NCBI GenBank assembly: GCA_913020725.1
Contig: CAJWCD010000019.1
Coordinates: 1-33,245 of the forward strand
Length of the DNA: 33,245 nt
Reading direction: 5' to 3'
Origin: an uncultured Pseudomonadota bacterium
GTDB lineage: Bacteria > SAR324 > NAC60-12
The translations under genes and the position numbers were made by a program. This document shows, one piece after another, positions 1 to 33,245 of this stretch. The number at the start of each line of letters is the position of its first letter. The first letter of the stretch is position 1. The notes beneath the pieces were generated by a model that was not told the DNA's origin, searched no databases, and saw only the letters and a list, made by a program, of their open reading frames with translations.

Positions 1-51
1 TCCCTTGGTCGGGTTGGGTCTTCTCTTGTCCCTGACTCCCCTACAAACCTC

Positions 52-79
52 TTGACACTCCCTAAACCAGAGTTATTGT
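52..79 (+). promoter_or_regulatory. Putative sigma70 promoter of the beta-propeller gene
   Basis: TTGACA (52-57), 16-bp spacer, TATTGT (74-79), about 30 bp upstream of ATG 112. Confidence 0.5.
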
Positions 80-111
80 GATTGGATTAGAAATCTCAAC
101 AGTTCACTCCT

Positions 112-1425
112 ATGAGATTTTCCTTCCTACTCCTCCCTCTCCTTTTTCTTGGTCTGATAATTCTGTCCTGTAATTCACCCGATGGTGGAAGTAAGTCTAC
201 CTCTTCTGATAATTCAACCACTTCGTGGACCAAACAGTTGGGAACCTCTTCAAATGACTATGGTCAGGGAGTGACGGTGGACTCTTCAAACAACATCTAT
301 GTGACGGGAAGAACCTATGGAGGACTCGACGGGAACACCAATTCGGGGGGTGAGGACCTCTTTCTGGTGAAGTATTACGACAATGGAACCAAACAGTGGA
401 CCCAACAGTTGGGAACCTCTTCAGATGACGAAGGGTGGGGAGTAACGGTGGACTCATCAGACAACATCTATGTGACGGGAAGAACCAATGGAGGACTGGA
501 CGGGAACACCAACTCGGGGAGTTATGACATTTTTCTGGTGAAGTACAACTCGAGTGGAACCAAACAGTGGACAAAACAGTTGGGAACATCTTCAGGTGAC
601 TATGGGAGAGGAGTGACGGTGGACTCCTCAAACAACATCTATGTAACGGGATACACCCAAGGAGGACTCGACGGGAACACCAGTTCGGGGAGTAGGGACA
701 TCTTTTTGGTGAAGTATTACGACAATGGGACCAAACAGTGGACCAAACAGTTGGGAACCTCTTCAGATGACTATGGTTATGGAGTGACAGTGGACTCCTC
801 GGACAACCTCTACGTGACGGGATACACCTCTGGAGGACTCGACGGGAACACCAGTTCGGGGGATAAAGACCTCTTCCTTGTCAAGTACAATTCTAGTGGG
901 ACCAAACAGTGGACCAAACAGTTGGGAACCTCTTCAACTGACAGAGGGTTTGGAGTAACGGTGGACTCCTCAAACAACATCTATGTAACGGGATACACCC
1001 AAGGAGGACTCGACGGGAACACCAACTCGGGGAGTTATGACATTTTTCTGGTGAAGTACAACTCAAGTGGGACGAAACAGTGGACCAAACAGTTGGGGAC
1101 CTCTTCATCTGAGGGGGGGGTTGGAGTGACAGTGGACTCTTCAGACAACATCTATGTGACGGGATACACCAATGGAGGACTGGACGGGAACACCAGTTCG
1201 GGGGGTTATGACCTCATTCTTGTGAAATACAACTCAAGTGGGACGAAACAGTGGACCCAACAGTTAGGAACCTCTTCAAATGAATGGGGTGAGGGAGTGA
1301 CGGTGGACTCATCGGACAACCTCTCTGTGACGGGATACACCTCTGGGGGACTGGACGGGAACACCAGTTCGGGGGGTAATGACATCTTTTTGGTGAAGTA
1401 CAACTCGAGTGGGATCAAGCAGTGA
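112..1425 (+). CDS. SBBP-type beta-propeller repeat lipoprotein (7 x 57-aa repeats), alanine-free
   Basis: Hydrophobic signal peptide ending in lipobox-like ILS-C; seven repeats WTKQLGTSSxDxGxGVTVDSSxNIYVTGxTxGGLDGNTxSGxxDIFLVKYxxxGTKQ. Confidence 0.9.
   Translation: MRFSFLLLPLLFLGLIILSCNSPDGGSKSTSSDNSTTSWTKQLGTSSNDYGQGVTVDSSNNIYVTGRTYGGLDGNTNSGGEDLFLVKYYDNGTKQWTQQLGTSSDDEGWGVTVDSSDNIYVTGRTNGGLDGNTNSGSYDIFLVKYNSSGTKQWTKQLGTSSGDYGRGVTVDSSNNIYVTGYTQGGLDGNTSSGSRDIFLVKYYDNGTKQWTKQLGTSSDDYGYGVTVDSSDNLYVTGYTSGGLDGNTSSGDKDLFLVKYNSSGTKQWTKQLGTSSTDRGFGVTVDSSNNIYVTGYTQGGLDGNTNSGSYDIFLVKYNSSGTKQWTKQLGTSSSEGGVGVTVDSSDNIYVTGYTNGGLDGNTSSGGYDLILVKYNSSGTKQWTQQLGTSSNEWGEGVTVDSSDNLSVTGYTSGGLDGNTSSGGNDIFLVKYNSSGIKQ
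226..1422 (+). repeat. Intragenic tandem repeat, 7 x 171 bp
   Basis: Units start at 226, 397, 568, 739, 910, 1081 and 1252; the TGA stop (1423-1425) lies exactly where the TGG of an eighth unit would begin. Confidence 0.95.
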
Positions 1426-1514
1426 GGGGGGTTCGGACACCGGACAGGGGCGTTCTGACCATTGGGCGAGGGTCCAGTAGCTGCTATCGGCTCAACTCGG
1501 CACCGCAAGCGTGA

Positions 1515-1691
1515 GGCGACAATGTGACGGTCGGAAGCACGGTGTTCAACCGCACGTGGGTCTTCGACTTCGGACAGGAGCCGGACAGCTACAGCGTCCA
1601 CGAAATCCGGGTCAAGGCCAGCCCGACGTTGACGGACCAGCAGGGCAACACGCTCGTGGAGGATTTCGTCACGCGGATTTATGTCTATTGA
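1515..1691 (+). pseudogene. C-terminal remnant of a bacterial Ig-like (Big_5/SbsA-type) domain gene
   Basis: Frame absent from the ORF track reads GDNVTVGSTVFNRTWVFDFGQEPDSYSVHEIRVKASPTLTDQQGNTLVEDFVTRIYVY*, with the DxxGNxL motif and host-like GC3-rich codons; preceded by an in-frame TGA (1512-1514). Confidence 0.55.
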
Positions 1692-1707
1692 CCGGAGGGC
1701 AGATCAG

Positions 1708-1733
1708 AGCGCGGGTGCACCGACCCGCGCTAC
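1708..1733 (-). repeat. GTAG-family REP-like palindrome
   Basis: Minus strand GTAGCGCGGGT-CGGTGC-ACCCGCGCT: GTAG tetranucleotide at the foot of a perfect 9-bp stem. Confidence 0.55.
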
Positions 1734-1822
1734 CGTGCTTGTGGATGTTTGGCAGAAGCATGAGGGCGTGAGTCTGGGGATGTTGAGGTCTTGCTTGTGA
1801 GTTGCGCCAGAGCCCTGTCGTT

Positions 1823-1955
1823 TTATAGTAAAATCCATTAAAAATCGAACACTATGACTTAGCGGTGACATCTAATAAATATTATTGAATATCAATGAAT
1901 TGGCTGTTTGTATCCCAGTCTAAATGTGTCCTAGAACCAGCAGCTTTTACTATAA
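1823..1955. mobile_element. Possible MITE (Correia/IS630-like TATAG termini)
   Basis: AT-rich non-coding block of about 130 bp bounded by a perfect 11-bp inverted repeat TTATAGTAAAA (1823-1833) / TTTTACTATAA (1945-1955). Confidence 0.4.
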
Positions 1956-1981
1956 CGGTACGCCATCACTAACGATTTGTT

Positions 1982-2527
1982 TCAATTCTGTTTGCCCGTG
2001 ATCATGCCCATAAGCGCTGAACCTGCGAGCTTGAGTCCGTCCACTGGAGCCGCCTCTGCTCCTGCTCCGGTTTCACCAGTTTCTACCATTTCGGTGAAGT
2101 TCTGGGTGAACTGGCCAAAGAGCTTATTGTTGACGGCGACAATCATGCGGGCGCCGAACTGAGCGAGCTTCCCGGTGATTGAGAGCTTCATGCTGCTTTT
2201 GACGAGGGTGCCGCCCTCCAGCTCGCTGAGGACAAAGCTCATAGTCATTGTCGCACTGCCCTTACCTCCGGTGTCGGTTCCGGCTCCACTGAGGGTCATT
2301 TCCCGGGTGTCTGCATCCAGCTTGTCGAACTTCGCCTCGCCGTTGAACTTGCTCGTCACCGGGCCGATCTTGACGATGATCTTGCCCTTGAAATTCATCT
2401 CGTCCACGACCTCAGTGAGTTGCGCCCCCGGAACACACACCACCACTTTGGCGGGATCGGAGAGCAATGCCCACACGGACTCAACGTCGGACTTGACCTG
2501 AAATTCCTTGTCTGCTGTGACTTCCAT
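1982..2527 (-). CDS. coxG: CoxG / SRPBCC family protein (CO dehydrogenase accessory subunit G-like)
   Basis: VWALLSDP..VVVCVPGAQL, VKIGPV..KF.G, GKLAQFGARMI motifs; GGAGG RBS upstream. Confidence 0.85.
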   Translation of the reverse strand: MEVTADKEFQVKSDVESVWALLSDPAKVVVCVPGAQLTEVVDEMNFKGKIIVKIGPVTSKFNGEAKFDKLDADTREMTLSGAGTDTGGKGSATMTMSFVLSELEGGTLVKSSMKLSITGKLAQFGARMIVAVNNKLFGQFTQNFTEMVETGETGAGAEAAPVDGLKLAGSALMGMITGKQN

Positions 2528-2652
2528 GCTTATCGCCTCCCTTGCACTTATTGTTGAGAGTTATCATTCCTGCTAATCCTACCACAAGCCGACCTCACTG
2601 TCTTTCCGAATACTTCCAGAAACTTGTGGCATCCTGAGTGGAGGTCACAGTG

Positions 2653-4095
2653 TCAGAATCCACTTTCGGCAAAACGCAGGGCCTGTTGCACCACGGATTC
2701 GTCAAACACCCAAGCGTCTGGTTCGTAGCCCACTTGCGCGATGTTCTGGCCTTCCTGATTCAGATGCATCCGGTGGTTCACGGAGAGAAAAATGCCGGAG
2801 TTTGGCAACTGGTAGAGCGGAACCAGCACACGCCGGGGGTAGTGTCCGGTTGGGGTTCCAAACAAAAAGGCATTCGGCTGCTGCTTCGCCAGCGCCGCGA
2901 GAAACTGGCAGCCGTCGCCGCAGTGGGTGTTGGCGATCACCACCAACCTCCGGGACCAAGCTGGAGCCTCGCGCTTGCCGTTGAAAATAAACTTCGTCTC
3001 CACCCACTTCTCCGGCAGGTCGTTCTCCTCAAAACGCCTGAGCAGCGCGGCCAGTTGTTGTTGCTTTTGCGCGAGGGCGTTCCTCATCGTTGGAGTGCGG
3101 TTTTTTTCAAGGCGCAACCCCCATTCCACCCGGTTGAGCAACCCGGTGAGGGTTTGCCGAGAATGACGTTCGCGCACCACCACGTTCTCCCAGCCACTAC
3201 TCGTCAGCTCCCGCAGCCAGCGTTCGATGAACCCGAAGCTCCCGGAGTGGTTGCCCCGCACGTCCAGCACCAGCACGTCGCTACGCTGTAGCCGCCTCGC
3301 CACGCGTAGGAATTCCGCGTAGCTGCGCTCACCCCGGTCGCCATCACGGAACCAGCGGACGTAAGGGACACGTCCGCCTTCGTAGCGGAAAATTGGCGAC
3401 TTGGGTGCGTTGCGCGGCTGCGAGGGCAGGGTCAGTTTGAAGGTGTGTTCCGAAACCCGCCCCGTGTCGTCCTCCAGCGTACAGCGCAACGGTTCCGGAC
3501 GCTGGGCGGTGAGCAGGCCCAACTCAAAGCGTTGCTCGCCGCTACGCTCCGCAGGAATCTTGAAAATCCGTGCCTGCTTGAAATCGCATTGCTGGAGCCA
3601 TTGGTTGGCCACCCCCAGACGCTTCTGGAGTGGCAGAGTCCGGAAGCGTCCGGATTGCTTCACCAGTTGCAGCTGAGTGGTGAATGGAGCCAGCGGTTCC
3701 ACCTGCCGATGGTAGTGGCGGCGCTGGAGAAAGAGGTCGGTACTCACCAGTGGATCCCGCGTGAACGCCAGTGCTGCAACCAGTCGTTCCTGAAAGTGAT
3801 GCGTCAGCACCGGATTCGGTTCGGCCACTAGCCGTGCCCCCAAGTCACGGAAAACCGCCTCCCAGTTGGTTCCGGAACGCTCCAACTGTTCGTAGCGCCC
3901 GTAGTTCTCCTGCATCACCTGCAAAGCCACCCGCAAATCCGCGAGGATTTCTGGATCGCTGAGAAACGCTGGAGGATTGCCCTCAAACACGGATTTTCCC
4001 AAACGGCCTTGTGCGAAAAGCAGAGCGGGGACGAGTAGGAACAGAGCCACCAATAAGCCCTGCAAACGGCCCAAGCATGATTTCATTTTTAGCAT
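2653..4095 (-). CDS. S41 (tail-specific protease) family protein with signal peptide, catalytic residues apparently degenerate
   Basis: VLDVRGNHSG motif, LVVIAN..CGDGCQFL, FGTPTG and GYEPD motifs; start moved to ATG 4095 (or 4086), overlapping the rsmA stop. Confidence 0.7.
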   Translation of the reverse strand: MLKMKSCLGRLQGLLVALFLLVPALLFAQGRLGKSVFEGNPPAFLSDPEILADLRVALQVMQENYGRYEQLERSGTNWEAVFRDLGARLVAEPNPVLTHHFQERLVAALAFTRDPLVSTDLFLQRRHYHRQVEPLAPFTTQLQLVKQSGRFRTLPLQKRLGVANQWLQQCDFKQARIFKIPAERSGEQRFELGLLTAQRPEPLRCTLEDDTGRVSEHTFKLTLPSQPRNAPKSPIFRYEGGRVPYVRWFRDGDRGERSYAEFLRVARRLQRSDVLVLDVRGNHSGSFGFIERWLRELTSSGWENVVVRERHSRQTLTGLLNRVEWGLRLEKNRTPTMRNALAQKQQQLAALLRRFEENDLPEKWVETKFIFNGKREAPAWSRRLVVIANTHCGDGCQFLAALAKQQPNAFLFGTPTGHYPRRVLVPLYQLPNSGIFLSVNHRMHLNQEGQNIAQVGYEPDAWVFDESVVQQALRFAESGF

Positions 4096-4907
4096 TCCGT
4101 TTCTGGAGAAGTTGTCGATTCCATGTCCTTGCAAAACCACGCGAACAGCGTACGCCACTCTGCGTAAGTCAAGTCCTCCGGGCGTCGCATTTGCACTTGC
4201 GCCCGCAAGGCCTCTCCCGCTTGCTGCACCCATGCGGGGCAACAGCGCCGCAGATTGCGGAACAACGTTTTGCGGCGCTGCTGGAAGAGGCAGCGAATCC
4301 AGTTGAGCAAGTGTTGTTCCTCTTCATGGGACAAACCGGACTCGACCGGAACCAGATGCACCACGCCGGATTCCACCTTCGGAGGGGGGTGGAAGGCTTC
4401 CGGAGGCACCTTGAAGGCGAGCGTACGCTCGAACCCCAACTCGGCGGCCAAGGCCAACACGCCATACGCCTTGCCGTCGTTTGGCCCCGCGCAAAGCCGC
4501 TCGGCCACTTCCCACTGCACCATCAACGTGAGTGATTGCCAACGGCGGCGCTCTGCCAGCATCCGGAAGAAGAGCGGTGTGGAAATGTTGTAGGGCAGGT
4601 TTGCGACCACCTTCCACGGCCCGGCATCCCACTCGTCCAGCACCTCTAACGAAAGTGCCAGCACATCACCTTCGATGAGCTGGAAATCAACATCCCCGCG
4701 AAAGCGTTCCCGCAAAGCTGCCGCCAGTTTCGGATCAATCTCCACCGCCAGCACACGAGCACCCTGCTTCCGCAGGGCCGCAGTCAGGATTCCCGCTCCC
4801 GGACCAATCTCCCAAACTAGAGTTCCCGGCTCCACTCCTGCGGTTTCCAGAATACGTTCTGCCACCGCAGGGTGTCTCAAAAAATGCTGTCCCCACTTGC
4901 GAGCCAT
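4089..4907 (-). CDS. rsmA: 16S rRNA adenine dimethyltransferase RsmA/KsgA
   Basis: GQHFL, EIGPGAG, VEID, VANLPYNIS, FHPPPKVES motifs. Confidence 0.95.
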   Translation of the reverse strand: MARKWGQHFLRHPAVAERILETAGVEPGTLVWEIGPGAGILTAALRKQGARVLAVEIDPKLAAALRERFRGDVDFQLIEGDVLALSLEVLDEWDAGPWKVVANLPYNISTPLFFRMLAERRRWQSLTLMVQWEVAERLCAGPNDGKAYGVLALAAELGFERTLAFKVPPEAFHPPPKVESGVVHLVPVESGLSHEEEQHLLNWIRCLFQQRRKTLFRNLRRCCPAWVQQAGEALRAQVQMRRPEDLTYAEWRTLFAWFCKDMESTTSPETEC

Positions 4908-4926
4908 CAGCGTCCTCAGAATTGGA

Positions 4927-4955
4927 TTGCGTCGTTACTAGCACTCGACTAGAAT
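4927..4955 (+). promoter_or_regulatory. Putative sigma70 promoter for lon
   Basis: TTGCGT (4927-4932), 17-bp spacer, TAGAAT (4950-4955). Confidence 0.55.
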
Positions 4956-4964
4956 GAGTGCTAA
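4938..4964. promoter_or_regulatory. CIRCE element (HrcA operator)
   Basis: CTAGCACTC-N9-GAGTGCTAA, one mismatch from consensus TTAGCACTC-N9-GAGTGCTAA; between divergent rsmA and lon. Confidence 0.9.
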
Positions 4965-5089
4965 GTTTTCGACCTGAAAAATAGACCGACTTGCACGGTC
5001 TTACTGTAACGCATAACCTAGACGGAATAAACCACCCCGCCGCAAGCGTTGGGGGATGATGCTTCCGCCACCCGCTTGCCTGACCCTGC

Positions 5090-7612
5090 ATGGCCGACGA
5101 CTCTCCTGAACTGATCATCACCCCGGAGGAATCCGAACTCGACGAAATAATTGAACTGCCCGAGCCGACTCCGGAAGACAAGCCCATTGTCATCGCCAGC
5201 GAGGTCTTCCCGGAATTGCTGTTGGTCGCGCCAATGTTTGACCGCCCGCTGTTTCCCAAGATGATGGTGCCTGTGATGATCACGGACGATGACTTGGAGC
5301 AGGAGTTGCTGAAGGGCTTCAAATCCAAGCTCAAATACATCGGGCTCGTCTTTTCCAAGCCAACGAACAACAACAAAAAAAAAAGAAGCAAGGAGCGACT
5401 CGCCAAGGTCGGTACCCTTGCCAAAATCGTACAGGCATCGCACCCACAAGGGGATGCTCCGCTGCACATCATCGTCCAAGTTGAGGAACGTTTCGACGTG
5501 GTGGAGGTCACGCAAGAAGAACCCGTCTTGCGCGCTCGTGTGCGCTACTGGTACGAAGCGGAACCTACCGTCAATGACGAGATCAAGGCGTATTCGATTT
5601 CGATCATCAACATCATCAAGGAATTGGTGCAGCTCAATCCACTCTTCAAGGAGGAACTGGGATTGCTTGCGGGGCACATCAACCTCAAGGAGCCGGGGAC
5701 GCTTTCCGACTTCGCGGCCTCGATGACCACTGCCTCCGGAACCGAGCTCCAAAAAGTGCTGGAAACTCGTCCGGTGAAGAAACGCTTAGAGCGCACCCTC
5801 ACGCTACTGCACAAGGAACTCGAACTCGCCCAGCTACAGTCGCAGATCAACCAGCGCATCGAGGATCGGATGACGCAGCAGCAGCGCGAGTTTTTCCTGC
5901 GCGAACAGCTTAAAGAGATCAAAAAAGAACTTGGAATTTCCAAGGAAGGCCGGGAGACGGAGGTCGAAAAATATGAAGCACGGCTCAAGAAGCTCAAACT
6001 CTCAGATGAAGCCAAGGAACGCATTGCAGAGGAATTGGACAAGCTCAAGGTGATGGAACCAGCCTCTCCAGAATACAACGTCTCCCGCACCTACCTCGAC
6101 TGGCTCACGATCCTGCCGTGGGGTGTTTACAGCAAGGATTATTACGACATCAAGCGCGCCAAACGTATCCTCGAACGCGAGCATTACGGGTTGCAGGATG
6201 TCAAGGATCGCATCCTCGAACTGATCTCCGTGGGCATCATCCACGGCAATCTCTCGGGTTCGATCCTGCTGCTCGTCGGTCCTCCGGGAGTGGGCAAGAC
6301 CTCGGTCGGCCAGAGCATCGCGAAGGCGCTGGGCCGCAAGTTCTACCGCTTCAGCCTTGGCGGGATGCGCGACGAGGCCGAGATCAAAGGGCACCGCCGC
6401 ACCTACATCGGCGCACTGCCGGGCAGATTCCTCAACGCCCTCAAAACGACGAAAACCGCGAACCCTGTGATCATGCTCGACGAGGTGGACAAAATCGGTG
6501 CGAGTTTCCACGGCGACCCCGCCTCCGCATTGCTTGAAGTCCTCGATCCAGAGCAGAACAAGGATTTCCTCGATCACTATCTCGACATCCGCTTTGACCT
6601 TTCCAAGGTGCTCTTCATTTGCACTGCGAACCAACTCGACACGATTCCGGCACCGCTGCTGGACCGCATGGAGACCATCCGGCTTTCCGGTTACATTCTG
6701 GAGGAAAAGCTCGAAATCGCACGTCGGCACCTGATTCCCAAGCAATTCAAGGCGCACGGCATCAGCCGCAAACAGGTCTTGATCCGCAAGCCCGTGTTGC
6801 ATGAGATCATTGACGGCTACGCCCGTGAGGCTGGAGTGCGCGGGCTGGAGAATCAGCTCAAGAAAATACTCCGCAAGTCCGCCCGCAAGATCGTGGAGCA
6901 TGATAACGAAACCGTCCAGATTGCCACGACCGATCTTCCGGAATTGCTCGGTCGGCGCACTTTTGAGGAAGACGCCCGCTACAAAAAACCCCGCGTTGGC
7001 GTCGTCACCGGACTCGCCTACACCAGCCTCGGCGGCGCGACCTTGCACATCGAAGCCAGTCATGTCACCGCCAAGAACGAGGGCTACAAGCAGACCGGAC
7101 AGTTGGGCAAGGTGATGGTCGAATCCTCCGAAATCGCCTATACCTATGTCCGCTCCCTGCTGGAAAGCGAGGACACCAAGCGCAAGTTCTTCAGTGGACA
7201 CCGCATTCACCTGCACGTTCCAGCGGGTGCAACCCCCAAGGACGGTCCCTCAGCAGGAATCACGATGGCTTGCGCCCTCTACTCGTTGGCGACAGGAGAG
7301 GCGATTGCCCCTGATTTGGCGATGACCGGGGAACTGACCTTGACGGGTATGGTGATGCCGATTGGCGGAGTGAAGGAGAAAACCATCGCAGCACGACGGG
7401 CTGAGGTGCGCGAATTGATTTTCCCGGAAGAAAACCGCAAGGATTTCGAGGAACTGGACGAGAGCATTCGCGCAGGCATGACCCCGCACTTTGTGAAAAA
7501 CTTTGACGAAGTGTTGAGCATCGGGTTTCCCCAAACCCCGGCTCCTGCCCCCAAGCACAAGGCCACGAAGCTCAAGCCGGTGTCCCGCAAGTCCTCCGAA
7601 AAACGCACTTAG
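5090..7612 (+). CDS. lon: ATP-dependent protease La (Lon)
   Basis: Lon N-domain, Walker [28 protein letters not shown], catalytic PKDGPSAG and IGGVKEK. Confidence 0.97.
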
Positions 7613-7617
7613 GCGTT

Positions 7618-8661
7618 CTAAGCAAGTTTTCCGCGTTTCGCAGCAATAGCTTCAGCGATCATGCTGATGGCCATTTCTGCCGGAGTTGAGGCGCCGATGT
7701 CGAGTCCGGCTGGCCCCTTGATGCGAGAGATGCTAGCCTCGTCAATTCCAGCCTCCCGCAGTCGGTCGCAACGTTTTGCATGGGTTCTCCGCGAACCGAG
7801 TGCCCCGATGTAGCGCACCGGACTTTTCAGCAACAGGTGCAGCGCAGGGTCGTCAATCTTGGGATCGTGCGTGAGCAGAATCGCGTAGGTGTCCTTGTTG
7901 AGAGAACGTCCGGCCAGTGCCTCTTGCGGCCATTTCGGAATGAGGTGATCCGGAGCGACAGGAAAGCGCTCGGTGGTTGCAAACACCTTGCGGGGGTCGA
8001 CCACCACCGTCTCGAAATCAAGGGTCGCCGCGTACTGCACCAACGGGATCGTGATGTGACCTGCGCCGATGACCAGCAGTTGATCACGCCGGGGAAACAC
8101 CTGCACAAACACCTCGCTTCCGGCAAGCTCCAGCACGCTAGGTTCGCGTTCGTCATACGCCTCCTGCGCCAGTCGTTCGGCCTCTGCCTGTGCCGTTCCC
8201 CAATCCCCAACCGTTGAGCTTTCCGGGCGCACCAGCAGATGCCTCGATCCCTCCCCGGACATGCGGGTGAGCAAAACGGCGGGTTCGTTGTCGCGCAAAC
8301 TTTGCCGCAACGCCCCCCAAACCGCTTGTGTTCCGGAATCCTCAGCGAAGGCCCAGTGCGGCTCCACGAACACCGAAACCTGCCCGCCACAGGAAAGCCC
8401 CACCGAAAGCGCCAGTTCGTCCTCCACCCCGTAGGTGAGCTTGCGGGGCGTTCCGGATTGCAACACCTCCAGCGCCTCCTCGATCACCGCGCCTTCGATG
8501 CAGCCCCCGCTCACCGAGCCGGAGACGCGCATCGTCTCGTCCACCAGCATCCCCGCCCCCGCGCTGCGTGGAGCCGAACGCCACGTCTGCACCACCCGTG
8601 CAACCGCAAACGGCTTTCCGGCATCGGTCCACTCAATCAAATCCTGCCAAATGTCTCGCAT
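7618..8661 (-). CDS. XdhC/CoxI family molybdoenzyme maturation protein
   Basis: SAPR..GA.M, GSVSGGCIEG, GLSCGG, THDPKIDD, YIGALGSRRT, GLDIGASTPAE motifs. Confidence 0.92.
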   Translation of the reverse strand: MRDIWQDLIEWTDAGKPFAVARVVQTWRSAPRSAGAGMLVDETMRVSGSVSGGCIEGAVIEEALEVLQSGTPRKLTYGVEDELALSVGLSCGGQVSVFVEPHWAFAEDSGTQAVWGALRQSLRDNEPAVLLTRMSGEGSRHLLVRPESSTVGDWGTAQAEAERLAQEAYDEREPSVLELAGSEVFVQVFPRRDQLLVIGAGHITIPLVQYAATLDFETVVVDPRKVFATTERFPVAPDHLIPKWPQEALAGRSLNKDTYAILLTHDPKIDDPALHLLLKSPVRYIGALGSRRTHAKRCDRLREAGIDEASISRIKGPAGLDIGASTPAEMAISMIAEAIAAKRGKLA

Positions 8662-8674
8662 GAGAATTTCTCTG

Positions 8675-8752
8675 TGTAGGGCAGCTCAAGCAAAGCGGAG
8701 CCGCATTTGTCAAAGGCGCGTGGCGCATCCGCTCCGCTTGATGCGCCCTACA
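8675..8752. repeat. REP doublet (REPIN-like), GTAG family
   Basis: GTAGGGCAGCTCAAGCAAAGCGGAGCCGCA on + faces GTAGGGCGCATCAAGCGGAGCGGATGCGCC on -; intergenic. Confidence 0.7.
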
Positions 8753-8754
8753 AT

Positions 8755-10059
8755 TCAATCCGTCTGAAGGTCAGGGCGCGTTTCCAGAAACCTCCGCAGT
8801 CCCGCGTGATCCTCGCTGGCGTTGCGGATGCACCGCACACCGTCTGCCAGCACCGGCAGGTCCGAAGCCGTGGAAAGCCGCAGGAAATGCAGACCGTCGG
8901 CTCCAACCTGCCCAAAGGACTTGCGGTCCAACACCGCGACGCGATGTCCGTAAAGCGCGAAAAGCTGGAAGAGTCCGGAGGGCGAGGTCGCTTGGCGTTC
9001 GGCCTCTGGAAGTTGGGCGTGGTACTCGACCAGACCCAACTGTTCGCAGACGCCGGAAATGTTCGGAAAGAGGTAGAACGCCCCGCCCGGTTTTTGGCAG
9101 GACACGCCGGGAATGTCGTTGAGTTGCTGCCAAATCACGTTGCGCCGCTGCTCGAAGGTGGCGACCATTTTGGCAATCACCGGAGCGGAAAGCGGACTTT
9201 CCAGCGCGAGCTTCGCGGCCTCTTGATTGTACGGTGCGGTGCAGGAGAAGTAGTTGATGTTGAGCCGCGTGAAAACCTCCGCTTCCTCGACTGTGGGAAA
9301 CACGGCATAGCCGATGCGACCGCCTGTCCATGCGTAGGTTTTGGAAAAACCGCTGGCGATGATCGTGCGCTCGGGCATGCCCGGAACTGCCGTGATTGAG
9401 GCGTGTTGCTGACCGTCAAAGAGGATGTTCTCGTAAATCTCGTCCGAATACACCCGCAGGTCCGGACGGCCCTTTTCCAGAATCACCTTGGCGATGCCCT
9501 CCAATTGCTCACGGGTCGCCACGCCTCCGGTGGGATTGGAGGGGAAATTGAGGTAGATCACCTTCGTCTTCGGAGTGATCAACGCTTCCAACTGCTCCGG
9601 CGTGAAGGTGAATCCCGTCACCTCATCGAGGTGGAGCGGCACCGGAACGGCCCGGACATAGCGGATGAAGGATTCGTAAATCGGGAATCCGGGACTGGGA
9701 TAGATGACCTCGTCTCCCGGATCACAATAGACCTGCTGCGTGAGACCAATCGAGGGCTTGCCTCCGGGGAAAACGACCACCTGCTCCGGAGTGGTTTGCA
9801 GCCCACGGGTTTCGTTGACCTGACGACTGATCGCCTCCCGCAGTCCCGGAACCCCCTTGGGGTCGCAGTAGTGCGTGTTGTCAAGGTCCAGTTGCCGCTT
9901 GATCTCGGACTTGATGTGAGCGGGCAGGGCGAAGTCGGGTTCGCCCAAGTTGAGCTTGACGACCGCCCCGGAAGCCCGCTCCACCTTCACAATGTGCGGC
10001 CCAACCTTGAAGGCATTTTCGGTGTCGATGCGCTGATTGCGCTCAGCAAAAAGGGTCAT
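8755..10059 (-). CDS. PLP-dependent aminotransferase class I/II (aspartate aminotransferase-like)
   Basis: LNLGEPDF, NFPSNPTG, SDEIY, SGFSKTYAWTGGRIGY (PLP lysine), PGGAFYLF. Confidence 0.93.
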   Translation of the reverse strand: MTLFAERNQRIDTENAFKVGPHIVKVERASGAVVKLNLGEPDFALPAHIKSEIKRQLDLDNTHYCDPKGVPGLREAISRQVNETRGLQTTPEQVVVFPGGKPSIGLTQQVYCDPGDEVIYPSPGFPIYESFIRYVRAVPVPLHLDEVTGFTFTPEQLEALITPKTKVIYLNFPSNPTGGVATREQLEGIAKVILEKGRPDLRVYSDEIYENILFDGQQHASITAVPGMPERTIIASGFSKTYAWTGGRIGYAVFPTVEEAEVFTRLNINYFSCTAPYNQEAAKLALESPLSAPVIAKMVATFEQRRNVIWQQLNDIPGVSCQKPGGAFYLFPNISGVCEQLGLVEYHAQLPEAERQATSPSGLFQLFALYGHRVAVLDRKSFGQVGADGLHFLRLSTASDLPVLADGVRCIRNASEDHAGLRRFLETRPDLQTD

Positions 10060-10096
10060 CCGAGCAGTTTACAGTTCGAGTACAAACTTTATCATG

Positions 10097-10483
10097 TCAC
10101 CACACTCGAGCCACATCATACTGATCAAACATTCGATCACTGCTGATCATAGGAATACCCTCCACTATTGCCTGTGCAATGATCAAGCGGTCAAAGGGAT
10201 CACGATGGTGAAAGGGTAACTCTGTAACACACGAAGTGTGAGCGACAGAAATCGGCAACAGAGTCATGTGGTTGGCTTGTAACTGATCGTCCCAGAACAG
10301 ATCAAATGGTTCCGGAAGTTCGTATTTGCCCAGACTCACCTTGATGGCAATCTCCCACAAGCTGGCTGGACTGGTGATTATCTGTGTTTCCAGTTCGACG
10401 ATGACGGTTCTGGCTTTGTTGGTCAGCCGAGCATCGTCCAGCAAAAACCACAACAACGCCTGAGTGTCCAGCAGCAGACTCAT
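10097..10483 (-). CDS. vapC: Type II toxin, VapC/PIN family
   Basis: LLLDTQALLW, SLWEIAIK..LGK, HRDPFDRLIIAQA, SSD motifs. Confidence 0.92.
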   Translation of the reverse strand: MSLLLDTQALLWFLLDDARLTNKARTVIVELETQIITSPASLWEIAIKVSLGKYELPEPFDLFWDDQLQANHMTLLPISVAHTSCVTELPFHHRDPFDRLIIAQAIVEGIPMISSDRMFDQYDVARVW

Positions 10484-10701
10484 GTCAGATATTCCTTGAA
10501 GTCCCCGAGATGTTCGTCATCTTCGGTGACGATGCTCAACCGTCCTTTGGCACTCCCCGGAGAGCGTCGAGGCGGCGCTAGGGTTTCCTCAAATGTCGCC
10601 ACAACCCGGACACACTTTCCATAAGCTTGGCGATACTGTTCCGGAAAATGCACATTGCCATTTTGGTCAATAGCGGTTTCTAACTCAATGGGTTCCATCA
10701 C
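10480..10701 (-). CDS. Putative antitoxin (DUF2281-like C-terminus)
   Basis: 73 aa, overlaps the vapC start by 4 bp (ATGA); RRSPGSAKG...EDDEHLGDFKEY tail typical of VapC partners. Confidence 0.75.
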   Translation of the reverse strand: MMEPIELETAIDQNGNVHFPEQYRQAYGKCVRVVATFEETLAPPRRSPGSAKGRLSIVTEDDEHLGDFKEYLT

Positions 10702-10785
10702 ATTCCTTGTTGAGTACTCAAAAATAAGTAAACGGCTCCCCCTCCATACTTCCAGATTGAGGAAGACAAGGCAAAAACCAAATCT

Positions 10786-10935
10786 TCAGAATCCTAAAGC
10801 TTTCAGTTCACGCTCAAGGCAACTGTAGTAAGCCGGGCCACTGTACCTACGTGTAAGCCTACATGACTGTTCAATGTGATCTCTTTCAGTTGCACTCACT
10901 GCGGACAAGTCTATCCCTGAATTCCGCACTGTGCT
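10786..10935 (-). pseudogene. Probable C-terminal remnant of a Cys-pair helical-repeat protein
   Basis: Lower-GC segment reading IDLSAVSATERDHIEQSCRLTRRYSGPAYYSCLERELKALGF* with no start of its own. Confidence 0.35.
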
Positions 10936-10943
10936 GTAAGAAT

Positions 10944-11807
10944 TCACCGGGAAAACACCCCACTCTGCAACGGCGTTTCTAGGCGTCGTCCAAAGCACAG
11001 CACCACGAGCAGGGTGAAGAGGAACATCCGCAGCAAACCTTCCAAGACCTGATCCATGAGCAGGAAGGGGTCGAGTTGGTCGAAGTTCGCAAACGCCGGG
11101 GCAAACTCTGCAACGACAAACACCAACGATCCCAGCATCACGGTGAGTTCCACAGACCCACGCAAGAACACGCTCAGCACGGGCCAGAGCGCCACAGCGA
11201 TCACGATTCCGCGCAGGGCAAGCAGCGCCGCCATCGTTTCGAGTTCCGGGTGCTGCAAGAACTCTTGGCCCGCCGTGAGGGTGACGGTCCAGTTTCCATC
11301 GCCCGTGATCAGTGCATGAATGGCGACAAACAAAACGGGGTAGCCCAGCCCACAGCCGATCAACTTGAGGACTCCAACACGGTCGCAGTCGTAGCGCATC
11401 CGTCCTCGCAGCAAGCGGAAGTGGATTTGCCGCACGTCTGAGGGGATCAGGAACGGAGTCAACACCGCAACTCCGAATAACGCAGCAGCGTCTGGCAGCA
11501 TCCGAATCCAGTACGCCTCGTCCAGCGGCAAGCGCCACATCAGCCGTTCCAGCACCGCCCCCAAAGGCCCCACCAGCAACAGCAGCCACGCCAGCACTCC
11601 AATTGCCATCAGCGGAGTCCAGTAAAGCATTCTCGCAACCGGGCGCACTGCAAAACCGATCAGCACCCCCGCTAAAAATTGGAAAGTGAAATCCTGCACG
11701 ACTGCAAGTTCGGAGTCAACGGCTTGCAGTGCCAGCATTTTGGCCATCGCATAGCCTGCTCCCAGCGCAGTGGGTGTGAGGTATTTACCTAGTCCAGAAC
11801 TCAGCAT
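10944..11807 (-). CDS. Hypothetical polytopic membrane protein (about 8 TM helices)
   Basis: Multiple hydrophobic segments; start trimmed to ATG 11807 because the longer ORF is antisense to folP. Confidence 0.7.
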   Translation of the reverse strand: MLSSGLGKYLTPTALGAGYAMAKMLALQAVDSELAVVQDFTFQFLAGVLIGFAVRPVARMLYWTPLMAIGVLAWLLLLVGPLGAVLERLMWRLPLDEAYWIRMLPDAAALFGVAVLTPFLIPSDVRQIHFRLLRGRMRYDCDRVGVLKLIGCGLGYPVLFVAIHALITGDGNWTVTLTAGQEFLQHPELETMAALLALRGIVIAVALWPVLSVFLRGSVELTVMLGSLVFVVAEFAPAFANFDQLDPFLLMDQVLEGLLRMFLFTLLVVLCFGRRLETPLQSGVFSR

Positions 11808-11916
11808 CAGTTTCAAATTTGACGATTTGTGTAGAAGCCCGGAAGATATTGATGAGGCCGGACCACAAGCTATTACTTTAGGAAGCCGACCTGCAAATCT
11901 CAAACTGACGAAACCG

Positions 11917-13913
<1,997 letters not shown>

Positions 13914-13915
13914 CC

Positions 13916-14578
13916 ATGTGCGGACGCTACGCCCAAGCCGAGACCGAAGCAACCGTCATGCAGACCTTTGGAGTGCAATTCTCCGAGGTGCTGTTGACTC
14001 CGCGCTACAATGTTGCGCCCTCGCAGGAGGTGCCGGTGATTGTGCAGGAGTCCGGAGTGCGTCGGTTAGAACTGCGGCGTTGGGGGCTGATTCCGTCGTG
14101 GGCGAAGGAAACCGGGAAGGGCATGATCAACGCACGGGCCGAGACGGTTGCCGAAAAACCCTCCTTCCGTAACGCGCTTTTCCGGAGACGCTGCCTGCTG
14201 CCTGCCACGGGATTTTATGAGTGGCAGAAAAGCCCGGAAGGCAAGCAGCCCCTCTTCATCCGCCTGAAGGAAAACCAGCCGATGGGCATGGCCGGACTCT
14301 GGGAGCTTTGGCGCGATCCGGAGTCCGGACAGGTGCAGCGCACCTTCACGATCATCACGGTTGCGGCCAATGCGTTCATGGCTCCCATCCACCAGCGTAT
14401 GCCCGTGATTCTCGATGCCACCGCTGCTGGCTGCTGGCTGGACGAATCCCGTAAGTCCGCCGAGCAACTGCTGAACCTGCTCAAACCCTGTGATCCGGAA
14501 TCGCTGGAGGCGTGGCCCGTCTCCAAACAGGTCAACTTCCCGCGCTACGACGCTCCGGATTGCCTCACGCCGCTTTGA
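13916..14578 (+). CDS. SOS response-associated peptidase (SRAP, YedK/HMCES family)
   Basis: N-terminal MCGRY at ATG 13916; RYNVAPSQ, WGLIP, INARAET, FYEW, IHQRMPVIL. Confidence 0.93.
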   Translation: MCGRYAQAETEATVMQTFGVQFSEVLLTPRYNVAPSQEVPVIVQESGVRRLELRRWGLIPSWAKETGKGMINARAETVAEKPSFRNALFRRRCLLPATGFYEWQKSPEGKQPLFIRLKENQPMGMAGLWELWRDPESGQVQRTFTIITVAANAFMAPIHQRMPVILDATAAGCWLDESRKSAEQLLNLLKPCDPESLEAWPVSKQVNFPRYDAPDCLTPL

Positions 14579-14659
14579 TCCCGGCTTGGCGGCTCCGCGC
14601 AGTCTAAGCCCGACCTGACCACAAGCGCAGTGGCTCTGAACAATTCTAAAGGAGGAATC

Positions 14660-14845
14660 CTACTGCACAAGCAGGCTCCAGAACGACCGGGGTGAAAGAA
14701 TCCTCAGATTTTGTAAACGCTCCAAGGCCAGCAGTTCCTTGTCTCCGGTAATCATCATGTCGGCTTTGCTTGCAAGAGCAGCAGCCAGCAGAGGATTCGT
14801 CGCATCGGGATTCCTTGAAGGAGTGAATGAGGGTTCGTGCCGATT
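14660..14845 (-). pseudogene. C-terminal remnant of a PIN-family toxin (TIGR00305-like)
   Basis: Frame absent from the ORF track reads ...SRNPDATNPLLAAALASKADMMITGDKELLALERLQNLRILSPRSFWSLLVQ*; in-frame stop upstream at 14846-14848. Confidence 0.7.
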
Positions 14846-14908
14846 CTAACGCGATGCTGTGGGCAGGATAAGGGTTTTGGTTTTCAGCCACGGATTTCGC
14901 GGGTTATC

Positions 14909-15841
14909 TCAGAGGTAGCCTCCACTGGCGGAGAGTCGGGCGTGGTAGCGGTGCAAACCCTCTTCGAGCGAGAGGAAGTCGTGTCGGTAGCCCGCCTTCC
15001 GGACTTGGGTGAGGTCGGCTTCGGTGAACTCTTGGTACTTGCCGCGCAAGTCTTCTGGAAAGGGAATCGCTTCGCGTACACCGCTGCCATGCAGTTGTTG
15101 AAGCGCGGTGCCGATGTCTGCAAAGCTGCGGGCGTGTCCGGTGCCGCAGTTGAAGATGCCGCTGGTGCCGGATTCCCAGAAATGCAGGTTCATGCGCACG
15201 GTGTCGTCCACATGGATGAAATCGCGCCGGAAGCCCCCGCTGCCCTCGAAGAGCTTCATGGTCCCGGACTCCCGGAGTTGGTGGAAGAGGTGGAACGCGA
15301 CTGAGGCCATGCGTTTCTTGTGATTTTCCTGCGGGCCGTACACATTGAAGTAACGCAGGCCTAGTACCTGCGATTCGGCTTTTGGGAGCCAACGCCGGAC
15401 GTGGTTGTCGAACGCGAATTTTGAGAAGGCGTACACATTGAGGGGGTATTCGCACTTGGGGTCTTCCGAAAAGCCCTGTTCGCCATTTCCATAAACCGAG
15501 GCGCTGGAGGCGTAGAGGAAGGGAATGCGGTGTTCCAGCGCGAAGTGCAGCAGGCGCTTGGAGTACTGGTAGTTGTTGCGCATCATGTACTCGCCGTCGC
15601 TCTCGGTCGTAGACGAACACGCGCCTTGGTGGAAGATCGCCCGCACCTCCCGGAACTGCTCCAACTGTTCCAGAAACTCGGTCTTGTCAAGGAAATCCGC
15701 AATGCGTACGCGGTTGAGGTTGAGGTGTTTTACTGAATTTTTGAGGTGGTCCACGACAAGGAGATTGTCCTCGCCTGCGTCGTTGAGTCCCCGGACGAGG
15801 TTGCTGCCGATGAAGCCGGCGCCGCCTGTGACGATAATCAT
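14909..15841 (-). CDS. hldD: ADP-L-glycero-D-manno-heptose 6-epimerase
   Basis: [51 protein letters not shown]. Confidence 0.95.
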
Positions 15842-16326
15842 GAGCGTTCCCGAATGAGGTTCACAAGATTCGTGGTCGAACGTCCCTCCACGAAGGGGAT
15901 GATTTCTACGCGCCCGCCATTTTGAGTGACTGTGTCATAGCCGACAATCTCCTTAGCCTTGTAGTCCCCGCCCTTCACCAGCACATCCGGCAGCACCTCG
16001 CGGATCAGCGCATCCGGAGTGTTCTCCACGAAAACCACCACGAGGGACACGGACTCCAAGGCGCTCAGCACGAGGGCGCGGTCGTCCTCCGGAACCAGCG
16101 GGCGCGAGTTTCCCTTGAGCCGCTTGACTGAAACATCGGCATTCAACCCCAACACCAGTGCGTCTCCGAGTTCCCTTGCTGCTTGCAAGTATCGCACATG
16201 TCCGGCGTGGAGCAGATCAAAGCAACCATTGGTGAAAACGAGGCGTTTGCCACGCTCCCGGAGCAGGCTGAGCCGTGCGGGAAGGTTAGAGCGCGAGACG
16301 ATTTTGTTTTCGATTCCGGAGGGCAT
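15838..16326 (-). CDS. rfaE2: D-glycero-beta-D-manno-heptose 1-phosphate adenylyltransferase (stand-alone)
   Basis: [30 protein letters not shown]. Confidence 0.93.
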
Positions 16327-16340
16327 GTTGCGGTGCGTGG

Positions 16341-16356
16341 TTTGTCATTTGACAAA
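16341..16356. promoter_or_regulatory. Palindrome containing a TTGACA box in the divergent promoter region
   Basis: TTTGTCA-TT-TGACAAA; TTGACA at 16349-16354 faces the transport operon. Confidence 0.4.
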
Positions 16357-16495
16357 ACCCAGATTACAAGGTTATGCGCCAACGCGCAATTCGGGACGCA
16401 GCTCTGCCTTTACTGTCTTGGTCGTTTTTGTTAAAAAAGGTCAGATTTCTGCAACCCTTGCTTAGGAGGGTCATCTGCATCACTTTCTGCCATCC

Positions 16496-17326
16496 ATGAT
16501 CATGAGACACATCACCTGCGCTGTCGTGTTCTTGCTGGGATTGACCACACCCTTGTGGGCCGTCGAGTGCAAGGATCTCGATTCCAAGGCCAAGATCCAA
16601 CAGTTCCTCACCAAAGCTATGGACTCGAACCCGTTGCTGCGGGCAAAAGTCAGTGCAAAGTTTGAGGTCAGTCCATGCGAGGGCAAGGCCTGCAAATCGA
16701 AGAAGCTCCGGAAATCCTTTGCGGAAACCATCCACTTGGTGCGCAGTGGCAAGAACGCCCGGCTCTATTTTGTGAAGGGCGATCACGCGCCCGGCTGTCT
16801 GGTGCGGCGGGGTCAGCGACGCTTCCTCTGCTCCTCCTGCCGTTCCGGAAGCAACGAAAGCTGCCGGAGTTTCACGGCCAGCGATTCAAGCACTTGGCCT
16901 GGAACCAACATCGACACCTCCGATTTCAACCTGCTCAAAAAAGACATCTCCTCAGCAAAATGCCAGCCGCTCAAGAACAAGCAGGGCTTTCTGATGATCG
17001 AAAGTCTCCGGAGCGCCAAGCCCTATGACCGCATCCTCAGTTACTATGACAAGCAGAAGGAGGTGCCCATCACCGTGAACTTCTTCAACAAAGGTGTGCT
17101 GCGCAAGGTTTACCGTTTTTTCCCAAAATACTATGTGAAGGTCAAGGGTCAGTGGTTTTCCACCGTGATGCGCGTCCGCACCACCAAGGGGCGCGAAAAA
17201 GCCTACCTCTTTGAAACCCTCCTCCATATTCCTCGCAGCAAGGGTCGTCCGCAACTCTACCTGAATCCCAAGAAAGACCCCGCTCTGCGCACCGTGAGTT
17301 TGGACTCGTTGTTCGCCACCAACTGA
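16496..17326 (+). CDS. Secreted LolA-like (outer membrane lipoprotein-sorting family) protein, basic and Cys-rich
   Basis: Signal peptide; WPGTNIDTSDF resembles the family F.GSDF..ED motif; YDRILSYYDK...PITVNFFNKGVLRK; context next to an MMPL gene. Confidence 0.65.
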   Translation: MIMRHITCAVVFLLGLTTPLWAVECKDLDSKAKIQQFLTKAMDSNPLLRAKVSAKFEVSPCEGKACKSKKLRKSFAETIHLVRSGKNARLYFVKGDHAPGCLVRRGQRRFLCSSCRSGSNESCRSFTASDSSTWPGTNIDTSDFNLLKKDISSAKCQPLKNKQGFLMIESLRSAKPYDRILSYYDKQKEVPITVNFFNKGVLRKVYRFFPKYYVKVKGQWFSTVMRVRTTKGREKAYLFETLLHIPRSKGRPQLYLNPKKDPALRTVSLDSLFATN

Positions 17327-19260
17327 TGCGACTCACTTCCTCTTTCCCAAACAAGGCTGCTCGTTGCGGAATTTTCCTCGCGTTGGGGTGTTTTTTGGCG
17401 TTTGGCAGCCTTGCTCAAAGCCCATCACCGGTTACAAATTCCAACATTTCTCAAAGCCTGATCGAAGAAATCAAGAGTCGTTTTCCCGAATTAAGTGAGC
17501 AAGAAATCCAGGAGGCGTTGAAACGCCAGCAACTGGTCACGGGTGAACAGGTCACTCTGGAAAACTTGCCAGAATCCGTAGCACTATTTGAGGAAGATGA
17601 CTTGTTGGAGGAGCCGACTGCTGAAGATGAGCTGGAGCCAGAGCTGACGGATTCCGAGGAGGTGGTCAAATCCCCAGAGGAAGTTCTGGAGGAAGACCCT
17701 TTTGCCGAAGAGGGTGAGGACGGATTGGGTTTGGAGGAAGATCCCTTTGCGGAGGACTCCGAATCCGGGGCGGTGATCATCGAGGAAGACGGGGCTGGGT
17801 TGGGTTTGGAGGAAGACCCTTTTGCCGAAGATGGAGAAGGAGCCATCGTTGCTGATGAAAAAGGGTTGGTGGCTGAGAGTGTGGAAGTGCTGGTTGGCTC
17901 TCTGGAGGAACTCACTGGAGACAACGAAACCGAAGTTGAAGAAGTTGAACCCTTCCTCACCGAAGTGGATTTCACGCACTCGATCACCACGCAGGCAGGA
18001 TTCAGCGAAATCAAGGGGTTGTACCTGATCGACCCCAGCCTCAACAAGTTTCAGGAACTCCGGCTCAACACGAAGTATGAGCAAAGTGTGCGCATCCGCA
18101 CCTCGCCGAATCTCTACAATTACTTCCGGCTTGCCGTCAGCTTTACCCAGCACTACGAGATCAACCAGCAGCGTTTCTACGACCTGCTGCTGACCGTGCG
18201 GGAAATCTGGTCGAACTACCGCACCGGCTCCCACCAACTCCGCTACGGCACCCAACTCTTCAGTTTGGGTAAAGTGGACATTGACCGCACCATCGATGTC
18301 CTGCACTTGGGTAGCCTCATGGCATTTTACCTTGGCGATCCGGAAGCAACGAAAACCGCGCTGCCCGCCCTCAAATACAACTACTTCCGGGGGCCCCACA
18401 CCTTCACGGCCTACGCGGTTCCAATCCGCCAACAGACGGTCGGCATGGAGTTCACCGAATTCCGTGAGGGCATCGAGCAGGAGGAATCCGGGAAAAAATC
18501 GGAGGGCGGCTCCATTCTGCGGGACTACCTCGGATTGCAGTACCAGTGGTCCGGAGACATCCTTGACGCGAGGGTCGGTTTTTTCCACTGGTTTGACAGC
18601 GACACTGCTGTCTCCTTCAACTATGAGCGTTCTGACAACGCCTCCATCAATGCCAAGCGCAAGGCGTTTGAAAACCTTTTGGGCAACTATGTCGAGCGCG
18701 AATCCCGGACCAATTTTCTGACCCTTGAACTTGATGCAACTTGGCAGAATTACGTTTGGAAACTAGACCTCGGCCTTTTTGACCAGAAGAACGCCTACTC
18801 CTACGAAGCACCCACTTCCAGCAAACTGAACTTCTCCACCGTCCGGGCGCCTTATCGAGCTTGGGCGACCTCACTGGAAACCTCCACCGCTTACGGATAC
18901 GGAATCGTCGTGCTGTCCCAGCGACACTTCTCCAACGTGCCCGCGAACTCTCACCTCATCCTCTACGAAAACGAATCCAGCCTCGTCAACCGAGCCCGGA
19001 ACGTGGAGCGCTGGCAGTTGACCGGAATTGGTGTGCTGGAACCCACCGACGACTTGAGGGTGGCCTTAGTGGGTTACACGACTTGGCCGTTCTCACAGCG
19101 GGCGTTGATCGCCCAACTCACTTGGGATCGTGTGAAGGCGAACAACCAGTGGTCCATGCGGCTGGTACGCTTGGACACCGATACGCAAAAAATGTTGGGC
19201 AGTCCGGTTTCCTCGACCCAAGTGTTCGTGGTTTACACCGAGAAGTTCAAAACCGACTGA
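17326..19260 (+). CDS. Putative outer-membrane beta-barrel protein (DUF1302-like) with acidic N-terminal repeats
   Basis: Signal peptide, E/D-rich tract, then amphipathic aromatic strands (VREIW..Y, LRYGTQLFSLGK.D); TGATG coupling to the upstream gene. Confidence 0.6.
   Translation: MRLTSSFPNKAARCGIFLALGCFLAFGSLAQSPSPVTNSNISQSLIEEIKSRFPELSEQEIQEALKRQQLVTGEQVTLENLPESVALFEEDDLLEEPTAEDELEPELTDSEEVVKSPEEVLEEDPFAEEGEDGLGLEEDPFAEDSESGAVIIEEDGAGLGLEEDPFAEDGEGAIVADEKGLVAESVEVLVGSLEELTGDNETEVEEVEPFLTEVDFTHSITTQAGFSEIKGLYLIDPSLNKFQELRLNTKYEQSVRIRTSPNLYNYFRLAVSFTQHYEINQQRFYDLLLTVREIWSNYRTGSHQLRYGTQLFSLGKVDIDRTIDVLHLGSLMAFYLGDPEATKTALPALKYNYFRGPHTFTAYAVPIRQQTVGMEFTEFREGIEQEESGKKSEGGSILRDYLGLQYQWSGDILDARVGFFHWFDSDTAVSFNYERSDNASINAKRKAFENLLGNYVERESRTNFLTLELDATWQNYVWKLDLGLFDQKNAYSYEAPTSSKLNFSTVRAPYRAWATSLETSTAYGYGIVVLSQRHFSNVPANSHLILYENESSLVNRARNVERWQLTGIGVLEPTDDLRVALVGYTTWPFSQRALIAQLTWDRVKANNQWSMRLVRLDTDTQKMLGSPVSSTQVFVVYTEKFKTD
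17687..17830 (+). repeat. Three intragenic copies of LEEDPFAE
   Basis: TGGAGGAAGA(C/T)CC(T/C)TTTGC(C/G)GA present three times, two preceded by GLG codons. Confidence 0.85.
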
Positions 19261-19273
19261 ACCTTCAGACTCC

Positions 19274-22200
19274 ATGCTCACCCGAGCTTTCCTCCGTCTC
19301 AACCATTCCCCGCTGCTGTTGCTGATCGCCATCCTCTTGGGCACCGGAGTGGTAGCGTGGCAGGCCTTCGGTCATTTCTGGGACGCCGAGCGTTCCGAAC
19401 TACGGCTCGACAGTTCGGTGGAACCGTTCATTGCCCAAAATTCCCAAGCCTATCAGGACATGTTGCGGGCGCAGGCGGCCTTTGGCCGGGACGAAGTGCT
19501 GGTGGTGGCGGTGGAGTACACGGATCGTCGGATTCTGGACACGAGTTTTTTTGAAATCATCGCAACGCTGGAGCAAGAACTCACCGCAACCATCCCCGGA
19601 AATCTCCGGATCACATCACTGCTGAACGCACCCAAGCTACAGGGATCATGCTCTGGAAAAACCCACTTCCATCAGGAAACGCTGGGGTCAATCTGCGTGT
19701 CTGTGCTGGAGCGCTACCATCAAGAGTTGAGCTGCCTTGAACAAGCCAGCAGTGTCGTGCCGGGTGATGCCGGAATCGAATCCGAGTTGGAACACTCGCT
19801 GGAGGAAGAACTCAACGACTTGCCTGCAAGCTTGGAAGCCGAGCAGTTGGAACTCGGACTGGAGGAAGACATTGCCGTTGACGACTCCGGGACTCCGCTG
19901 CTGCAAGCTGCCGATTCCTCCGACATCACATCAACTCAAGGAGGATCCACGGAATGGCTCTGTGACGAGGATGCGGCGGAACAAACACCGAAATCGCTCC
20001 GCAGCGTCGCCGACCGTGAGGTCAATAAAGCCGTTGGCAACATCACGAATGATCCCCTGCTCCTGCGAGACTTGCTCTCTCTGGATGGCAGAACCGCCGC
20101 GCTTGTGCTGAATTTTCCTCCAGAAGTGCGGGCGGAGTCAACTTTGGTGCAGGAAAGCTTGGCGAAGGTCCTCCACACGCCCAGAAGCTTTGCAACCCGG
20201 CAAGGGAACCGTTCGGTCCGGATTGCTTATGCAGGGCCATCGCGGATGGTTTACGAAGCCTCAGCATTGATGCGTGAAGATTTGCGGTTGATTCTGCCGT
20301 TGAGTTTGTCCTTGATGCTCATCCTGTTGTTTCTTGCGTTCCGAAACGTCAAAGGCGTGATCATTCCGGCAAGCACCGTGGTGCTGGGATTGGTGTGGAC
20401 CGCCGGAGCGATGGCGCTGCTGGGGGATGTCCTCAACCTTGTCACGCTCGCATGTGCCCCGATCCTCATCTGTGTGGGCAACGGCTACGTCATCAAGCTG
20501 CTCCACCAGTTCCGGCTCACGCGAACGAGTTTCGCCGCCCAGCCACAGGCCGCGATCGAGGAACAGCTTCACGAACAAATCCAAGGCACGGTGAGCCACT
20601 CCGTGGTTCCGGTGAGTGTTACCGCGCTGACCACGGTTGCTGGATTTGCGGCTTTGACGATCAGTCCGATTCCAGCGATTCAGCAGTTGGGCGTGTACTC
20701 CTCGGTGGGCATTTTTGCAATCAACTTCCTGACCCTGACCTTTGCTCCCGCGTTGTTGCACTACCTCCCATTGCCTGCTCTTGATTTGGGCGCGGGAACA
20801 CAGGACTGGATCAGTTCCGGAATGAACAAGCTGGCGGGAATGCTGCAGAAACGCTCCAAGCAGGTGATTGTCGCATGGGTTGTGGTTGCGGGATTCGCAG
20901 TCTTGGGCTTTCCCAATCTTCAAGTGGACAGTAGTTCGAACTCGCTGCCTCAGGAACACCCCGCGAACCAAGACCTTGATCTGGTGCAAACTGCTCTTGC
21001 CGGGACCGACACGTTGAGGATCGTGTTCGAGCAATTGGAGCGTCCGGACGCGCCGGGATTGCAAACCGCCCAAACCATCTGGGGCCTGCGATCATTGCAG
21101 CACTGGCTGGAAAACACGGATGGCAACGCCGGACTCGCGGACTTGTCGGGGGTGCAGGTGGACAAGGTGTATTCTCCGGTTCCGTATCTGGAGCAAACGC
21201 GGCAGGGATTGTCGAAGTTGACGGATGAGGAAGTCGAGCGTTTCTTCACGATCCTCAAGGAGCGTAGCGGATTGGCGTTTCTGAGTGATGACGGCAAGAT
21301 GCTGCAAATCACGATTCGGATGCGGGTTTCGGGATCGTCGGCCTTCCTGTCGCTGACCGAGCGGCTGGAGCAAAAAATTCCGGAGTTCGTCCCGCACCTG
21401 CGCTTCCAGTTCACCGGCAGCGGCGTGCTGGCCAGCGAATCGGCAAACAACATCGCCAAGGGACAGGTGCAAAGTGTCCTCATCGCGCTGGCGATTGTCT
21501 TCACTCTGCTTTCGCTGATGTTTCTCTCGTGGAAGATGGGCCTGATTGCCCTCTTCCCCAACTTGGTTGCGGTGCTGTTGTTTTTCGGAGGCTTGGGCTG
21601 GGCGGGAATTTCCATTGGCGTGACCATCTCTGTGATTGCGGCCATCGCACTCGGTATCGGAGTGGATGACGACATCCACTTCCTCAGTCACTATAGCACC
21701 GCCGCCAACAAACTCCGGGACAAACGGGCGGCTTCGCTGCACACGATTCGTCAGGTGGGACAACCGATGGTCGCTTCAACTATCACCCTCTTCTTCGGAT
21801 TCATTCTGCTCGGCTTCTCCGGAATGCAGGCGCAGGCACTCTTCGGAGTGCTAACGGCTCTCACGTTGTTGGCGTGTTTGTTCATCGACCTCAGTTTTCT
21901 GCCTGCGGTGGTGATGGAAACCGGTCTGATCACCGTGTGGGATTATCTTGGACTCCGGATCGACCACAGCCTGCTCAACCGGATTGGCATTTTCCGAGGC
22001 ATGAACGTCCACGAGGCCAAGCTCGCCACCCTGATGGCCTTCACTCAGGAAATGCAGGACGGGGATCCGCTCTTCCGACAAGGCGACGCCGGAAGCGAAT
22101 TGTTTGTGATCCTCAACGGCTCGGTGCGGGTGTATTTGGAAGGAAAGCAGGGTGAGACCACGCTGGCAATCTTGGAAACCGGCACGTCGCTGGGCGAGAT

Positions 22201-22849
22201 GGCTTTGTTTCGGAACACGCCGCGCAGCGCCTCTGCCGCCGCCGTTGGTCCCACCAAGCTGCTTGTGATCAACTGGGAAGGTCTCGTCAAATTGCAACAA
22301 CGTTTTCCCGAAATCGCCGCTTTACTCTTCCTCAATCTTGCTCGGACTTTAGCCCTGAATCTGAACGGCACCTATGCGCGCTTGATTAAACAGAATCGCT
22401 CACAAGGACAGGTAGCCATCGCTGTTGAAAAGACGGTGGGTGAGATCAACCAGAAGCATCTGAAGGTACTCAAGCACTACGGTCACCACACGACTCTGGC
22501 AGTGGGAAGGCCGCTGTTTGATTTTAAAAATCCGAACAAGGGCTTGGGATTGGTGCTTTCCGGACGGATGCAGGTACAGTCTGCCAACCCGGCAGCCCCT
22601 GCAGTTTTAGCAGAACGTGGCCCGCTGGAATTTGTTGGCGCTGGTGCGCTGCTCCCTTCAGGCGTGGCCCCGGTCATGGTTTCCGTTTCTGCCGCAGAAG
22701 TGGAAGTGCTGCGGTTCCGGGCACGTGAGTTTTTTAAACTCGTCAAGGAGCATCCCCACACCGCTGCCCACCTTGCACAACACTTGGTGCAGCAGCTTTC
22801 CGATGTACAGGATGCGGCCAACTCCCGGCTACAGGCGGGAGGTGGATGA
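19274..22849 (+). CDS. MMPL/RND family transporter fused to two C-terminal cyclic-nucleotide-binding domains
   Basis: Two 1+5 TM halves with large periplasmic loops, TALTTVAGFAAL, ALGIGVDDDIH; then LFRQGD...LFVILNGSV...GEMALFRNTPRSASA and a second degenerate cNMP domain. Confidence 0.88.
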   Translation: MLTRAFLRLNHSPLLLLIAILLGTGVVAWQAFGHFWDAERSELRLDSSVEPFIAQNSQAYQDMLRAQAAFGRDEVLVVAVEYTDRRILDTSFFEIIATLEQELTATIPGNLRITSLLNAPKLQGSCSGKTHFHQETLGSICVSVLERYHQELSCLEQASSVVPGDAGIESELEHSLEEELNDLPASLEAEQLELGLEEDIAVDDSGTPLLQAADSSDITSTQGGSTEWLCDEDAAEQTPKSLRSVADREVNKAVGNITNDPLLLRDLLSLDGRTAALVLNFPPEVRAESTLVQESLAKVLHTPRSFATRQGNRSVRIAYAGPSRMVYEASALMREDLRLILPLSLSLMLILLFLAFRNVKGVIIPASTVVLGLVWTAGAMALLGDVLNLVTLACAPILICVGNGYVIKLLHQFRLTRTSFAAQPQAAIEEQLHEQIQGTVSHSVVPVSVTALTTVAGFAALTISPIPAIQQLGVYSSVGIFAINFLTLTFAPALLHYLPLPALDLGAGTQDWISSGMNKLAGMLQKRSKQVIVAWVVVAGFAVLGFPNLQVDSSSNSLPQEHPANQDLDLVQTALAGTDTLRIVFEQLERPDAPGLQTAQTIWGLRSLQHWLENTDGNAGLADLSGVQVDKVYSPVPYLEQTRQGLSKLTDEEVERFFTILKERSGLAFLSDDGKMLQITIRMRVSGSSAFLSLTERLEQKIPEFVPHLRFQFTGSGVLASESANNIAKGQVQSVLIALAIVFTLLSLMFLSWKMGLIALFPNLVAVLLFFGGLGWAGISIGVTISVIAAIALGIGVDDDIHFLSHYSTAANKLRDKRAASLHTIRQVGQPMVASTITLFFGFILLGFSGMQAQALFGVLTALTLLACLFIDLSFLPAVVMETGLITVWDYLGLRIDHSLLNRIGIFRGMNVHEAKLATLMAFTQEMQDGDPLFRQGDAGSELFVILNGSVRVYLEGKQGETTLAILETGTSLGEMALFRNTPRSASAAAVGPTKLLVINWEGLVKLQQRFPEIAALLFLNLARTLALNLNGTYARLIKQNRSQGQVAIAVEKTVGEINQKHLKVLKHYGHHTTLAVGRPLFDFKNPNKGLGLVLSGRMQVQSANPAAPAVLAERGPLEFVGAGALLPSGVAPVMVSVSAAEVEVLRFRAREFFKLVKEHPHTAAHLAQHLVQQLSDVQDAANSRLQAGGG

Positions 22850-22873
22850 CTTTGGGAAGCGAGAGAGGTGGGG

Positions 22874-24094
22874 TTAGCCGAGGGTGATGCGGTGGAAGCG
22901 TTTCTTCCCGGCTCGCAGCAGAATCGCCCCGTCGCGTAAATCGTCAAAACCAAAGGTCATGCCCGAATCATTCGCAGCTTCGTTGTGGATGTAAAGCCCG
23001 CCCTGCCCTAGCATGCGCCGCGCCTCTCCGTTTGACTTGCAGAGGCCGGTCATCCGGAAGCCGTCCAAAAGGCCGATGCCCTCACGGAGTTGGGCTTCGG
23101 AAACCACCGTGGTCGGCACATCCTGTAATTCTCCTCCGCCTCCGAAGAGTGTTTGGGCCGCTTGCTGCGCCTTGACTGCCTCGGATTCCCCGTGCGCAAG
23201 TCTTGTCGTTTCAAAGGCGAGCCGCCGTTTTGCCTCCCGGATTTCCGCACCTTGCAGCCGTCCCAACTCCCGGACTTCCTCCATCGACAAAAAGGTAAAA
23301 AGTGCGATGAAACATTCGACATCGGCGTCTTCCGAATTCACCCAGTACTGGTAGTACTCGTAGGGGGAGGTCCGCCCCGGATCAAGCCACACCGCGCCTT
23401 TTTCAGTCTTACCCATCTTCTTTCCGGAGGCCGTCGTGAGCAACGGGTAGGTCCAGCCAAAGGCAGGCTTTTGCTCCACGCGCCGGATGAGGTCTACTCC
23501 GGAAATGATGTTCGCCCACTGATCGTCTCCGCCCATTTGCAGCACACAGTCGTGACGACGGTTCAGTTCCAGAAAATCGTAGGCTTGCAGCAGTTGGTAA
23601 TTGAACTCAAGGAAAGAGAGTCCGTGTTCAAGCCGAGTCTTGTAGGTCTCAAACGAGAGCATGCGGTTGACCGAAAAGTGCCGTCCGATGTCCCGCAGAA
23701 AATCAATGTAGTTGAGCGTCCGCAGCCATTCCGCATTGTTGAGCAACAGGGAGTCTCCGGAGAAGTCGAAGAAGCGTTCCATCTGCGGCTTGAGACCCTG
23801 AATGTTCTCGTCGAGTTGGGCGACCGAGAGCATTTTCCGAATTTCGGTCTTACCACTGGGATCCCCGATCATGGCGGTGCCACCACCCATCAGCGCGACA
23901 ATACGATGCCCGGCGCGTTGCAGGTGCGCAAGTCCCATCAGCGGAATCAAATGCCCCACATGCAGCGACGACGCGGTGGGGTCAAAACCGATATAGGCGC
24001 AGAGACGACCGGCGCTGGCAGCGGTTTGGAGCTCTTCGGGATGGGTGGCTTGCTGAAAGAAGCCACGCTCCCGGAAGGTGTCGAAGACAGTCAT
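22874..24094 (-). CDS. tyrS: Tyrosine--tRNA ligase
   Basis: YIGFDPTASSLHVGH, EFNYQLLQAYDF, QMGGDDQW, KMGKT, C-terminal S4 domain; start ATG 24094. Confidence 0.97.
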   Translation of the reverse strand: MTVFDTFRERGFFQQATHPEELQTAASAGRLCAYIGFDPTASSLHVGHLIPLMGLAHLQRAGHRIVALMGGGTAMIGDPSGKTEIRKMLSVAQLDENIQGLKPQMERFFDFSGDSLLLNNAEWLRTLNYIDFLRDIGRHFSVNRMLSFETYKTRLEHGLSFLEFNYQLLQAYDFLELNRRHDCVLQMGGDDQWANIISGVDLIRRVEQKPAFGWTYPLLTTASGKKMGKTEKGAVWLDPGRTSPYEYYQYWVNSEDADVECFIALFTFLSMEEVRELGRLQGAEIREAKRRLAFETTRLAHGESEAVKAQQAAQTLFGGGGELQDVPTTVVSEAQLREGIGLLDGFRMTGLCKSNGEARRMLGQGGLYIHNEAANDSGMTFGFDDLRDGAILLRAGKKRFHRITLG

Positions 24095-24110
24095 CTTGTC
24101 GGGGTTGGAA

Positions 24111-24572
24111 TTAAAAGCTGGCACGTCCAGAGCAAACTTGGTCACAGGAGGTTTCGGCATGACCGCATGCGGCCTCGAACATGGGGCCGTCGAGACATTC
24201 GCAACGTCCGCTAAGCGCCGGGTCAATCACAGTGTCACCCGGAACCGTCTCCATCGGAACGCGCTCCACAGACGAGTTGCAGACCTGCATCTGCCGCCAG
24301 CGGTTGCCAAGTTGGAATGCACTGGGAAGGTAAACGCGAGGAGAGCCGTAGAGGGACTCACCACAGGTTTGCAGGCACTCGTTGTACACCTCGTAGCAAC
24401 GCTCCCCCTGAAGAAAGAGGCCGACTTGGCTGCATCCCGGAAATTGAAAACCCGCATGCCGACGGACACAACGCCCCACACAGCCATCCTCATCGGCACT
24501 GGGGAGCGACGGGCATACAAGCAAGGTTAGCAACCCCAAGCCAAGTGTGATGAACCAAAAGCGGAATCTCAT
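24111..24572 (-). CDS. Small secreted cysteine-rich protein (12 Cys in the predicted mature part)
   Basis: Signal peptide MRFRFWFITLGLGLLTLLV; starts just after the recR stop and fills the recR-tyrS gap. Confidence 0.6.
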   Translation of the reverse strand: MRFRFWFITLGLGLLTLLVCPSLPSADEDGCVGRCVRRHAGFQFPGCSQVGLFLQGERCYEVYNECLQTCGESLYGSPRVYLPSAFQLGNRWRQMQVCNSSVERVPMETVPGDTVIDPALSGRCECLDGPMFEAACGHAETSCDQVCSGRASF

Positions 24573-24573
24573 A

Positions 24574-25170
24574 TCAAAAACTCTGTCGTCCGGAAAACGC
24601 CTCATAGAGCGTTACATCGTCCACATACTCAAGGTCGCTGCCCGCCGGAAGTCCACGAGCCAGTCGGGTGAGCGTGGGAACCGTTTCGTTGAATTCACGC
24701 TGAAGAAACAGCGCAGTCGCCTCACCATGAACGGTCGGGTTTGTCGCCAAAATCAGCTCCTGCACGACATCGTGCCGCACGCGCTCCCGTAGCGGAGCAA
24801 TCTTGAGTTGTTCCGGACCCACGCCGTCGAGCGGGGAGATCGTTCCCATTAAAACGTGATACACACCTTGGTACACCCCACTTTTCTCAATGGCGAAAAT
24901 GTTGTTGGGTTGCTCCACCACGCAGACCTGTTGGTGATCCCGTGCCGGATCTTCGCAAATGTGGCAAGGGTCTATGTCGGTGAAGCCAAAACAACGGGAG
25001 CAGTAGCGCACTTCGGTCTTGACCGCCAAGACGGACTCCGCGAGGTTTTGGGCCTCTTCCGAGGAGTAGCGCAGCACTCCAAAGGCGAGGCGCTGTGCGG
25101 TCTTCCTGCCAATTCCGGGAAGCCGCACGAACTCCTGAACCAAGCGTTCCAGAGCGGCAGGAAGGCTCAT
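24574..25170 (-). CDS. recR: Recombination mediator RecR
   Basis: LPGIGRKTAQRLAF, C4 zinc finger, YHVL.G.ISPLDG, ATNPTVHGEATA, GLPAGSDLEY.D. Confidence 0.97.
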   Translation of the reverse strand: MSLPAALERLVQEFVRLPGIGRKTAQRLAFGVLRYSSEEAQNLAESVLAVKTEVRYCSRCFGFTDIDPCHICEDPARDHQQVCVVEQPNNIFAIEKSGVYQGVYHVLMGTISPLDGVGPEQLKIAPLRERVRHDVVQELILATNPTVHGEATALFLQREFNETVPTLTRLARGLPAGSDLEYVDDVTLYEAFSGRQSF

Positions 25171-25691
25171 GCCGTCTGGTCCGGAGGGGAAAGGTGGAGC
25201 TGCGGTTGCCGGGCCTCCGTGAGCATCAATCCAGGCGGTTGGAGCACCTCCACTTCCATGCCTGCGGTTTCCGGCGTCCAGTTCTCCGGATAGGGCATCA
25301 CTTCGTTCGTTCCCGCAATGATGAGCATGCGTCGCTGATATTCCTCTTCAACGGCCCGCAGTTGCTCAAGTGCATCCCGCGAGGTTTTCAGAAAGCGACC
25401 CAGCAGTCGCGAAGGGGTTTGCGATTCCAGCAGATTGTCAAGAATTTCCAGATTCCGGAGCGAAATGGTGTACTCTGCCCGCACGTCGATCGGCACCTCC
25501 TTTTCCTCCACAAGTGTGCCGCATTTGTGGTTGCGACCCTCGGACATGAGGATTTCGGTGTATTCCGTCGTTTCGCATTTGGGACAGTGCAGCCAGACCA
25601 GCCATCCGGGAATGGGAACGCTTGCCGCTTGCCGCTCCCGTTGCGCCCGACGTTCGGCGAGGTTGATGACCTTGGTAGAAGAATCGTTCAT
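25167..25691 (-). CDS. Hypothetical protein with zinc-ribbon-like motif and helical/coiled region
   Basis: CPKC-x15-HKC; overlaps the recR start by 4 bp (ATGA). Confidence 0.7.
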   Translation of the reverse strand: MNDSSTKVINLAERRAQRERQAASVPIPGWLVWLHCPKCETTEYTEILMSEGRNHKCGTLVEEKEVPIDVRAEYTISLRNLEILDNLLESQTPSRLLGRFLKTSRDALEQLRAVEEEYQRRMLIIAGTNEVMPYPENWTPETAGMEVEVLQPPGLMLTEARQPQLHLSPPDQTA

Positions 25692-25804
25692 TTGTCTTAA
25701 AATGCTGTTACCAAATTCTCCCTATTGGCCCAAAAAACACAAGGCATTGCGAATAGTTCCGGCTTGCAACAAATCACGGTACACAGAATACTTGCCAAGT
25801 TTGT

Positions 25805-27475
25805 TTGAATGAAACCCAAATGACGAGTCTGTCCATGAAAGCATCTGACCTGATGGTAAAGTGCCTTGAAGCTGAAGGCGTGAAGCACATCTTCGGCATT
25901 CCCGGCGAGGAGAACCTTGACCTGCTCAACTCTCTGCGGGGTTCCTCGATTGAACTGGTCCTCACACGGCACGAGCAAGGGGGCGGGTTCATGGCCGCAA
26001 CTTACGGGCGACTGACGGGTCGGCCCGGCGTGGCGCTGTCCACCCTCGGTCCGGGCGCAACGAACCTCGTCACTCCAGCAGCCTATGGTCAACTCGCAGG
26101 TTTTCCGTTGCTGCTCATCACAGGACAGAAGCCCATCACTCACAGCAAGCAGGGCAAGTTCCAGATTCTCGACATCGTTGAAATGATGCGGCCCCTCACC
26201 AAATTCACCCACCAAATTGTGAGCGGCAACAACATCCCTGCCCGCATCCGTGAAGCCTTCCGGATCATGCAGGAGGAACGCCCGGGCGCAGCGCACCTTG
26301 AGTTGCCGGAAGACATTGCCGCCGAAATGACCGAGATGCCAGTCTTGCCGCCAACGCAGGCGCGGCGTCCGATCGCGGAGGAAAAGGCAGTAGCGCAAGC
26401 AATCCAACTGATCGAGCAAGCCAAGCATCCACTGCTCTGCATCGGCGCGGGGGCAAACCGCAAGCTCACCTGCAAAGCACTCCGGCAGTTTGTGGACAAG
26501 ACGCAGATTCCCTTCATCAGCACCCAGATGGGCAAGGGGGTGCTAGACGAGCGCGATTCGCTGTTTCTTGGCAATGCTGCGGTCTCCACTGGGGATTTCG
26601 TGCATCGTGCGGTGGCTCATGCGGACTTGATCATCAACGTTGGGCACGATGACATCGAAAAACCACCCTTCTTCATGGAACCCGATGGAGTCACGGTGAT
26701 TCATGTCAACTTCTATGGTGCAGAGGTTGATCCGGTGTACTTCCCCCAGCACGAGGTGGTTGGTGACATCGCCAACGCGATCTGGCAGCTTGAGGAGCGC
26801 GTGGTGCCGCAGTCGCACTGGGACTTCCGTTACTTCCAGAAGGCCAAAACGGCGATGGACGTGCACCTGCTGGAAGGCGCTGATGATCTGTCTTTTCCCA
26901 TGAAACCGCAGCGGGTGGTTGCCGATGTCCGCAAGGTGATGACCTCCAACGGCATCATCTGCCTCGACAACGGGGTTTACAAAATCTGGTTCGCCCGCAA
27001 CTACCGAGCGCATGAGCAAAACACGGTGCTGCTCGACAACGCCCTTGCGACAATGGGAGCCGGACTGCCCTCGGCGATGGGAGCCCACCTCGTCCATCCG
27101 GATCGCCGCGTGATGGCGATCTGCGGGGATGGTGGCTTCATGATGAACTCGCAGGAACTCGAAACCGCCGTGCGCCACAACATGCACGTCGTCGTCCTCA
27201 TCCTGCAGGATGATTCCTATGGCATGATCCGCTGGAAGCAGGCGAACATGAATTTTCCGGATTTCGGACTCCAGTTCGGCAATCCGGATTTTGTCAAGTA
27301 CGCCGAATCCTACGGAGCCAAGGGCTACCGCGTCAAGAGTACGGATGAGTTCGCCCCGCTACTGGAGGAATGCCACTCCTCACACGGGGTGCATGTCATC
27401 GAACTGCCGGTGGATTACTCCGACAATGACCGCATCCTCAATCACGAAATCAATGAGCGTAGCAGCCAAATCTGA
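25805..27475 (+). CDS. Acetolactate synthase large subunit (TPP-dependent)
   Basis: IFGIPGEEN, RHEQ, TLGPGATN, ATMGAGLP, GDGGFMMN; true start may be ATG 25820 or 25835. Confidence 0.92.
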   Translation: MNETQMTSLSMKASDLMVKCLEAEGVKHIFGIPGEENLDLLNSLRGSSIELVLTRHEQGGGFMAATYGRLTGRPGVALSTLGPGATNLVTPAAYGQLAGFPLLLITGQKPITHSKQGKFQILDIVEMMRPLTKFTHQIVSGNNIPARIREAFRIMQEERPGAAHLELPEDIAAEMTEMPVLPPTQARRPIAEEKAVAQAIQLIEQAKHPLLCIGAGANRKLTCKALRQFVDKTQIPFISTQMGKGVLDERDSLFLGNAAVSTGDFVHRAVAHADLIINVGHDDIEKPPFFMEPDGVTVIHVNFYGAEVDPVYFPQHEVVGDIANAIWQLEERVVPQSHWDFRYFQKAKTAMDVHLLEGADDLSFPMKPQRVVADVRKVMTSNGIICLDNGVYKIWFARNYRAHEQNTVLLDNALATMGAGLPSAMGAHLVHPDRRVMAICGDGGFMMNSQELETAVRHNMHVVVLILQDDSYGMIRWKQANMNFPDFGLQFGNPDFVKYAESYGAKGYRVKSTDEFAPLLEECHSSHGVHVIELPVDYSDNDRILNHEINERSSQI

Positions 27476-27523
27476 CGGACTGATTTTCCTTTCAATCACC
27501 AGCCACTAGCATTCTGTAGCTCA

Positions 27524-28999
27524 ATGGAACACTACGACCTTTGTGTGATCGGCGGCGGGCCTGCGGGTTACGCAGCTGCAATGCGGGCGGTGGATTTTGG
27601 CCGCTCGGTGTTGTTGTTGGAATCCAACCGCATCGGCGGCGCGGGCCTTTACAACGGTGCGTTGTCCTCCAAAACTTTCTGGGAACTCTCGAAAGAAATT
27701 GCGCAAATCCGTACACGGTTTGCGGCGTATCACGAGGTGCTTCCGGAAGTCCGCTTCGGCAGTGTGCTGAAGGAAACCGACGAAGCCGTGTTCGAGCGTT
27801 CCGCGCAAATGGAGGAACACCTCCGGTTGGTTGAGGTCGAACAGAAAGAGCGTTTTAAGTTTGTGCGCGGTTCCGGATGCTTGGCCAGTCCCACGGAAAT
27901 TGAGGTGCGCGGCGATTTCGACCCTTTCACCATGCAGGCGGACCACACGATCATCGCTACAGGCAGCCGCCCCCGCAAGCTGCCCAATGTGCCCATTGAC
28001 GAACACATCATCCTCACCAGCGATGGCATCGGCTCACTGCGTGATTTTCCGGAATCGTTGGTCATTGTTGGAGCCGGGGTGATCGGTTGCGAATTCGCGA
28101 CGATCTTCTCCAACTTCGGCAAAACCCGCGTGCATCTCATCGCCAAGGACGACCATATTCTCCCCTTTGAGGACGCAGAGCTTTCCGCAGTGATTGAGCA
28201 GAACATGATCACCAAGGGTGTCGTCATCCACCGCAACGCCCGCCTTGCAGAAATGGACATTGTGGCGGGGCGGGTGGCATACAAGCTTTCCCACGCGGAC
28301 GGCACCACCGAGGAGTTCGAGGCTGAGAAAGCGCTGATCTCGATTGGGCGGGTGCCGAACATCGAGAACACGGGTATCCGGGAACTCGGAGTGGCTCTGG
28401 ATCGCGGCGGGGCGATTGATGACCAGCAAACGCAGACGAGCATTCCCAACATCTACGCCGTGGGCGACATCACCGCCGACATCGCACTCGTCAACGTCGG
28501 AGAGTTGGAAGGACGTTATGCCGTCGAGCGCATCTTTGGGCAACCGGATCATCCGCTTATCTACGAAAACATCTCCACGATCATGTTCCTCGATCCGGAG
28601 GTCGCCGGAGTGGGCATGAACGAGCAGCAGGCCCAAAAAACCGGAATCGCCTACCGCTCGGCGAGCTTCGATTTCCGCTGTGTGCCCCGCGCCATTGCCA
28701 TGCGCAAGACGCAGGGTTTCTTCAAGATTCTGGTCAGCGACGATGAGGAAATGCGCATCCTCGGAATGCGGGCCTTGGGAGAACACGCCTCCACTGCAAT
28801 TCAGGCGGTGTCCCTGTTGATCTCCATGAAGCGCGGGATTCGGGAACTCGCAGAACTGATTCATCCCCATCCCTCCATCATCGAGGGTATTCAAGAGTGC
28901 GCCCGGATGCTCTTGGGCACATCCATCTACAAACCCCACCTCTTTCCGAAATACCTGCGCACGCGACACTGGCGGGATGGGAAAGACAACTCATCTTGA
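27524..28999 (+). CDS. Pyridine nucleotide-disulfide oxidoreductase family flavoprotein (Lpd/SthA-like) lacking the redox cysteines
   Basis: VIGGGPAG, ATGSRP, VGAGVIGCEFA, IYAVGD, HPSIIE; GGAGLYNGALSSK replaces GGxCxxxGCxPSK. Confidence 0.88.
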   Translation: MEHYDLCVIGGGPAGYAAAMRAVDFGRSVLLLESNRIGGAGLYNGALSSKTFWELSKEIAQIRTRFAAYHEVLPEVRFGSVLKETDEAVFERSAQMEEHLRLVEVEQKERFKFVRGSGCLASPTEIEVRGDFDPFTMQADHTIIATGSRPRKLPNVPIDEHIILTSDGIGSLRDFPESLVIVGAGVIGCEFATIFSNFGKTRVHLIAKDDHILPFEDAELSAVIEQNMITKGVVIHRNARLAEMDIVAGRVAYKLSHADGTTEEFEAEKALISIGRVPNIENTGIRELGVALDRGGAIDDQQTQTSIPNIYAVGDITADIALVNVGELEGRYAVERIFGQPDHPLIYENISTIMFLDPEVAGVGMNEQQAQKTGIAYRSASFDFRCVPRAIAMRKTQGFFKILVSDDEEMRILGMRALGEHASTAIQAVSLLISMKRGIRELAELIHPHPSIIEGIQECARMLLGTSIYKPHLFPKYLRTRHWRDGKDNSS

Positions 29000-29073
29000 A
29001 AAATCTCATCTCATCACTGAACGCAGTTCACCCAAGCAGACCGACACCGGACTGAGACGTTTTTGAAAGTGAG

Positions 29074-30666
29074 TCAATCTCCCGCCACGGCCATGCTCAG
29101 GGACTGGCGGGCGGTGCGTAGGACGTGCTTGCCCTTGAAGGGCGAGTGCAGGAAGCGGTTTATCGCAGTCAACAGCATTGGCACCCACGGAGCGTCCGGA
29201 AAGGTCTGGAATTCCTCGGCTACGGCGGTGAGGGTTTTCACGAAATGACAGGCGACAATGTACTCGGACTGCCCGTGATCGAAGAGGTGGACGAACTCTT
29301 GCTGAAAAAAGGCAGCTGGGTTTTCGACCCGCCACTCTGAGAGGTCGAGTTCCGGATCAACATAGCGGGTGTGCCTTCCCAAGAAGCAGGCCAGTTGCAG
29401 TAGCCCCTGTGGCCAGAGGTCGGGATACTTCGAGCATTGCGCCCGCACGGCGTTGGCAAAGGTCAGCCCGTGGGTGAAGCCGAGCCAACTGTGGTTGTGG
29501 GAAACCGAGCGGTCGGTGTGGTTCTGGATAGCGAGGTCGAAATGCGCCATGTTCCACGCCAAGGCACCGAGCAGGGCATGGAAGGCGGCTTCCGGATCGG
29601 CGGAAGATGGCCGCACCCGCTCCAGTGCCTGCTTGACCGAAAGCCCCGTCAAATCTTCTGAGGTAATGGCTTGCGATCCTTGGCCGTCCCACGTCTCCAA
29701 GGTGGGGCGGTAGTTGCGAAATTCCGGAATCAAATCTTCCCGTGAAGCGTAGGTGAGGGAGCGAATCAGCGACAGCAGCAGCGGTTCCAGCACGTCGTCG
29801 CCCAGCCACTCCAGCAGTTGCCCCACCTTGCGGACGTAAATCAGGGAATGCCCGAAATCCTGATAATGCGACAGCGCGGCACGAGTCAGGGTTTCTTCAA
29901 AATCAGGAAACCGCAGCTCTTGCTGCAAACCTCCCCGAATGAGGGCGATTGCTGTGTCCTCGTCTTCGTTTTCAAGGGCTTGTGCCAAGGCTTCCGGAGC
30001 AAACGGAAGGGTGTGATTGGCATAGGGATAGGTCGGCTCCCGCTGCGTGTCCCACGCCATGTGCGCGACGGGTTCGACGAGTCCAACGAGTTCCAGCCCG
30101 GCATCGCCCTTGGCGTGGTGCTGGCGCAGTTCCAGCCAGTCCGGAGCCACTGCGTAGGCGTGCGTCATCCCAAATTCCATGTGGTCGTGCGTCCACCAAA
30201 CCGCCTGCCGCAACGCCTCCAACGGATCGCCCCCGGCCTGCTGCAAGCGGGCGATTTCTCGTGCCATGCGGTCGTACTCATGGCGGGGAAAGCTTTCCTG
30301 CAAATTTGTGAGCGCCTTTTCGATCAACACTTCCGGAGGTGGGTCGGACAAATCCAGCACGAGATCGTTGCCGTCCACCTTGACGGGATAGCGTCGCAAG
30401 GTGTCGCCGCCCACCAGCGTTGCGCCGGAGTCGAGGTCGAACTTCCAGTTGTGCCAGTTGCATGTCAGGATGCACTCATCGTCCAGACTGCCCTCCACCA
30501 GCGGATACCCCTCGTGTGGACAGCAGTTGGCACAGGCGTACACCGTTCCCCGGCGATTGAGGAACAACGCAATCTGTTTGCCTCCGAACTTGACGACCAT
30601 GCGTCGTTTCTCTTGGAGGTCGCTCCAGCCCCCGGCGAGTCGGTGGGTGATTGTCGAGTCAGTCAT
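29074..30666 (-). CDS. Rieske [2Fe-2S] domain fused to a long His-motif helical domain
   Basis: CPH...CNWH Rieske ligands; ATG 30666 overlaps the regulator stop (ATGACTGA). Confidence 0.85.
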   Translation of the reverse strand: MTDSTITHRLAGGWSDLQEKRRMVVKFGGKQIALFLNRRGTVYACANCCPHEGYPLVEGSLDDECILTCNWHNWKFDLDSGATLVGGDTLRRYPVKVDGNDLVLDLSDPPPEVLIEKALTNLQESFPRHEYDRMAREIARLQQAGGDPLEALRQAVWWTHDHMEFGMTHAYAVAPDWLELRQHHAKGDAGLELVGLVEPVAHMAWDTQREPTYPYANHTLPFAPEALAQALENEDEDTAIALIRGGLQQELRFPDFEETLTRAALSHYQDFGHSLIYVRKVGQLLEWLGDDVLEPLLLSLIRSLTYASREDLIPEFRNYRPTLETWDGQGSQAITSEDLTGLSVKQALERVRPSSADPEAAFHALLGALAWNMAHFDLAIQNHTDRSVSHNHSWLGFTHGLTFANAVRAQCSKYPDLWPQGLLQLACFLGRHTRYVDPELDLSEWRVENPAAFFQQEFVHLFDHGQSEYIVACHFVKTLTAVAEEFQTFPDAPWVPMLLTAINRFLHSPFKGKHVLRTARQSLSMAVAGD

Positions 30667-31111
30667 CGTTTTCACGGAGTTGGATCAGTTCAACCTCAGC
30701 CGGACTCACTTCCCGACGCTCGTCCAGCAGCAGCGGGCGCATCCCAACGGCTTGCCCACTGTCCGCATGACGGATCTCCACCAAGGGACCGTCTGGGTCC
30801 GGGCACCACTGCTCGCCCCATTCCGAAAACATCACCAGCACTCCCAGCAAATCCCGGCACTTTTGCGTCGGGCAGTACTCGTAACGCCGGGATCCCTCCA
30901 TTTTTTCCTTGGTGAGCAAGCCCTCGTCCACCAGATGCCGCAAGCGCTGCGTGAGCAGGTTGCGGGAAAGGCAGAGGCTCTTTTGAAACCCCTCAAACCG
31001 CCGGACTCCCATGAGGGCATCGCGCACAATCATCAGAGTCCACTGATCCCCCAACACGCTCAGCGAGCGGGCGATTGGACAAGGGATTTGTTCGTAACTG
31101 CGCGTCGTCAT
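30659..31111 (-). CDS. HxlR-family winged-helix transcriptional regulator
   Basis: CPIARSLSVLGDQWTLMIVRD..G.RRF, LL.QRL..LV..G, YEY..T.K. Confidence 0.92.
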   Translation of the reverse strand: MTTRSYEQIPCPIARSLSVLGDQWTLMIVRDALMGVRRFEGFQKSLCLSRNLLTQRLRHLVDEGLLTKEKMEGSRRYEYCPTQKCRDLLGVLVMFSEWGEQWCPDPDGPLVEIRHADSGQAVGMRPLLLDERREVSPAEVELIQLRENDD

Positions 31112-31126
31112 GTGCTTGGCGAATTT

Positions 31127-31177
31127 TTTAGTTCACTTTTTGAACTATATCAAATAAAGTACACAAAGTGAACTAAA
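31127..31177. promoter_or_regulatory. Tandem palindromic operator boxes, probably bound by the HxlR regulator
   Basis: TAGTTCA-N5-TGAACTA (31129-31147) and AAGTACA-N5-TGAACTA (31157-31175); the whole block is bounded by a perfect 13-bp inverted repeat. Confidence 0.75.
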
Positions 31178-31234
31178 TTGGACAGCGCGACAGCCGCTGT
31201 TCACTTGATCCTAACCTCAACTCAGGGGAACACA

Positions 31235-31597
31235 ATGGCAAAGATACTGGTGCATGTCACCCACGGGCCGGAAGCCCCCACACGGGCGGCGCTCGCCTTT
31301 CTTGTGGCCAAAAGCGCGATTGACGAAGGGCACACCGTCTCACTCTTCCTCGCGGGAGATGCCGTGCAACTGCTCCGCGATGCGGTGCTGGACAATCTTG
31401 CGGGCTTGGGCACCGGAGAATTGCGGTCCCACTTTGACGCGATTGTTTCCGGCGGGGGACGTTTCTACCTGTCCGGCATGTCGAGCAAGGGGCGTGGCGT
31501 CACGGACGAGGACTTGCGCGACAAGCCTGCCGAGTTCGCCCTGCCCAACGTGCTGGTGCGGCTCTCGCTGGACCACGACCGCATGTTCACCTATTGA
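31235..31597 (+). CDS. DsrE family protein
   Basis: ILVHVTHGPE.PTRAALAF.VA..A...GH.VSLFLAGDAV; AGGGG RBS before ATG 31235. Confidence 0.85.
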   Translation: MAKILVHVTHGPEAPTRAALAFLVAKSAIDEGHTVSLFLAGDAVQLLRDAVLDNLAGLGTGELRSHFDAIVSGGGRFYLSGMSSKGRGVTDEDLRDKPAEFALPNVLVRLSLDHDRMFTY

Positions 31598-31627
31598 TCA
31601 ATCAACCCCGCAACAAAGGAAATCAGC

Positions 31628-31750
31628 ATGGAACCGAATCTCCCCACCGAACTGTACTGGATGACGCTGACCGTTGCAATGACGGCGATTTTTTATGCAC
31701 CGTACATCGTGTGCAACCGTGAAAACGCCAGTGCGTGTAATTCCTACTAA
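31628..31750 (+). pseudogene. N-terminal remnant of a MAPEG-family membrane protein
   Basis: AAAGGA RBS then MEPNLPTELYWMTLTVAMTAIFYAPYI, ending after 40 codons in unrelated sequence. Confidence 0.6.
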
Positions 31751-31780
31751 TGATTAATTGAGTTCAATCCGCAGGGGTAA

Positions 31781-33004
31781 ATGTCACAAAAATACCGATT
31801 TCTGCTCGTTCTGGGCTGCGGCTCCCTGATGATCTTCCTGAGCATGGGGATGCGTCAGGGGATGGGGCTGTTTCTCGAACCCATCACCTCCGCGCTGGGG
31901 GTGGATCGCGAAACCTTCAGCCTCGCAATCGCGTGGCAGAACCTGATCCTTGCGTTGCCGCTTTTCGGGGTAATAGCAGACTTGATTGGTTTCCGGAGGG
32001 TCGCCTTGTTGGGAGGCGTGGTCTATGGAGGGGGATTATGGCTGGCCTCCCAAAGCTCATCCGCTTGGGGACTCTACGCGAACCTCGGAGGGGTCGTGGG
32101 GGTCGGGATCGGACTCTCCGGCATGATCGTGGTTATGGGCGCGGTGGGTCAGGTGGCTCCACCGGAGCGTCGTAGCACGGCCTTTGGGATAGTGACGGTG
32201 GCCTTCTCAATCGGTATGTTCACCATGATCCCGCTGCTCCAGTTCTGGATTGAAAAACATGGGTGGAGTGGCGCGTTAGAGGCGGCAGGTGGGGTGGTGC
32301 TGGCGATCTCCCTGCTGGCCCTCGGCCTTCCGGACAAGTCTTCGTCTGCGGAGAAAACCTCCGGCTCGGTGCCCGAACTTGAACTGAGCTTGGGGAGAAC
32401 GCTCAACGGGGCCAGAACCCACTCCGGCTACCTGTTGCTCAATCTCGGGTTTTTCGTCTGCGGGTTTCATGTCGCCTTCATCGGCACGCATCTGCCAGCT
32501 TTTTTGCAGGGAGAGGGCGTTTCAGCCAGTGCCGCTTCATGGGCATTGGCGATGATTGGTCTTTTCAATATCTTTGGCTCCCTCGTCTTTGGCCGTTTGG
32601 GGGATTCGCTGAGCAAGAAATCACTGCTCAGCGTGCTCTACACTCTGCGGGTGGTAGTGATTACCGTGTTTCTTGCGATCCCTCTCAGTGACTTCACCGC
32701 CGTTGTCTTTGGCGCGGCCATCGGCTTCCTTTGGCTGGCGACCGTCCCCCTCACCAGCGGGATTGTCGCGCAAATCTTCGGAACACGTTACCTCACCACA
32801 CTCTGGGCGATTGTCTTCTTCAGCCACCAGCTTGGCGCCTTTTTGGGAGTCTGGTTGGGCGGGCGCGTCTACGACTCCACCGGCTCCTACACCACCGTCT
32901 GGCTGGCTGCCATCGTGCTCGGCCTGTTTGCTGGGATCGTACACCTGCCCATCCGGGAACAGCCGTGGCAACCCTCTCTTCCAGACCCACAGCCTGCCAT
33001 GTGA
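31781..33004 (+). CDS. Major facilitator superfamily transporter
   Basis: About 12 TM helices; GMRQ..GLF, GFFVCGFHVAFI.THLP, WLATVPLTSG, SHQLGAFLG.WLGG..YD. Confidence 0.93.
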   Translation: MSQKYRFLLVLGCGSLMIFLSMGMRQGMGLFLEPITSALGVDRETFSLAIAWQNLILALPLFGVIADLIGFRRVALLGGVVYGGGLWLASQSSSAWGLYANLGGVVGVGIGLSGMIVVMGAVGQVAPPERRSTAFGIVTVAFSIGMFTMIPLLQFWIEKHGWSGALEAAGGVVLAISLLALGLPDKSSSAEKTSGSVPELELSLGRTLNGARTHSGYLLLNLGFFVCGFHVAFIGTHLPAFLQGEGVSASAASWALAMIGLFNIFGSLVFGRLGDSLSKKSLLSVLYTLRVVVITVFLAIPLSDFTAVVFGAAIGFLWLATVPLTSGIVAQIFGTRYLTTLWAIVFFSHQLGAFLGVWLGGRVYDSTGSYTTVWLAAIVLGLFAGIVHLPIREQPWQPSLPDPQPAM

Positions 33005-33041
33005 GAGTGAGGAAAAGATCAATCACCATTTGAAGGATAAG

Positions 33042-33206
33042 ATGAAAAAGATTTCAAGAGGCACTTTGGATTTAATTGGGGACACTCCAATCCTCAAGCT
33101 CCAAAAAGTGGTCCCAGCGAATGCGGCAGAGGTTTGGCTTAAATTTGAAGCGGGAAACCCGACCGGCTCTTACAAACTGATGTTACGCAAAGGGATATCA
33201 GACTAA
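33042..33206 (+). pseudogene. Truncated cysteine synthase / PLP beta-family gene (N-terminal 45 codons)
   Basis: LIGDTPI.KL...VWLKFEAGNPTGSYK; the expected DR after the PLP lysine is replaced by unrelated LMLRKGISD*. Confidence 0.8.
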
Positions 33207-33245
33207 ACTAAAGCCAGCCGATTTTGAGTTCCACTCATTTTTTCA

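Follow-up and report, generated by a model that had tools for sequence, protein, structure and literature searches.

GpC-free integrative elements and their alanine-free cargo in SAR324 bacteria

A clade of integrative elements in SAR324 bacteria carries DNA, coding and non-coding alike, that is kept free of the dinucleotide GpC by purifying selection. The window analyzed here is the whole stretch of 33,245 nucleotides (G000:C19:1-33245, where G000 is the genome of the window and base 1 is the start of the contig), and the alanine-free gene at its beginning is cargo of such GpC-free islands.

The GpC-free block and its alanine-free gene

Base composition predicts 85.4 GpC for positions 1-1418 of the window, yet there are none; GpC appears first at 1419 and then at 1450, exactly as an earlier note on this DNA had stated. 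The 31.8 kb beyond the block contain 2743 GpC against 2612 expected (o/e 1.05), and their longest GpC-free gap is 79 bp. The earlier note had also described CpG as frequent in the block; CpG does occur there, but it is halved as well (43 against 85 expected). The features of the window are:

1..1418, no strand: GpC-free block, 0 GpC against 85.4 expected, running off the contig start
3..41, + strand: leader motif of 39 bp, with a 95% match at C101:10310-10347
52..79, + strand: sigma-70-like promoter match TTGACA-16-TATTGT, 10 of 12 positions; its frequency in the scan is not above chance
112..1425, + strand: alanine-free SBBP-repeat (beta-propeller) gene, 437 aa, from the Pfam SBBP match
112..171, + strand: hydrophobic signal peptide ending in Cys20, from the translation
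226..1422, + strand: seven tandem repeats of ~57 aa each, from Pfam stretches and homologue comparison
1383..1552, + strand: boundary zone with the final SBBP codons and the GpC-normal flank, identical in G002:C68
1518..1691, + strand: remnant of a reading frame, GpC-normal, from the translation
1823..1956, no strand: multi-copy element of ~133 bp with terminal inverted repeats (MITE-like), outside the GpC-free system

The leader motif recurs in a 183-bp GpC-free intergenic patch of contig C101. The signal peptide is predicted by its motif to be what we take to be a lipoprotein signal, and the remnant at 1518..1691 resembles the end of an Ig-like (Big_5) domain.

The window protein matches Pfam PF06739 (SBBP) in seven stretches with 223.9 bits, which is over the cut-off. 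It has no alanine, and the codons GGC, AGC, and CGC are unused, as had been noticed before. In 2000 random synonymous codings of this alanine-free protein the mean was 61 GpC and the minimum 41, thus the missing alanine alone is insufficient to explain the block. The earlier note had argued that repeat amplification alone is insufficient too; by the same recoding null, a single 57-codon repeat unit would be GpC-free by chance with P ~1e-4. The proposed count of alanine in homologues revealed none in 18 of 120 SBBP homologues, with a median of 25. Across the family these homologues are GpC-free, leaky, or normal, and some of them stand as lone GpC-poor patches in host DNA; the window gene is 70% identical to a GpC-free SBBP gene in G013:C65. 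Three conserved Ala columns of the SBBP repeat are replaced by Gly, Thr, and Ser in the alanine-free copies. Among the individual positions that had been named as former alanines, GIAVD is indeed usually Ala (0.82), but YV[T/A]G is mostly Thr (T 0.69, A 0.24), and the proposal fails for FL[V]KY, where Val prevails (0.68) even in Ala-rich homologues.

The first GpC (1419-1420) falls at the Lys-Gln junction of the SBBP gene end. A check for a chimeric join, which had been advised, showed that the junction is identical in G002:C68 over ~1383-1552, and the SBBP end of that contig has one GpC at a place that is GpC-free in the window. The junction therefore recurs beyond its own assembly, and cross-binning of related MAGs may be the source of this recurrence. 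None of the listed Logan contigs of four runs, which are too short over the repeats, bridges 1419; in runs X5 and X6, positions 1476-1810 are joined to different upstream DNA, so that the site is variable. Neither an integrase nor an att site is in view in the window copy, and no tRNA fragment is seen after the window gene. Probably the window copy entered a chromosomal SBBP site as a cassette by recombination, or else it is the distal end of an island.

Islands at tRNA genes and their integrase clade

A genome-wide GpC scan of G000 (204 contigs, median o/e 1.05) identified three long GpC-free runs, namely C4:56630-61192 (4564 bp), C6:69-1982 (1914 bp), and the window block, the fourth-longest run being 355 bp. 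The C4 run begins at tRNA-Ala(GGC) and the C6 run at tRNA-Ser(CGA), and each of them encodes one alanine-free tyrosine integrase of ~600 aa with a PF00589 match over the cut-off and a weak DUF6538 match. Similar blocks were found in relatives (G013, G053) and in metagenome loci. The earlier note had asked for such a search, and these blocks bear out its view that a GpC-specific process acts on a compartment of mobile elements and that the genes behind it lie outside the window.

The integrase was found in 14 of the 45 genomes of the family. Ala is missing from 17 of 70 C4 integrase homologues and occurs once in two more, and most of the distant homologues have 19-67. G053 has a mid-contig island (17.5 kb of an 863-kb contig) with 13 GpC against 522 expected, which ends at a tRNA-Ala gene. 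In G013:C65, GpC-free SBBP genes adjoin a GpC-free integrase remnant and a tRNA-Ala fragment, with the tRNA-Ala 3' remnant preceding the integrase; most elements are cut by contig ends. GpC-free runs of at least 500 bp occur in 58 of 80 metagenome loci and in 0 of 16 viral loci. A species-level genome scan detected such runs in 2 of 80 records, both titled SAR324, and the other 78 genome loci (L178-L255) have no GpC-free run of 300 bp. In many loci the GpC-free blocks begin exactly at tRNA genes, and in C4, C6, and many other loci the family integrase is a site-specific tyrosine integrase located at the tRNA and facing inward.

The elements combine a DUF6538 and tyrosine integrase with interchangeable regulator and putative replication modules and with arrays of secreted SBBP, MORN, and Ig-repeat proteins. 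For instance, C4 encodes a PolA-like protein of 434 aa that has no Pfam or PHROG match and was recognized by motifs read by eye, and other elements carry a different, Rep-like ORF (phrog_11698). Besides the integrase, the recurring element genes encode MORN, WGR-like, and sigma-70-r4 HTH proteins, the WGR-like protein of ~100 aa being the commonest companion of the integrase. An IspA gene captured as cargo is GpC-poor. No capsid or terminase was identified among 25 cargo proteins of these partial elements compared with Pfam and 20 compared with PHROGs.

A quick, midpoint-rooted tree was built from 34 integrases after de-replication, and a single clade of 20 members (SH-aLRT 99) unites every GpC-free or GpC-poor one. 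Nine members of the clade, 31-77% identical, have no GpC at all (475 expected in 15.4 kb); among the rest, two have one GpC, seven have 4-12, and two are near normal. With nine of 20 integrases GpC-free at this level of divergence, the loss of GpC looks ancestral and long maintained, with reversions. Other integrases of the same hosts have GpC ratios of 0.87-1.14 (at the 13 of 30 loci where the motif found an ORF), and the G000 integrase at tRNA-Asn is GpC-normal. Over 1221 bp, the C6 integrase region matches DNA of another species at 99.3% identity, which points to a recent transfer.

Cargo is scrubbed of GpC after entry, with alanine replaced mostly by Ser, Gly, or Thr; outside the elements, members of the PolA-like, GIY-YIG-like, and SBBP families contain Ala at normal levels. 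GpC comes back in some lineages and in copies stranded on the chromosome, with GC[A/G] sites returning first.

Selection against GpC and the inferred target word

The earlier note had offered C-to-T erosion at GpC as one reading of the loss of alanine, and the replacements contradict this reading. At 33 conserved-Ala columns, the 44 states in alanine-free proteins include Ser 15, Glu 5, Cys 4, Gly 3, Val 3, Lys 3, and Thr 1, i.e., only 4 of 44 are Thr or Val. Where an SBBP homologue has GC (n = 58), the GpC-free copy differs by 20 transitions and 34 transversions; at 159 integrase GC sites there are 42 transitions, 74 transversions, and 43 other states, 12 of them masked, all these differences being unpolarized. 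T after G is not enriched in the elements (0.80 against 0.87 in the host), and there is no excess of GpT or ApC. Together, the Ala replacements and the transversions favor selection over erosion. Outside ORFs of 50 codons, 1 GpC was counted against 110 expected in 4319 nt, in 15 stretches picked for being GpC-free. Since GpC is missing outside ORFs too, the agent acts on DNA, and the data agree with the alternative raised in the earlier note, namely selection against a nuclease or modification that targets GpC.

Sites that survive in leaky elements reveal the word that is avoided. Among 400 non-redundant residual GpC sites (of 711), the o/e values are 3.3 for CGCA, 2.2 for TGCA, and 1.0 for both AGCA and GGCA, whereas AGCG (0.47), AGCC (0.32), AGCT (0.23), and GGCC (0.19) are depleted. 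The control values lie mostly within 0.65-1.4, with a minimum of 0.36 for CGCG in a non-SAR324 set, and show no such pattern. Strand-wise, the residual sites are GCT in 0.188 and GCC in 0.131 of cases against 0.345 and 0.229 under the null, and GCA and GCG are enriched. A purine stands directly 5' of 26 of 187 Ala codons, compared with 2571 of 4855 other G-codons (p 8e-28), and 57 of 187 Ala codons against 1351 of 2731 end in a pyrimidine (p 5e-7), compared with p 0.09 and 0.014 for the same two tests in control ORFs; the loci are related, so that these and the following p-values overstate. Retention relative to control (63 ORFs) is 0.05 for RGCY, 0.18 for RGCR, 0.33 for YGCY, and 0.47 for YGCR; in each of the three codon frames RGCY has the lowest value, followed by RGCR, and the order of YGCY and YGCR swaps in one frame. 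Such a pattern of surviving sites is what a GC[C/T] target leaves when both strands are counted.

There is, in addition, a real strand asymmetry: on the integrase strand there is less RGCR than YGCY (p ~1e-9 twice), whereas 18 ORFs on the opposite strand show no RGCR deficit (36 against 26, p 0.70). Double-strand cutting by a symmetric enzyme is not enough to account for this difference between RGCR and YGCY. The elements also avoid the palindromes GTAC, CTAG, ACGT, GATC, and CATG (0.22-0.33) as well as CCWGG (2 against 39). No such avoidance is seen in the hosts or in other SAR324 mobile loci, and AT-rich non-SAR324 integrase loci also avoid GATC (0.26), CATG (0.48), and GTAC (0.52).

Several known enzymes read similar words. 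Phage C5-methyltransferases in clades I, IIa, and IIb have been described as targeting GpC[C/T], and some IIb enzymes also GpCN (PMC8256090); their target matches the hierarchy of surviving element sites. CmoX of a cyanophage is reported to require a GC motif (PMC12783734), and CviJI and CviJI* are described as cutting RGCY and GC, respectively (PMC3681635).

The candidate agent and known systems

As the agent of selection we infer an enzyme that acts on DNA and has GC[C/T] as its core target, with relaxation to any GC. Cutting of every unmethylated GpC by the host would require a methylase and would leave its trace on any DNA that enters, and neither is seen. We therefore place the agent, with evenly balanced chances, on a lytic phage on which the GpC-free elements would depend. 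The host chromosome would not normally be exposed to the enzyme, whereas the elements would be exposed at each transfer, most likely during infection by a lytic phage that mobilizes them. Such a phage would mark GpC with a C5-methyltransferase/TET-type system and would either cut unmarked GpC DNA or leave marks by which transcription or integration would be impaired in the next cell, and an element without GpC would escape both cutting and marking. We thus tentatively propose, as a possible though not the likelier case, that a SAR324 lytic phage has a previously undescribed dinucleotide-based self/non-self system, marking its own GpC and destroying or silencing unmarked GpC DNA, which an ancient clade of integrative parasites answered by going entirely GpC-free, with proteomes devoid of alanine. 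If so, GpC-free parasites would survive the destruction of host DNA and might even be freed from the chromosome by it, and the elements would form a privileged channel of gene transfer with cargo recoded before entry. As to mobilization by phage, which we infer, no packaging gene occurs among the cargo proteins scanned against Pfam (25) and PHROGs (20).

Searches for a helper phage returned nothing close: protein and pattern scans of IMG/VR with the element genes yielded no GpC-free viral contig, GenBank phages gave just distant integrases (<30% identity), and the G013 CRISPR array has no convincing spacer match in GenBank phages (4 weak records). A C5-methyltransferase or TET gene in or near an element was not found in G000. 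A TET gene was detected in one of 64 genomes of the order (G056:C93), together with a C5-methyltransferase, and none in G000; this pair was rejected as the agent, since it adjoins a restriction-nuclease-like ORF and is GpC-normal, and the best PADLOC matches of the cassette are type II methyltransferases. Type IV systems in five genomes comprise Mrr in one and GmrSD in one (both in G013), McrBC in none, and stand-alone EVE in two.

Three other candidates were set aside. The PolA-like ORF is not the cause, as 149 of the 150 homologues listed have Ala, and the sole one without it among these 150 is 98% identical to the C4 ORF. Host tRNA 3' ends co-evolving to a GpC-free state are contradicted by the same tRNA-Ala end in 24 GpC-normal viral loci and by the tRNA-Pro(GGG) target, which has GpC near its end. 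Nothing links GpC-binding antibiotics (actinomycin D) to one element clade.

A somewhat unlikely alternative is that some SAR324 strains only possess, as an accessory, a CviJI-like restriction system for GC or RGCY together with its own methylase, which would destroy unprotected DNA on entry and from which small elements without anti-restriction genes would escape just by having no site. RGCY is the most avoided word, as it would be for an enzyme like CviJI or CviJI*, which are described as recognizing RGCY and GC (PMC3681635), and several restriction-type palindromes are avoided too. However, C5-methyltransferases were found in 13 of the 45 family genomes and are missing in the other 32, MAGs being incomplete (G000 is 93% complete), and among those without are four island carriers (G000, G001, G041, and G053); those inspected by eye look like ordinary type II systems. 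Furthermore, no N4/N6 methyltransferase over the cut-off was found in G000 or G053, and other mobile integrases as well as the 88 G013 CRISPR spacers (128 GpC against 127 expected) are GpC-normal.

Improbable, too, is a toxin of the elements' own that would cut or modify GpC in an anti-phage or post-segregational role and whose target they would avoid. The limitation of the trait to one integrase clade would suit such a toxin, and one GpC-free element has, directly after the integrase, an ORF (L097:1981-2481) that we take by its motif to be GIY-YIG-like. However, no nuclease recurs across the elements, most of their contigs being partial, and distant GIY-YIG-like members have 9-18 Ala, which marks this ORF as scrubbed cargo rather than a self-avoiding family. 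PADLOC on 18 element ORFs (of 22 proteins scanned) gave nothing but one weak match.

Mutational erosion, in which methylation or deamination of C in GpC outpaces the gain of sites, is very improbable: one of three SBBP Ala columns did change to Thr, and the GC[C/T] preference also fits a methylase as mutagen, but Ser dominates the replacements, transversions exceed transitions, T is not enriched after G, and zero sites are retained even at conserved Ala. A search of G000 ORFs for deaminase motifs gave 8 regex matches, none convincing. We give equally little weight to an agent at the RNA or translation level, such as a GC-cutting mRNA interferase or alanyl-tRNA loss; the asymmetry on the integrase strand would suit it, but GpC is missing in every codon frame and outside ORFs, and the stretch of the window upstream of the promoter match is GpC-free too. 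An assembly chimera, or a by-product of repeats or composition, can practically be discarded, because, although all three G000 blocks lie at contig ends and no listed Logan contig bridges 1419, the junction recurs in G002:C68, the G053 island is mid-contig, many loci have blocks whose start coincides with a tRNA gene, and the recoding null gives at least 41 GpC.

In architecture the elements are tycheposon-like or VEIME-like. Tycheposons are described as having an inward tyrosine integrase at the tRNA 3' end, tRNA-specific integrase groups, an optional replication module, cargo, and remnant islands (bioRxiv 10.1101/2020.12.28.424599); the elements share these traits, with the replication module as a putative one. 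Unlike tycheposons, the elements have a SAR324 host, a DUF6538 integrase of ~600 aa (our tree is without tycheposon integrases), and GpC-free DNA; the words "dinucleotide" and "SAR324" are missing from the main text on tycheposons (bioRxiv 10.1101/2020.12.28.424599). VEIMEs, or marine phage satellites, are also small integrative elements; their recombinases are described as being of the tyrosine or serine type and their replication genes as varied (Eppley et al., 2022, PMC9618062), some of them having no known packaging gene. The SAR324 elements come from genome and metagenome contigs rather than virions; we saw no compositional purge described in that paper, whose main text does not name SAR324 (PMC9618062). 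Phage systems with a GpC C5-methyltransferase, TET, and glycosyltransferase are reported to target GpC[C/T], with some relaxing to any GpC (Burke et al., 2021, PMC8256090); these systems write on phage DNA, whereas the SAR324 elements carry no writer and have removed the target instead. R.CviJI/CviJI* of Chlorella virus IL-3A is described as a virus-encoded cutter of a 2-3-base site (PMC3681635) and shares the most-avoided word; however, it is an enzyme of a eukaryotic virus, and the strand bias would not be expected from a symmetric cutter.

A paper on SAR324 (PMC8364033) mentions neither phage nor integrase, and our literature search, which covered few subscription papers and left supplements outside its scope, found no prior description of GpC-free integrative elements or alanine-free cargo. 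The elements provide sequence evidence of a two-base DNA target under strong selection in an abundant ocean bacterium. This bears on the role of phage GpC modification and on the existence of a GpC-specific endonuclease, as a 2023 preprint leaves open whether GpC marks shield against such an enzyme (bioRxiv 10.1101/2023.12.21.572611). The predicted enzyme specificity, GC[C/T] before GC[A/G], makes a search among SAR324 phages and strains directed. The islands also supply a natural alanine-free integrase, PolA-like protein, resolvase, and beta-propellers, and the GpC count is a simple marker to find and date them.

Mobile DNA is known to lose words that are read by a defense: phages and plasmids avoid restriction sites, and RNA viruses are CpG-depleted under ZAP. 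Compared with these known cases of site avoidance, the word lost here has two bases, its loss is total over kilobases of integrated DNA, and a whole amino acid is forfeited. In this widespread clade of elements, target-site avoidance thus reaches down to a word of two bases and goes as far as giving up an amino acid.

Module exchange and genes accompanying the integrases

The features below belong to the tRNA-integrating, GpC-purged elements.

L006:5110-5560, L114:2242-2689 and L093:2410-2609: near-identical modules
L135:4642-5058 and relatives: WGR-like protein of ~100-140 aa, directly after integrases
L097:1981-2481: GpC-free GIY-YIG-like ORF, after an integrase
L093:2536-3621: GpC-free Rep-like ORF (phrog_11698)

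The modules share 98-99% identity and the integrases of their elements are very different, thus pointing to active module shuffling. The WGR-like gene is a frequent immediate downstream neighbor of element integrases; its product occurs in 10 out of 64 genomes, with nine matches within the related genome G053. The ORF in L097 is presumably GIY-YIG-like, judging by its motif; SHASG, conserved in that family, reads SHWSG here. The Rep-like ORF may be a rolling-circle initiator; replication through single-stranded DNA could then be relevant to the strand bias.

Other loci of the source genome

G000:C12:1-4189 (L008): mosaic island at tRNA-Sec
Window 1823-1956: MITE-like element of ~133 bp, terminal inverted repeats TTATAGTAAAA...TTTTACTATAA
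Window 17326-22849: two neighboring ORFs, translation read by eye

GpC-poor and GpC-normal patches alternate along the island, which probably consists of decayed elements. About 15 copies of the MITE-like element, whole or partial, are present in the source genome, with further ones in G002. By eye, the first of the two ORFs appears acidic and outer-membrane-like; the second encodes an MMPL/RND-like protein, the C-terminal part of which resembles a cyclic-nucleotide-binding domain.

Loci of related genomes

G053:C3 (L064) and G053:C4 (L379): genes for secreted MORN-repeat proteins, in tandem arrays
G013:C43 (L342): CRISPR array, 28-bp repeat
G056:C93 (L339, 4.7 kb): cassette of a 164-aa ORF, C5-methyltransferase and TET/JBP dioxygenase

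The MORN-repeat genes of both arrays share the signal peptide MKHLLIIL..., many are disrupted by frameshifts, and the arrays are possibly a reservoir of variable surface proteins. The CRISPR array holds 88 spacers, counted over its first 6 kb, which gave no convincing match to GenBank phages. Among 64 genomes from the order, one carries this bacterial C5-methyltransferase/TET cassette. It lies convergent with a restriction-nuclease-like ORF, and the whole looks like a restriction-modification system whose dioxygenase may oxidize the system's own methyl mark.
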